Origin: Candidatus Latescibacterota bacterium
GTDB lineage: Bacteria > Latescibacterota > UBA2968 > UBA8231
DNA length: 64,000 bases
Direction: 5' to 3'
NCBI GenBank assembly: GCA_965242865.1
Contig: CBDETK010000013.1
Coordinates: 1,888,001 to 1,952,000, forward strand
Shown here: positions 1 through 64,000 of the stretch, piece after piece
Position numbering within the stretch: position 1 is the stretch's first letter
How the letters are laid out: the number at the start of each line of letters is the position of its first letter
Program-made: the position numbers and the translations under genes
Notes under the pieces: generated by a model
Databases searched by the model: none
Seen by the model: the letters and a program-made list of their open reading frames with translations, nothing else
Told to the model about the DNA's origin: nothing

Positions 1-271
1 GCAACCCCCGATAGCAGCCGATGTCCATGAGCCGCTTGACATTCAGGGTGGTCTCGCCGCGCAAACTGCCTTCGACCTTGTGGCTGACCTCGATGACCGA
101 GCGCAAACTGTTGACTTGGTCTTCGCTCAGCTCGTTGATGCGAGTTTGGGGGTCAATCCTCGCCTGAGCGGCGATGCGACGGGCTGTCGCGTACCCAATG
201 CCAAAGATATAGGTCAATGCGATGACGACCCGCTTGTCGCGGGGTAAATCTACACCTGCTATGCGTGCCAT
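1..271 (-). CDS. rpsM: 30S ribosomal protein S13 (runs off window start)
   Basis: Manual translation from ATG at 271: [26 protein letters not shown]; follows rpmJ. Confidence 0.97.
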
Positions 272-346
272 GGTGTTTGCCTCTTCATGGTAAAGTGCTC
301 GGGGGGCCGACCGGTCTTAGGGCTTCAACGACCCTAAATCAGCAAA

Positions 347-463
347 TCAGCCTTGCTTCTGCTTGTGGCGGGGATTGCGCCGGCATATCACGCGCACGAC
401 CCCGTGCCGACGGACGATCTTGCACTCGGCGCAACGCTTGCTGACAGAGGCTCTAACTTTCAC
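347..463 (-). CDS. rpmJ: 50S ribosomal protein L36 (Zn-binding type)
   Basis: Manual translation, GTG start: [38 protein letters not shown]; below the ORF-track cutoff. Confidence 0.97.
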
Positions 464-499
464 GATACTCGCTCCAAGTGAGGGGGTCGCCGCAGTTTT

Positions 500-1846
500 T
501 TAGCCGCGACGGCCCTGAATTTTGCCCCGCTTCATAAAGCCCTCGTAGTGGCGAGTCATTAGCTGGGACTCGATCTGCTGCAACGTGTCTAACGCCACGC
601 CGACGACGATCAAAAGCCCGGTGCCGCCAAAAAATTGGGCAAAAGAAGGAGCCACGTTGAATTGCTGCGTGACGAAGAAGGGAAAAATCGCCACCAGCGC
701 GAGGGCAATAGAACCCGGCAAGGTAATCCGCGTCATAATCCCATCAATGTACTGGGCGGTGCGCGGACCGGGGCGAACCCCCGGAATGAAGCCTCCGTGC
801 TTTTTCATGTTGTCGGCGAGCTGATTGGGATCCATGACGATGGCAGTATAAAAATACGTAAAGAAGATGATCATTAGCGCATAGACGAACCAATAAAACA
901 GGGATTCGGTCGAGAAAAACGAACCTATCGCCAGCATGAACTCATGGCCGGGGAACATCTGCGTGATCGTACCGGGCAAAAACATGATCGACTGGGCAAA
1001 TATGATCGGAATCACGCCCGCCGTGTTGATCCGCAACGGAATGTGCGTGGTCTGGCCGCCGTAAACCCGCCGCCCGACGACGCGCTTGGCGTATTGCACG
1101 GGAATTTTGCGTAGCCCCTGAGTCAGCAAGATCACAAAGGCCACGACTAAGAACATGAGGCCGACGAGAAAGATCTCTTCAATGATGTTCTTGCTAAAAC
1201 CGCGATTGATGATGAAGAGGTTGTATTCTTGATTGATCGCGTAGGGCAACTCGGCGATGATGCCGATGAAAATTATCAGAGAAATGCCGTTGCCAATGCC
1301 GCGCTCGGTGATCTGCTCGCCCAGCCACATGATAAAGATCGTGCCGGTGGTAATCGTCAGCATGGTCGCCAACGTAAAGCCAAGACCTGGGTCGGCCACG
1401 GCCGGCTGCCCCGAGTACGGGGCCTTGATGCTGGTTATGAAGAAACTGACGCCGTAGGACTGAGCAGCCGCCAGAAAGACCGTGCCATAGCGCGTGTACT
1501 GGGTTATTTTTTTGCGCCCTTCTTCGCCTTCGCGCTGCAATTTTTGGAAGTAGGGAATAACCGCGCCCAGCAACTGCAAAATGATCGAGGCGCTGATATA
1601 GGGCATAATGCCCAGCGCAAAGATCGTCCCCCGCGTAAAAGCACCGCCCACAAACATGTCGTACAGCCCAAAAAGGGTGTTGCCAGAGCTTTCAAAATAC
1701 TCTTTGAGCACGGCTAACTCGACCCCGGGCACCGTGATCTGACCGCCGATGCGATAGACGACCAAAAGCCCCACCGTGAAGAGTATCCGGCGACGCAAAT
1801 CGGGAATTTTGAAGCAGTTTTGAAAACTCTGCACCAATTGCATCAA
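500..1846 (-). CDS. secY: Preprotein translocase subunit SecY
   Basis: IFALGIMPYISASII, GIGNGISLIIF, GGFIPGVRPG motifs; end of spc operon. Confidence 0.99.
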   Translation of the reverse strand: MMQLVQSFQNCFKIPDLRRRILFTVGLLVVYRIGGQITVPGVELAVLKEYFESSGNTLFGLYDMFVGGAFTRGTIFALGIMPYISASIILQLLGAVIPYFQKLQREGEEGRKKITQYTRYGTVFLAAAQSYGVSFFITSIKAPYSGQPAVADPGLGFTLATMLTITTGTIFIMWLGEQITERGIGNGISLIIFIGIIAELPYAINQEYNLFIINRGFSKNIIEEIFLVGLMFLVVAFVILLTQGLRKIPVQYAKRVVGRRVYGGQTTHIPLRINTAGVIPIIFAQSIMFLPGTITQMFPGHEFMLAIGSFFSTESLFYWFVYALMIIFFTYFYTAIVMDPNQLADNMKKHGGFIPGVRPGPRTAQYIDGIMTRITLPGSIALALVAIFPFFVTQQFNVAPSFAQFFGGTGLLIVVGVALDTLQQIESQLMTRHYEGFMKRGKIQGRRG

Positions 1847-2292
1847 ATCACCTCGGCTTGGCCGCCTGCTTTGACAATTTTCTCGGCGGCCGCAGTGGAG
1901 AATTTGTGCGCCTTAACCGTCAGGGGCTGGCTCAGTTCCCCTTCGCCGAGGACCTTGAGCAGCCCTGATGGCTTGGCGATCAAACCGGCCGCAGCCATTT
2001 CCTCTGGCCCGACTTCCCCGCTGAGTCCCCTCGCTTCAAGGTCGCGCAGATTGACGATCTGGTAGATCGTTTTGAATTTGTGATTGGAAAAACCCACCTT
2101 GGGAATGTGGCGGAACAGCGGCAGGGTCCCGCCGGTGAACCCGACGCGGTTGCCGCGCCTAGCACCGGACCTAGCCCGCTGGCCTTTGTGGCCTTTGCCG
2201 GCGGTCTTGCCCGTCCCCGAACCCGGCCCTTGTCCCAGTCGCTTGCGGCTCCGCTTAGACCCCGGAGGGCATTTTATGTTTTCTAGACGCAT
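1843..2292 (-). CDS. rplO: 50S ribosomal protein L15
   Basis: GSGTGKTAGKGHKGQRARSG motif; synteny. Confidence 0.98.
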   Translation of the reverse strand: MRLENIKCPPGSKRSRKRLGQGPGSGTGKTAGKGHKGQRARSGARRGNRVGFTGGTLPLFRHIPKVGFSNHKFKTIYQIVNLRDLEARGLSGEVGPEEMAAAGLIAKPSGLLKVLGEGELSQPLTVKAHKFSTAAAEKIVKAGGQAEVI

Positions 2293-2305
2293 GGCACGCT
2301 CTCGC

Positions 2306-2497
2306 TTACTCTTCTACGGCCTCTACTTCCTCTACGGCGACCAGATGCTTGACTTTGGCGATCATTCCCCGAATCTGGGGCGTGTCGTTGTGCTCGACCT
2401 GTTGATATAGGCGCTTGATTCCCAACGCCGCGATCGTCGCCTTTTGCCCTGCGGCGCGGCCAATGGCACTGCGCCGCTGCGTAATGATCAATTTCAT
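2306..2497 (-). CDS. rpmD: 50S ribosomal protein L30
   Basis: RSAIGR...TPQIRGMIAKVKHLV; between rpsE and rplO. Confidence 0.97.
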   Translation of the reverse strand: MKLIITQRRSAIGRAAGQKATIAALGIKRLYQQVEHNDTPQIRGMIAKVKHLVAVEEVEAVEE

Positions 2498-2503
2498 GGG
2501 CTC

Positions 2504-3037
2504 TTAATCCCAAGCGCGGAGCGATTCCACCGGAACCCCGCGCTCCCGAGCGATCATCTCGGCACTGCGTAGTTGCGTCAGTGCTTTGACGGTCGCCTTC
2601 ACTGAATTCTGCACGTTGTTGGACCCGAGGGATTTGGTCAGAATATCGTGGATGCCGGCCAGTTCCAGCACGATGCGGGTGCCACCGCTGGCGATGATTC
2701 CAGTTCCCGGGGTCGCTGGCTTAAAAAGGAGCTTGGCCGCGCCAAAGACTCCGACGACCTCATGCGGGATGGTTCCGTCGGTGACCGGGACCTCGACGAC
2801 GTTCTTTTTGGCCGCCTCAGCCCCCTTGCGGATGGCCTCGGCGATCTCACCGGCCTTGCCCGAACCAAACCCCACTCGACCCTTGCGGTCGCCAACCACA
2901 ACCATCGCGCTAAAGCTGAAACGCCGCCCTCCCTTGCGCACATGCGAAACTCGCTTGATGCTGTTTTGGACGACAGCTTCGCTCAGTTCGGCATCGCTGG
3001 AATCGGGTTTCCCTCTGCTCGTATCTGCTTTCGCCAC
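2504..3037 (-). CDS. rpsE: 30S ribosomal protein S5
   Basis: [23 protein letters not shown] motifs. Confidence 0.98.
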
Positions 3038-3048
3038 GCCGTTCTCCC

Positions 3049-3423
3049 TTAAAAATTCAAGCCGGCTTCCCGCGCGCCATCGGCCACGGCCTTGATCACT
3101 CCGTGATAGAGCAGGCCGCCGCGGTCAAAAACGACCTGCTTAATGCCTTTTTCGTGCGCCTTGGCAGCGACTATTTTGCCGACTTCGTGCCCTTGCGCCA
3201 CGCGATTGTCAAACTGCCGTTCCCTCAGCTCCCGACACTGGGTGGAAAGCCCTAAAAGGGAATGACCCACCGCATCGTCGACGAGCTGCACCTCGATATG
3301 ACGCAGGGAACGATACACCACCATGCGAGGACGCTCGGACGTACCCGACACGATCTTGCGCAGTCGGTGCCGACGACGCTGCCGACGCTGCCGCTTTCCG
3401 GCCAAGTGTTTTTTGTCTTTCAT
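3049..3423 (-). CDS. rplR: 50S ribosomal protein L18
   Basis: [20 protein letters not shown]. Confidence 0.98.
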
Positions 3424-3980
3424 TAGCCTACTGCCGCCTTGCCCTGTTTCCAGTGAATGACCTCGTTTTCATAGCGAACCCCCTTGCCCTTGTAAGGCTC
3501 TGGGCGGCGCTTGAAGCGAATATCGGCAGCCACTTGGCCCACGAGTTGCTTGTCGATGCCCCGGACGGCGATGCGGGCTTGCGCGCCTTGAGTGCCGCCG
3601 GACACTTCGATTTGGATGCCCTCGGGGACCTCGTAGATCACCGGATGCGAATACCCTACGTGGAGCACGAGCTGTCGGCCTTGGACCTCGGCCCGATACC
3701 CTACGCCAAATAGATCCAAGTTCTTGAAAAAGCCCTTGGAGACTCCCTCAACCGCATTGGCGATCAAGGTGCGGGTCAAGCCGTGTAGGGAACGAGCCTG
3801 TTTGCTCTCGCCTTTGCGCGTCACAATTAAGGCACTGTCTTGCTGAGCCACTGCGAGATGCTCGGCGACAAACGGCACCTGTAACTGGCCTTTTGGCCCT
3901 TTCACGGAAACCTCGGCAGGCGCCAACGCGACCTCGATGCCCTGCGGTAAGGGAAGGGGTTTGCTGCCTATGCGCGACAA
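3423..3980 (-). CDS. rplF: 50S ribosomal protein L6
   Basis: MSRIG start, PEPYKGKGVRY. Confidence 0.98.
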   Translation of the reverse strand: MSRIGSKPLPLPQGIEVALAPAEVSVKGPKGQLQVPFVAEHLAVAQQDSALIVTRKGESKQARSLHGLTRTLIANAVEGVSKGFFKNLDLFGVGYRAEVQGRQLVLHVGYSHPVIYEVPEGIQIEVSGGTQGAQARIAVRGIDKQLVGQVAADIRFKRRPEPYKGKGVRYENEVIHWKQGKAAVG

Positions 3981-4004
3981 TCTAAATTCTCCCAGTGGCT
4001 TTCA

Positions 4005-4403
4005 TTACCAGACGCTACAGAGGACCTCGCCGCCCACGCCGTTTATTCTCGCTTCTTTATCCGTCATCACGCCCTTAGAGGTGGAGATGATGGCGATGCC
4101 CAGCCCCCGGAGCACGCGCGGAACATGGGCCTTGCCCGCATATTGGCGCAACCCGGGTTTGCTGACGCGCTCTAGCCCGCGAATGATGCTGTTATCGTTC
4201 TGATCATAGCGCAGATAGAGCCGCAAAATGCCCTGCTTGCCATCTTCAATAAAGGCGAAGTTGTCGATAAAACGGGCCTCGGCCAATACGCGGGCCACTT
4301 CTCGCTTCAGCTTTGAGGCGGGCACGTCGACCTTTGAGTGCTTGGCACCACAGGCGTTGCGAATGCGGGTCAACATGTCCGCTATGGGATCCGTCATGCT
4401 CAT
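4005..4403 (-). CDS. rpsH: 30S ribosomal protein S8
   Basis: [21 protein letters not shown]. Confidence 0.99.
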
Positions 4404-4421
4404 TATTGATTCTCCAACTCG

Positions 4422-4607
4422 CTACCAACTCGCCTTGCTAACGCCCGGAATCTCGCCCTTGAGGGCCAACTCGCGAAAACAAATGCGGCACAGGCCGAAC
4501 TTGCGATATACAGCACGCGGGCGTCCACAACAGTGGCAGCGAGTATAGGCTCGCGAGGAAAACTTGGGTTTGCGCTGCGCTTTGGCTATCAAGCATTTCT
4601 TTGGCAT
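4422..4607 (-). CDS. rpsN: 30S ribosomal protein S14 (short Zn-binding type)
   Basis: [24 protein letters not shown], 61 aa. Confidence 0.98.
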
Positions 4608-4625
4608 TAGCAGGTTCTTTCTGAT

Positions 4626-5171
4626 TTATTGGCTAAAGGGCATGCCCAACAATCGGAGCAACTCTTGGCCTTCTTCGTCGCTTTTGGCCGAGGTGACAAT
4701 GGTGATGTTCATGCCCCGGACTTGGTCGATCATATCGTAGTTGATCTCGGGAAATATGATCTGTTCCTTGATGCCCAGATTGTAGTTACCACGCCCGTCG
4801 AAACTCTTGGGCGAAACTCCGCGAAAATCTCGCACCTGCGGCAAGGCGAAACTAATCAAGCGGTCGAGAAACTCGTACATGCGGGTGCCCCGCAACGTGA
4901 CCATGCAGCCGATGGGGATGCCGACGCGCAATTTGAAGTTTGAGATCGCCTTCTTGGCTTGGCGGATGGCGGGCTTTTGGCCGGTGATCGCCGTCAATTC
5001 GGCTACCGCGCCTTCGAGCACCTTGGGCTCTTGCACCGCCTCGCCAACGCCCATATTGACGACGACCTTCTGCAAGCGCGGCACCTGCATGTCGTTCTCA
5101 AAGGCGAAGCGGGCCTTGAGTTGGGGCAACGCTTTTTCGCGATATTGTTTTTTCAGTCTGGCTTCGTACAT
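4626..5171 (-). CDS. rplE: 50S ribosomal protein L5
   Basis: [31 protein letters not shown]. Confidence 0.99.
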
Positions 5172-5179
5172 GGCTTGGC

Positions 5180-5497
5180 TTATTCTGGGTCAATCATTTC
5201 GCCGCTGCGAACCGAGACGCGCACGTATTTACCGTTGTCCAGCTTCCGGTGGCGGATGCGCGTCGGTTGGTCGGTCTTGGGGCAAACGATCATGACATTG
5301 GAAACGTGAATGGGGGCCTCGCGCTCAACGATACCTCCCTGGGGGTCGCGCGATGTCGGGCGGGTGTGGTGCTTGCGCATATTCACGCCTTCGACGATGA
5401 CTCGCCCCCGATCTTTAAGCACACTGAGTACGGTCGAGCGCCGGCCTTTGTCGTTGCCGCTTATGACCTGTACTGTATCGTCTTTGCGAATGTCCAT
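5180..5497 (-). CDS. rplX: 50S ribosomal protein L24
   Basis: KOW motif, EAPIHVSNV. Confidence 0.98.
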
Positions 5498-5508
5498 TAT
5501 GCTCTTCC

Positions 5509-5877
5509 TCAGACGACCTCAGGCGCCAACGAGACAATGCGCATGTATTGCTTTTCGCGCAGCTCGCGGGCCACAGGCCCAAATATGCGAGTACCTGTGG
5601 GCTCCTTATCGTCATTGACCAATACAGCGGCGTTGTCGTCAAAGCGGATGTAAGAGCCATCGGGACGGCGATATTCCTTCTTGGTCCGCACAACTACGGC
5701 CTTGACGACTTGCCCTTCCTCTAAAGGCCCGTTCGGCGCTACGCCGTGGACAGCGACTACGATTAGATCGCCAATGCTGGCATAGCGCTTGCGGGAGCCG
5801 CCCAGTACGCGAATGCAGCGGCCTGTACGGGCCCCGGCGTTATCCGCCATTTTGACTACGCTGTATTCCCGAATCAT
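5509..5877 (-). CDS. rplN: 50S ribosomal protein L14
   Basis: [30 protein letters not shown]. Confidence 0.99.
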
Positions 5878-5904
5878 GTTGTTCCTGCCAGCTTAATTTT
5901 TGAT

Positions 5905-6162
5905 TTACTGCCGCTCTAGTATATCGACGAGCCGCCAACGCTTGGTTTTGCTCATGGGCCGGCACTCCTCAATGCGCACGAGATCGCCAACTTGCGACTC
6001 TTCCTGCTCGTCGTGGGCGACAAACTTGGCAGTGCGGCGGATGATCCGGCCGTACAGGGCATGCGGAATGCGCTGTTCAACCGCCACAATCCGCGTCTTG
6101 ATGTTACTGGCCTTGAGCACTCGGCCTTCAGCCTGACGCCGGCCTCGCTGTTGTTTAGCCAT
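5905..6162 (-). CDS. rpsQ: 30S ribosomal protein S17
   Basis: GDLVRIEECRPMSKTKRWRL; start re-set to ATG at 6162 (MAKQQ). Confidence 0.96.
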   Translation of the reverse strand: MAKQQRGRRQAEGRVLKASNIKTRIVAVEQRIPHALYGRIIRRTAKFVAHDEQEESQVGDLVRIEECRPMSKTKRWRLVDILERQ

Positions 6163-6169
6163 TTCCCAC

Positions 6170-6385
6170 CTATTTCCCGCCGGCCAAGGGGCGAATCCCG
6201 CGCTCGTGCTCTTTGAGCACTGTGTGCGCCTTGGCAATATCGCGCCGCACCTGCCGCAACCGAATGGGACTAGTCAACTGGCCGGCTACGTGCTGAAAAC
6301 GCAGGTTGAAGAATTCCTCGTGTAGTTCTTCCAACCTGCTTTGCACTTCCTCTACACTCATCTCGCGCAATTCGCTGACCTTCAT
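6170..6385 (-). CDS. rpmC: 50S ribosomal protein L29
   Basis: FNLRFQ...IRLRQVRRDIAK; start re-set to ATG at 6385 (MKVSELR). Confidence 0.96.
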   Translation of the reverse strand: MKVSELREMSVEEVQSRLEELHEEFFNLRFQHVAGQLTSPIRLRQVRRDIAKAHTVLKEHERGIRPLAGGK

Positions 6386-6389
6386 AGCC

Positions 6390-6800
6390 TCACGCAACTC
6401 GTTTGACGACCTTGGTCTTGATGGGCAATTTGTGGCCGGCGCGGCGAAATGCCTCGCGGGCCGTGGCTTCGGGCACCCCAGAAAGCTCAAACATCACCCG
6501 TCCGGGTTTGACGACCGCAACCCATCCCTCGGGCGAGCCCTTGCCTTTGCCCATGCGGGTTTCGGCCGGTTTCTTGGTGATCGGTTTGTCGGGAAAAATG
6601 CGAATCCACATCTTGCCCGTGCGGCTCATCGCCCGACTGATCGTCACGCGCACCGCCTCGATCTGGCGGCTGGTAACCCAACAAGGTTCGAGGGCTTTAA
6701 GGCCGTATTCGCCAAAGGAGACCATGTCCCCGCCTTTGGTCTGGCCGCGCATACGCCCCCGCGCTTGCTTCCTCCACTTGGATTTCTTGGGCATCAACAT
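6390..6800 (-). CDS. rplP: 50S ribosomal protein L16
   Basis: [22 protein letters not shown]. Confidence 0.99.
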
Positions 6801-6819
6801 AGAGATAATCTCGCTGTAA

Positions 6820-7473
6820 TTAGACCGCTCGCACGGCCCCTTCTTCGGCCACGACTTCGCCGTGACAAATCCAAACTTTTACGCCCACAGTCCCCGATAC
6901 GGTATAAGCCGTCGCCATGGCGTAGTCGATATCGGCGCGTAGCGTGTGCAAGGGGACCCGGCCGGCCGGCTCGGACCGCTCGCGCCGGCCCATTTCCGAA
7001 CCGCCGATGCGCCCGGAACAGACGATGCGAATGCCCTCGGCCCCCATGCGCATCGACGAGGCTACCGATTTTTTCATGGCCCGGCGGAAGGAAACGCGCT
7101 GCTCTAGCTGGCGGGCGAGGTTGTCGGCCACGAGCTGAGCATCCAATTCGGGCTTCTTGATCTCTTGGATGTTGAGCGAGACATCCTTGCTGGTCAGTGT
7201 CTTGAGCTCGTCGCGAATTTTATCGACTTCGGCCCCGCGACGCCCAATGGCAATCCCGGGACGCGCCGTATGCACTTCAACGGTAACTCGCTTGGGCTGA
7301 CGCTCGATGTTGATCTGGGACACGCCGGCTCGCTGTAGGCGCTGGCGTACGTAGCGCCTAAGCATGAGGTCTTCCTTAAGCAACTCGGAAAAATCCTTTT
7401 CGGCGAACCAATTTGAACGCCAAGGCTTGATGACCCCGAGGCGGAAGCCGTATGGATGTGTTTTCTGGCCCAA
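6820..7473 (-). CDS. rpsC: 30S ribosomal protein S3
   Basis: [27 protein letters not shown]. Confidence 0.99.
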
Positions 7474-7483
7474 GGAGCCCCCC

Positions 7484-7831
7484 TTAGTTGGCCTCGTCGC
7501 TGACGACGACCGTGAGATTGCAGTGGCGCTTGCGAATGCGATCGGCCGAGCCGCGAGCCCGCGGACGAATGCGCTTGAGATCGCGGCCTTCGTCGGCGAA
7601 GACGCGAGTTACGTAGAGATCATCGGCATCAACCGGATTCTCTTCATCCTGATTTATTCCATTGGCTATGGCCGAACGCAGGGTCTTTTCGACCAGCTTG
7701 GCCACGGGACGCGGCGAAAACCTAAGAATGGTAAGGGCCTCGGCGACGGGCTTGCCGCGAATCAGGTCAATGAGCTGGCGCACTTTCGTGGCCGGTACGC
7801 CGATTTGTTTGAGTACGGCTTGGGCTTCCAT
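7484..7831 (-). CDS. rplV: 50S ribosomal protein L22
   Basis: [17 protein letters not shown]; synteny. Confidence 0.98.
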
Positions 7832-7833
7832 GC

Positions 7834-8121
7834 TTATTGCACCCTCGTGCCGCGCTCAGTCAACCGGCCCCCGTGGCCGCGAAAGGTGCGGGTTGGCGCG
7901 AACTCGCCGAGCTTGTGCCCGACCATGTTCTCTGTGATGTACACTGGAATAAACTTATTGCCGTTGTAAACAGCGAGCGTATGGCCGACGAAGTCGGGCG
8001 TAATGGTTGAGCGCCGCGACCAAGTTCGGACGACCTGTTTGTCGCCCGTGCGATTGAGGTGCTCAATCTTTTTTGCTAAATGCCCGTCGATAAAAGGACC
8101 TTTTTTAATCGATCTTGCCAT
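7834..8121 (-). CDS. rpsS: 30S ribosomal protein S19
   Basis: [23 protein letters not shown]. Confidence 0.99.
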
Positions 8122-8130
8122 AATCCCTCG

Positions 8131-8964
8131 CTACTTCGCGTTGCGCCGGCGTATGATCCACTGATTGCTTTGGTTTTTGCGCTTGCGCGTCTTGTACCCC
8201 TTAGTGGGCTTGCCCCAAGGGGTGACCGGGTGCCGCCCACCTGAAGACCGGCCCTCGCCTCCCCCATGCGGGTGATCAACCGGATTCATAACGACGCCCC
8301 GCACCTTGGGTCTGTGGCCCAACCAACGGGCGCGACCCGCCTTGCCAATGACAATATTGGCGTGTTCGATATTGCCCACCTGCCCCAAAGTCGCCATGCA
8401 CTGGACGGGGACTTCGCGATTCTCCCCGGAAGGCAGGCGCAACTGCGCCCGGCCGCCATCGCGCCCGAGAAGCTGTACTTCCGCTCCCGCGCTGCGGGCG
8501 AGCTGACCGCCGCGCCCAGGATTGAGTTCGACATTGTGAATCGTCGCGCCCAAGGGAATGTTGGCCAACGGCAAGGCATTGCCGACCTGGATTGGGGCGT
8601 TGGGACCGGCGACGATTTCGGCCCCGACTTTGAGGCCCAAAGGCGCGAGGATATAGCGTTTGTCTCCGTCGGCATAGACGACGAGAGCAATAAATGCCGA
8701 GCGATTGGGATCGTATTCGATGGCGGCGACCCGGCCCGGCACACCGAGCTTGGTCCGCTTGAAGTCAATGACGCGGTAACGCCTCTTGTGCCCCCCTCCG
8801 CGCCGACGCATGGTCAGACGCCCCTGATTGTTGCGTCCGCCCGACTTGCCAACGGCCGCGGCGAGTAAGGACTTTTCGGGCTTGCTGCGCGTTAGGTCAT
8901 CAAAGGAGTTGACCGTCTTGTAGCGCAGGGTTGGGGTTGTGGGGCGGAATTTTTTGACGGCCAT
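8131..8964 (-). CDS. rplB: 50S ribosomal protein L2
   Basis: [23 protein letters not shown]. Confidence 0.99.
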
Positions 8965-8980
8965 CTCGAGATCAACTTAG

Positions 8981-9265
8981 CTAGATATTTTCTGCAAATT
9001 CAATGGAGTCGCCGGCTTGGAGTGTCACATAAGCCTTTTTCCAACCGGCGCGTCGTCCCAAGTACATCCCTTGCCGCTTGGGCTTGCTGGGGACTTTGAT
9101 GGTGCGGACGGATTCGACCTTGACCGAAAAAATGGATTCTACGGCTTGGCGAATCTGGAGCTTGTTGGCCTTGGGGTGGACGCGAAAGGCGTATTTGTTG
9201 CCCTCGCGCAACATAGTGGCTTTTTCGGTGATCACCGGCTTCTGAATAATCGCTCGCGGGTTCAT
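8981..9265 (-). CDS. rplW: 50S ribosomal protein L23
   Basis: PVITEKA, WKKAYVTL. Confidence 0.98.
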   Translation of the reverse strand: MNPRAIIQKPVITEKATMLREGNKYAFRVHPKANKLQIRQAVESIFSVKVESVRTIKVPSKPKRQGMYLGRRAGWKKAYVTLQAGDSIEFAENI

Positions 9266-9268
9266 TGT

Positions 9269-9907
9269 TTAACCTCTTTGGCCACGCTTTTCTACGAGCC
9301 GGTCCAAGGCTTGGCGCGTAAATAAAACCACATCCGTTGCCAGCAAGTCATAGGTAGATAGCGACCCGAGATGGGTAGTCTTTACCTTGGGTAGATTGCG
9401 GCTCGATTTGATCAACACCGGCGAGCTATCCACCGTGACAAACAGAACCTTCTGGCCTTCAAGACCGCATGCTACAATAACCTTCTGGAAGGAACGGGTA
9501 CTGGGAGCGGGAAAGTCAAAGTCGGTGACAACCTTGATCTGCCCCTCTGTACCTTTGACCGTGAGGGCCGAGCGGAATGCCAAACGCTTGAGGGACTTGG
9601 GCAGTTTGGAAGCATACGAGCGGGGGTGAGGGCCAAAGGCCACGCCGCCCCCACGCACCAACGGCGAGCGCAACGAACCCCGACGCGCCCAGCCCGTGCC
9701 TTTCTGGCGATGGTGCTTCTTGCCGGTGCGGGCTATTTCAGACCGGGTCTTGGCCGAGGCCGTCCCCTGCCGCTGATTCGCTTGGTTGGCGACGATCGCT
9801 CGGTAGAGCGCGTATTCCGAAACCTCAATGCCGAACAAATCCTCGGGCAATTCCACCGAGCCGTTTGCTTGTCCTTCGCTGTTTAGCACTTCTACCTGCG
9901 CACCCAT
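9269..9907 (-). CDS. rplD: 50S ribosomal protein L4
   Basis: RQGTASAKTRSE, RQKGTG, GGGVAFGP. Confidence 0.97.
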   Translation of the reverse strand: MGAQVEVLNSEGQANGSVELPEDLFGIEVSEYALYRAIVANQANQRQGTASAKTRSEIARTGKKHHRQKGTGWARRGSLRSPLVRGGGVAFGPHPRSYASKLPKSLKRLAFRSALTVKGTEGQIKVVTDFDFPAPSTRSFQKVIVACGLEGQKVLFVTVDSSPVLIKSSRNLPKVKTTHLGSLSTYDLLATDVVLFTRQALDRLVEKRGQRG

Positions 9908-9914
9908 TGTCCAA

Positions 9915-10223
9915 TCAAACCTTTATGTCAATGCCGATACCCGCAGGCAGGTCGAGCTTCATCAGAGCATCCACGGTCTGCGGCGTTGAATCGTAAATGT
10001 CGATGAGGCGCTTGTGGATGCGCGTCTCGAACTGCTCGCGCGATTTCTTGTCCACATGGGGGGACCGCAGCACGGTGTACACAGTGCGTGCAGTCGGCAG
10101 TGGCACCGGGCCGGCGATGCGAGCCCCGCTCCGCTTGACCGTCTGGACTATCTCATCCACGGACTTGTCCAAAGCGATATGGTCGTAGGCTTTGAGGCGA
10201 ATGCGTATTCTGTCAACTGCCAC
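9915..10223 (-). CDS. rpsJ: 30S ribosomal protein S10
   Basis: [23 protein letters not shown]. Confidence 0.99.
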
Positions 10224-10234
10224 TGGCTCGTATC

Positions 10235-11425
10235 CTAATCGGAGACCTCGGTGACGACACCAGAGCCGATGGTCCGACCGCCCTCGCGAATGGCGAAGCG
10301 CAACTGCGGCTCAATGGCAATAGGCTGGATTAGCTCTACTTCCATATTGACGTTATCTCCCGGCATGACCATCTCTGTGCCCTCAGGCAGAGCAATGGTC
10401 CCGGTGACGTCGGTGGTGCGAAAGAAAAATTGGGGCCGATAGCCAGAGAAAAAGGGCTTTTCGCGCCCCCCTTCCTTGGGGGTCAACACCACGACCTCAG
10501 CCTTAAACTTGGTGTGCGGCTGGACAGAAGCAGGCTTGCAGATGACCATTCCGCGCATTAGCTCGGCTTTCTCGACGCCGCGGAGCAGAAGACCGACATT
10601 GTCGCCAGCCTCGCCCTCGTTGAGCAGCTTGCGGAACATCTCGACGCCGGTGACTGTGGTCTTGCGCGTCTCCTTGATGCCGACGATCTCCACCTCTTCG
10701 CCGACCTTGATCCGACCGCGCTCAACGCGACCCGTGCCAACCGTGCCGCGGCCTTGGATCGTAAACACGTCTTCGACCGGCATCAAGAAAGGCTGATCGA
10801 CATCGCGCACTGGATCGGGAATGAACTCGTCAACCGCATTCATCAATTGGTCGATCGACTGAGTGCCCGTCGGCGAGTCCGTCCCTTCGAGGGCCTCAAG
10901 GGCCGAACCGCGGATTATCGGGGTCCCTTCGCCATCAAAACCGTATTCGGAGAGCAACTCCTGCGTCTCCAACTCGACCAAGTCCAAAAGTTCTTCGTCA
11001 TCTACTTGATCAACCTTGTTGAGATAGACGACAATGCTGGGCACGTTGACTTGGCGAGCCAACAGAATGTGTTCGCGGGTCTGGATCATCGGCCCGTCAG
11101 CAGCACTGACGACCAAAATCGAACCATCCATCTGGGCAGCCCCGGTAATCATGTTTTTGATGTAGTCGGCATGGCCGGGGCAATCGACGTGCGCATAGTG
11201 GCGCTTGTCGGTCTCGTACTCCTGATGGGAGACATTGATCGTCACCCCGCGGGCCTTTTCTTCCGGGGCATTGTCGATTTCATCGACGCCCTTAGCCTCG
11301 GCCAAGCCCTTGTTAGCCAAGTGTAAGGTGATGGCCGCCGTCAAGGTGGTTTTGCCATGGTCGACGTGGCCAATGGTACCGATATTGACGTGCGGTTTAT
11401 TGCGCTGAAACTGTTCCTTAGCCAT
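10235..11425 (-). CDS. tuf: Elongation factor Tu
   Basis: [30 protein letters not shown]. Confidence 0.99.
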
Positions 11426-11477
11426 TTCCTTAATCCTCTCCTTTCCTTACTTAGCCCGTAGGAAGGTGGTTACAGCT

Positions 11478-13556
11478 TTAACCTCGAGTGCTATCGACGA
11501 TTTCTTCGGTGATGTGACGTGGGACAGCTTTGTATTTGGAAAACTGCATAGTAAAAAGTGCCCGTCCTTGGGTCAGTGAACGCAAACGAGTGGCATAGCC
11601 AAAAGTCTCGCTCAATGGCACGAAGGCTTTGACGACTTGGGCATCGGAACGAGGATTGATGCCTTGGATCTCGCCTCGGTGCGAATTGAGATCGCCCATT
11701 ACGTCGCCTAGATATTGCTCGGGGACGACGACCTCCAACTCCATAATCGGCTCCATGAGATAAGGAGCCGCTTTTAGGGCACCGTCTTTGAATGCCATGG
11801 AGCCGGCAACCTTAAAAGCGACTTCCGATGAATCAACCTCGTGGTGCGACCCATCTACCAGCACGACCTTAACATCTTCGATCGGATAACCGGCAACCGG
11901 GCCGGTGGTCATCGCTTCAATGATGCCCTCACGCACTGGATTGATGTATTCCTTGGGGATGCTGCCACCGATAATTTTCGACTCAAAGACCAGCCCACTG
12001 CCCGGCTCGCCGGGCTCGATCTCCAACTCGACATGCCCGTACTGGCCGCGGCCTCCGGTCTGTCGCACGAAGCGACCTGAGCTCTCGACAGCCCTGTACA
12101 GACCTTCTTTATAGGCCACTTGGGGCTTGCCGACGTTGGCCTCCACCTTGAACTCGCGGAACAGCCGGTCGATGAGTATCTCTAGGTGTAGTTCGCCCAT
12201 GCCCGACATAATAGTCTGGCCTGTTTCGTCGTCGAGCTTGACCTGAAAGGTCGGATCTTCCTCGCTGAGCTTGGACAAGGCAATGTATAGCTGCTCTTGA
12301 TCCGCCCGCGTCTTTGGCTCAATTGCCACATGGATCACCGGCTCGGCAAATTCGATCTTTTCCAAGACGATGGAGTGCTGCTCGTCGCAAAGCGTATCGC
12401 CAGTAGTTGTATTTTTGAGGCCAACCACGGCGACTATATCACCAGCATAGGCGCGAGATAGCTCGGTGCGATCGTTGGCGTGCATCTCCAGCAAGCGTGC
12501 GGTCCGCTCGCGGCGCTCAGTAGTTACATTGTAGAGATACGTCCCTGAGCTCAACACACCTGAATAGACGCGAACAAAAGTGAGGCGTCCGACAAAAGGA
12601 TCCGTCATAACCTTAAAGGCCAACCCGGAAAAAGGCGCGTCGTCGCGGGCGGGGCGCACCGCTTCTGCGCTGGAATGGGGCAGCATGCCCTTGACTTCGC
12701 CGATGTCGGCTGGGGACGGAAGATAGTGCAGCACGGCGTCAAGCAAGCGCTGAACGCCTTTGTATTTGTACGCACTGCCGCATGTTACAGGCACGGCCTT
12801 CAGTGCGATGGTGGCTTGGCGCAGCGCAGCTCGGATCTCGTCGGGATGAATTTCCTCCCCTTCTAGAAATTTTTCGAGCAGCCCATCGTCAAATTCGGCC
12901 ACGGACTCGAGCAGCTTTTCGCGGTATTGCAAGGCACTCTCCAGCAAATCCGCGGGGATCTCGTCCTCAAAAAACTTGACGCCCTGACTGGCCTCTTCGT
13001 AGGTAATGGCCTTCATCTCGACCAAGTCTATCAAGCCGTTGAACGTCTCGCCAACGCCGATGGGTAACTGGACGGGCACAAAATTGCTGTTCAATCGCTC
13101 TTGGAGCATGCTGAGGACCTGAAAAAAGTCAGCCCCATTGCGATCCATCTTATTGACGAAAGCAATGCGCGGAACTTCGTATTTGTCGGCTTGGCGCCAG
13201 ACGGTTTCGGACTGAGGTTCAACTCCGCCGACCGCACAGAAGACGCCAATGGCCCCGTCGAGGACGCGCAGCGAACGCTCGACCTCAGCGGTAAAATCTA
13301 CGTGCCCGGGCGTGTCGATGATATTGATGCGGTGACCCTTCCACTCGCAAGCGGTAGCAGCCGAGGTAATGGTAATTCCGCGCTCGCGCTCTTGCTCCAT
13401 CCAATCCATCGTCGCCGTGCCGTCGTGGACCTCTCCCATGCGATGAACGCGACCAGTGTAGTAGAGGATGCGCTCGGTCGTGGTGGTTTTGCCGGCGTCA
13501 ATGTGAGCCGCAATCCCGATGTTGCGCGTGTCTTGTTGGGCAAACTGTCGTACCAT
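11478..13556 (-). CDS. fusA: Elongation factor G
   Basis: [24 protein letters not shown]; start re-set to ATG at 13556 to avoid overlapping rpsG. Confidence 0.98.
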
Positions 13557-13572
13557 TTCGCCTGAAAACTCC

Positions 13573-14043
13573 CTAAAATCTGTAGTGGGCGAAGGCCTTG
13601 TTTGCCTCGGCCATGCGGTGGACATCTTCCTTCATGCGTACAGCCCCACCTTCCCCCCTAGACGCAGCGATAAACTCATTGGCCAACCGCTCAGCCATGG
13701 TGCGCTCAGAGCGCTCGCGGGCAAAGCGAATCAACCAGCGAATCGAACGCGCCGTGCGCTCGTCTGGCCGCATTTCGACCGGCACCTGATACGTTTGGCC
13801 ACCGACTCGACGCGACTTAACCATAACGATGGGCTTGGCATTTTCTAGTGCCTTCTGAAATACATCAATCCCGTCTTGACCGCTGCGCTCGGCAGCCAAA
13901 TCAATCGAGTCGTAGAATATGCGCTCGGCCACGCTCTTCTTACCTTGTTTCATTAGCGAATTTACGAACCTCGCCGCCAAGACATTGTGGAATTTCGGGT
14001 CCGGCAGCAGCTTGCGTTTGATTGCTTTTTTACGCCGCGACAT
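13573..14043 (-). CDS. rpsG: 30S ribosomal protein S7
   Basis: [27 protein letters not shown]. Confidence 0.99.
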
Positions 14044-14053
14044 TGCTCATACC

Positions 14054-14425
14054 TTAGGTAGGCCGCCGGGTGCCATACTTGGAGCGCCCTTGGCGACGGT
14101 CAGCCACGCCCGTCGCATCGAGGACGCCGCGCACGATGTGGTAGCGGACGCCGGGGCAATCCTTGATGCGGCCTCCGCGCACTAAGACGATGGAGTGCTC
14201 TTGCAACGTGTGGCCCTCGCCTGGCACATAAGCCGTGACTTCAATCCCCGTAGTCAAACGCACACGAGCCATTTTACGCAAAGCCGAATTGGGCTTCTTG
14301 GGCGTCTGAGTATAAACGCGCGTGCAAACGCCGCGGCGCTGGGGACAGCCTCTCAGCGCGGGGGAGTCCGTCTTTTTTAGTGATTTTTGCCGGCTTTTTC
14401 GGACCAGCTGGCTAACCGTTGGCAA
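14054..14425 (-). CDS. rpsL: 30S ribosomal protein S12
   Basis: [11 protein letters not shown]; TTG start at 14425 behind a GAGGAG RBS. Confidence 0.98.
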
Positions 14426-14467
14426 CCGTTGTTTCTCCTCGTCATCTGCAATAAATAGCAAACTTAC

Positions 14468-14496
14468 AATCTAAATACAAATTGTATAATTGTCAA
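14468..14496 (-). promoter_or_regulatory. sigma70-type promoter of the str operon
   Basis: TTGACA-N17-TAGATT on the minus strand, just after the rpoC stop. Confidence 0.75.
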
Positions 14497-14498
14497 TG

Positions 14499-17400
14499 CT
14501 ACTCGCCCAAAACACCCGTTTCCGCAGCCGCAACTTCGGTCAACTCGGCTTTGCCATTCCCTTCGGGTGCCAAGTCCTCATAGGTGCTATCTTGGTAGGA
14601 GGTAGTGCCTGTGCCGGCTGGGATCAAGCGGCCGATTATGACGTTTTCTTTGAGACCTCGCAGATGGTCGATCTTGCCTTGCACGGCCGCCTCGGTCAAC
14701 ACGCGCGTCGTCTCTTGGAAAGAGGCGGCAGAGATAAAGCTATCCGTGCGCAGTGAGGCCCGAGTAATGCCCAGCAGAATCGACTGGCAGGTGGCCGGGT
14801 CACCTCCCTCGTAGAGAACTTTGTCGTTCTCCCGGTTGAAGCGGATCTTATCCACTTCCTCCCCTTCGAGAAAGTTCGTATCACCCGGGTCGATGATGCG
14901 CACCTTCTGCAGCATCTGCTTGACGATCACTTCAATGTGTTTGTCGTTGATCTCCACGGCCTGTAAGCGATAGACGTCCTGAATTTCGTTGACCAAATAC
15001 TCCTGTACCTTATTGACGCCCTGAACCCGCAAAATATCGTGCGGGTTGACCGACCCCTCGGAGAGACGCTCACCAGCTTCAACCCGATCTCCTTCGTGTA
15101 CGCGCAGGTGCTTACCGTAGGGCACCAAGTATTTCTTTTTTTCGTCATCCCCATTCGGCGGGGTAACGAACAGTTCGCGGTTGCCGCGGACTAGGCCGCC
15201 GAAGCTCACAGTGCCGTTGATTTCCGATATTACCGCAGGTTCCTTGGGCCGGCGCGCCTCAAAGAGTTCAGCAACGCGCGGCAGACCACCAGTGATGTCG
15301 CGCGTCTTGGAACGCTCGCGCGGGATTTTGACCAACACCTGCCCCGGCTCGACTTGATCGCCATCTTCGACTAGAAGACGGGCACCGACCGGAATGATAT
15401 AGGTTCGCTGACCGCCTTCCTCGATCTCGATCTCGATCTGCGGGCTCAACGAGCGGTCGCGCTGTTCGACGATGCCGCGGACGCTCATGCCCGTGCTCTC
15501 GTCGAATTCCTCGCGCATCGTTACTCCGGCAATGATATCGTTGAACTGGATCCGGCCCGGGCGGTCGGTGAGGATCACATTGTTGTATGGATCCCATTCG
15601 TACAGCACCTGTCCCATTTCGACTTGCTCTCCATCTTCGACCTTGAGCACCGCGCCATAAGGGACGTTGACAGACGAGCGCACTCGGTTCTGTTCGTCGA
15701 GCAGCCCGATTTCGCCGTTGCGGCCGACGACCGTGACGCCGGTGGTCGGGTTTTGTACTGAATCAACATCGGAAAATTGGACGCGGCCGGCTCGGCGAGC
15801 GGTGATCTGCGACTGCTCGGCGATGCGACTCGCCGTACCGCCGATGTGAAACGTCCGCAGCGTTAGCTGGGTACCGGGCTCGCCAATACTCTGCGCGGCC
15901 ACGACCCCAACGGCCTCGCCCACATTGACCTCGCGGCCAGTACCCATGTTGCGCCCGTAGCACTTGATGCACACGCCGCGCTCGGACTCGCAGGTGAGCA
16001 CCGAGCGGATGAGCACTTCTTCAATTCCGGCTTGAGCAATGCGATTGGCGTCTTCCTCTTCCAACAGAGTGCCCGCTTGGGCCACCACCTGGCCATCGGC
16101 GTCGAGGGCGTCCTCTTGCAACACGCGGCCGACGATGCGGTCGGCCAGCGGCTCGATTACCTCCTCGCCGTCCTTGAGAGCACCGGTATTCAGCCCTTGG
16201 CTCGTCATGCAGTCCTCTTCGCTAATCACCATGTCTTGAGCCACATCGACCATCCGCCGAGTCAGATACCCGGCTTCGGCCGTCTTCAGCGCCGTATCGG
16301 CCAACCCCTTGCGCGCCCCGTGGGTTGAGATGAAATACTCTAGCACCGACAGGCCCTCTTTGAAAGAGGCGATAATCGGCGTTTCGATAATTTCGCCGAC
16401 CGCACCGGTCAGCTTTTTCTGCGGCTTGTTCATCAGGCCGCGCATGCCGCCGAGCTGTTTGATCTGATCCTCGCTGCCACGCGCACCGGAATCCTTCATA
16501 ACGTAAACCGAGTTAAAGCCCTCTTCGGCTTCCTCAAGCGTTCGCTGCACAGCGCGCGAGACTTCAGATGTGGCATGGGTCCAGATGTCGATAATTTTGT
16601 TGTAGCGCTCGCCGTCGGTGATGATGCCGTTGGCATACTGATCGCGGACTTTTTCCACTTCCTTGAGCGCTCCGTCAATGAGCTTGGTTTTAGCATCGGG
16701 AACGACTACGTCGTCAACGGCGATGGACACGCCGGCCAGCGTTGCGTAGTGGTAGCCCATATTTTTGAGCTGATCGACAAACTCGGCCGTGCGCCTATTG
16801 CCCAGCCGACGATGCACCTCGGAGGTGATCCTTTTGATGTCGCCCTTGTCAACCGTGCGGTTGATAAAGCCGATTTCCTCCGGCAGCACCTCGTTAAAAA
16901 GCAAGCGACCAACGGTCGTCTCCACCATCTCGCCCTCAATGCGCACCATAATTGGCTGGTGCAAGGTGATGCGGCCCGCTTCAAAGGCCGCGACCGCCTC
17001 GGTCTTATTGGCAAAGTTGCGCTTGACTTCACCAGCTTCGCTAAAGCGCGTCTTGGTCAGGTAATAGCTGCCGAGCACGATGTCCTGCGGGTTGTCCATA
17101 ATTACCGGCTCGCCATCGGCCGGCTTGAGGATGTTGTTGGTAGAGAGCATTAAGAGCCGCGCCTCGATTTGCGACTCGAATGAGAGCGGGACATGTACGG
17201 CCATCTGGTCTCCGTCGAAATCGGCATTAAAGGCCGCGCAAACCAGCGGGTGTAGGCGAATGGCTTTGCCCTCGACGAGAATGGGCTGAAAAGCCTGAAT
17301 GCCCAACTTGTGCAAGGTCGGCGCCCGATTGAGCAAGACGCAGTGGTCGCGAATGATCTCCTCGAGAATGTCCCAGACTTCTGGGCGCTCGCGCTCGACC

Positions 17401-18593
17401 AATTTCTTGGCACTCTTGACGGTTTGCACCAGCCCTTTTTCTTCCAACTTTTTGATCACAAAGGGCTTAAATAGCTCCAAGGCCATTCCCTTCGGCAAGC
17501 CGCACTGGTACAGCTTGAGTTCTGGACCGACGACAATGACTGAACGGCCCGAATAGTCAACGCGCTTGCCCAGCAAGTTTTGGCGAAAACGGCCCTGCTT
17601 GCCCTTGAGTAGATCGCTGAGCGACTTGAGCGAGCGATTGCCGTCGCCGCGCACAGCCCGCGAGCGACGCCCGTTGTCGAAGAGGGCATCAACGGCTTCT
17701 TGCAGCATCCGCTTCTCATTGCGCAGAATGACCTCGGGGGCCTTGATGTTGATCAACTTCTTCAAGCGGTTGTTGCGGTTGATGACCCGGCGGTAGAGGT
17801 CGTTGAGGTCCGAAGTGGCGAAGCGACCGCCCTCTAAGGGCACCAAGGGGCGCAGATCCGGCGGAATGACCGGAATGTTGTCGAGAATCATCCACTCGGG
17901 CCGGTTTTCGGACTGGCGGAAGGCCTCGACGACCTTGAGTCGCTTGAGCGATTCCTGCTTGCGCTGGACCGAAGTCTCCACCCGGATGTTCCGGCGCAAC
18001 TCGGCCGAGAGATCTTCGATATCGATCTGCTCTAAGAGCCGCTTGACTGCGGGTGCTCCCATATCGGCATCGGGATCGCCACCCGCTTCCTGGACCTCAA
18101 TGAGATCCTCTTCCGTCAAAAGCTGCAACTTCTCCACTGGTGCGTCCCGCGGATCAATAACAACATAGGACTCGTAGTAGAGGATGCGCTCGAGGTTGCG
18201 CATCGAGATGTCGAGTAGGGCGCCGATGCGCGAAGGCAGCGACTTGAAATACCAGATGTGGGAAACCTGCACGGCGAGCTCGATGTGGCCCAGGCGCTCG
18301 CGGCGAACCTTGACCTGCGTGACCTCAACGCCGCAGCGATCGCATACTATGCCTCGATAGCGGATGCCCTTGTATTTGCCGCAGTGGCAGTTCCAGTCCT
18401 TGACCGGACCGAAGATGCGCTCGCAGAACAACCCGTCGCGCTCCGGCTTGAAGGAGCGATAGTTGATCGTCTCAGGCTTAGCGACTTCACCTTGTGACCA
18501 AGCGCGAATGGTCTCGGGCGAAGCGAGCTGAATGCGGATGGAATCGAAATCAATCGGTTTGCGCGATGCATTGGCAGTCTGTAACACGGGCAC
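14499..18593 (-). CDS. rpoC: RNA polymerase beta' subunit
   Basis: [12 protein letters not shown] catalytic motif, N-terminal Zn finger. Confidence 0.99.
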
Positions 18594-18625
18594 CCCCTTT
18601 GCGCTTTATGCAGATGCTCTGCGAT

Positions 18626-21600
18626 TCAATAGGTCTCGACGATCCTGCTGTCTTCGAGGATCACATCCAGACACAAACTCTGTAGCTCTTTAACCAGCAC
18701 ATTGAACGATTCTGGAATGCCTGGTTCGGGTGGATTCTCTCCTTTCACGATCGCCTCGTATATCTTGGAACGCCCGGCGACGTCGTCGGACTTGACAGTC
18801 AACATCTCTTGGAGCGTGTAGGCCGAACCGTAGGCCTCCAAGGCCCACACCTCCATCTCGCCAAAGCGCTGGCCGCCAAACTGCGCCTTGCCGCCCAAGG
18901 GCTGCTGCGTGACCAGCGAGTACGGCCCGATGGAGCGAGCGTGAATTTTGTCGGCGACCAAGTGCGACAACTTCAACATGTATATGTAGCCCACCGTCAC
19001 CCGCTTGTCTAGCTCGTTGCCGGTCCGCCCATCGTAGAGCACTTGTTTGCCGTCGTCGGGCATCCCAGCCTCTTTGAGCCTCGCCCGCACCTCATCGAGG
19101 GACGCCCCGTCGAAAACCGGAGTCGCCACGTGCATATCTAAGGCGTGGGCCGCCATGCCCAGATGGGTTTCAAATATCTGGCCTAAGTTCATGCGCGAAG
19201 GCACCCCCAAAGGGTTGAGCGCGATATCCACGGGCGTACCGTCCTCGAGAAAGGGCATATCCTCCTCGGGCGCGATGTACGCGACGACCCCCTTGTTGCC
19301 GTGGCGGCCGGCCATCTTATCGCCGACCGAGAGCTTGCGCTTCTTGGCCACATAGACCTTGACTAGCTGGGCGATGCCCGGCGGCAACTCATCGCCGCGC
19401 GTGACGCGCTCTAGTTGGCGTTCTGTTTGCTCGTCAATCAGCTTTAACTGCTCTTCGGCATAGCGCAAAAGCTCGCCGACTTCGCCGCTGACTTCGGGGC
19501 TTGCGGTCCAGTCTTCTTCGGGTTGCAACGAGGCGAAATCCTCACCCACCCGCTCGAGCAGCCGCTGGCTCAGTTGAGTGCCTTTGCGGACCTTCAGCTC
19601 GCCGTCTTGGGAGTATAAGTTGCCCAGCTTGACGTTCTCCACCACCTCCAGCAACCGAGCGTTGCGCTCGGCTATTAGCTTCTCCTTGCGCTCGGCCGCC
19701 TCTTGCTCGTACGCGGCGATGCGCTCGCGACGCCGGGGTTGATCGCTTCGCTCGCGGCGCGAGAAAACCTTGCGGTCAATGACCACGCCCTCCATGCCGG
19801 GGGGTGCTTTCAGCGACGCATCGCGGACATCCCCGGCCTTCTCCCCGAAAATTGCCCGCAAGAGACGCTCTTCGGGCGATAGCTCGCTCTCGCCCTTGGG
19901 CGTCACTTTGCCGACTAGAATATCGCCGGGGCCGACCTCGGCACCAATGCGAATAATACCCTCGTCATCGAGGTTGCGCACCGCTCCTTCGCTGACGTTG
20001 GGAATCTCGCGGGTGATCTCCTCTTGACCGCGCTTGGTGTCGCGCACTTGGAGCTCAAATTCCTCAATGTGGACGGAAGTGAAAATATCCTTTTTGAGGA
20101 GGCGCTCGCTGACGACGATGGCATCTTCAAAGTTGTAGCCATTCCACGGCATGAAGGCGACCAAGACATTCACGCCTAGGGCCAAGTCGCCGCGGTCGGT
20201 AGCGGCGCCATCGGCCAAGGGCTGGCCGGTCTGTATCGCGTCGCCAACTTGGACCAAGGGCCGCTGATTGATGCAGCAGTCTTGGTTGGAACGGGCGAAC
20301 TTGGTCAATTTGTATTCGTCGACGTCCGCAGAATCCAATGGGGTCAGCCGCGTACTGCGCTTCTTGTCGCGGCGCACGACAATGCGCTGGGCATCAACGC
20401 TGACCACCGTGCCGGGGTTGCGGGCGACGATGATCGCGCCCGAATCGAGCGCGACCTTGCTCTCCATCCCGGTGCCGACGTAAGGGGCTTCAGTAAAAAG
20501 CAACGGCACTCCTTGGCGCTGCATGTTGGAGCCCATGAGTGCTCGGTTGGCATCGTCGTGTTCGAGGAAGGGGATTAGGGCCGCGGCCCCACTGACGAGC
20601 TGATTGGGCGATACGTCCATGTAGTCGAGCTCGTCGGGAGTTACCATCGGATAATCATCCCGCTTGCGCGCTTTGACCAATGGGTTGATGAACCGGCCCT
20701 GCTCGTCGATGGGCGCATTGGCTTGGGCGATGATGTACTTGTCTTCTTCGGCCGCGGTCAGAAACTCGATCTCGTTGGTCGCCTTGCCGTTTATCACCTT
20801 GCGGTACGGGGTCTCCAAAAAGCCAAAGGAATTGACGCGGGCATAGGTACTCAACGAGGAAATTAGGCCGATGTTGGGGCCTTCCGGCGTCTCGATGGGG
20901 CATATCCGGCCGTAGTGCGTGTAATGCACGTCCCGCACTTCAAAACCGGCGCGGTCGCGGCTGAGGCCCCCCGGGCCGAGGGCACTGAGGCGGCGCTTGT
21001 GGGTCAACTCGTCGAGCGGGTTGGTCTGCTGTATAAACTGCGAGAGTTGGCTCGAGCCGAAGAAGGCTTGGACCACGGTCGAAACCGTGCGCGCATTGAC
21101 CAAGTCGTGCGGCGTGATCTGATCTTCGTCGCGCAGGTTCATGCGCTCGCGAATGGTCCGCGCCATGCGCGTCAGGCCGATGCTCAACTGGTTGGCTAGC
21201 AACTCGCCGACCAAGCGCACGCGGCGATTGCCCAAGTGATCGATATCGTCGGTATTGCCCTGCCCTACTCGCAACCCCAATAGGTAGCGGATTATCGCCA
21301 TGAAATCCTCTAGATGCAGCACCGTACTCTCAAAGGGAATTCCCACATCCAACCGCCGGTTGATTCGATAGCGGCCCACATCGCCTAGGTTGTAGCGCTT
21401 GGCGTTGAAGAAGAGGCGATCGAGCAATTCGCGCACGGTCGCGATATTGGGCGGGTCGCCGGGACGCAGCAGGTTATAAATGCGCGTGAGGGCATCTTCC
21501 TCGTCGTCGCTCGGGTCCTTTTCGAGCGTTTTTTCTATCACCCCGGGATCCTTAGCCGACGGGAGGGCCAAAACCTTTAATTGCTCGATATTGGCTGCCT

Positions 21601-22414
21601 GTAGAGCCGTTAGGTTTTCGCGGCTTATTTTGTCGTAGGCATCCAATAAAATTTCGCCGCTATCTTCGTCGACGATGTCCTCGCCCCCGTTGTAGCGGTC
21701 GATCAACTCTTCGTTTACATCCTCCGCGACCTCTCCGCGGAACAGGCTGAGAATTTCGCCATCTTTAGAGCAGCCGAGTGCCTTCAAGAGCGACGTCACC
21801 GGCAGTTTGCGCCGCCGGTCGATATGCACGTACATGATGTCGTTGATGTCCATGCTGAACTCTAGCCACATCCCCTTGTTGTGGGGGAGGATCCGCGCCG
21901 AGAACAGCCGCTTGCCATTGGGGTGCAAAGTCTCGTCGAAAAACACCCCCGGCGAGCGATGCAACTGGCTGACGACCGCGCGTTCGGCCCCGTTGATAAT
22001 AAACGTGCCCTCGCGGGTCATCAGGGGCAGTTCGCCCAGAAATACGGCCTGTTCGACCACGTCCTTGACCGGGCGGTCCTCAACTTCCTTGTCGCGGGTC
22101 ACCAAGCGCAGGGTCGCACGCAGCGGGGCGGCGAAAGTCATATCCCGCTCGCGGCATTCCTCTTCGCTGTAGCGGGGGTTGCCAATGGAGTAGCTGACGT
22201 ATTCGAGAGAGTATATTCCATTGACATCAGTGACCGGAAAAATACTCTGGAAGACTAGGTGCAAACCGCGCCGCTGGCGCTGCTGGGGCTGGACGGAGAG
22301 CTGTAGGAAGTCCTCGAAGGAGTCAAGCTGAACTGAAAGCAGGTTGGGCATCTTTACGGCTTCTTTGATTTTGCCAAAAGAGTGCCGTTTAATACTGCCA
22401 TTCGTCTTTGCCAA
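18626..22414 (-). CDS. rpoB: RNA polymerase beta subunit
   Basis: [29 protein letters not shown]; TTG start at 22414 behind GAGGAG. Confidence 0.99.
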
Positions 22415-22450
22415 AGTCCAACTCCTCAATTTGGGGGTTAAGGCAAATGC

Positions 22451-22480
22451 TCATGGAGCTATTGGCCAATAGCTCCATGA
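22451..22480. repeat. Perfect 30-bp palindrome in the rplL-rpoB spacer
   Basis: TCATGGAGCTATTGG|CCAATAGCTCCATGA. Confidence 0.9.
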
Positions 22481-22536
22481 AGGGGCGCTGCAGAAAAGCA
22501 GGTATGAATGGACGAGCTACTATTCGCAGCCGTCTC

Positions 22537-22935
22537 CTACTGGAGTTCGACCGTAGCTCCGACGTCCTGCAATCGGCTCTGAATTTCTTCGGCTTCTTCC
22601 TTGGTCACTCCTTCCTTGACCGGCTTGGGGGCCTCGTCGACTAGCGCTTTGGCCTCTCGCAGCCCTAGGCTGGTGATCTCGCGGACGACCTTGATGGCTT
22701 GAATTTTCTTCTCGCCGGCACTGGTGAGCACGACGTCAAAGGAATCCTTCACCTCAGCGGCCTCTTCGCCGCCGCCATCGCCGGGCATTGCGCCAGCGAT
22801 CATCACCGGGGCCGAGGCCGACACGCCGAACTTATCTTCAAGTGCTTTGACCAATTCGGCCAACTCTAGGACCGTTAGGCCGCCGATGGTCTCAATGATT
22901 TCGCTTACCTTGCTGTTGGTGGTTTCTTCGGTCAT
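22537..22935 (-). CDS. rplL: 50S ribosomal protein L7/L12
   Basis: [28 protein letters not shown]. Confidence 0.99.
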
Positions 22936-22996
22936 GGGATACAGCCTCCTATATATCCGTATTTGAGTTGAGTTTGTTAAAAGGAATGAATGGGGA

Positions 22997-23530
22997 TCAG
23001 GCGTTTTCCCCGCCTTCTACCCGTTGTTTTTCGATCGCCGACAACGCGCCGACTAAGCCCCTGAGCAACCCACTCAAGACGCCGCTTAGCCCGTAAAGCG
23101 GACTCTGGGCACTGGCGGCTACCTTGCCGAGCAATTCTTCCCTAGAAGGCAGCTTGGCCAATGCCTCGACTCTGTCGGCGGCGAGGACTTCGCCTTCCAT
23201 AAAGCCGGTCTTGATCTGAATTTTCCCACCATCGGCACCAAAATCTTGCAGAATTTTGGCTGGCGCGATGGGGTCTTCTTTGGAGTAAGCTATCGCTGTA
23301 GGCCCGGTGAAATGCTCTTTGAGGCCGGCGATCCCCACTTCCTCGGCTGCGCGAATGGCCAAGCGATTTTTGATCACTTGGTATTGAACCTCAGACTCGC
23401 GCAACTTGTTGCGTAGCTCGGTCACGGCCGCTACGTCAATCCCCGTAAAGTCGGCCAAATAAAAGCCCTTCGCCTCGGCCATGATGGCCTTCAGTTCTTC
23501 TACTTTCGCTTCTTTCTCTGCCGTCGCCAT
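22997..23530 (-). CDS. rplJ: 50S ribosomal protein L10
   Basis: [18 protein letters not shown]; synteny. Confidence 0.97.
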
Positions 23531-23545
23531 ATACAGAAGCTTTCT

Positions 23546-24244
23546 TTAGGCCGCGAGCTGGGCGCGGTCGATCTTGATGCCCGGCCCGACGGCCGACGAG
23601 AGGACTAGCTTGCGGATGTATTGCCCCTTTGCCGCGGCCGGCTTGGCGCGCCAAATGGCGTCGGTAAACGCTTGGGCGTTTTCGATGAGCGCCTGATCGG
23701 CAAAGGACAGCTTGCCGATGGGGCCTTGGGCGTTGTTGCCGGACTTGCTGTCGGCGCGGTATTCAATGCGGCCAGCCTTGGCCTCGCTGACGGCTTGCGC
23801 CACTTCGCGCGTTACCGTGCCGGTCTTGGGATTGGGCATCAAGCCTCGCGGCCCCAAAATCCTCCCCAGCTTACCTACCTGCCCCATCATATCTGGCGAG
23901 GCGATGACTAGGTCGAAATCGAGCCAACCGCCTTGGATTTTCTCGGCCATATCGGCCCCGCCGACGAAATCGGCCCCGGCCTCTTGGGCCTCCTGCACGA
24001 GCGGCCCTTGGGTAATGACTAAGACCCGGAGTTCCTTTCCCGTGCCGTGGGGCAACATCACCGTGCCGCGCAGCGTTTGATCGGCTTGACGTCCATCGAT
24101 CCCTAGGTTGCAACAAAGCTCGATGGTCGGGTCGTAATTGCACGTTGGGAACCCCCGGAGGATTTGGATCCCCTCTTCCCACGAGTAGGCTTTGTCGCGG
24201 TCGAAAGACGCCAAGGCGTCCCTGTATTTTTTTCCTCTGGCCAT
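23546..24244 (-). CDS. rplA: 50S ribosomal protein L1
   Basis: LPHGTGK, LGPRGLMPNPKTGTVT. Confidence 0.99.
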   Translation of the reverse strand: MARGKKYRDALASFDRDKAYSWEEGIQILRGFPTCNYDPTIELCCNLGIDGRQADQTLRGTVMLPHGTGKELRVLVITQGPLVQEAQEAGADFVGGADMAEKIQGGWLDFDLVIASPDMMGQVGKLGRILGPRGLMPNPKTGTVTREVAQAVSEAKAGRIEYRADSKSGNNAQGPIGKLSFADQALIENAQAFTDAIWRAKPAAAKGQYIRKLVLSSAVGPGIKIDRAQLAA

Positions 24245-24294
24245 ATCCTAAACCTCACCTCTTAACCTCTTATGAGGGGTGCGTTGCAAAGCAA

Positions 24295-24717
24295 CTACTC
24301 AATTGAGATCCCCATGCTGCGGGCCGTCCCCGCGATCATCGACATCGCGGCTTCCATGGAGGCCGCGTTCAAATCGGGCATTTTCAATTCGGCGATTTCG
24401 CGCACTTGGTCTGTAGATACAACGCCGGCGCGGTCCCTGTTGGGTACGCCCGATCCCTTGGCTTGTCCAGCAGCCCGCAAGAGTAGCACCGCAGCCGGCG
24501 GCGTCTTGGTGATAAACGAAAACGTGCGGTCGGCGTACACCGTAATGATCACGGGAATGATCAACCCCTGCTGGTCTTGGGTCTGGGCATTGAAGGTCTT
24601 GCAGAATTCCATGATATTGACGCCGTGTTGACCGAGCGCCGGACCAACGGGCGGTGTTGGATTCGCCTGACCGGCGGGAACCTGCAATTTAATCTGGGCT
24701 ATTTCCTTTTTAGCCAT
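24295..24717 (-). CDS. rplK: 50S ribosomal protein L11
   Basis: [19 protein letters not shown]. Confidence 0.99.
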
Positions 24718-24740
24718 TTAGGTATCATTCCCTCTGAAAA

Positions 24741-25286
24741 TCAGCCGACGGTCTCTTGGACCGGCTCGACCTGCAACACATCCAATTCCACTGATGTACC
24801 GCGCCCAAAGATGCTCACCATGATTTTCAATCTGCGCTTCTCCGGCAGCACCTCTTGCACGGTGCCGATAAAATCCTTGAACGCGCCATCGTTGACCTTG
24901 ACTTGATCGTCAACGGCAAAGGGAATCTCTTCGAGCTCTTGGTCTTTGCGGCGGTCGGCGTGCCCCAAGATGCGATCGACTTCCTCCTGCCGAAGCGGTT
25001 GCGGCTTGCGCGCTGGGCCGACGAAATTGGTCACCCCAGGAATGTTGGTTACTTGGTACCAAGCGTCCTTGGACATTTCCATTTCCACCAGCACATAACT
25101 AGGCAAAAAGCGCTTCCTAGTCTTGGTCTTCTTGCCGGCGCGGAGTTCAACCACTTCCTCGGTCGGCACAACGACCTGAGCAATGGCATCGTTGGCAGCC
25201 CCGGACTCCATGAGCGACTCCAAGTAGGTCTTTACTTTATTTTCGTGCCCCGAATACGTATGTAAAGCGTACCAACGCTGTGCCAT
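24741..25286 (-). CDS. nusG: Transcription termination/antitermination factor NusG
   Basis: WYALHTYSGHENKV, C-terminal KOW with VSIFGR. Confidence 0.98.
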   Translation of the reverse strand: MAQRWYALHTYSGHENKVKTYLESLMESGAANDAIAQVVVPTEEVVELRAGKKTKTRKRFLPSYVLVEMEMSKDAWYQVTNIPGVTNFVGPARKPQPLRQEEVDRILGHADRRKDQELEEIPFAVDDQVKVNDGAFKDFIGTVQEVLPEKRRLKIMVSIFGRGTSVELDVLQVEPVQETVG

Positions 25287-25385
25287 GGCTTCAATCCGGT
25301 GTTAGCCCTCGTTTGCCGAGCGTAAACAAGGAAAAGAAGCGGTGCATGCTGTGCGCCGCTTCCCTTAGAAAGGCCCTAGCGAGAA

Positions 25386-25574
25386 TTACTGCCCTAAAAG
25401 CATTCCCCAAACAAAGGAGATGATCAGGTCGAACATGCCGATAAAAACCGCAAAGACCGCCGAAAAGACTAAGACCACTCCAGTGGAACTGACCAAATCT
25501 TCGCGCGTAGGCCAACTCACTTTGGAGAATTCAGCCCTCACATCTTTGACGAAATTAGTAAGTTTATTCCACAT
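25386..25574 (-). CDS. secE: Preprotein translocase subunit SecE
   Basis: EFSKVSWPTREDL plus one TM helix; between tRNA-Trp and nusG; start re-set to 25574. Confidence 0.96.
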   Translation of the reverse strand: MWNKLTNFVKDVRAEFSKVSWPTREDLVSSTGVVLVFSAVFAVFIGMFDLIISFVWGMLLGQ

Positions 25575-25595
25575 CCGTTCCCTAATGCAGAAGCC

Positions 25596-25671
25596 TGGCA
25601 GGGCAGACAGGACTTGAACCTGCAACCGCCGGTTTTGGAGACCGGAGCTCTACCAATTGAGCTACTGCCCT
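25596..25671 (-). tRNA. tRNA-Trp (CCA)
   Basis: 76-nt cloverleaf, anticodon arm CCGGT-CTCCAAA-ACCGG, GTTCAAGT T-loop, encoded CCA end. Confidence 0.97.
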
Positions 25672-25675
25672 ATGC

Positions 25676-25828
25676 CTAGCGGGCTTCCTTGTGGGCCGTG
25701 TGCTTGTGGCAAAAGCGGCAATATTTTTTGTACTCCACGCGGCTTGGCTGGCTTCGTCTATTTTTGGTCGTTGTGTAATTTTGCTGGCTGCATACTTCGC
25801 ACTCCAGCTTTATTTGATCTCTTGGCAT
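25676..25828 (-). CDS. rpmG: 50S ribosomal protein L33 (Zn-binding type)
   Basis: MPRDQIKLECEVC...KKYCRFCHKHTAHKE; start re-set to 25828. Confidence 0.96.
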   Translation of the reverse strand: MPRDQIKLECEVCSQQNYTTTKNRRSQPSRVEYKKYCRFCHKHTAHKEAR

Positions 25829-25864
25829 CGGGATTTGCCGTATTAGATGGAAGCATTGGGAAGG

Positions 25865-25940
<76 letters not shown>

Positions 25941-25958
25941 TGCAATTGTTTGGCGATC

Positions 25959-26035
25959 TGGAGCGGGAAACGGGACTCGAACCCGCGACCCCGAGCTTGG
26001 AAGGCTCGCGCTCTAGCCAACTGAGCTATTCCCGC
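25959..26035 (-). tRNA. tRNA-Gly (TCC)
   Basis: 77-nt cloverleaf, anticodon arm CGAGC-CTTCCAA-GCTCG, CCA end. Confidence 0.97.
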
Positions 26036-26073
26036 TCGAGCCGGATTGATGTCCGCGTTTAATTAAGCGTCTA

Positions 26074-26102
26074 AATATAGGATAGCTTTTTTAAGATGTC
26101 AA
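26074..26102 (-). promoter_or_regulatory. sigma70-type promoter of the tRNA-rpmG-secE-nusG unit
   Basis: TTGACA-N17-TATATT about 40 nt upstream of tRNA-Gly. Confidence 0.8.
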
Positions 26103-26175
26103 GAAGCCTTGGGCGCGGCTTTGAAGTGCGGGCCTTTTCGGGAATCGCCAGTACACTAGAAACTAGCTACCTGCG

Positions 26176-26646
26176 TCAGCGCGTGATTTTGACAATCCTG
26201 TAGTGCAGCTTGCCAACGGGCACTTCAATCTCGATTTCTTCCCCTACTTCGTGCCCGAGCAACCCCTTGCCTATCGGCGAAACCGTGGAGATTTTCCCCG
26301 CTTCAAAATCCGCTTCCTCGGGAGCAACGAGCGTGTACGTAAGCTGTCGCGCCTTTGCCAGGTCCTCTAGCTCCACAGTGGCACCGATATAGACCTTGTC
26401 TTCTGGGATCGCCTCGTTTTCTAGCAGGCGGGCCCGGCTGAGTGTCTCTTCGAGCTTGCCGATGCGCTGCTCTAGGAAGAGCAACCTTTCTTTGGCGGCC
26501 GAGTATTCGGCGTTTTCGGATAGGTCGCCAAATTCCCGCGCTCGCTGCAGCGCTTGGCGCACTGCCGGGCGTTCGGTCTCTTTGAGGCCCTTCAACTCGA
26601 CCTGAAGTTTTTCGTAGCCTTCTCGCGAAAGATATACCTCACTCAT
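26176..26646 (-). CDS. greA: Transcription elongation factor GreA
   Basis: GDLSENAEYSAAKE, ISTVSPIGKGLLG; start re-set to MSEVY. Confidence 0.97.
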   Translation of the reverse strand: MSEVYLSREGYEKLQVELKGLKETERPAVRQALQRAREFGDLSENAEYSAAKERLLFLEQRIGKLEETLSRARLLENEAIPEDKVYIGATVELEDLAKARQLTYTLVAPEEADFEAGKISTVSPIGKGLLGHEVGEEIEIEVPVGKLHYRIVKITR

Positions 26647-26691
26647 TATCAAGCCTTTACCGGAGAAAACAACACGCGCCATGCGCTATTT

Positions 26692-26725
26692 AACACAAAA
26701 GCGGAAGCGCACTACCGCTTCCGCT
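26692..26725 (-). terminator. Intrinsic terminator-like hairpin in the greA leader
   Basis: GCGGAAGCG-GTAGTG-CGCTTCCGC followed by TTTTGTGTT on the minus strand. Confidence 0.65.
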
Positions 26726-26738
26726 ACTCAAGTAAATC

Positions 26739-26767
26739 AATGTACTAAAAACGGCCCCCCGGTGCAA
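26739..26767 (-). promoter_or_regulatory. Candidate greA promoter
   Basis: TTGCAC-N17-TACATT on the minus strand. Confidence 0.55.
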
Positions 26768-26854
26768 GAAGGGACTTGCCCAAGTTCGCCCCCCTCCTTT
26801 TAATAAATTTACAGACCGTATCCCCTTTCCAACCCCAACGCTCTCGCACCTCTC

Positions 26855-28135
26855 ATGGCCTTGACACTCCTGCATTTTGCCGACCTGCATCTGGGCGTCG
26901 AAAACCACGGCAGCCTCGACCCAAGCACCGGCCTACATTCGCGGGTTCAAGACTTTGCTACCAGCCTAGAAGAAGTCTTCGACCTAGCCATTGAAAAGTC
27001 AGTCGATTTGGTTCTCTTCGCCGGCGACATGTACAAAAATTGCGATCCGACCCCCACCCACCAGCGCGTCTTCGCCCACCAGCTCCAGCGTCTGCAAGCG
27101 GCCCGCATCCCCATCGTGCTGGTGGTGGGCAACCACGACGCACCGGGGGCTTTTGGCAAAGCCACTTCGGTTGACATTTTCAGCACCCTACAGCTAGAAA
27201 ACACGCATGTCATCCGCCGCCCAAAACCAAAACTCCTGCGGCTCGACACGGCCCACGGCCCAGTGCAAGTGGCCGGCCTGCCTTGGCCGACGCGCCATGC
27301 CCTGCTCACCCGCGATGAATACCGCGACTGGTCGCTGGAGCAAATCCGCGACGAGATCAAAAGGATCTATTCGGCCCGGATCGACGAATACGCCCGGCAG
27401 CTCGACCCAACATTGCCGGGCATCCTCGTCGCCCACCTCGCCGCTGCGGACGCCGTCTTGTCTGGAGGCGAACGCACCGCCATCATCGGCCAAGACCCCG
27501 CTCTGCTCAAAGGCACCCTTGCCAATCCAGCCTACGACTACGTCGCCTTGGGACACATTCACAAATACCAAGACCTCAACCCCGGCCACCATCCGCCCGT
27601 GGTCTATTCGGGCAGCTTAGAGCGCATTGACTTCGGCGAGGAAGGCGAAGACAAGGGCTTTTGCCTCGTCCGCATTGCAGAGGACGCGACCATGCCGAGG
27701 GGCCGAAAAACCACCGTTGAATTCGTGCCCGTCGCGGCTCGGCGTTTTGTGACCATCGAGCTCAAGGTGCTCAACGGACAAGACGCGACCGAGCGCATCG
27801 TCGCGGCCTGCGCCGAGGCCGATCTAACAGACGCCGTAGTCCGCGTCCTCTACCACCTGCCCGCCGGCTACGCCACCCCGATAGACTTACAACGGGTGCG
27901 GCAAGCACTCAAACCGGCCTTCCACGTCGCCTCCATCCAGCCGCGCTTTGCCCCAGAAAAGACCCAACGCCGTGCAGAAATCAGCCCGGAGGCCGAGCTA
28001 GGCGACGCCCTCGACCGCTACATCAACAACAACCCAGATCTGCGAGAACACCAACACCGGTCCGAGCTCAAAAACCACGCGCTCCGTCTAGAGCGTGCGC
28101 TCGAATCGGGCCAACGCAACGGAGCCGACGCATGA
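26855..28135 (+). CDS. sbcD: SbcD/Mre11-family nuclease subunit
   Basis: ADLHLG, AGD, GNHD, ALGHIH, YSGSLERIDFGE metallophosphoesterase motifs. Confidence 0.95.
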   Translation: MALTLLHFADLHLGVENHGSLDPSTGLHSRVQDFATSLEEVFDLAIEKSVDLVLFAGDMYKNCDPTPTHQRVFAHQLQRLQAARIPIVLVVGNHDAPGAFGKATSVDIFSTLQLENTHVIRRPKPKLLRLDTAHGPVQVAGLPWPTRHALLTRDEYRDWSLEQIRDEIKRIYSARIDEYARQLDPTLPGILVAHLAAADAVLSGGERTAIIGQDPALLKGTLANPAYDYVALGHIHKYQDLNPGHHPPVVYSGSLERIDFGEEGEDKGFCLVRIAEDATMPRGRKTTVEFVPVAARRFVTIELKVLNGQDATERIVAACAEADLTDAVVRVLYHLPAGYATPIDLQRVRQALKPAFHVASIQPRFAPEKTQRRAEISPEAELGDALDRYINNNPDLREHQHRSELKNHALRLERALESGQRNGADA

Positions 28136-31100
28136 CCCCCCTCTCCCTTTCGCTGCGCAACTTTCTCAGCTACGGCGAGGAGGTGCCGCCCTTCGACTTC
28201 ACCCAGTTCCACGTCGCCTGTCTCACCGGCGGCAACGGCCACGGCAAGTCCGCCCTGCTCGACGGGATTACCTACGCCTTATGGGGCCAAGCGCGCAAAA
28301 GCCGCAGCAACGAAGAAGTGTGTCGGATCGGCGCCAAAGAGCTGCGGGTTGCCTTCGACTTCGACCTCGGCGGCAAGCACTTCCGCGTCATCCGCAGTTG
28401 GCGTCGCACCAAGCAGGGCGTCCCAGCCCTAGACCTGCAAGTAGAAAGCGACGGCGTCTTCCGCACCCTCAGCGAAGGCGAGGGCATGAGTCCCACCCAG
28501 CAGCGCATCAACGAACTCCTATCTATGGACTACGACACCTTCGTCAACTCGGCCTTCATCGTCCAAGGACGCGCCGACGAGTTCACCCAGAAAAACGCCA
28601 AGCAACGCAAGGAGGTCCTCGGGCGCATTCTCGGCCTAGAGCGATACGACCAGCTCCAGCGCATGGCTCGGGACCACGCTCAAGAACACCAACGCCAGAC
28701 CGCGACCCTGCAAGCCCGCCTCGGCGAGTTGGAGGAAGAATTGGCCCAGCGCGAAGGCTACGAAGCCGATCGGCGTGCAACCGAACAGGCCCTCGCCCTA
28801 CTCGACCGCGAAATCAGCAGCAGCGAACAGGCGCAAGCCAAGCTGGAGGACCAACGTCTAGAACAGCGGCAGCTCCGCCAGCGCGTCGCCGAGCAGGAGC
28901 GGGCGCAGCAGGTCGCCACCGAGCGGGCGCAGCAGGTCGCCGCCGAGCTCGAAAACCTGCGGCGGCAGCAGCAGCAAGACAGCGCAATCCTAGCGGACGC
29001 CGAAGCCATCGAGCGAGCTTTTGCGACCTATGACCAACTCCGCAGCCAAATCAACCTGCTCGACCAAAAAGCTCAAGCGCACGACGAATTAGAGGCCCGC
29101 CGCGGCCAGCTAGAATCGCGCATCGACCAAGCGCGCCAAGCGTTGGAGCGCCAGCAAGAGCACTGGGCGGCTAGGCTCAGCGAGCGACAGGGGCAGCTCG
29201 CCGATCATCGAGCTTTGCTCAATCGAGAACAAACCATCGCCATCCGCTACGCCCAATTCAAAACCCTCAGCGAGCAGGCCCAAGCCCTAGAGCAGGCCCG
29301 GATTCGCTCCGAGGATCTCCTGCACGAGCGCCGCGGCCTCAAGCACGAACTATCGCTCGCAGAACAGCAGCGCAAAAGCCAACGCCAAGCCCTCGCCCAG
29401 CAACTGGCGCAGAGCAACCGAGCCCTGGCCGAAGCAGAAACCCTAACGGCCCACATCCACCAGTTGCAAGCGCGCCGGACCCAGTTGCAGGCTAAAGCCG
29501 AGGACCGAGACCGCCTCGAGGACAAAGGCCGCGATCTCAATGTCCAGCTCGCCGAGCGGCAGCAGAAGGTCCGCGCCGAAGAGGAAGAACTGACCAACGA
29601 GCGCCAACAGGCTCAGGGCTTGGCCCGGTCCGACGACGCCAATTGCCCGTTGTGCGGCAGCACGCTCGACGCCGAACACCGCCAGCGGGTCGCGGCCGAG
29701 CTGGCGCAGCGGCAAGACCGCCGTCAAAAGCGCATCGCCGCCCTCAACCGCGAGCTGACCGCGCTCGACGCTCAATTGCAAAAGACGCGCACCGAGTACA
29801 AGGCACTCGGCCAAGAAATCGCGCCCCTCCAGCAGGTGCAGCAAAAACTGGCCACCGAAGAGGCTCGGCTCGGGCCGTTGCGGGAATTGGGCGCTGAGGC
29901 CCCGTCGCTAGCGGACCAGCTAGCCGGGCTCGACCGCGCGCTCGAAGAGCAATTATACGCGCCCGACACACGCGAACGCCTGCACAAGCTAGCCGGAGAA
30001 ATCGAGTTGTTGGGGTACAGCAGCACCGAACACGAGGCACTGCGCCAAAAGCTCGCCGAGTTGCGCCCGGTCGAGGCCGAGCACACCCGCTTGCAGGAGG
30101 CCAAAAGCCAAGCCGACCGGCTCCAAAGCGAGCAAGCCGAAGCCCAAAGCCAACTCGAGCGAGCCGAGCACCAGCTCGCCAAAGCCCACTATGCCCGCGA
30201 GGAACGAGAGCAACTCGGCCAAGTCGAGCACCAGCTTGCAGCCCTCGGCTACGACCGCGCCGAGCACCAGCGGTTGCGCCAGCAACAGGATGGCCTGCGC
30301 GACAGCCCGCGCCAAGTCGAGCGCCTGCAAAACGCCCGCGACCGTCACGCTTCAGCCCGAAAATCGCAGGCGCGTTGCGAGGCCGAAGCCGCTGCGCTAG
30401 CGCAACAATTGCAGACCATCAAAGAAGAAACAAAACGGTTACACGAGCGGGCCGGCGAGTTAGACGACATCGATCGGCAGTTGGCGGAAAACCAAGTCCA
30501 ATTGAAAAAGCTGCGGAGCGACAGGGATCAACACCTCCAGCGCCAAGGCCGCCTAGAGGCCCTGTGCCGGCGCTGCGCCGAATTGGCGCAGGAACGGGAC
30601 GCATTGCGCCAAGAGCGGCAAGGGGCCGAGCAACAGGCTTGGATTTACCAACAGCTCGACAAGGCATTCGGCAAAGACGGGATTCAAGCGCTGATCATTG
30701 AAAACGCCGTGCCAGAGATCGCCAAAGAAGCCAACGCCATCCTCGCCCGCCTAACCGACAACCGCATCCAAGTCGCCTTTGAGTCGCTGCGCGACCTCAA
30801 AAAAGGCGGCACCCGCGAAACCCTCGACGTCAAAATTGCCGACGAGATTGGCGAGCGGTCCTATCACCTCTATTCCGGGGGGGAGGCCTTCCGCACCAAC
30901 TTCGCCTTGCGCATCGCGCTCTCCAAGGTGCTGGCCATGCGCTCGGGCACCCGCCTGCACACCCTCTTCATCGACGAAGGCTTCGGCACGCAAGACGAGC
31001 AGGGGCTGGAACAACTCATCGAAGCCATCCAAGAAGTCAGCAAGGATTTCAAAAAGGTGGTGATCGTCACCCACCTCGACCAACTCAAGGCGGCCTTTCC

Positions 31101-31161
31101 GGTGCAAATCGAAGTCACCAAACACCCGGACATCGGCTCGCGTTTTTCTGTACACACTTAG
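28132..31161 (+). CDS. sbcC: SbcC/Rad50-family SMC-like ATPase
   Basis: Walker A GGNGHGKS, coiled coil with CPLCG zinc hook, YSGGE signature, LFIDEG Walker B; ATGA overlap with sbcD. Confidence 0.95.
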   Translation: MTPLSLSLRNFLSYGEEVPPFDFTQFHVACLTGGNGHGKSALLDGITYALWGQARKSRSNEEVCRIGAKELRVAFDFDLGGKHFRVIRSWRRTKQGVPALDLQVESDGVFRTLSEGEGMSPTQQRINELLSMDYDTFVNSAFIVQGRADEFTQKNAKQRKEVLGRILGLERYDQLQRMARDHAQEHQRQTATLQARLGELEEELAQREGYEADRRATEQALALLDREISSSEQAQAKLEDQRLEQRQLRQRVAEQERAQQVATERAQQVAAELENLRRQQQQDSAILADAEAIERAFATYDQLRSQINLLDQKAQAHDELEARRGQLESRIDQARQALERQQEHWAARLSERQGQLADHRALLNREQTIAIRYAQFKTLSEQAQALEQARIRSEDLLHERRGLKHELSLAEQQRKSQRQALAQQLAQSNRALAEAETLTAHIHQLQARRTQLQAKAEDRDRLEDKGRDLNVQLAERQQKVRAEEEELTNERQQAQGLARSDDANCPLCGSTLDAEHRQRVAAELAQRQDRRQKRIAALNRELTALDAQLQKTRTEYKALGQEIAPLQQVQQKLATEEARLGPLRELGAEAPSLADQLAGLDRALEEQLYAPDTRERLHKLAGEIELLGYSSTEHEALRQKLAELRPVEAEHTRLQEAKSQADRLQSEQAEAQSQLERAEHQLAKAHYAREEREQLGQVEHQLAALGYDRAEHQRLRQQQDGLRDSPRQVERLQNARDRHASARKSQARCEAEAAALAQQLQTIKEETKRLHERAGELDDIDRQLAENQVQLKKLRSDRDQHLQRQGRLEALCRRCAELAQERDALRQERQGAEQQAWIYQQLDKAFGKDGIQALIIENAVPEIAKEANAILARLTDNRIQVAFESLRDLKKGGTRETLDVKIADEIGERSYHLYSGGEAFRTNFALRIALSKVLAMRSGTRLHTLFIDEGFGTQDEQGLEQLIEAIQEVSKDFKKVVIVTHLDQLKAAFPVQIEVTKHPDIGSRFSVHT

Positions 31162-31174
31162 CCCCTAGCCCGTT

Positions 31175-32146
31175 ATGGCCCATTGCGACGAATACCGCGC
31201 CGCCCACGCCGGCGCCGCCCTGCACAACGCCCAAGCCTCGTTCCGCCTGTACATGCGCGGGGCCGACCATCTCGATTTCCTGCACCGCATGACCTCCAAC
31301 GACTTCCACACCCTGCAAATTGGGCACGGCCTCGAAGCGGTCTTTATCGAACACCGGGCGCGAATTCTCGACTTTGCCACCTGCTACCGCGGCCCGGACG
31401 CCACGGCCTTGATCCTGAGTCCCGATTCGCGCACGGCAATCCCCGCTTGGTTGGACCGCTTCATCTTTGCCGAGGCCCTCGAATGGGCAGACCGCACCGA
31501 CGAGACGGCCATGTTCGAGCTCATCGGCCCACGCGCCGCCCAGCTCGTCGCCCGCACCTTGGATACAGACCTGACTGCGTTTGAGGATCACCAATTGCTC
31601 GACCCCCAAGTCGCCGACGGCCTGTGGCTGGCGCGCACGGCCGGGCCGGGGCTGCGCGCCTTCGGGTCGCCCGCGGCCGTGGAGGCCCTTTGGCAACGCC
31701 TCGCCGCGGCCGGGGCGCGTCCAATCGGGGCCGCGACGTGGGAAATTTGGCGCGTCGAACAGGGCCTTCCCCGGCTCGGGCGCGAGCTGACCCAAAGTTA
31801 CAATCCCTGGGAAGCCGGGCTTGGGCGCGCTATTCATCTAGATAAGGGCTGCTATATCGGCCAAGAAGTCATCGCCCGCCTCGATACCTACGACAAAGTC
31901 AAGCAGCATCTCGTGGGGCTGCGGCTTTCCCTCGCCACCGCCGAGTTGCCAGCAATCGGGCAACCGCTGCGCGCCGGCGGGCGCGAAGTCGGGCGCATCA
32001 CTTCTGCGGCTCACTCCCCCCGCTTCGGCCCGATTGCCCTCGCTTATGTGCGGCGACGTGCGTGCGCCGAGGGCACTGCGCTCGACGCAGGGGGAGCACA
32101 AGCCACCGTAGTCTCCCTGCCTTTTTTCTCAAATGAATCCCGCTAA
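31175..32146 (+). CDS. ygfZ: YgfZ/GcvT-family folate-binding protein
   Basis: KGCYIGQE signature; GcvT-like N- and C-terminal regions. Confidence 0.88.
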   Translation: MAHCDEYRAAHAGAALHNAQASFRLYMRGADHLDFLHRMTSNDFHTLQIGHGLEAVFIEHRARILDFATCYRGPDATALILSPDSRTAIPAWLDRFIFAEALEWADRTDETAMFELIGPRAAQLVARTLDTDLTAFEDHQLLDPQVADGLWLARTAGPGLRAFGSPAAVEALWQRLAAAGARPIGAATWEIWRVEQGLPRLGRELTQSYNPWEAGLGRAIHLDKGCYIGQEVIARLDTYDKVKQHLVGLRLSLATAELPAIGQPLRAGGREVGRITSAAHSPRFGPIALAYVRRRACAEGTALDAGGAQATVVSLPFFSNESR

Positions 32147-33044
32147 GGCCGGCGGACGCTCCAAGATAGTCCACCTTGGGATCGACCGCGGCCCGCGCCA
32201 CAACACCCGAGTGTGCGCCGAATTCGCCGCGCTCCTGCGCGAATACACCGACTGGATCGAGTGGGGCGACGGCTATGCCATTCTCGACGTCACCGACAAC
32301 AAGCTCGACATCCCCTTTGGCATGCGCGTCGCCAAGATGATCAAGAGCGACATCAAGCGGCAGCTCGGCTGGGGCGTCTCCGTGGGGTTGGCCCCCAGCA
32401 AGTTCTTGGCGCGGCTGGCCATGGAACGCCAGCGGCCCGATGGCCTAACGGTCGTGCGGCCCGAACAAATCGGAGATTTTCTCGCCGATGTGCCCATCGA
32501 CCAGCTCCCCGGCGTGGGCGCGATTACGCGCCAGCAGCTCGCGGCCATGCACATAGAGCGCGTGGGCTCGCTGGCCCGCGCCTCCCTGAACGAACTCGTG
32601 CGTCGCTTTGGCCAGCGCGGCCGCAGCTTTTGGCATCTCGCCCACGGCCAAGACGACGACCCGGTCGCCGCGGCCGAACCGCTCGGCCAAATCTGCGAGG
32701 AAGCCTCCTTTGCCGCCCCGCTATACTCTCGCGAAGAAATGCACAATGCCTTGCGAGAGCTAGCCGCCGCGCTCTGCGGACGCTTGCAGCGCCGGGGGCT
32801 GCAAGTGCGCGCCGTGAACCTAGCGGTGCGCTACCCAGATTTTCGCACCGCCACGCGCACCGCACGGTTGGCCTCCTTTACCGACCGCGCCCCGGTCGTC
32901 TTGGCCGTGGCCGAGGCGTTGCTAGACCGCACTGAGGCCCGCGACTTGGGGGTGCGCTTGTTGGGCCTTGAATTGGGAGGATTTGCCGACGAGGCGCTCG
33001 AACAGCTCGATCTGTTCGCCAGCGAAACGTCGGTTGGGAATTAG
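32133..33044 (+). CDS. DinB/Pol IV-like Y-family protein lacking the fingers domain and catalytic residues, with C-terminal QLDLF clamp motif
   Basis: SVGLAPSKFLARLA, LPGVG HhH, little-finger VRLLGL; motif I reads IVHLGID and motif III reads WGDGYAILDVT. Confidence 0.85.
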   Translation: MNPAKAGGRSKIVHLGIDRGPRHNTRVCAEFAALLREYTDWIEWGDGYAILDVTDNKLDIPFGMRVAKMIKSDIKRQLGWGVSVGLAPSKFLARLAMERQRPDGLTVVRPEQIGDFLADVPIDQLPGVGAITRQQLAAMHIERVGSLARASLNELVRRFGQRGRSFWHLAHGQDDDPVAAAEPLGQICEEASFAAPLYSREEMHNALRELAAALCGRLQRRGLQVRAVNLAVRYPDFRTATRTARLASFTDRAPVVLAVAEALLDRTEARDLGVRLLGLELGGFADEALEQLDLFASETSVGN

Positions 33045-33314
33045 CATGGGACGCCCGGGCCATGCCTAGCGAAACTCGAGAACCTAGCTTCTAAGAAGCG
33101 GTCTGCTCCGCAAACCCTGCTTTGGGCTACATGAATGGCCGTCCAGTGGTCTTAACAGCACCCGTTTTTCATAGGGCGAGATGTCCTTGAGGGTTGCGGC
33201 GTTTCGTCCCTTGCGTCCAACCGATCATTGCCGTAGCAGTAAGCAGGTTGCGGCTTCTGTGTTTAGGCTCTTAATTACGGCCCGACGGCAAATGACCTAA
33301 ATCAGGGGCGGCCC

Positions 33315-33384
33315 CGTTGGGGCAGGCCCCCGTGCCTGCCCGTAAGAATTATAGGCGTTGGGGCAGGCCCCCGTGCCTGCCCGT
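33315..33384 (+). repeat. Tandem pair of REP-like palindromes
   Basis: CGTTGGGGCAGGCCCCCGTGCCTGCCCGT identical at 33315-33343 and 33356-33384. Confidence 0.85.
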
Positions 33385-33518
33385 TACAGCGGCAAATTTG
33401 GCACGATCGGTTGGCAAATGAACGAGACGATGGTTAAGCATTTCACATCAGGCAGGGGCCTTGCTGTGGGGCAAAACCCTGTTGAGTGCTTGGAATCGTC
33501 GTCGATTTTAATGCGTCG

Positions 33519-33566
33519 TAAGTCCTTGAAAAACAACGACTTATCCCCCCATCCCCCGAAAATTCT
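33519..33566 (+). promoter_or_regulatory. Palindrome + poly-C element, copy 1
   Basis: TAAGTCCTTG-AAAAA-CAACGACTTA then TCCCCCCATCCCCCGAAAATTCT. Confidence 0.6.
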
Positions 33567-33907
33567 CCGCTAGCTCCAAGCACTAAACTCTCTACTTTTC
33601 TGCATAGGCCGACGGATCGTGTGCGGCTGTTGGGCGTCGCGGCGGTCTGGCAGCACGACCCCAAGCGCACGCTACTGTGCGGCCTTTGTGCTGATCCCCG
33701 TTTACTGCACCACCTCCGCAACCCGTCTGCCAAAGACCGAGGGCGGAATCCCCTCGATCTAGACGCCGCGCTACCAGCAAAGGCGCACCCACAGCAAGGG
33801 GCGCGTCCTGAGCACTCCAAGTATAGCCCTAGGGCTAGCTCTGCCTCTTTGGGTGCGTCATGCCTCTCTTCCAGTTTCCACACCATATCCATACAAAGGA
33901 GCAAAAA

Positions 33908-35407
33908 ATGCTTTCGTTGAAATCTCTCAAAACCCTGCTTGCGTTCGTCCTTTTGGGCATCGTCGCTGCTTGGACGGGCTGCTCAGACTCCGCGCCGGTC
34001 GCTTCTCGTCCGGCCGGCAAAGCCACCTGTTCCTTGTGCGAGTTCTTGGGCGACGACACCTACACCGCTACCGACGGGCTGCCCGCCCCCGAAAGCCCTG
34101 ACACCACCCAAACCGACGCCGACGCCGATAGAACACAGGCCGACGCTGACGCTGACAGCACCCAATCGGCTATCGTTGAGTTCGCCGACGCCAATCTGGA
34201 GCGGTGCGTGCGGGAGGCGTTGGACCGCCCGCAAGGGACCCTGACCCCGGCGGGCTTGGCCGCCCTGACCGAACTCGACGCGAGCTACAAAAACATTGAG
34301 AGCGTGGCCGGCCTCGAACACGCGACAGCACTACACACGCTATATCTGCGGGACAACGCGATTACGGACGTGAGTCCGTTGGCCAGTCTGACCAACCTGC
34401 ACACGCTGTCGTTGTGGGGGAATGAGATTACAGACGTCAGTCCGCTGGCGGGCCTTATCAATCTTCAGAAGCTGTCGCTGTGGGGCAACGAAATTACGGA
34501 CGTGCAGCCGTTAGCCGGCCTAACGAACCTGCAATGGCTCCAGCTAGGAGACAATGAGATTGCGGATATCAGTCCGTTGGCGAGCCTGACGAACTTGCAA
34601 TGGCTGGGCGTGATGGAAAACGCCCTCAGCCCGCACGTTGCCAACCAACAGCTCGCCGCCGCGATAGCAAGCGGCCTCCGCGTCCAATCGCATCTAGAAA
34701 AATACCCCCGCGTCGAAACCGTCCAAACGGAACCAGAACCGGAGGAACCGACGGAATCCTTTTTATACTGGACGGACTGGGGCCGGGGTAAGATTCAGCG
34801 TACCAACCTAGATGGCTTAGGCGTCACAGACCTCGTCACGGGATTGGATTCTCCATCGGGCATCGCGCTGGATGTGGTGAGCGGAAGGATGTACTGGGCG
34901 GATGAAGGCGCGGGTAAAATTCAGCGTGCCAACCTAGATGGCTCAGGCGTCACAGACCTCGTCACGGGATTGATAACACCATCGGGCATCGCGCTGGATT
35001 TTAGTGCGCGAAAGATGTACTGGACGGAGATTGACGAGGGCACTTTTGGCACCGGTAAGATTCAGCGTGCCAACCTACATGGCTCAGGCGTCAGATCCCT
35101 CGTCACGGGATTGGATGGTGCATCGGGCATCGCGCTGGATTTGGAGAGCGGAAGGATGTACTGGACGGAGAGGGGGGTGACGGATAGGATTCGGCGTGCC
35201 AACCTACATGGCTCACCGGTCGAAGGCCTCGTCACGGCAGTGAGTAATCCATCACGCCTCGCGCTGGATTTGGAGAATAGAAAAATGTACTGGGCGGACT
35301 ATGGTTCGCAAAAGATTCAGCGTGCCAACTTGGATGCCCCATTCGCTGTCGAAGACCTCGTCACGGGATTGGGGGTTCCATCAAGCATCGCGCTGGATAT
35401 TCGGTAG
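33908..35407 (+). CDS. Lipoprotein with internalin-type LRRs and LDL-receptor class B (YWTD) repeats
   Basis: AAGGAG RBS and ATG at 33908; lipobox-like WTGC; 22-aa LRRs (LxxLxLxxNxIxDVSPLAxLxN); five YWT/AD/E repeats. Confidence 0.9.
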   Translation: MLSLKSLKTLLAFVLLGIVAAWTGCSDSAPVASRPAGKATCSLCEFLGDDTYTATDGLPAPESPDTTQTDADADRTQADADADSTQSAIVEFADANLERCVREALDRPQGTLTPAGLAALTELDASYKNIESVAGLEHATALHTLYLRDNAITDVSPLASLTNLHTLSLWGNEITDVSPLAGLINLQKLSLWGNEITDVQPLAGLTNLQWLQLGDNEIADISPLASLTNLQWLGVMENALSPHVANQQLAAAIASGLRVQSHLEKYPRVETVQTEPEPEEPTESFLYWTDWGRGKIQRTNLDGLGVTDLVTGLDSPSGIALDVVSGRMYWADEGAGKIQRANLDGSGVTDLVTGLITPSGIALDFSARKMYWTEIDEGTFGTGKIQRANLHGSGVRSLVTGLDGASGIALDLESGRMYWTERGVTDRIRRANLHGSPVEGLVTAVSNPSRLALDLENRKMYWADYGSQKIQRANLDAPFAVEDLVTGLGVPSSIALDIR

Positions 35408-35539
35408 GCATGGAGGTTCACCTGCCCGGCTTGAATGGCGTTGAGGCGACGCGGCAGAACGGGCTAAGGAGCCGAGCACCGGCTCTACGGCTTGTTCAAC
35501 ACGCCCCAAGGTAGAATTTGCGGAGCAGACCGCTTCTAA

Positions 35540-35701
35540 GAAGCGGTCTCAAAATTAGGGTTTCCGTCTCTGCTTCGGCTTGGTCCTTTGCTGGATTCCC
35601 GCCCCGTGTCGGAGCACGGGGTGACGTTCTTTCGCGGGAAGGACAGCGACCCGCTCTACGGCGTGTTCAACACCGTCCAAGATGGGTTTTCAGACCGCTT
35701 C
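35540..35701. mobile_element. 162-bp MITE with the same TIR family and TAA duplication
   Basis: GAAGCGGTCTCAAAA ... TTTTCAGACCGCTTC (14/15 IR); TAA at 35537-39 and 35702-04; internal nested palindromes. Confidence 0.8.
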
Positions 35702-36675
35702 TAAGGCTTGGCGAACCCACTCACAAAATTCCAGATCACCTCGTGGGTAGATACGCCGCTGATGGCGTCCGGCCATTCGTGCCCTGCTCCAGTTAGCCGA
35801 TAGTGCTCCACGCGGACTCCCCCGTCGCAGGCGTCGTGGACGATGTGAAGTGCCGATCCCGACTGCGTTTCGCTCTCATTCTGGCAGTTGTATTGCTCGC
35901 TCCAGAATTGGACGAGACCGGGAATGTCTCGCATCGTTCCGACCGAATCCCAGGCCTTCCAGTCCCATTGGCTGTCGTACGCGATGATCGGGTCGTCGCG
36001 ACCGTGAATGTGCAGGATGGGTACGTTTTCTACGAGCGCACAGGAATGGGGCGTCACCGGCATCGTGCCGGCGAGAGAGGCGATGGCCGCGAACCGAGCG
36101 TTCAAATGACAGGCCAACTCGTAGGTGAACATCGAACCGAGGGAGTAGCCTGTTGCGTAGATGCGGTTTGAATCCACGCAGTAGCGCGCGGCGAGGTCGT
36201 CGATCAACGCCTCGACGAAGGCGATGTCTTGGGTGGAACCTTCGCGGGTGTTGAGTTGCCACTCCCCCTCGTTGGGCGGCACGAGTTCGGCCAATGGATA
36301 GACCGCGATCACCTTCTCTGCCTCGACCAACTGTTCAAATTCCCGCTGCTGTGGAAACGGGTCGTCGCGGCCCCCGCCACCGTGAAAGGCCATGAGCACT
36401 GGCAGCGTCACCCCGGCGTCGGCCCGAGGGACCGATAGCCGATATTGCCTCCGAACCCCGTCCACCGTGATTTCCCTAAGCGTCTGGCTCTCAGCCGCGG
36501 CTGGCGTGGCGCAAGCATTCAGAGGGTCGCCGCTACCGCCGCCTTCGCTCCCGGTGACACTGCTATCGCCGCTCTCGCCGCAAGCGGCCAAGACAACCAC
36601 GAGTCCACACTGCACGCCGGTCCGTAGCGCAGAGTGATCATATACACGCGCAAATCGCTTCCATAGACGCTGCAT
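35701..36675 (-). CDS. Alpha/beta-hydrolase lipoprotein (PHB-depolymerase/LpqC-like esterase)
   Basis: LAAC lipobox, FHGGGG, GYSLG nucleophile, HGRDDP, GHEW; start re-set to MQRLW behind AGGAG. Confidence 0.82.
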   Translation of the reverse strand: MQRLWKRFARVYDHSALRTGVQCGLVVVLAACGESGDSSVTGSEGGGSGDPLNACATPAAAESQTLREITVDGVRRQYRLSVPRADAGVTLPVLMAFHGGGGRDDPFPQQREFEQLVEAEKVIAVYPLAELVPPNEGEWQLNTREGSTQDIAFVEALIDDLAARYCVDSNRIYATGYSLGSMFTYELACHLNARFAAIASLAGTMPVTPHSCALVENVPILHIHGRDDPIIAYDSQWDWKAWDSVGTMRDIPGLVQFWSEQYNCQNESETQSGSALHIVHDACDGGVRVEHYRLTGAGHEWPDAISGVSTHEVIWNFVSGFAKP

Positions 36676-36697
36676 CACGTTCTCCTGTAAAAAGAAA

Positions 36698-36803
36698 TTT
36701 TTCTGCGGTTCCCGCTGAATCCGGGATCGAGGGCGTCCCGCCCTCGACGAGGGCAAGATGCCCTCGATCCTCGGCAGGCTGACCGCGGGTGTCGTGTACT
36801 AAG
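36698..36803. repeat. Partial copy of a second MITE/REP family
   Basis: TCCGGGATCGAGGGCGTCCCGCCCTCGACGAGGGCAAGAT identical to about 46054-46093; ends in GGTGTCGTGTAC-TAA. Confidence 0.75.
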
Positions 36804-36812
36804 CTCGGCCTC

Positions 36813-38075
36813 TTAGGCCACAGCCTGCGGCAACACCGAATCTCCATAAGGCATCGCCCAGATCCGGGCCTCCGGGCCAACGACCTCGTGCGCGGCTGCC
36901 ACGGCTTGGTCCAGGTCGCCAAAGGGCACTACGCCCACGCGGCCCATAGCTTCCGCCAGCAGCGACGAGACCAAGTGGACGCGGGCCTTTTTCAGCACCC
37001 CGGCAATGGCGGCGGCCTTGTGCCCGCCCAAGACGAATTCTCGCTCTATGCGCGCGAGCACCGAGTCGGCCGAATCCGCCTCCTGCAACCAAGCGGCAAA
37101 AGTAGCGCCCCCCAGCCCTTCGCGGCATTCGGCCACCCAGACGATGACACCGCCTTCGCGCACGGCATGCACGGCGTTGTCGAGGGCCTTTTGCGCCTGA
37201 TACATATTGACGTCGAGCGGGTAGCCGCCCGCGCTGACCAGCACCATATCGGCGCGGCGCGCAATGGGCACGGCCCCGCGCTCGGCCACCCACTCGCACC
37301 CCTGGCGATGCGCGTCGCGCATGTGCCCGGCAACGGCCGCGACGATGCGGTGGCGATCATCGACGATCGCATTGAGGATGAAGTCAACCCCCAGCATGGC
37401 CGCGCCTTCTTCCAAATCTTCGCGCACGGGATTGCCCGCCAAGCACCCGGTCGTCGCCCCGGGGCGGGTCATTAGACCGTGGTTGGCCGTTATCGTCTTG
37501 GAGGAGGCACAGCCGGGCAAAATCGCCTTGGCCCCGCCGGAAAAGCCGGCGAAGTAGTGGAACTCCAAGTTGCCCAAGCAGAGCCGCACATCGGCCTCCA
37601 CCAGGGGACGGAAGAGTTCCACGGGCGTCCCGCGGGCGGTGACGCCCAGCCGCACCACATCTTGTAAATCGTGGTTGACGACCCGCACCCGCTCATAAAC
37701 GGCCGGCCCCACCAAGGCCGCCAACTCGGCCTCGGTCTGCGCTCGATGCAGCCCCAACGCCACGATCACGGTCACAGCGGCATCCGCTACGCTGGCCGCG
37801 GCCAGTTCCTCCAGCACCGGCGGCAACAGGCGGTCCGTCGGGCAGGGCCGCGTCATATCGCTGACCACGATCGCGACCTGCTGACCGGGCCGCACCAGCG
37901 CACGCAATGCTGGCGTCCCCAACGGACGGGCCAAGGCTTGGCGCACCACATCTTGTTCGGCGCGGTTGCCGTTGGTCGCGGCTTGGGGCCGCACGACGCC
38001 GAGCAGGTGCTCGGTGGACACGGCGATCGGCAGGTATCCGTCGCCATAAGGGAGCTTGAGTTCAGTCGCGGTCAT
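36813..38075 (-). CDS. larA: LarA-family nickel-pincer-dependent racemase/epimerase
   Basis: VVSDMTRP, ALGLHR, HYFAGFSGGAKAILPG, SAGGYPLD, YQAQKAL, GGHKA; substrate not determinable. Confidence 0.85.
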   Translation of the reverse strand: MTATELKLPYGDGYLPIAVSTEHLLGVVRPQAATNGNRAEQDVVRQALARPLGTPALRALVRPGQQVAIVVSDMTRPCPTDRLLPPVLEELAAASVADAAVTVIVALGLHRAQTEAELAALVGPAVYERVRVVNHDLQDVVRLGVTARGTPVELFRPLVEADVRLCLGNLEFHYFAGFSGGAKAILPGCASSKTITANHGLMTRPGATTGCLAGNPVREDLEEGAAMLGVDFILNAIVDDRHRIVAAVAGHMRDAHRQGCEWVAERGAVPIARRADMVLVSAGGYPLDVNMYQAQKALDNAVHAVREGGVIVWVAECREGLGGATFAAWLQEADSADSVLARIEREFVLGGHKAAAIAGVLKKARVHLVSSLLAEAMGRVGVVPFGDLDQAVAAAHEVVGPEARIWAMPYGDSVLPQAVA

Positions 38076-38079
38076 TCTG

Positions 38080-38334
38080 TCAATCCCTGCTCTCGGCGCG
38101 ATGGCCGGTCAGTGCGGTGAGTTCGGAAGTGCGCCGGCCAGCGTAGATGGCTTGTTTTAACGCTTCTGGATCATGCGTTCCCTTCCACGCTCCCGCTGTT
38201 GTTCGCAACGCCTCAAGGGTGCGCCCCTGAGGCGAGGCTGCAATGGATATGACCACATCCACACCTTCTTTGAGGTCGAGCCTCTCCTGCGGTATGAGCA
38301 CGCCTTCTGAAAATTTAGCCTTGATGTTCCGCAT
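38080..38334 (-). CDS. Small antitoxin-like protein (DUF104/AF2212-like)
   Basis: IKAKFSEGVLIPQERLDLKEGVDV N-terminus resembles this family; 84 aa. Confidence 0.6.
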   Translation of the reverse strand: MRNIKAKFSEGVLIPQERLDLKEGVDVVISIAASPQGRTLEALRTTAGAWKGTHDPEALKQAIYAGRRTSELTALTGHRAESRD

Positions 38335-38471
38335 TGTTTTTCCCTCGTCTAGATCGCGAATCTACTCAGAATTGCTGAATGCGTGTACTGAACTCGATTC
38401 AGTGAAATCGCTTCGGCACCTGCTTTGACGTTTCATATTTTGAAAATACCTGCATTCTTCTGGTTTATCCA

Positions 38472-39255
38472 TTACCTGAGCAGCATGAAACTCGAAAGCG
38501 GCAAGCGGACGATTCGGGGGTCGTCAATCATCCCGGCATGGTCCTGCGTGATCAGCACGCCAAAAGAGGCGTTGTTGACTGATTTTTCTACGAATGACCG
38601 AATGCCCAGCGTATCCCGCAAGGGATCAATCCGGCGTTGATACTTGATTTCCACCGGCACGCGCTGTGCGCCGACCATCAAGACGAAATCCACTTCGCGG
38701 TCCAAGCCGCGCTCGGGCAAGTGGGCGATGCCGTGAATGGTCGAGGCGACCGAGCCGAAAATGCTCTCGGCGAGATGGCCGGCCAGCGCGGTGAGTTCGG
38801 GCCGCTCGGCTAGGGCTTCAGCCGTCAATGGAATCTGCTCCTGTAGCCAACTCGCTCGCAGGCCGTGATCGACCAGACATAGCTTCGCGTTCCCGCGCTT
38901 TCTCTTGAGCCGGATCTCGAGCGGTGGAATCAAGCGAAGCAGCAGGGTGTCGGCGAGAAACCTCAAGTAGTGAGTCACCCGCTGGCTGCCGATATTCGCG
39001 CCGAGCGATTGACGAGCTTCGTCCGCGAGTGTCGAAACCGTCGGCGTCTGCCCGGCATAGCGACAGGTTAAGCGGAAAAGCTCTTCAAGCAACTGGGCAT
39101 CCCGCTGCCGCCCGCGGTCGCCGACTCGGAGGTCGTGTTGGATGACGCGCTTGATCACGGTTTCGTTCAACTGGTCCGCGAGCAAGGCCCAAGCGACATC
39201 CTGTTGCTTGTGGACTATGGGATAGCCGCCCCGCTCTGAAAAATGCCGAAAGATT
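38472..39255 (-). pseudogene. 5'-truncated AAA+ ATPase with DUF4143-like C-terminus
   Basis: Frame extends upstream to ERGGYP; EVDFV...PVEIK C-terminal motif; no Walker A or start codon before the break at about 39255. Confidence 0.72.
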
Positions 39256-39281
39256 AGGTGTCGCGTACTTAGAAACGCTTC

Positions 39282-42200
39282 TTACTTGAGCAGCAGCATC
39301 TTCTTGACGGCGTGGAACTCGTCGCCCGCCTGCAAGCAGTAGAAATACAGCCCCGACGACAAGCTGTGCCCGCTATCGTCGGTCGCGTCCCACCCCACTA
39401 AGTAGCGGCCGGCGCTCTGATGCTCGGCCACTAGCGTCCGCACCGGCTGACCGACGACATTGTACACGGTCAACTGCACGTTGGCCGCTTGCGGCAGCGC
39501 GTATTGGATCGTCGTCGCCGGGTTGAACGGGTTGGGATAGTTGCTCGTCAGCGCAAAGGCGGCCGGCCGCGTCTGAAGCAGCATGGCCGCACTCGCGCCG
39601 GTCGCGTCCGTCACCGTGTAGGTATAGACGGGCGCACCCTCGGCTTGCGGCGTCCCGGAAATCGTCCGTGTGATCGGGTCAAACGACACACCCGTCGGCA
39701 GGGCTGGCGACAGGCTGTACGTCAGCGGCTCAGTGCCGCCGGTGCCCGCTGGCAGCGCGAAGGCTTCCACCGGCTGGCCGACGACGAACTCGCGGATGGT
39801 CGCTCCGTCGGCCGACGTCGTGGGAACGATCTTGCCCAACCCAATGAACTGACTGAAAAAGTCGCCAAAATTCAACGACGAGTTGACCGCGATGGAAAAG
39901 GTCAGCGACGCGGTGGCCCCCGCCCCGTCGGTAGCCGTGTAGGTGACGTCGACCGCCTCGTCGGTGGCGGCGTCGGGCGTACCGGAAATCGTGCGGGTGG
40001 CCGCGTCAAACGACAAGCCGGCCGGTAGCCCCGACACGCTATACGTTACGTCGCCCGTACCACCCGTCGCTTCCGGCAGTTCCAGCACAGGAATCGCCGA
40101 CCCTGCGGTGTACTCTTGGGCATCAACCGCTGTCCCGTCGGCAAAGGCGAGCGGCGTGGCTTCCGGGGGCGGCGTCGTGGCAGCACCAGCGTCGGCCAGC
40201 GTGATTTGGGCGGAGCCGCTCGTCAAGCCTGCCGCCGAGCCGTGGAGCGTAATCGTCTCGCGGCCCTCGTCCTCGTTATCGGTCGTCGGGTCGAGCAGCA
40301 CGATCAGCGAACCGGAGGTCGCGCCGGCCGGAATGACCAGCGAGGGATTGAACAGTGCCGAATAATCCAAATCCCGCGTCGCCTCCGACGCCGCATCCAC
40401 CGAAATCGTTACGGTCGCGTCGGCGTCCAGCACCTTGCCGTCTAAGGTCGCCGTAACCGTAACCTCGGTCACCACCGCGTCCTCGCTGAGGGTGTGCGGC
40501 GACACCGATAGCGAGAGGGCCGTACTCGGCGTCTCATCGTCGGCGATCTTAATGTCCGTCTGCGCCGAGCCGCCCGAGGCTTTCGCCTGTACGCCCAAGA
40601 ACCGATTGCCATCGACCTCCTCGTTGTCAAGGGGCGTGAGGGTCAGCAGCGTCCGGCCCTCGGTCTCGCCCGCGGCAATGATGACCGAGCCGCCCAGCGT
40701 GGCCGTGTAATCCGCATCGCGCACGGCCGGTGTGCCCGTGTTAGGCGCGACAATCGTGAACAGCACGGTCTCGGCCTTCGCGGATGGCGCGACCAACATC
40801 GCTGTCAGGAGGATGGCGGTCGTCTCCCCGTTCTCCCGCACCGACGAATGCGTCGAGGTCAGGTTAGCGACTTTCGCCGTGGGGGCTGGGGCCGACCCGA
40901 TCTCAAAGGTCAGGCTGAGGGCATCGGTGTTGACCGGGTCCGGGGCACTGTCAATGACCGTGTAGATGACGGTGGCCGTGTCGGCCATCGTCGGCGTCCC
41001 TGACAGCGTGCGGGTGGTCGCGTCAAACGACAGCCCCGCCAGTAGGGTCGCCGACACGCTATACGTCTTGTCGCCTACGCCGCCGGTAGCGACTGGCAGC
41101 ACGAATGGCTCAATCGCCGTGCCGACCGTGTACTCAAACACCGTCGATACCACGTCAATGTCGTCTGCGAAGCGCAGGACGCCCAGCGGCGTCTCTGTCG
41201 GGTCCCCATCTTTCAGCGTTACCACCGCCGTAGTGACCGTGACGTCTTCGTCGTCCGCATTTTTGACCGGACTTTTCAGCGCGGTCAGGCCGATCTTTTT
41301 ATCGCCACCTGCCAACGGGGTGATCGACACGGTCGTCGAGCCGCTGATCTCGCCGGCTGGAATGACCAGCGAGCGCAGAATCGCCGTGTATTCGGTGTCG
41401 CGGGTGGCCGCATCGTCGTCCATGTCGCCATCGGCATCCGTATCGGTCGTGACGACCAAGACCACGGGCACATCCTCGTCGAAGACTTGGCCGTTTAAGG
41501 TGCCGGTCACCGCAACGTCCGTCGCTCCTGTGCCCGCCTTGATCTCCCCCGGACTCGCCGTCAGCGTGATCTCGGAGGTCAGCGTCTCATCGTCCACAAT
41601 GGTAATCGTCTCGCGCGCCTCGGTGACGCCCGCGCCGACCGTGGCGACTACTATGAAACTCCGCGCCTCATTCACCGTTGAGTTATCAACCGGGGTCAGC
41701 GTCAGCGTCGTCTCGGCCGAGGTTTTGCCGGCCGGAATGACGAGATCGCTCAGAGCCACCGTGTAATCGATGTCGCGCCGCCCCGCTTGCGGCTCAATGG
41801 AAAACGACACCCGCGCATCGTCCTCTAGCGCATTCTTCAAGGTGACTGTCAGGGTGATGGCTTGCTGTCCGGCCCCCTCGCGGACCGTCGCTGGCGTCGC
41901 GGTCAGCCCGTCGTCAGCCCCTTTGAGATCGACGATGGGAGCGGCCTTTATCGCAAAGAAATGAGGAGGAATCGCAACATACTGGGGCAAGAGGCTTTCA
42001 AGCAAATAAGCCGCAGAAGGAGGATCGCCCACCGTATGGACGAACTCTCTATCGGCAGCCACCATCTCGGCTACGGCAGATGTCCCGGCACTGATGTCGC
42101 GTTCCCATAGCCCAAATGCCCAATTGACCCAACCATCCGCATTAACCTCAGGAATGCTGCCATCGGCGGGTGCTGCTGGTGGAATCACCCCATCGCCGTT

Positions 42201-43379
42201 TAGGTCAATGCCGAGTCTCGCTTCCCTAAGAAGGCCGTCGCAAACCCCATCAAAGTTGACATCGTGCTGGGAAGGGGGGCCGGAGGTCGTGGGGGTGCAG
42301 CCGAGACCTGCTTCTGAGAACGTAACTTGATCGGAATAGGACAAATCAAGAGCCAGCAAATCAAGAGCCAGCGAGTCTCCTTTATCCCCATCGAGGTTCA
42401 AGTCAATGCCTTTGAGAACCGCCGTCCGCGCCCCCTTGAGCACGATGCGACCCGCCTTGCCTTTGGGATCGAGGGTAATCGTCGTCTTGGCCGACGCCTT
42501 GTTCCGGCGCAGGGTTAGAGACGCAGCCGACGCCGAGTAATCCGTATCGCGCGTCAGGATCGAGTCCGCAGTAACACCAGCCGGGTAATCATCGGCATCA
42601 ACGCCCGCAGCATTGGCGAAAACCAAGTTAAAGGTCTGGTCTGACCGCAGGGTGCCGCCGTTCAAGGTGGCGGTCACGGTGACTTGGGTCGGCCCCGCGT
42701 CCTTGCTCAGACTGGCCGGCGAAAACGAAAGGTCTAACCGACTGCTTAGCTTTTCGTCGTCCGTGACGCGAATCTCCGTCGGCTCAACGGTTTGGCCGCC
42801 GGCAAGACCCTCGATTTTGATGACCAGATCGGGATAGCGTTTGGGGTAGTCGCTGTCAATGCCCCAAGGGATGGTGAACTCGTCATAAGTATTGTAAAAA
42901 CCGCGCTCGTCATTGTCCTTCGGCGTGAGGGAGATCGTCCCAGTGGCCTCTTTCTTGCCCTTGGGAATCACGATAGTCGGCAGGGTGATGGCAAAGCGGC
43001 TGTTGATATGGGCGCGGCTATTGTACCAGTCTTTCCAATCGCTCGCTGGCCTACCGTTGGGCGGCTGGTTATAGTTGAACCAAGTGTTTCCAGGACCAGG
43101 CACAAAACGACCATTCTCAAGATCGAGACGGAAAGCACCACTGCTGGGAGTGGGACTTGTGCCTACAACCAAGGCCACAGCCGTGTTCGCTGTCGCCTCA
43201 GCGTCCATTTTGGCGGTCACTGTGATCGCGGTCTTCCCGCCCTCCTCGCGCACCGTAGGCTTATCTACCGATAGGGTAATAGCCGCTGCCGCTGCACCAG
43301 CCCATCCCAACGCCAAGCTAACGGCCAACAACCCAAAGCCGTAGAAGCGAAACGCACGAAACATTCCCATTGATGTCAT
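39282..43379 (-). CDS. Large secreted Ig-like/Calx-beta-like repeat protein with C-terminal T9SS/FlgD-type sorting domain
   Basis: Signal peptide; repeated DADY...LVIPAG..SG and LPAGLSFDAATRTISGTP units; NYPNPFNP...KKMLLLK tail; start set at MTSMG behind GAGGAG. Confidence 0.85.
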   Translation of the reverse strand: MTSMGMFRAFRFYGFGLLAVSLALGWAGAAAAAITLSVDKPTVREEGGKTAITVTAKMDAEATANTAVALVVGTSPTPSSGAFRLDLENGRFVPGPGNTWFNYNQPPNGRPASDWKDWYNSRAHINSRFAITLPTIVIPKGKKEATGTISLTPKDNDERGFYNTYDEFTIPWGIDSDYPKRYPDLVIKIEGLAGGQTVEPTEIRVTDDEKLSSRLDLSFSPASLSKDAGPTQVTVTATLNGGTLRSDQTFNLVFANAAGVDADDYPAGVTADSILTRDTDYSASAASLTLRRNKASAKTTITLDPKGKAGRIVLKGARTAVLKGIDLNLDGDKGDSLALDLLALDLSYSDQVTFSEAGLGCTPTTSGPPSQHDVNFDGVCDGLLREARLGIDLNGDGVIPPAAPADGSIPEVNADGWVNWAFGLWERDISAGTSAVAEMVAADREFVHTVGDPPSAAYLLESLLPQYVAIPPHFFAIKAAPIVDLKGADDGLTATPATVREGAGQQAITLTVTLKNALEDDARVSFSIEPQAGRRDIDYTVALSDLVIPAGKTSAETTLTLTPVDNSTVNEARSFIVVATVGAGVTEARETITIVDDETLTSEITLTASPGEIKAGTGATDVAVTGTLNGQVFDEDVPVVLVVTTDTDADGDMDDDAATRDTEYTAILRSLVIPAGEISGSTTVSITPLAGGDKKIGLTALKSPVKNADDEDVTVTTAVVTLKDGDPTETPLGVLRFADDIDVVSTVFEYTVGTAIEPFVLPVATGGVGDKTYSVSATLLAGLSFDATTRTLSGTPTMADTATVIYTVIDSAPDPVNTDALSLTFEIGSAPAPTAKVANLTSTHSSVRENGETTAILLTAMLVAPSAKAETVLFTIVAPNTGTPAVRDADYTATLGGSVIIAAGETEGRTLLTLTPLDNEEVDGNRFLGVQAKASGGSAQTDIKIADDETPSTALSLSVSPHTLSEDAVVTEVTVTATLDGKVLDADATVTISVDAASEATRDLDYSALFNPSLVIPAGATSGSLIVLLDPTTDNEDEGRETITLHGSAAGLTSGSAQITLADAGAATTPPPEATPLAFADGTAVDAQEYTAGSAIPVLELPEATGGTGDVTYSVSGLPAGLSFDAATRTISGTPDAATDEAVDVTYTATDGAGATASLTFSIAVNSSLNFGDFFSQFIGLGKIVPTTSADGATIREFVVGQPVEAFALPAGTGGTEPLTYSLSPALPTGVSFDPITRTISGTPQAEGAPVYTYTVTDATGASAAMLLQTRPAAFALTSNYPNPFNPATTIQYALPQAANVQLTVYNVVGQPVRTLVAEHQSAGRYLVGWDATDDSGHSLSSGLYFYCLQAGDEFHAVKKMLLLK

Positions 43380-43600
43380 TTTAATACTCCTCACTTAGTA
43401 TGCGATACGATACCCAAAGGACGGAACTGGAGGGCGACAGCCTGTCTGTTGGAGGCACTAACGGTGACTCAGATCGGCGCACCGAGCGTAGGGAACTCGA
43501 TGCGACGCGCTTCCACTTTGTCGGGGGTGCTGTTGGCATACAGGCAACCAGCGGATGCCAACAGCATGAGCAAGAGATAAATCTCTCTAAGCTCGGGACC

Positions 43601-43651
43601 GGATTTTTCGGGGGGAGGGGGGGGGTAAGTTGTTGTTTTTCAACGACTTAC
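43601..43651 (-). promoter_or_regulatory. Palindrome + poly-C element, copy 3
   Basis: Minus strand GTAAGTCGTTG-AAAAA-CAACAACTTA-C9-T-C6-GAAAAATCC, about 250 nt upstream of the large secreted gene. Confidence 0.6.
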
Positions 43652-43776
43652 AGAAACTGTTTAACATTGTTGCTATTGCGCCAAAGGGGTCCAACCGGGT
43701 GTTTGCTCTCGGTCTGCTCTAATATAAATATGTTCCCAATCCGATACCAACCCTCAGCCTTAGAAGCAGGAATGAC

Positions 43777-43854
43777 GGGGGCCGGCACGGGGGCCGGCCC
43801 CCTACGGTTATGGTTTATTCAACACGACCCAAGGGGGATTTTCAGACAGCCTTC
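43777..43854 (-). repeat. REP-like palindrome plus degenerate MITE end
   Basis: Minus strand GAAGGCTGTCTGAAAATCCCCCTTGGGTCGTGTTGAA...CCGTAGGGGGCCGGCCCCCGTGCCGGCCCCC; resembles the 35660-35701 MITE end and the 33315 REP. Confidence 0.65.
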
Positions 43855-45157
43855 CAGAAAGCCGCCGACACTCCAAGTAGTAGCGCTTCTCTGTGGCCTC
43901 GCCCAGCGAAAACGTCTTGCGCGGCGTGGCTCCGTCGGCTGCAATCGTCTTGAACAAGTCGCGCTTGTCCATGGTCGGCAGAAAGAAGCCGATGCGGTCC
44001 GGCCCCGTAGCCAACTGCTCTAGCGCATCCTCGCCGTGAATGTAGTCGAGGCGAGCGCGGGGATGCGCGTCGAGATAGCGGTCCAAAAAGACCTGCAGGG
44101 ACGCGACTTCAAGCTGGAAGCCAGACTCGGCCATGCCCAACAGGCCGCGCTCGGCCCCGCTTATGTAGGGAATGTGGTGCCCCGGGCCGAGGGCCGCTAC
44201 GCGGCAGGCCGCTTCCCACTCGTCCCGATCGGCAAAGGTCCGACGGCTAAATCCCCCCTCTGTGTAGTAAGTCTCCATGGCCCGCAAGAGATCGGCCGCA
44301 TCTACCCCAAAAACCACCCGATGGATCGGCGTGAACTCCAGCCCTTCGTCGTGGATATTGACTAGTTCGGCCAAAGCGTAGCGCGCCGGGTGATTCATTA
44401 TCCGCTCGTCCCCTGCTGCTGCCTTGAGACGCTCCCACACCGCACGCGCGGTGGCAAAGGAGTGGTTGCCGTCGCCCAGCGCGTAGAGCAGCGGCGGCGC
44501 ACCGCTGGCGAAGCCGGCGAGGTGCCCGGCGATCGCAGCGATCCGCGTCTCATCGTCGATATGCCAGCCTCTAAGGCGGCCACCGCCTAGCATCAGCTCG
44601 ACATCGTAGGCCGGCTGCAAATTTTCTTGGCCCAGCGGCTCAATCACCGTCTGCTGCGGGTCGTCGATCAGCACGATGATGTGCGGCGTTTCCAGCGACG
44701 CCTGCTCCCGCACCTGAATCCTCGGGGGCAATCGGCTCTGGTCCGTGCCCTCGGTCGGGCGAATCAGGGTTCGCGCTCCGTCTCGGTAGTCGTACTGCTC
44801 CAAGTCCAAGGCGACGACCAGTCCCCGACGCGGCACCGCACGCCCCACCTCCCGCTCCACCAGCATAAAACCGGGCGGCTGCTCTACCAGCATGCCGCTC
44901 GTGAGATACTCCTGCATCCGCTGGTTAATGCCGGCGATGGTCTGGTCGTGGCCCGCCGCCTTGAGATAGGCTTCGGGAAAAATTAGCTGGAGCGTCGAAG
45001 GATCCGCGCCGACAATCTCCCGCACTTTCTCCCAGTATTCGGGCTGGGAGGTGTACTGATCGCAGGCAATGACCGCCCACGTTTCGAGGGAAATGTCGGC
45101 GCGCGGCAAGAGCAGGGACGGAACGTGCAGGGCGGCCTCGGGATAGTATCGCTGCAT
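43808..45157 (-). CDS. DUF1015-family protein
   Basis: WAVIACDQYTSQPEYW, GDGNHSFATA, PRKTFSLGEA motifs. Confidence 0.8.
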   Translation of the reverse strand: MQRYYPEAALHVPSLLLPRADISLETWAVIACDQYTSQPEYWEKVREIVGADPSTLQLIFPEAYLKAAGHDQTIAGINQRMQEYLTSGMLVEQPPGFMLVEREVGRAVPRRGLVVALDLEQYDYRDGARTLIRPTEGTDQSRLPPRIQVREQASLETPHIIVLIDDPQQTVIEPLGQENLQPAYDVELMLGGGRLRGWHIDDETRIAAIAGHLAGFASGAPPLLYALGDGNHSFATARAVWERLKAAAGDERIMNHPARYALAELVNIHDEGLEFTPIHRVVFGVDAADLLRAMETYYTEGGFSRRTFADRDEWEAACRVAALGPGHHIPYISGAERGLLGMAESGFQLEVASLQVFLDRYLDAHPRARLDYIHGEDALEQLATGPDRIGFFLPTMDKRDLFKTIAADGATPRKTFSLGEATEKRYYLECRRLSGRLSENPPWVVLNKP

Positions 45158-45163
45158 CGCCAG

Positions 45164-45991
45164 CTAACCGAGCAACGGTCTGGCCCAAGCCGAAAAAATC
45201 GGGAAGATCGCCTCTGGAGCCGCCAGTTCGGGGTGCCAGCGCTTCTCGTGCTCAAACATGATCCAGCCGTCGTACCCGTGCTCCTTGAGCAGGGCGATTG
45301 CCTCGGCCAAGGGCAATTGGCCGGTGCCCGGCCGCACGTACCGCCAACCGTCCCGCATCGCTTCGGCGTGGTCGGGATCGTAAATGGCGTCCTTGACGTG
45401 GGTATAGCCGATGCGCGGTCCCACCGCCTGATAGGTCTGCTCCGGCGACTCCGCCCCTACGCGCGCGGTGTGGCCCATGTCCCAGAGTACGCCGAACGCC
45501 TCGTTGGGAATGCGGTTGAGCAGCAGCTTGCACTCCACCGCCTTGATCCACTCGTCGTGGGTTTCAAAAAGCCACTTGAGTTGGCCGGCCCCATCCAATT
45601 CCAAGATCTGTTCCATCGTCTCCCGCCCGATGTCGGCCAGCTCCTCCTTGGAGTAGGTCTTGGAATCGCCGCCGCCAAACACTCGGATCGCTCCACAGCC
45701 CAACGCCTGGGCCACCGGGATCGAGCGTCTCGCTTCCTCTACGTTCTCCTCGCGCTTCTCCGGCACGCAGACCCGGATGCTGGAGCTGATCCCCGAGACC
45801 TCCAAGCCAGCAGCGGCTAGCTGGCGTCGGGTGTGGGCCACGCCGCTGGTGAACGCCGGCAATCGGGTAATGTCCATCGTCTCCTGCAACCCGCGGAAAT
45901 CGACGCCGTCGTAGCCGTATTCGCGGCCCCGGCGGCAAATGGTATCCAAGTCCCAATCGGGACAGCCCAACGTCGTAAAGCTGATTTTCAT
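45164..45991 (-). CDS. Sugar phosphate isomerase/epimerase (xylose-isomerase-like TIM barrel)
   Basis: ETHD, WDMGH, HVKD, FEHE metal ligands; start re-set to MKISFTT behind AGGAG. Confidence 0.85.
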   Translation of the reverse strand: MKISFTTLGCPDWDLDTICRRGREYGYDGVDFRGLQETMDITRLPAFTSGVAHTRRQLAAAGLEVSGISSSIRVCVPEKREENVEEARRSIPVAQALGCGAIRVFGGGDSKTYSKEELADIGRETMEQILELDGAGQLKWLFETHDEWIKAVECKLLLNRIPNEAFGVLWDMGHTARVGAESPEQTYQAVGPRIGYTHVKDAIYDPDHAEAMRDGWRYVRPGTGQLPLAEAIALLKEHGYDGWIMFEHEKRWHPELAAPEAIFPIFSAWARPLLG

Positions 45992-46005
45992 GGTCTCTCT
46001 CCTGA

Positions 46006-46123
46006 GTACGCGACACTTACTTTGATTCCGCCTTTTCTGGTATTCCCGGTGCGTCCGGGATCGAGGGCGTCCCGCCCTCGACGAGGGCAAGATCCGTGAA
46101 AGGCGGAAACTGGTGTCGTGTAG
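46006..46123. mobile_element. About 118-bp MITE, second family
   Basis: GTACGCGACAC ... GTGTCGTGTAG (9/11 IR) plus sub-terminal TTCCGCCTTT/AAAGGCGGAA; flanks TGA/TAA; internal REP-like GAGGGCGTCCCGCCCTC. Confidence 0.65.
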
Positions 46124-46136
46124 TAAGGCATCCTTT

Positions 46137-47699
46137 TCACCGCATGAGATCGGCGATGCGCTCGCCGATGGCCATGGAGGTAATGTTGGTGTTGGCGCGC
46201 ACGCAGTCGGGCATAATGGCTGCGTCGGCCACGCGCAGGTTTTTGAGGCCGTGAACTTGGCCGTACTGATTGACGACCGCCATGGAGTCGCTCGCCGGTC
46301 CCATCTTGCAAGTCGAGGAGATGTGGTGGCTGGTGCCCACTTCGCGCCGCATCCACTCGTCGAGCGCGTCGTCCGTGGCGAGTTCAGCGTTGGTTGGGCC
46401 GATGCGCTCGGCCACGAGCGCGTCGAGCGCGTCGTGTTTGAGCAGGTCCAAGATGATGTGGATGGATTCGCGCAGGCGGGTGCGGTCTGAAGCCTCGGCC
46501 AAGTAGTTGTAATCGAGCACGGGCTGCACGTGCGGGTCGGCGGAAGCCAGTTTGAGTTCGCCCTGTCCCTCCGCCAAGTAGATGCAGCCGACCAAGTAAA
46601 AGCCCAAGGGTTTGGAATGCGACTCCGTGTAGTACCCCTCGGTCGTGGCAAAGGAGGCCGGGATAATGAACATGTCGTTGCGCCAGTCCGATCCAGTGGC
46701 GGTGTAGCGCAGGCCAATTTGCAGCCGCGGCTCCGTGCCGTCGCCGAGGAACTCGTCCTTGGCCCGCAAGGTCACGCTCACTTGCGGATGGTCGCGCAGA
46801 TTTTGCCCGACGCCAGCGAGGTCGCACACCACGTCAACGCCGAGGGCCTCCAAGTGCGCGGCTGGCCCGACGCCCGACAGCAAGAGCAGGTGCGGCGAGC
46901 CAATAGCCCCGCCGCACAGGACGATTTCGCCGCCGTGAACCGCAGAGAGGACGCCGTCGCGCTCGACGAGCAGGCCGGTCGCGCGCGGGCCGGCAAAGAG
47001 CACGCGCTGGACCCGGGTGTTGGCTTGAATGGTGAGATTGGGGCGGCCGCGAGCCGGGTTGAGGTAGCCGAGGTTAGCACTCCAGCGAATGCCCTCGGCG
47101 TTGTTGAGGGCCAAGGGGCCGACGCCAGTGGAAGCCGGGTCGTTGTGATCCGGGCAGTCGGGGTAGCCAGCCGTGTGTGCGGCCTCGTAAAAGGCGCGGT
47201 GCTCTGGGTTGAGCTCGTGGTCTTTGAACCGCCGAGCGCGAATGGGGCCGTCGGCACCGTGGTACGGGGCGTCGCCGTAGTCGGGATCGGATTCGAGGCG
47301 GCACAAAAAGGGCAACAGGGCGTCGTGGCTCCACAGATCGTTGCCAGCCGCGGCCCATGAATCGTAGTCTTCGGGCACTCCGCGCAAAAAGATCTGCGCG
47401 TTGATCGCACTCGACCCGCCGACGATTTTGCCGCGCGGCACAAAGAAGTCGGGGCGCAGGTCCGTGGCTCGGGCGCGGTATCCCCAGCCATATCGAGTGC
47501 CCACGCCAAAGGCGCGCGCCCAAATGTTGCGATCGCGCCCATAAGCGAAGCGAATCTCCGCGGGCAAGTCTGCAACCGTTGCGAAATCCGGCCCGGCCTC
47601 CAGCAGCAAGACCGACCGACTCGGATCCTCGCTGAGCCGCGCCGCGAGAACCGCACCCGCAGCACCCGCCCCGGCAATGACGACATCGTACGTGGACAT
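46137..47699 (-). CDS. GMC-family FAD oxidoreductase (choline dehydrogenase-like)
   Basis: GAGAAG FAD motif, GKIVGGSSAIN, LLLLSGVG, NLRDHP, NLRVADA, ANTN. Confidence 0.92.
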   Translation of the reverse strand: MSTYDVVIAGAGAAGAVLAARLSEDPSRSVLLLEAGPDFATVADLPAEIRFAYGRDRNIWARAFGVGTRYGWGYRARATDLRPDFFVPRGKIVGGSSAINAQIFLRGVPEDYDSWAAAGNDLWSHDALLPFLCRLESDPDYGDAPYHGADGPIRARRFKDHELNPEHRAFYEAAHTAGYPDCPDHNDPASTGVGPLALNNAEGIRWSANLGYLNPARGRPNLTIQANTRVQRVLFAGPRATGLLVERDGVLSAVHGGEIVLCGGAIGSPHLLLLSGVGPAAHLEALGVDVVCDLAGVGQNLRDHPQVSVTLRAKDEFLGDGTEPRLQIGLRYTATGSDWRNDMFIIPASFATTEGYYTESHSKPLGFYLVGCIYLAEGQGELKLASADPHVQPVLDYNYLAEASDRTRLRESIHIILDLLKHDALDALVAERIGPTNAELATDDALDEWMRREVGTSHHISSTCKMGPASDSMAVVNQYGQVHGLKNLRVADAAIMPDCVRANTNITSMAIGERIADLMR

Positions 47700-47737
47700 G
47701 AACACCTCCTAGGTTCGGGTCTAATGTAATATCGCCC

Positions 47738-47905
47738 AACGGCCTACCCATTGCCACCGTCGAACTCAAAAACGCCTTCACCGGCCAGCGCAGTAGGCAC
47801 ACCATTCAGCAATACAAATACAAAGCCCGTGTGCCCACTTCCAAGACGCCCCTGATCCAATTCAAAAAACGCGCCCTCGTGCATTTTGCCGTCGATACCG
47901 ACGAA
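47738..47905 (+). pseudogene. Fragment of a type I restriction endonuclease HsdR
   Basis: Manual translation NGLPIATVELKNAFTGQ...IQQYK...PLIQFKKRALVHFAVDTDE; no start, flanks unrelated. Confidence 0.75.
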
Positions 47906-47988
47906 GCGCACCAACTGGAAGCAGACATCCGCAATACCCTCAGCGACGCCTTGTGCAAGCAGCTCTGCCGCACGGCCCGAGAGGCCCT

Positions 47989-48017
47989 TTGACGCCTTCT
48001 TGCTCTTGGCCTACTGT
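47989..48017 (+). promoter_or_regulatory. Candidate promoter for uronate isomerase-fumarase
   Basis: TTGACG-N17-TACTGT 30 nt before the ATG at 48048. Confidence 0.4.
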
Positions 48018-48047
48018 TATGCCCTCATCCCGACAGGAGCCTCCGCC

Positions 48048-49316
48048 ATGAGCACCGCTGCCCTATCCCGCGCCCAAATCCCCGCCATCGTCGCCGAAGA
48101 GACCGCGCCCCAACGGCTGATCATCAACGACTGGCACACCCATCTCCTCGGCCCCAAAGCCGGGCCTCAGCTCTGCCTGTACGGCATCGACCACCAGCTT
48201 ACCTATCACTACGTGCGCCGCAAGCTCTTTGCCGCCAGCCACATCGACCCGGCCACCTTCTACTCGTGGAGTTTAGAACAACAAGGCGATTTTACTTGGC
48301 AGAAGCTCTTTGCCGACGCTGCTTCCGACCCATTCGACGAAGGCTGTCGCGGCGTGGTCGTCGCGCTAGCAGCCCTCGGCCTCGACCCCAACGCGGCCAC
48401 GCTGGCCGAGGCGCGTCAATTTTACGCCGACACCGCCCCAGCCGAAATACAACGCCGCTGCATGGAGCTGGCCGGTGTGCGCCGCATCGTCGGCACCCAA
48501 GACGTGTTCAACGACCTAGAGCGCGCGTACTACGAAAGCGGCGAGTGGGACGAGCATTATCTATCCGGGTATCGCCTCGACGAGCTCGTCTTGCACTACC
48601 CGCGTGCGGCCGGGCGGCTCAACGCTTGGGGCTATGCCGTCGGCAACGACCCCAGCCAGCCGGCTACGGCCGCGGCCATTCGCCGCTTCCTCGCCGACTG
48701 GTACGACAAGCTGCACGGCGTGGCGTACGGCGCGTGCTCGTTCCCACCCCATTGCCCAGTCCACGATCTCAGCGGGCTAGCGGGCGCAGTTCTCCACCAC
48801 GCAGTGCTGCCGGCCCTGCGCGAGTTTAAGCTCCCCTTCTTTATGATGCCCGGCCCCATTCGCCAACTCAACCCCGAGTGGCGCGACGCCGGCGACGGCG
48901 TAGGGCTGGCCGACATGCACCCCTACCAGCAGCTCGTGCGCCGCCATCCCGACAACGCCTTCTTCATCACGCCGCTCCACAACGCCAACCAGTACGACGC
49001 CAGCGTCCTCTCCTGCCACAACGACAACGTCCTGGTCATTGGCCACTGGTGGTTCAACTACCATCCGGGCTTAGTCGAACGGGATCTGCGGACGCGCCTC
49101 GAAATGACCGGCGACCGCTTCATCCCCTTTAACTCAGACGCGCGCGTACTGGAAAACCTCATCCCCAAGTGGCAGCGCTTCCGCGCCATCCTCGCCCACG
49201 TCCTAACCGAAAAGTACCAAGACCTGCACGACGCCGGCCGGCACGTAACTCGCGCGGGCATCGCCCACACCCTCCAGACCTTGTTCACGCCCAACCGCTT
49301 TGCCCAACTCGCCTAA
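48048..49316 (+). CDS. uxaC: Glucuronate/uronate isomerase (Bacillus halodurans BH0493-like amidohydrolase)
   Basis: [29 protein letters not shown]; start re-set behind AGGAG. Confidence 0.8.
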
Positions 49317-49351
49317 GCACATCCCAATCCTCAACGGAGGTTTTACCCCCA

Positions 49352-50977
<1,626 letters not shown>

Positions 50978-50998
50978 GCTTCATGCGATACCCTGAGA

Positions 50999-51130
50999 AG
51001 CCAGCTGTATCCCAGTGAAGCAGCGGTCACTGTAGTGGGCCGCCTCAATAAGGCGATGGCCGATCAACTGACGACCGCCAGCAAGGAGCGGCTCACCAAG
51101 AAGATGGGACAGGTGCCCCGCGAAGACCTA
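50999..51130 (+). pseudogene. C-terminal fragment of a PemK/MazF toxin
   Basis: Manual translation QLYPSEAAVTVVGRLNKAMADQLTTASKERLTKKMGQV resembles the MazF C-half; N-half absent. Confidence 0.6.
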
Positions 51131-51133
51131 CAC

Positions 51134-51165
51134 AATAAAACCCCGCGCCTTTTCGACGCGGGGTT
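51134..51165 (-). terminator. Intrinsic terminator (possibly bidirectional)
   Basis: AACCCCGCG-loop-CGCGGGGTT followed by TTATT on the minus strand, between convergent genes. Confidence 0.75.
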
Positions 51166-51176
51166 CTCATTTTCTA

Positions 51177-52154
51177 TTAGCGGATGGCAATAGGCCGTCC
51201 CGGCGAGCCAGTGCCGCCTTTGAAGCGGGTCGGCGTAAAGACAAAGAGGAACTCGTACACTTCGTCGGCCAGCACTTCTTCAAAAACCATGTTCTCCAAG
51301 TTGAAGATGCCGTTTTTGGTGATGAGTTCTTGGTGAACCGGGAAAACCAACTTGGGGTCGGGGCCGGGCACCACTTCGGTAGTCCACTGGTCTGAGCCGA
51401 TCATCGAGGGTTTCATGGCGATGATCCACTCGCTCGCCTCCATGCCGATGCCGGGCGGATTGGTGTTGTAGGTTTCGGGGTCCGTCCACAGCTTGGACCA
51501 GCCATAGTTGAAGAGGAGGGCGTCGCCTTCCTCAATGCTGCTTTCGGCGATCCCCTGCTTGGCGAGCGCGCCGCGAATATCCGCGACCGTGACCTCGTAG
51601 CTGTGGTCGAGGCGCTCGACGCCCTTGTACCCGGCAATGTCGATGAGCACTCCGCGGGTGACAAAGGAGCGCACGTGTTCAATGCCCAGCTTGGTCACTC
51701 CGTACGGACTGGACATCTCGCTGGAGGGAACGCCGTTGTAGAACACGTCTTGGGTTGAGCCGTCGGCCATCTTCATGCGCGTACCAATGTGGGCCAGCCC
51801 GTCGAATTGAGTGCCGACTTGGCCGATCTCGGCGCAGAGGAACTCGTCGTAGTACATGAGCATGTTGTTCTCGCCGAAGGGGCCGCCGGTTGGCGAGCCG
51901 GGGGTGATCATAGCGTACGTGCGCTCGCCAAACAGCGGCATGCCGCGCTCGTATATTTGGCCTAGCTCGTACATCTTGCCGGTCTGGACTAGCTGCACGG
52001 CTTTGAGGATGGTCTCGGCGGTGATGCGATTGGACGCGCCGGCTTGGTCGTCGGCCCCCCACTCCGAGGGCCACCAAGGGCCTTGTTCGCGGGTCTGGGA
52101 AAAGCACGGCAGGGACAGGGCGAGCACGAGGAGTGCTGAAGCGAGCGATTTCAT
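51177..52154 (-). CDS. Secreted cyclase-family (kynurenine formamidase-like) metallohydrolase
   Basis: Signal peptide; WGADDQAG, GTQFDGLAH, TRGVLID, PVHQEL, GSPGRPIAI; start re-set to MKSLAS. Confidence 0.85.
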   Translation of the reverse strand: MKSLASALLVLALSLPCFSQTREQGPWWPSEWGADDQAGASNRITAETILKAVQLVQTGKMYELGQIYERGMPLFGERTYAMITPGSPTGGPFGENNMLMYYDEFLCAEIGQVGTQFDGLAHIGTRMKMADGSTQDVFYNGVPSSEMSSPYGVTKLGIEHVRSFVTRGVLIDIAGYKGVERLDHSYEVTVADIRGALAKQGIAESSIEEGDALLFNYGWSKLWTDPETYNTNPPGIGMEASEWIIAMKPSMIGSDQWTTEVVPGPDPKLVFPVHQELITKNGIFNLENMVFEEVLADEVYEFLFVFTPTRFKGGTGSPGRPIAIR

Positions 52155-52165
52155 GGAAAGTCTCC

Positions 52166-52180
52166 TAAGAAGCGGTCTGC
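52166..52180 (+). repeat. Solitary left TIR of the GAAGCGGTCT family
   Basis: TAA-GAAGCGGTCTGC identical to 33092-33106. Confidence 0.65.
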
Positions 52181-52530
52181 GCGTTTGAGTTGGCGTACTC
52201 ATAGAAGTTTCACGACAAACTCTATGGGTACGCCGAGCGGTCAATATGCCACCGATGTAACCGCTGCGCAATGGTTTCTGAAGTAAGCAGGTTGCGGCTC
52301 CTGTGTTTAGGCTCTTAATTATGGCCCGACGGCAAATAACCTTCATCAGAGCCGTACCACCACGTAGCGTCTGGTTGTTTCGTGGTAGCCTTGTAAACCG
52401 CATTTTGGCGGCCCATTTGGGGTTGGCGAATGAACGAGACCATGGGTGAGCATTTCACATCAGACCGGGGCCTTGCTGCGAGGGCCGGGCCTCGTTGGGT
52501 GCTTGGAATCAATGCCGATTTAATGTGTCG

Positions 52531-52572
52531 TAAGTCATTGAAAAACAACGGCTTACCCCCCCCGAAAATTCT
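52531..52572 (+). promoter_or_regulatory. Palindrome + poly-C element, copy 2
   Basis: TAAGTCATTG-AAAAA-CAACGGCTTA-C8-GAAAATTCT. Confidence 0.6.
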
Positions 52573-52826
52573 TCTCTAGCACTAGCACTCCACACTCCAC
52601 TTCTCAGCATCGGCCGACGGCTCGTGTGCGGTCGTTGGGCGTCGCGTCGGTCTGGCCGCGTGGCCCCAAACCGCCCGCGGCTGGCCGGCCTTCGTCTGTA
52701 CGCCGTGTCCTTAGGTTGGGTCCTGTCTAAGTATCGCCCTAGGATGCGCCCCGCCTCTTTGGGGCGTCATGTCCCTTCTTCCAACCTGCATACCATTTCT
52801 TCCCCAACCATACAAAGGAGCAAAAA

Positions 52827-54474
52827 ATGTCTTTGTTGAAATCGATAAAAACCCTGTTTGCATTCGTCCTTTTGGGCATCGTCGGTGCTTGGATGGGCTG
52901 CTCGGACTCTGCGCCGGTCGCCTCTCGTCCTGCCGGCAAAGCCACCTGTTCCTTATGCGAATTCTTGGGCGACGACACCTACACCGCTACCGACGGACTG
53001 GCCGCCCCTGAAAGCCCCGACACCACCCAGACCGACGCCGAAGCTGACAGTACACAGGCCGAGACCGAAGCTGACGCTGACAGCACCCAATCGGCCACCG
53101 TGGAGTTCGCCGACGCCAATTTGGAGCAGGCGGTGCGGGAGGCGTTGGATCGCCCGTCAGGGCCCCTGACCCCGGCAGACTTGGCGGCCCTGACCGAACT
53201 CGACGCGAGCCATAAAAACATTGAGAGCGTGGCCGGCCTCGAACACGCGACAGCCCTGCACACGCTATATCTGCGGGACAACGAGATTACCGACGTGAGT
53301 CCCTTGGCGAGCTTGACCAACCTGCAATCGCTGTCGCTGTGGGGGAACGCGATTACCGACGTGAGTCCGCTGGCGAGCCTGAGCAACCTTCAGAAGCTGT
53401 CGCTGTGGGGCAACGAAATTACGGACGTGCAGCCGTTAGCCGGCCTAACGAACCTGCAATGGCTCCAGCTAGGAGACAACGAGATTGCGGATATAAGTCC
53501 GTTGGCGAGCCTGACTAACTTGCAATGGCTGGGCGTGATGGAAAACGCCCTCAGCCAGCACGCGGCCAACCAACAACTCGCCGCCGCGATAACAAGCGGC
53601 CTCCGCGTCGAAGCGGTGATAGAAAAATACCCCCGCGTCGAAACCGTCCAACCGGAATCGACGGAACCACCCGTCGTACCAGTGCCCGCCCTATACTGGA
53701 CGGACAGTGGTACACCTAATATTCAGCGGGCCAACCTCGATGGCTCAAACCGCGAAGTCCTCTCCCACTCCATCCCGAGATTGACGACGCCATCGGGCAT
53801 CGCGCTGGATTTGGTGCGTGGAAAGATGTACTGGACAGACTGGAGCAGAAGAAAAATTCAGCGGGCCAATCTCGACGGTTCACAGGTCGAAGACCTCATC
53901 ACTATCACCGAGGGATTGGCTTCTCCATCGGGCATCGCGCTGGATTTGGTGAGCGGAAAGATATACTGGACAGACACTGGCACGAATAAAATTCAGCGGG
54001 CCAACTTGGATGGCAGACAGGTACGAGACCTCGTCACGGAATTGGCTTCTCCACAGGGCATCGCGCTGGATTTGGCGCGCGGAAAGATGTACTGGACAGA
54101 AATTGGCACTGGCGCGGCTAAAATTCAGCGGGCCAACCTGAATGGCAGACAGGTCGAAACCCTCCCCATCACGGGATTGAATACTCCACAGGACATCGCG
54201 CTGGACTTGGTGAATGGAAAGATGTACTGGACAGACGGGGGGACAGAGGAGATTCTGCGGGCCAACCTAAATGGCTTAGAGGTCGAAACCCTCCCCACTC
54301 CCGGGATTAGACGATCCATCGGGCATCGCGCTGGATTTGGTGAACGGAAAGATGTACTGGGTGGACGCTGTCGAGAGAAAGATTCAGCGGGCCAACTTGG
54401 ATGGCAGACAGGTCGAAACCCTCCCCATCACGGGATTGAATATTCCATGGAGCATCGCGCTGGGTACTCGGTAG
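52827..54474 (+). pseudogene. Paralogous LRR-YWTD lipoprotein with a +1 frameshift near 54300
   Basis: N-half near-identical to the 33908 gene; removing one base in ACTCCCGGGA restores GLDDPSGIALDLVNGKMYWVD...IALGTR-stop at 54474. Confidence 0.8.
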
Positions 54475-54493
54475 TTGCGGCCCTGAATCAAGC

Positions 54494-54946
54494 TCAGACG
54501 AACTTGACTACCACCAAGAGCACGATGACGATCACCAGCACCGTGGGCACTTCGTTGAGGCCGCGGAAGAATTGCTCGCTCTTCTCGTTTTCGCCGCGTT
54601 CAAAAGCCTTGCGATAGGCAGAGAGCATGCCGTGCAGGGCCGCCAGCGCGAGCACCAGCACCAATTTGAGGTGCATCCAATAGCCCGTGCCGGGTGCGCC
54701 GGCCCCGGTGGCGAGAATGAGCAGGATTCCGGTAATAAACGAAACGATCATCGCCGGATTCATAATCACCTTCAGCAACTTGCGCTCCATGACCTTGAAG
54801 GTCGCATCGGCTTCGGAACCCGGGGTGACCCGGCAGTGATAGACATAGAGGCGCGGCAGGTAGAGCATACCGGCCATCCAGAAGATGATGAAGGCGACGT
54901 GAATCGCTTTGAGCCACAGGTAGTACTCGCTTGCAAAGGCACTCAT
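54494..54946 (-). CDS. hemJ: Protoporphyrinogen oxidase HemJ
   Basis: YLWLKAIHV, WMAGMLYLPRLYVYH, MERKL..IMNPAM, NEVPT. Confidence 0.93.
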   Translation of the reverse strand: MSAFASEYYLWLKAIHVAFIIFWMAGMLYLPRLYVYHCRVTPGSEADATFKVMERKLLKVIMNPAMIVSFITGILLILATGAGAPGTGYWMHLKLVLVLALAALHGMLSAYRKAFERGENEKSEQFFRGLNEVPTVLVIVIVLLVVVKFV

Positions 54947-54960
54947 TGTGGATGAACTCC

Positions 54961-55278
54961 TCAGGTACGCGTCGTTGCCAGCGCGGCTTCGTGGAGGGCG
55001 TCGACCGTTTGGGCTTCTAGTCCCATGTCGAGGCTGGGAATGGACTTGGACTGGCCGATAAAGAGCGTCGCGTAAAATGTGCAAGCCGCCAGATAAGACC
55101 CGGCAAGGCTGGGATGGCTTTGGTCCTTGTCGTGCAGGACGATAGCGGGATGGGCCGCTAGGCAGTGCTGCCAAGCTAGCCCCACGGGCACGACGGTCGC
55201 GCCGATCGTGCGTCCTACTTCAATGTCGTTGCGTGCGGTGAAGCTGTTGCCGATGAAAAGGACGCGGGTACTATCCAA
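54961..55278 (-). pseudogene. SGNH/GDSL hydrolase remnant with an internal deletion
   Basis: RVLFIGNSFTARND joins directly to the C-terminal PVGLAW...DQSHPSLAGSYLAAC; central blocks missing. Confidence 0.6.
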
Positions 55279-55396
55279 GCGCACAACTACTTGGAGCTCG
55301 ACGAAACGCGGCAGGCCACAGAATCCACTGGCAAGGGCTTTTCCCGCGCTCAATAAAAGGCCACTTCTTCACCGGCCTTGACCTGATAGAGTACGT

Positions 55397-56203
55397 CTAG
55401 TACCCCAACCCGCGCAAATAGTCGCGCATCCCCGCACTCCGCCGCGCCTCGCGGACCGCGTCTTCGCCCTCGTAGGCCGGCTCGCCCGGACAACTCGTAA
55501 CCCAGCGGGCAAAGCCCCGCTCGGCGAGGGTGTTGAGCACCCCGGCAAAGTCGAGGCACTCGCCCTCGCCGACCGAAACCCACGCGGGATTGTAGCGCCC
55601 CGGCGCACGCACCGGGCAAGACGTATAGTCCTGTAGGTGGACGTAATTGAGTTGCTCCCAAAAGTCCGTCAGCGACTGCACGGGGTCGGAGCCCCACAGC
55701 TCGGCGTGTGAGACATCGATGCACAGCCGCGCCTTGTCCAACAAGCTCATGTACAGCCGCCAGTCCTCGGCCGAATCCACCAGCAAGTTGGTGTGGATGT
55801 GGTAGCTTAGCTCCAGCCCGTACTGGGCCGCGTACTCGGCCCACAGCTCGGCCCCCTCGGCCGCCCGCTCAATATCGGCGCGGTCGGTCGGTCGGCCCTC
55901 GGGCTTGCGACCACTCATAAACATAAAGCAGTCCACCCCCATCGCAGCGGCGAAATCCATCCGCCGCTTGTTCCGCTCGGTGTGCGCCCAGTCGCGGTCT
56001 TCGGGCGAGCCACTAGCCGTAAACACGCACAGCGGCATGTCCGCGTCTTCGCACACTTGCTTCAGCCGCTTCGGTGGCCCTAACCAGTCAAGCGGCAAGC
56101 GCCCCTCCCAGCCGTCCCAACCGGCCTTTTTGAGCTCGGGCAGGGCTTGGGTCAAATCCGGCTGCCGCCAGCGCAGGGTCGCGTATCCCATCTTGAGTGC
56201 CAT
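55397..56203 (-). CDS. Sugar phosphate isomerase/epimerase (IolE-like TIM barrel)
   Basis: SYHIH, CIDVSH, YVHLQD, VGEG motifs. Confidence 0.75.
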   Translation of the reverse strand: MALKMGYATLRWRQPDLTQALPELKKAGWDGWEGRLPLDWLGPPKRLKQVCEDADMPLCVFTASGSPEDRDWAHTERNKRRMDFAAAMGVDCFMFMSGRKPEGRPTDRADIERAAEGAELWAEYAAQYGLELSYHIHTNLLVDSAEDWRLYMSLLDKARLCIDVSHAELWGSDPVQSLTDFWEQLNYVHLQDYTSCPVRAPGRYNPAWVSVGEGECLDFAGVLNTLAERGFARWVTSCPGEPAYEGEDAVREARRSAGMRDYLRGLGY

Positions 56204-56297
56204 AATCTTCCTCCTTGGTCGTGATCGTGGTGGTTTAACTTACACTACGGGCAAAGTTCGTTGCCCTTTTCTGGCATCGCAACGATATTTTTTCACC

Positions 56298-58616
56298 ATG
56301 GAAAATGCCCCTTCTCTCTCGCGTGGCCAAGTGCATCGCGCCCTCCGCTCCTTCGTCGTCGCCAGCGGCTTGTGGGGTGCTTGGGGGCAAGCCTGTGGAC
56401 TGGGGACAGCCGCCTTTACCGGCTTTGCGCTGTATCTAGGCGCCGACGGGGCCTTTATCGCCCTGTTCACCTCGGCCGCGTACTTCCTCGCGCTGACGCA
56501 GTTGCTCGCGCCCCTGTTGAGCGCCCGCGTCCGCGACAAGAAGCACCTCGTCGTCGTCGGAGGGTGCGTGGAAATCGCCTTCCGCGGGCTGCCGCTGATC
56601 ATCCCCCTCCTCGTCCCAGCGCAGTACCGGCTCGCGGCCTTGGTGTCCATGGTCAGCCTCAGCCTATTCAGCGGCTATGCGATCTCGCCCTTTTACAGCA
56701 CTTGGATCGCCAACGCCGTGCCGGAAAATATCCGCGCGCGCTTTGCCAGTCGCCAGACCATCGTCAGCACCGTAGTGGCTATGATCGCCGGTTTTGCGAT
56801 CGGCCAATTCCTCGACCTTTTTCCCGGAACGAGCGGCTTTGTCTGGGTCTTTGCGGTCGGGACGCTTTTTGGCCTCTTGGGCTACGCCAATCTCCGCCGC
56901 GCCCCCTTCCCCCAACAGACAGCCGCCACCGACGAACAAAGCACGCGCCTGCGCGACCTCTTGCAGCCCTTCCACGACGCCAACTTCCGCCGCGCCGCCC
57001 TCTTTTTTGGCCTGTGGACCTTTGGCGTTGGGCTGGCCGGGCCGCTCTACAGCGTCTTTATGCTCGACCGCTTGCAGATTTCCTATACCGAGGTCTCGAT
57101 TTTTAACGCCCTGTTCATGCTGACCAGCATCGCCGGCTACCGGCTCTGGGCCGGCCTCATCGACCGCTTCGGCGCCAGACCGGTGCTGCAAATCCTGATG
57201 ACGCCGGCCGCGTTCCTGCCGCTCGTCTGGGCCTTTAACCAGCCGGGGGCCTACTCGCTCGTACCCGTGGCCTTAGTCCTGAGCGGCATCCTATTCTCCG
57301 GGATCGGGGTCGGCATCAACCCCCTGCTCTACGGCCTGTTGCCCCAAGGCGAGAAGCGCACGATGTACTTGGCGACTTGGTCGGTAACGGTCAACGTAAT
57401 GGGGGCTCTCGGCCCCTTGTTGGGCGGCCTGCTCGTCGCCCAGCTAGAGGGCCTGCGCTTTGTGGTGTTCGGCGTGCCCATGGGCGACTTGCAGGTCATC
57501 TTTGCCCTCAGCGCCTTGACCCGGCTAGCGCCCTTGTTCATCCTCCGCACCGTCCGCGACGCGCGGAGCGCGACATCGCGCAGCCTGCTCTCGCGGATGC
57601 TGCGCGGCAACGTCCTCAGCTACGCCTACAACGCCACCATCTTCAGCCTCGCCACGGCCGAGGGCACGAGGGCCCGCGCGGCCGAAGCCCTCGGCCGTTC
57701 GGGCAACCCCCTCGCCATCGAGCAATTGGTCCAAGCTCTGGCCGACGCCAGCCCCCGGGTGCGCCGCGCCGCGGCCCGCGCCTTGGGCGAGAGCCGCTCG
57801 GAAAGCGCGGCCCAACCCCTAATGAGCCAGCTCATCGACGGGGCCTCAGACATCCGCAGCGAGGCGGCCGAAGCGCTGGGTCGCCTCGGATATTCCACGA
57901 GTATCAATCCCCTAGTTGAGGCCCTCGACGACGCCGATCCCCGCGTGCGCCTCAGCGCCATCCGCGGCCTAGCCAGCATCCGCGGCGACGAAGTCCACGA
58001 GCTATTATTCTGGCACTTTGGCAGCGATTTCGACCCGCTGACGTTCCCGACGCTGGTCGATGTCCTCGGCGAGCGCCAAGACCGCCGCATCGTCAAACCC
58101 GCGCTAGACCGCCTGACCGACTTTCCCTCCCCGGCCGTGCGCTTGCAACTGCTCAACGGGGTCTGCCGGGCACTGGGCGCCGGCGATCGGTTTTACCGCT
58201 TGCTCTCGCGCGAGGATACCGACCGCGTCGCGGCCATCTCCCGGCTGTTGCGCCGGGCGACCGCCTCCTTGGGCGCGGGGTGCTGCATTGGTGCGGCATA
58301 CCGCACTCAGCTCAAGACCCTGTGTCGGGAGGTGGTCGTCGCGTATGAAGAGGAAAAGGCCGAGGCCCTAGTTGAGGCTATACGGCAGGTAACGCGCACC
58401 GTGCGCGACGGACTCGCTGCCGCCCAACCCGCCGGAGACGCTGCCACGGACGATCGAGCCTACGACAAGCTCTTGGCGTACGTCGTTGTCACCGCCATTG
58501 GCCGCTTCATCAACAGCCCGGTGCGGCAAGCGTTTCCCGTGGCCCAAGAGATTTTTCTCGCCGTGTGCCTCGCGCGCCTAGCCGCCCTAGTCCGCCAGCT
58601 CGACGACCGCGGTTGA
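56298..58616 (+). CDS. MFS transporter fused to C-terminal HEAT repeats
   Basis: About 12 hydrophobic segments with GLIDRFGARP MFS loop, then RARAAEALG / VRRAAARALG / IRSEAAEALG repeats; start re-set to MENAP. Confidence 0.85.
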   Translation: MENAPSLSRGQVHRALRSFVVASGLWGAWGQACGLGTAAFTGFALYLGADGAFIALFTSAAYFLALTQLLAPLLSARVRDKKHLVVVGGCVEIAFRGLPLIIPLLVPAQYRLAALVSMVSLSLFSGYAISPFYSTWIANAVPENIRARFASRQTIVSTVVAMIAGFAIGQFLDLFPGTSGFVWVFAVGTLFGLLGYANLRRAPFPQQTAATDEQSTRLRDLLQPFHDANFRRAALFFGLWTFGVGLAGPLYSVFMLDRLQISYTEVSIFNALFMLTSIAGYRLWAGLIDRFGARPVLQILMTPAAFLPLVWAFNQPGAYSLVPVALVLSGILFSGIGVGINPLLYGLLPQGEKRTMYLATWSVTVNVMGALGPLLGGLLVAQLEGLRFVVFGVPMGDLQVIFALSALTRLAPLFILRTVRDARSATSRSLLSRMLRGNVLSYAYNATIFSLATAEGTRARAAEALGRSGNPLAIEQLVQALADASPRVRRAAARALGESRSESAAQPLMSQLIDGASDIRSEAAEALGRLGYSTSINPLVEALDDADPRVRLSAIRGLASIRGDEVHELLFWHFGSDFDPLTFPTLVDVLGERQDRRIVKPALDRLTDFPSPAVRLQLLNGVCRALGAGDRFYRLLSREDTDRVAAISRLLRRATASLGAGCCIGAAYRTQLKTLCREVVVAYEEEKAEALVEAIRQVTRTVRDGLAAAQPAGDAATDDRAYDKLLAYVVVTAIGRFINSPVRQAFPVAQEIFLAVCLARLAALVRQLDDRG

Positions 58617-58620
58617 CCGC

Positions 58621-59337
58621 TTAGGATCGGCGGCGATGCGCCCAGCGGACGCGCACCAAATCCCTGACAGTGACGAGCGTCTCGGTCACCGGGTTAAAGC
58701 GACTGTCCGGGTCGAAACGCCACTTCACGGGGATTTTTGCAATGCGGTAGCCCGATTGACGCGCCAGCAGCAAAAGCTCCACGTCGAACATGAAGCCCGT
58801 GACCTGCTGCCGAGCGCAGAGGTCGCGCACCACGGCGGCCTGAAAGAACTTAAATCCACACTGAGTGTCGCCGAACTCGCCCAAGCCCACCAGCATCCGC
58901 GAGAGCCAGCTAAACGCCGCAGACCCCCACTGCCGGTAGCACCGGCGCGCGACGACGAATTCGGTCGCGCTCAGCGTCCGGTCGCCGATCACCCCGTCCC
59001 ACCCGGCGGCCAATAGGGGCATCACCTCGTCGAGCGCGGCGATGTCGGTCTTGTAGTCGCCATCCATAAAGCCGATGTAGCGGCCTTGGGCCTCGGCCAC
59101 GCCGCGCCGCACGGAATACCCTTTGCCGCGGTTGCGGTCGTTTTGCACCCAGCGGACTTGCGGATGCTCGCGGGCGCATTCGGCAATGCGGTCGACCATG
59201 CGGTCGGTGCTGCCGTCATCAACGACCAGCAATTCGCAAGACCACGGCCGCTGTTGCAGCAGCGCGAGCGTCTGCTCCAAGGCGACGAGAATCCGCTTCT
59301 CTTCGTTGTACGCGGGTATGATGATGCTCAAATCCAT
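58621..59337 (-). CDS. GT2 glycosyltransferase (dolichyl-phosphate glucosyltransferase-like)
   Basis: IIPAYNEE, VDDGSTD, NRGKG, DTQCGFK, FDVELL. Confidence 0.9.
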   Translation of the reverse strand: MDLSIIIPAYNEEKRILVALEQTLALLQQRPWSCELLVVDDGSTDRMVDRIAECAREHPQVRWVQNDRNRGKGYSVRRGVAEAQGRYIGFMDGDYKTDIAALDEVMPLLAAGWDGVIGDRTLSATEFVVARRCYRQWGSAAFSWLSRMLVGLGEFGDTQCGFKFFQAAVVRDLCARQQVTGFMFDVELLLLARQSGYRIAKIPVKWRFDPDSRFNPVTETLVTVRDLVRVRWAHRRRS

Positions 59338-59367
59338 AGTAGCAGTAGCGCAATCGCGGCGGCCCGC

Positions 59368-59396
59368 TTGACGCCTCTAGCCGCCGCCCCTATAAT
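59368..59396 (+). promoter_or_regulatory. sigma70-type promoter of the HIT gene
   Basis: TTGACG-N17-TATAAT. Confidence 0.8.
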
Positions 59397-59436
59397 CCGC
59401 CGCAACCCGCACCCCTAAGCCATGCGAGCAAGGCCA

Positions 59437-59784
59437 ATGAGCGAGGAAACCATTTTTAGCAAAATCATCCGCCGCGAAATTCCCGCCGCCATCGTGTACG
59501 AAGACGACGACTGTCTGGCTTTCCGCGACATCCAGCCGCAGGCCCCGACGCACATCCTCGTCATCCCCAAGGAAGCTGTCGCGGGCGTCCAACACGCTGC
59601 GCCCGAACACGGTCGCCTGCTCGGGCACCTGCTGCTCAAGGCCAGCCAGATCGCCGTTGAGCAGGGCCTAGCCGCAACCGGCTACCGCTTGGTGATCAAC
59701 GCTGGCGACGACGGCGGGCAAACCGTAGCCCATCTCCACGTCCACCTGCTCGGCGGCCGCCCAATGCAGTGGCCGCCCGGATAA
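59437..59784 (+). CDS. hinT: Histidine triad nucleotide-binding protein
   Basis: IFSKII, AFRDIQPQAPTHILVIPK, HLHVHLLGGR, WPPG. Confidence 0.93.
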   Translation: MSEETIFSKIIRREIPAAIVYEDDDCLAFRDIQPQAPTHILVIPKEAVAGVQHAAPEHGRLLGHLLLKASQIAVEQGLAATGYRLVINAGDDGGQTVAHLHVHLLGGRPMQWPPG

Positions 59785-59817
59785 AAAAAGAGGCGATGCC
59801 GCGCTGGGCACCGCCTC
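59783..59817 (-). terminator. Intrinsic terminator of rplC
   Basis: Minus strand GAGGCGGTGCC-loop-GGCATCGCCTC followed by T7. Confidence 0.8.
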
Positions 59818-59840
59818 GCAAGTGCTCTTAAAGCAGGGGG

Positions 59841-60458
59841 TCAGAGGGTCTGTATCAGGAGGTAGCCATTGGTCCCCCCCGGGACAGCCCCCTTGAGGAA
59901 GAGCAAATTGCGATCCGCGTCGATTCGCTCGACCGTCAATCCCTTTGTGGAGACTCGCTTGTTGCCCATCTGGCCAGACATTTTCTTGCCCTTCCACACC
60001 TTCCCGGGCGTCGTGCCTTGGCCGATGGAGCCGCCGTGGCGCACGGTATCCGGGGTGCCGTGGCTGGCGTTTTTGCCGCGGAAACCGTGGCGCTTGACCA
60101 CGCCGGCAAACCCCTTGCCCTTGGACTTCCCCGTCACTTTGACCCGGCGGCCGACCTCAAACTGGCTCACATCCAAGACTTGGCCGACCTCAAACTCGCC
60201 CGCTTCGCCGCGAAATTCGCGCAGGATGCGGTGCCCGCTCGCGCCGGCCTTGGCCAGATGGCCCCTTTGCGGCTTGGTCAACTTGCGCTCGGGCACTTCG
60301 TCGAAGGCAAGCTGCAACGCCGAGTATCCGTTGTTCTCTTCGGTCCGCACTTGTATCACCGGGCAAGGGCCGGCCGCGACGATCGTCACCGGCGTGAGCT
60401 CCTCGCGGTCGTTGTACACCTGCGTCATGCCCAACTTTTTGCCAATCAAGGCCCCCAT
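59841..60458 (-). CDS. rplC: 50S ribosomal protein L3 (stand-alone)
   Basis: GKKLGMTQ, SKGKGFAGVVKRHGF, GSIG..TPGKVWKGKKMSGQMG, KGAVPG. Confidence 0.98.
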   Translation of the reverse strand: MGALIGKKLGMTQVYNDREELTPVTIVAAGPCPVIQVRTEENNGYSALQLAFDEVPERKLTKPQRGHLAKAGASGHRILREFRGEAGEFEVGQVLDVSQFEVGRRVKVTGKSKGKGFAGVVKRHGFRGKNASHGTPDTVRHGGSIGQGTTPGKVWKGKKMSGQMGNKRVSTKGLTVERIDADRNLLFLKGAVPGGTNGYLLIQTL

Positions 60459-60502
60459 AAGGCCAACTCCTTCAAATAGTTGTAGAGCAAACAGAATTGT
60501 AG

Positions 60503-60531
60503 AAATTACGCAAAAGTTTTCTAGCGAGCAA
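60503..60531 (-). promoter_or_regulatory. Candidate rplC promoter
   Basis: TTGCTC-N17-TAATTT in an AT-rich spacer; AAGGAG RBS downstream. Confidence 0.5.
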
Positions 60532-60557
60532 GAGAGGCCCGCGGCCGGGCGGCACCA

Positions 60558-61457
60558 TTGAGCGCGATAACCATATTTCGCGGCGGGGCCATCGGCGATT
60601 TCGTCCTCACTCTCCCCGCCATTGAGGCCGTGCGCCGGGCCTTTCCCGCGGCCGACTTGCGCCTCATCGGCCGACCAGCGACCCTAGTGCTCGGGCCAGC
60701 GGCCTCCATCCTCGATGGCGAAGACCCGCGCCTGATCGCCCTGCACCGCGCCGGGCCGCTTCCCCCGGCCACCCGCCAGCTCTTCGCCGCGACGCAGCGC
60801 GTACTAGCATATACAGTGGATGCTCAACATCACTTAGGTCCGCAACTGCGCCGAGCGGTCGCCGGTCCGGTGCTGCTATGGGACCCGCGGCCCCCGGCCG
60901 ATTTCCGCGGCCACATCGTCGATCACTTGCTAAGTCCCCTGCGGCAATGGGGCTTGCCCATCTGCGACCGCACCCCCCACATCGCGTTGCGGCCCGGCGA
61001 CGATGGCTACGTAGAAACGCTCGCCTCCGCGCCCGAAGTCGTCATCCACCTAGGCAGCGGCTCGCCCGCCAAGTGCTGGCCCGCGGCGAATTTCCACGCC
61101 CTCGCCCGTGCGCTGCAAAAAAGAGGCTGGCACACCGCCTTCCTGTGCGGCCCGGTCGAACGCGAACGCCCGCGCTCCACCGGCGGCCTACCCGTGCTCC
61201 ACCCCCCAGACCTGCGCGCCCTCGCCGGCTTGCTCGCCCAAGCCGCGCTCTTTATCGGCAACGACTCCGGGCCTGGGCACATCGCCGCGGCCGTTGGCAC
61301 TCCGACCTTGACGCTGTTCGGCCCCACCGACCCCCGGCGGTGGGCACCGCGCGGCCCATGCAGTCGAGTCCTGCAAGCACCAGCCGGCGACCTCGCTGCG
61401 ATCCCCACTGCGACCGCAATAGATGCGGCACTGGCCCTCCTCCAGCGTGCGCGATGA
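60558..61457 (+). CDS. Glycosyltransferase family 9 (heptosyltransferase-like)
   Basis: [36 protein letters not shown]. Confidence 0.9.
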
Positions 61458-62074
61458 CCTCTTACGCCGACCAACGCCGCGCTATGGTGCGCGAGCAACT
61501 CAGTCCGCGCGGCATTGACGACCCGCGCGTCCTCGCCGCGTTCGCCCGCGTCCCCAGGCATCGCTACGTCCCGGAGGCCCTGCGCCCCCACGCGTATGCC
61601 GACCACCCGCTGGCCATCGGCGCGGAGCAAACCATCTCTCAGCCATACGTAGTGGCCTACATGCTCTCGGTGCTGGGCCTGCAGGGCACAGAACGGGTCT
61701 TGGAGATTGGCACCGGCTCTGGGTATCAGACCGCCCTGCTCGCCGAACTGGCTGGCCGAGTCTATAGCATTGAATTCTTCGCCGACCTCGCCGCGCAGGC
61801 CCGTCGCGTCCTCGCCGCCACAGGCTATGGCCACGTCGCCCTCCGCGTCGGCGACGGCCGCGCCGGCTGGCCCGAGGCCGCCCCCTTTGACGCCATCGTG
61901 TGCTCGGCGGCGCCCGCTGCCATCCCACCTGCTTTAGTCGAACAACTAGCCCCGGCCGGCCGCCTCATCCTCCCGCTAGGCACTCAACGCCAGCACCTAG
62001 TCTTGGTAGAGCGCAACGCGACCGGCCTCAGCCAGCGCAAACTCCTACCCGTGCGCTTCGTGCCGATGCAGTAG
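61454..62074 (+). CDS. pcm: Protein-L-isoaspartate O-methyltransferase
   Basis: [32 protein letters not shown]; ATGA overlap with the GT9 gene. Confidence 0.95.
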
Positions 62075-62213
62075 GTAGCATGGGATCGGGCCGGAGCAGA
62101 TTTAAGCCGAGCCTGTTCTTGCTCTAGTACCGACCAGTCAATACGTTTTTTAGGCAGACTACCCGTAGCCCGTAGGTATGCACCACCTGCCGCACTAGCC
62201 CGGATGCTCCGCA

Positions 62214-64000
62214 ATGACCATTGAGACCCGTTTCGACATCCCGCTGGTTGCGGCCCTCGCCCTCCGAGAAAAGCAAATTCAGCAGCATTACCGTCCCATT
62301 ATCGCCGTTCACAAGTGGTTTGCCCGGAGGCCGGGGACGCTTTTTCGTGCGCTGGCCTTAGCCGAATTTGGCGATGCCCCCCTCGCGGACCTGTTCTTTG
62401 CCGCCAACGAATTTCGCGGTCGGAAGGTAGCCGATCCCTTCATGGGCGGTGGCACCCCGCTCATTGAGGCCAACCGCGTCGGCTGCGATGTAACCGGCTT
62501 TGATATCAACCCCATGGCTTGGTGGATTGTCCGCGAAGCGATCGAGCATATTGACCTAGCCGTTTACGAGCGCACCGTCAGCGAGTTGATCGCCGCGCTC
62601 CACTCTGAGGTCGGTCCCCTCTACCGCACCGACTGCCCTATATACGGCGACGAGAACGTTCCCGTAAAATACTTCCTCTGGGTCAAGGTGCTCAACTGTG
62701 CGGCGTGCGGCACTCAGTTTGATCTTTTCCCCGGATACCTGCTCTCCGAGGACGCACGCCACCCGAAAAACGTTCTGGTCTGCGCCGATTGTGGTGAACT
62801 AAACGAAGTGGCCGACCGCAAAGCTCCCGGACGTTGCCAGAGTTGTCGCGTCGCGCTGCGCTTGCAAGGTCCGGCGAGCCGCAGCCGTTGCGCCTGTCCG
62901 CACTGTGGTTGCGTCAATAGCTATCCGCGTGGGGCGTGTGGGCCGCCCCAGCACCGCCTATTTGCCATCGAGTACTACAACCCAGAGCATAAGGCAACGC
63001 ACAAAGGTCGGTTTTTCAAAAAACCAGACGCCAAGGATCTCGCCCATGTCCAAGCGGCTGAGAATCGCTGGCATGACCAAGCGGCGCAGTTTGCCCCAAC
63101 TCGAGAAATTCTCCCCGGCGATGAAACAAACCGCCTGCACCGCTGGGGCTACACCCAGTACCGACAGATGTTCAATGCGCGGCAACTCCTCGGGCTAGAA
63201 CTAAGCGGTCGCCTCATAGCTGAGATCGGCGACGAGCGCGTCCGCCGCGCTTTGGCGACCAATTTTTCAGACCTGTTGCGCTATCAGAACATGCTCTGTC
63301 GCTACAACACTTGGGCACTCAAATCTCTCGACATCTTCTCGGTGCATGGGTTCCCGGTGGGCTTAATACAGTGCGAGTCCAACTTGTTTGGGATCCGCAA
63401 TGGCAAAGGAGCGAACATCGGCTCCGGCGGCTGGCACAACATCGCCGCCAAGTACGCGAAGGCCAAGCGGTACTGCGACGAGCCGTTTGAGATCTACCGC
63501 AACGGGACCCGCAAATACGTCGTGCCCGTCAAAGGCGAGTGGATCGGCGAGCACCGCATCGGCAAACGCCGGCGCAACGTCACTGTTCGCTGCGCGAGCG
63601 CCACGGCCGAATCGCTCGCGCCGGACACCCTCGACGCCGTATTTACCGACCCGCCGTACTTCGGCAACGTCCAGTACGGGGAATTGATGGATTTCTGCTA
63701 TGCGTGGTTGCACCGCCTCATCGGGGATCGGGCCGCAGGCTTCCACCGTACTTCTACCCGCTCGCCTCTTGAATTGACCGGCAACGCAACCCAAGACCGG
63801 GGCCTCGAACAATTTGCCGCTGGCCTCTCCGAGGTCTATCAACGGATGGCCCGCGCCCTGAAACCGGGTGCCCCCCTCGTCTTTACCTATCACCACAACA
63901 AAATAGGGGTGTACCATGCGGCTGGCGTCGCCATTCTCGACGCCGGGCTAACCTGTTCGGCCTCCCTCTCCTGCCCTGCGGAAATGGCTGGTTCCATCCA
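62214..64000 (+). CDS. DUF1156-type adenine DNA methyltransferase with Zn ribbon (runs off window end)
   Basis: Manual translation MTIETRFDIP...HKWFARRPG, DPFMGGGT (motif I), several CxxC, in-frame TDPPYFGNVQY (motif IV) near 63645; absent from the ORF track because there is no stop. Confidence 0.88.
   Translation, partial: MTIETRFDIPLVAALALREKQIQQHYRPIIAVHKWFARRPGTLFRALALAEFGDAPLADLFFAANEFRGRKVADPFMGGGTPLIEANRVGCDVTGFDINPMAWWIVREAIEHIDLAVYERTVSELIAALHSEVGPLYRTDCPIYGDENVPVKYFLWVKVLNCAACGTQFDLFPGYLLSEDARHPKNVLVCADCGELNEVADRKAPGRCQSCRVALRLQGPASRSRCACPHCGCVNSYPRGACGPPQHRLFAIEYYNPEHKATHKGRFFKKPDAKDLAHVQAAENRWHDQAAQFAPTREILPGDETNRLHRWGYTQYRQMFNARQLLGLELSGRLIAEIGDERVRRALATNFSDLLRYQNMLCRYNTWALKSLDIFSVHGFPVGLIQCESNLFGIRNGKGANIGSGGWHNIAAKYAKAKRYCDEPFEIYRNGTRKYVVPVKGEWIGEHRIGKRRRNVTVRCASATAESLAPDTLDAVFTDPPYFGNVQYGELMDFCYAWLHRLIGDRAAGFHRTSTRSPLELTGNATQDRGLEQFAAGLSEVYQRMARALKPGAPLVFTYHHNKIGVYHAAGVAILDAGLTCSASLSCPAEMAGSI

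Follow-up and report, generated by a model that had tools for sequence, protein, structure and literature searches.

Does the 2442-bp block at 33095-35536 of the window (the whole 64,000-nucleotide stretch of DNA that was analysed) move as a unit, and if so, what moves it? The sequence-only reading had described a perfect 20-bp inverted repeat at the two ends, 28/32 matching when extended to 32 nt, with TAA directly outside both, and the sequence together with a repeat finder confirms each of these points: GAAGCGGTCTGCTCCGCAAA occupies 33095-33114 and its exact reverse complement 35517-35536. The features of 33092-35704, and those of a second copy in the window, are as follows.

33092-33094, no strand: TAA, the left copy of a 3-bp target duplication, read from the sequence and from the single TAA at this site in the congener G036.
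33095-33126, plus strand: left terminal inverted repeat, perfect over 20 nt and 28/32 when extended; the 'GCTCCGCAAA' variant of the insertion sequence (IS) tip.
33095-33187, plus strand: left arm, from a separate small MITE (alignment with a 131-bp MITE).
33188-33235, plus strand: what is left of the IRL-type subterminal sequence that the cassette itself had, with its tip deleted, ending in ATTGCCGTA.
33227-33907, plus strand: leader common to the paralogues, non-coding, with 18 full-length or nearly full-length copies in the genome.
33389-33689, plus strand: leader core, conserved genus-wide by comparison of leader copies.
33908-35407, plus strand: passenger gene for a 499-aa probable lipoprotein (Pfam, NCBIfam, internal repeats).
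35408-35477, plus strand: 3' region specific to the gene family, present in most paralogues, including those without the end.
35478-35536, plus strand: right arm, with homology to that of the MITE (79% repeat match to 35649-35690; inverted-repeat pairing).
35505-35536, within the right arm: right terminal inverted repeat.
35537-35539, no strand: TAA common to the cassette and the neighbouring MITE, read from the sequence.
35540-35701, plus strand: 162-bp MITE belonging to the same IS family, with a third TAA behind it at 35702-35704.
52169-54474, plus strand: paralogue, with an IS-derived left end joined to the start of the leader and without the right end.

The five bases immediately left of the first TAA, GCTTC at 33087-33091, also mimic an element end.

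Between the ends lie a 680-bp leader and a single supported gene, 33908-35407. Pfam assigns LRR_4 (E 2.6e-38) and Ldl_recept_b (E 9.5e-25) to the gene product, and its 499 residues comprise about five LRR units and five YWTD (LDL-receptor class B) repeats, the internal repeats being seen by the repeat finder as well; the NCBIfam matches are internalin-like LRR models. The signal peptide ends in ...WTGC, a lipobox recognised by eye from the sequence, and the product is probably a lipoprotein. AGGAG stands upstream of the gene at 33897-33901. In a protein-based search for related loci, the YWTD half had only distant relatives (40-58% identity), in MAGs labelled Latescibacterota, Phycisphaerae, Planctomycetaceae and Calditrichaeota.

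Two 29-nt hairpin repeats lie in the leader, at 33315-33343 and 33356-33384; in its core, the arms of a 9-10 bp inverted repeat (33481-33494 and 33575-33588) enclose a C-rich tract at 33545-33557 whose length differs between leader copies. Three longer ORFs in the leader were discarded because they are not conserved as coding sequence across the paralogues. One plus-strand frame is open in many copies; since its protein identity (54-80%) is lower than the identity at the nucleotide level, and stops interrupt both other frames, we treat the leader as non-coding. A structured RNA was likewise rejected, the covariation term of -0.54 kcal/mol being unsupportive; an Rfam search of 32900-36900 returned no family, its sole match being a chance-level snoRNA (E 0.12), and a promoter and terminator scan gave matches at chance level. 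When the 31 genomes of the genus were compared, the full leader was not found among the 30 congeners. Finally, tblastn with both ORFs of the partner IS described below as queries found no transposase in the block. Pfam, the unconserved leader ORFs and the negative tblastn thus agree with the earlier claim that the block contains only a long leader and one LRR + YWTD lipoprotein gene.

The sequence-only reading had proposed looking for a transposase gene with the same ends, and the genome provides one in a 931-bp IS whose tips, GAAGCTGTCTGAAAACT and GAAGCGGTCTGAAAACT, match at 16/17 positions and which makes a TAA duplication. The tip that this IS shares with the cassette ends is GAAGCGGTCTG; the cassette end equals the IS tip for its first 11 nt and then departs from it with an extra CTCCG. 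Two intact copies, 100% identical, lie at C13:2853142-2854072 and C13:3345909-3346839, one flanked by TAA/TAA and the other by TGA/TAA. The genome also carries fragments of the IS, along with a 55-58% related IS in three copies, and full-length relatives occur in 14 of the 30 congeners. The IS has two overlapping ORFs with an A7 run at the overlap: ORF A gives a Pfam match to DUF4096 (E 1.4e-26) and ORF B one to DDE_Tnp_1 (E 2e-17), and the two account for positions 2-124 and 120-258 of the NCBIfam model transpos_IS5_3 (258 positions), scoring 117.1 and 96.7 bits per half against a cut-off of 110 bits for the whole protein. IS5-family elements measure about 0.8-1.5 kb and have short terminal inverted repeats and a small target duplication; the partner, with 931 bp, short tips and a 3-bp T(A/T)A duplication, lies within these ranges and is, judging from its model matches, a member of the IS5 family. 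The IS5 half of the affiliation suggested earlier is therefore upheld, whereas PIF/Harbinger is merely a distant analogy. PIF/Harbinger elements are eukaryotic and have a DDE_Tnp_4-type transposase with a Myb-like partner; membership was rejected, as the transposase here matches DDE_Tnp_1 and IS5-family models only and the likeness is limited to the TWA duplication.

How widely are these ends distributed? Allowing at most one mismatch in the tip, T(A/T)A-flanked ends number 81 in the whole genome, as opposed to 0-10 for ten shuffled tips, so the end motif is not due to chance. The base preceding the T(A/T)A triplet is C at 58/81 ends. Identical flanking triplets were seen in 10 of 14 end pairs, a value weakly above the roughly one half expected when all flanks are TAA or TTA. 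The 20-nt variant end is private to the cassettes: all 14 of its occurrences in the genome are at cassette copies (eight right ends and six left sides), and it occurs in none of the 30 congeners. The arms of the MITE and of the cassette are homologous over about 45-60 nt, and both resemble the IRL and IRR of the IS over about 16-22 nt. The adjacent 162-bp element is a MITE in every respect considered, having TAA/TAA flanks, terminal inverted repeats, a length below about 300 bp, no coding sequence and multiple copies, with many partial and full relatives and ten small end pairs in the genome. Its junction with the cassette at TAA 35537-35539 is one of four such tandem element junctions in the genome. 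As the sequence-only reading had stated, the shared tip both defines this MITE and precedes the paralogue at 52.2 kb, where it starts at 52169; the left end found there is IS-derived and consists of the tip, a portion of the 5' region of the IS and the first ~17 codons of the transposase gene.

The cassette belongs to a dispersed family. The leader and/or the gene are present at 32 curated loci of the genome, 25 of which retain an uninterrupted frame of 470 aa or more that includes the conserved signal peptide. Pairing the ends genome-wide showed that pairs do enclose other copies of the same cargo, but different cargo amounted to one small extra ORF in one cassette variant. Both ends with T(A/T)A flanks are kept by only three of the 32 copies, and a fourth has CTA/TTA flanks. 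An intact right end is retained by about 10 of the ~24 copies with an intact 3' end: ten paralogues terminate in the same right arm followed by T(A/T)A, the arm standing at a constant distance after the gene, with the variant end in eight copies and a plainer right end in two more. The best-matching pair of copies reaches 94.6% identity across 369 bp and 93.8% across 1.2 kb; identity between copies is mosaic. The lack of near-identical copies gives no sign of recent movement, and the mosaic pattern indicates that the paralogues seem to recombine.

This mosaicism, and the loss of one or both ends from most copies, would also suit a family that grew by duplication, homologous recombination or gene conversion among paralogues, its IS-like ends being passive passengers or hot-spot MITE scars, with no transposition of a unit. 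We compared ten cassette loci with five congeners at the level of the insertion site. Seven proved informative, their two flanks lying next to each other in one or more congeners, and at all seven the cassette is missing there. The window site in the congener G041 has both flanks exact, with an 88-bp MITE between two TAA in place of the cassette; in G036 a single TAA stands beside the esterase gene, and the passenger gene is absent from this site in 14 congeners. At locus 2789465, G036 shows an empty site with TAA and the flank, whereas the genome under study (G000) has the right end, TAA and the same flank. The empty sites that had been sought in relatives therefore exist, and at these two loci, the window and 2789465, they place the junction to the base. 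The locus at 27098 has conserved flanks and, in G041, an unrelated ~750-bp insert that reads like a hicAB pair, so its breakpoints are inexact. Three of the ten loci were set aside: 5563345-5566309 was rejected as a clean insertion because its two flanks are far apart in 5/5 congeners, and 1108733 and 4747760 were rejected as informative because their flanks are not syntenic in the congeners.

Recombination among paralogues gains some further support from the three of ten loci at synteny breaks, from copy 1849832, which is flanked by a 21-bp direct duplication and TTA rather than a plain 3-bp duplication, and from G041, where several cassette sites are occupied by another small MITE instead, indicating hot spots at which replacement by recombination is conceivable. 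However, the seven informative loci are all single-gene-sized insertions in unrelated, otherwise conserved contexts. The right end is kept at five of them (the window, 891246, 1849832, 2789465 and 2610766) and is directly followed by TAA or TTA, two of the junctions being base-exact. Homology between the G041 MITEs and the cassette ends spans only about 17-30 nt, and its orientation is wrong at 891246. The variant end, moreover, is exclusive to cassettes. We consider it unlikely that recombination without unit transposition produced this family.

The origin of the left end required separate consideration, since the sequence-only reading had named as its own refutation that the two ends might belong to two independent small MITEs. 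In part they do: 33095-33187 is homologous to the left two-thirds of a 131-bp MITE at G000:C13:1175093-1175223. The locus at 1175078 still has the cassette tip GAAACGGTCT and a TTA, while the window copy has its own tip deleted. From this alignment, the left end in the window is best read as the end of a neighbouring MITE, fused on by a deletion of about 57 bp. The ends could then be those of two small MITEs flanking a resident gene, at most a one-off composite and no cassette family. The 93 bp of MITE remnant on the left speak for this, as does the frequency of family MITEs and their stacking in tandem; DNA between two Tn3-derived miniature elements is described as being mobilised (PMC4133298). 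Against it, the same fused junction recurs in the copy at C13:891246-893989, whose flanks are unrelated to those of the window, with TAA on both sides in each case, and the right arm carries the private 20-nt variant at a constant distance past the gene in eight copies and the plainer end in two. Nor is the gene resident: 14 congeners do not have it at this site, and in G041 it is missing between the same flanks. So while one end does come from a separate MITE, two independent MITEs around a resident gene make a quite improbable explanation. Left ends are variable throughout the family, with at least eight kinds of left-end architecture among the copies.

Could the block instead be a cassette mis-joined during assembly of a repeat-rich, metagenome-derived genome? 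The assembly is rated 93.6% complete with 6.8% contamination, and public short-read (Logan) contigs break at repeat borders, none of them bridging 33095-35536. Yet the window lies within a 5.6-Mb contig, and the layout with three TAA is internally consistent. Short-read contigs from runs X3 and X4 extend across the left border, from the unique flank as far as 33128 in the left end, and contigs from runs X1, X3 and X4 link the interior of the MITE to the esterase gene. An artefact of this sort is most improbable. Among the joints listed for these contigs, which stop at repeat borders, none skips 33095-35536; joints such as 33116 to 33227 and 35710 to 33243 were rejected as deletion alleles, being other paralogous loci aligned to the window.

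We conclude, with a probability of roughly 0.72, that the block is a mobile insertion cassette (MIC), a non-autonomous IS5-family derivative in which the transposase gene has been replaced by the leader and the LRR-YWTD lipoprotein gene. It combines IS-related inverted repeats and a target duplication of the cognate type with the lack of an internal transposase and the presence of a transposase elsewhere in the genome, and the seven cassette-free sites and the fused left end shared by two loci point to insertion as a unit. The partner IS, the empty sites and the paired ends likewise support the earlier proposal that MITE-type ends captured a surface protein gene and spread it through the genome.

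On this MIC reading, the transposase would be made from the two overlapping ORFs, probably by a frameshift through slippage on the A7 run, and the intact IS copies elsewhere on the chromosome would supply it in trans. It would recognise the shared tip at both cassette ends, including, we infer, the variant form, and insert the unit at C-T(A/T)A-G with duplication of the central three bases. Because the elements start with G and end with C, each insertion would recreate two good targets and permit head-to-tail stacking, which would account for the order TAA-cassette-TAA-MITE-TAA in the window. A MITE would have landed beside the left end of the cassette, and the ~57-bp deletion of the resulting palindrome would have fused the two, so that both ends of the unit became nearly identical. 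Successive rounds of transposition, and later erosion of the ends, would account for the ~32 dispersed, mostly intact copies in this species lineage.

A more tentative extension, which we regard as possible but doubtful, is that a self-renewing cassette system has made the lipoprotein gene a transposon-borne, diversifying family. The target C-TWA-G, recreated at every end, would let IS and MITE copies land beside the cassette and donate new left ends, while the private right end would travel with the gene, and the variable poly-C tract between the conserved inverted repeats of the leader could switch copies on or off. If true, the roughly 25 intact LRR-YWTD surface proteins of this apparently sponge-associated bacterium would form a contingency-like repertoire.

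Bacteria of animal hosts, sponge symbionts included, have large sets of 'eukaryote-like' repeat proteins, and accounts of how such sets grow mostly invoke horizontal transfer and duplication. In this genome, the expanding unit is visible as one gene with its leader between IS ends, at about 30 sites in one species lineage; some sister species have the same IS, and the cassette is absent from them. Trans-mobilisation by a defined IS5-family transposase would be a concrete and testable mechanism, and the 20-nt variant end offers a marker for tracing such cassettes in metagenomes. A full-text search of literature outside subscription journals found no paper tying eukaryote-like proteins of sponge symbionts to such cassettes.

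Several known systems resemble this one in part. The IS427 and IS1031-type groups of the IS5 family have two overlapping ORFs and are accompanied by MITEs. The partner IS, with its 931 bp, DUF4096 and DDE_Tnp_1 domains and short terminal inverted repeats, is like them in its two overlapping ORFs with the A7 run and its TNA-type 3-bp duplication at C-TWA-G; unlike them, the block itself is without a transposase. The block is also like TIMEs, composite or mosaic non-autonomous transposons built from two miniature elements (PMC4133298), in that a separate miniature element supplied one end now in use, but its second end is an integral, family-specific arm, and deletion-fusion of the donated end would have produced a single cassette rather than two complete MITEs around a gene.

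MIC231 is found in single or low copy, in contrast to the expansion to about 30 members described here. MIC231, with IS231 (IS4 family) of Bacillus cereus, is the founding MIC, for which trans-mobilisation by the cognate IS transposase has been demonstrated (PMC4337579). It similarly has a passenger gene between IS-type ends and lacks a transposase; the IS family and the target duplication differ, and trans-mobilisation is presumed in the present case.

The cassette appears to be a further member of the known MIC type, and its nearest precedent is the TALE-gene MICs of Xanthomonas, which are bounded by inverted repeats of TnXax1, a Tn3-family element (PMC4337579). Both systems place genes for host-interaction repeat proteins between IS- or transposon-type inverted repeats without an internal transposase, show target duplications at some copies, occur many times per genome, also as solo ends and tandem units and with left sides that vary, and have the cognate transposase elsewhere in the genome (PMC4337579). 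They differ in element family and target duplication (IS5 and 3-bp T(A/T)A here, Tn3 and 5 bp there), in cargo (an LRR + YWTD lipoprotein here, a type III effector there) and in host, which here appears to be a sponge-associated bacterium and there is a plant pathogen; the long conserved leader and the private end variant also set the present cassette apart (PMC4337579). The parallel with the TALE effector cassettes of plant pathogens suggests that capture of host-interaction genes by cassettes may be a general route.

The block at window positions 33095-35536 is an insertion-sequence-derived gene cassette, a reading that is real and well supported, and is most simply explained as a mobile insertion cassette (MIC) derived from an IS5-family element. 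The sequence-only reading had described a perfect inverted repeat with TAA at both ends, around a block without a transposase that holds a leader and one LRR-YWTD lipoprotein gene. We confirmed the ends by sequence and with a repeat finder, and the contents were borne out by Pfam and by a search of the block, in which no transposase was found.

Features in and around the cassette (window positions)
32133-33044: dinB-like ORF, 303 aa; Pfam IMS match from profile position 74 onward only
33092-33094: TAA, left flank (sequence)
33095-33114: left inverted repeat GAAGCGGTCTGCTCCGCAAA (sequence and repeat finder)
33227-33907: leader, 680 bp, repeated together with the gene
33315-33343 and 33356-33384: 29-nt hairpin repeat, core GGGCAGGCCCCCGTGCCTGCCC, in two identical copies within the leader
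33545-33557 (columns ~178-197 of A1, the alignment of leader copies): C-rich tract, variable in length among copies (~8-20 C); in the window copy the tract is interrupted
33908-35407: lipoprotein gene, 499 aa (Pfam and sequence)
35517-35536: exact reverse complement of GAAGCGGTCTGCTCCGCAAA (sequence and repeat finder)
35537-35539: TAA, right flank of the cassette
35540-35701: MITE, 162 bp, with the same 10-nt tips as the cassette
35590-35644: ~55-nt GC-rich hairpin module, core CCCCGTGTCGGAGCACGGGG, inside the MITE
35702-35704: third TAA, after the MITE
36699-36805: second, unrelated repeat family of ~106 bp, contains CCCTCGACGAGGGCAAGATGCCCTC

When extended, the cassette arms match at 28/32 positions. 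The lipoprotein gene has AGGAG 6 nt 5' of its ATG and encodes a signal peptide ending in WTGC, followed by LRR units (Pfam LRR_4, E 2.6e-38) and YWTD repeats (Ldl_recept_b, E 9.5e-25). Judged by comparison across paralogues the leader is non-coding, and it matched no Rfam family. Its C-rich tract, flanked by TTGAAAAACAACGACTTA and GAAAATTCTCC and lying inside a conserved inverted repeat of 9-10 bp (33481-33494/33575-33588), is found in paralogues of the source genome and in leader-like regions of six congeners, and might act as a slipped-strand switch, copy by copy. The number of 29-nt hairpin repeats varies among paralogues, and in the copy at C13:1177733 similar repeats have replaced the right end.

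The terminal 10 nt (tip) are common to the cassette, the neighboring MITE and, as had been noted, the paralogue at 52.2 kb, which the tip precedes at 52169. Across the whole source genome the tip has 66 exact sites; allowing up to one mismatch and requiring a T[A/T]A flank gave 81 sites, versus 0-10 for ten shuffled motifs. A blastn search with the block returned 36 clusters, and 32 loci were kept after leaving out four (C13:1102439, 1954154, 2385217 and 3322711) that match at 64-81% over the LRR or N-terminal part only. The leader's initial 65 nt occur in 19 loci; an open frame that begins with the conserved signal peptide and spans at least 470 aa is present in 25 of the 32. The 3' end of the gene is intact in ~24 loci: 10 of these have an intact right end with T[A/T]A, 3-4 have a degenerate one, and the others diverge at varying positions in the 3' region. 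Identity between copies is mosaic, at 78-94%. When ends lying within 7 kb of each other were strictly paired, 14 pairs resulted, 10 of them with identical flanking triplets: three cassettes (of 2442, 2744 and 2965 bp), the insertion sequence described below and ten MITE-sized elements. The expectation that paired ends would delimit cargo thus held for three cassettes, which carry leader and gene, plus, in the 2965-bp cassette (5563345-5566309), a 92-aa ORF that separates the left end from a shortened leader. This ORF had no significant Pfam match, its sole hit being DUF1664, below threshold; a relative lies at C13:1612177-1612416.

Features elsewhere in the source genome (contig C13)
3345909-3346839: partner insertion sequence (IS), 931 bp
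2853142-2854072: second IS copy, 100% identical
5563509-5563784 (710-985 of extracted locus L005): 92-aa ORF with heptad-like repeats and a hydrophobic tail
1849790-1849831 and 1852365-1852400: flanks of cassette 1849832 (extracted locus L004)

Tracing two identical unpaired ends led to the partner IS, and with it to the cognate transposase gene with the same ends that the sequence-only reading had suggested seeking. Its tips are GAAGCTGTCTGAAAACT and GAAGCGGTCTGAAAACT, flanked by TAA/TAA in one copy and TGA/TAA in the other. Two ORFs, overlapping at an A7 run, match DUF4096 and DDE_Tnp_1 and jointly span the whole NCBIfam IS5-family model transpos_IS5_3. The source genome also holds about five IS fragments and three copies of a related IS (55-58%), and full-length relatives with 75-84% identity are present in 14 of 30 congeners, each such genome having several copies that score equally. 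Since C precedes the flanking triplet in 58/81 ends, the target is C-TWA-G.

The left MITE arm resembles the IS end beside the transposase start and the right arm the opposite end; the middle is a very abundant ~55-nt hairpin module, present at dozens of places (88-100% identity), mostly outside this MITE family, that also scores as terminator-like. In the cassette, the same arms enclose leader and gene. The order at C13:1175078 (131-bp MITE, TTA, the left tip and arm native to the cassette, leader) looks like an older state. The window copy and copy 891246 lack ~57 bp around that TTA, including both facing tips; the outer MITE end is therefore fused onto the cassette, at a junction common to both copies. 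It was thus a neighboring MITE that donated the window's left inverted repeat. The possibility that the two ends belong to independent MITEs thus proved right for the origin of the left repeat, but the fused unit also lies at a second locus, which it would have reached after fusion. Other left ends are an inverted right-arm fragment (some copies), an IS end of opposite polarity (one), a 26-bp mini-element (one) or, in the 52.2-kb paralogue, an IS tip with the 5' region and first ~17 transposase codons, all joined at or near one leader start. The source genome has 14 occurrences of the 20-nt tip variant, every one at a cassette copy; the variant was not found in 30 congeners.

Fourteen congeners have the dinB-like gene directly convergent with larA, the two stops overlapping, and lack the whole of window 33029-36811 (63-bp spacer, cassette, MITE, esterase gene and another repeat). 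The esterase gene occurs in 3/30 congeners, in G007 at a different locus; together with the missing interval, this scarcity marks it as a lineage-specific arrival at the window site. Cassette-free sites of the kind proposed were recovered: in congener G041 locus and flanks are identical to the base, with only an 88-bp MITE of the window MITE's subfamily, inverted, between two TAA, and G036 has a single TAA beside the esterase gene. Owing to the insertion, the dinB-like ORF ends in residues other than those found in congeners. This ORF may encode a polymerase without the N-terminal catalytic part; the upstream ORF (31175-32146) was rejected as the missing N-terminus, being a GCV_T-type aminomethyltransferase.

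We compared nine further cassette loci with five congeners. At 891246, the same TAA is occupied in G041 by a 140-bp MITE, and at 1849832 four congeners have 46-184 bp instead of 2.6 kb. On either side of the latter cassette stands a hairpin-forming target, CAACCCTCGTGGTTGYCCYTA, as a 21-bp direct duplication plus TTA, where congeners carry a single copy; this is more than a plain 3-bp staggered cut would account for. At 2789465, G036 has an empty site with one TAA; the right junction in the source genome is exact, while a deletion has removed the left end with its TAA and 8 bp of flank. Cassettes 837595, 2610766 and 27098 are missing in congeners with less exact breakpoints, and 5563345, 1108733 and 4747760 showed no flank synteny in the five congeners. 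The G041 counterpart of 27098 (C1 ~2861700-2862330, extracted locus L099) has a ~750-bp insert with two small ORFs whose translations, by eye, read like a HicB/HicA antitoxin-toxin pair. The ~106-bp repeat, of which the source genome, G007 and G041 each have at least 14-15 scored copies, occupies the G041 sites corresponding to 1849832 and 837595. Among 31 genomes the full leader is confined to the source genome; in six congeners its core is partially matched (70-78%), 1-3 times each, and no tips flanked the copies at the three G041 and one G007 loci scanned.

Mobility in trans is a likely inference. The IS5-family transposase would move the cassette, with putative recognition of the variant end; TWA would be duplicated on insertion at C-TWA-G, and the cassette would have been amplified in the source species' lineage, its ends eroding afterwards. 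Because G is the first base of the elements and C the last, each insertion regenerates the target it used, which explains the tandem layout (four junctions genome-wide) and left-end turnover. Against a stronger claim stand the lack of a near-identical copy pair, the loss of an end in most copies, recombination between paralogues, the one atypical duplication (1849832) and the public read contigs, none of which spans the block and among whose listed joints no empty allele appears.

MIC231 is reportedly the founding MIC. In the main text of openly accessible papers, we found no link between eukaryote-like proteins of sponge symbionts and such cassettes. By definition, MICs hold passenger genes between IS-related inverted repeats, lack a transposase and are activated by a cognate one; in Xanthomonas they are vehicles that spread and multiply TALE effector genes, and solo ends, units in tandem and left sides that vary are seen there (PMC4337579). 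Our cassette resembles the Xanthomonas TALE MICs in having genes between IS-type ends without a transposase, tandem units and variable left sides, and differs from known MICs in IS family, cargo, host type and its private end variant.
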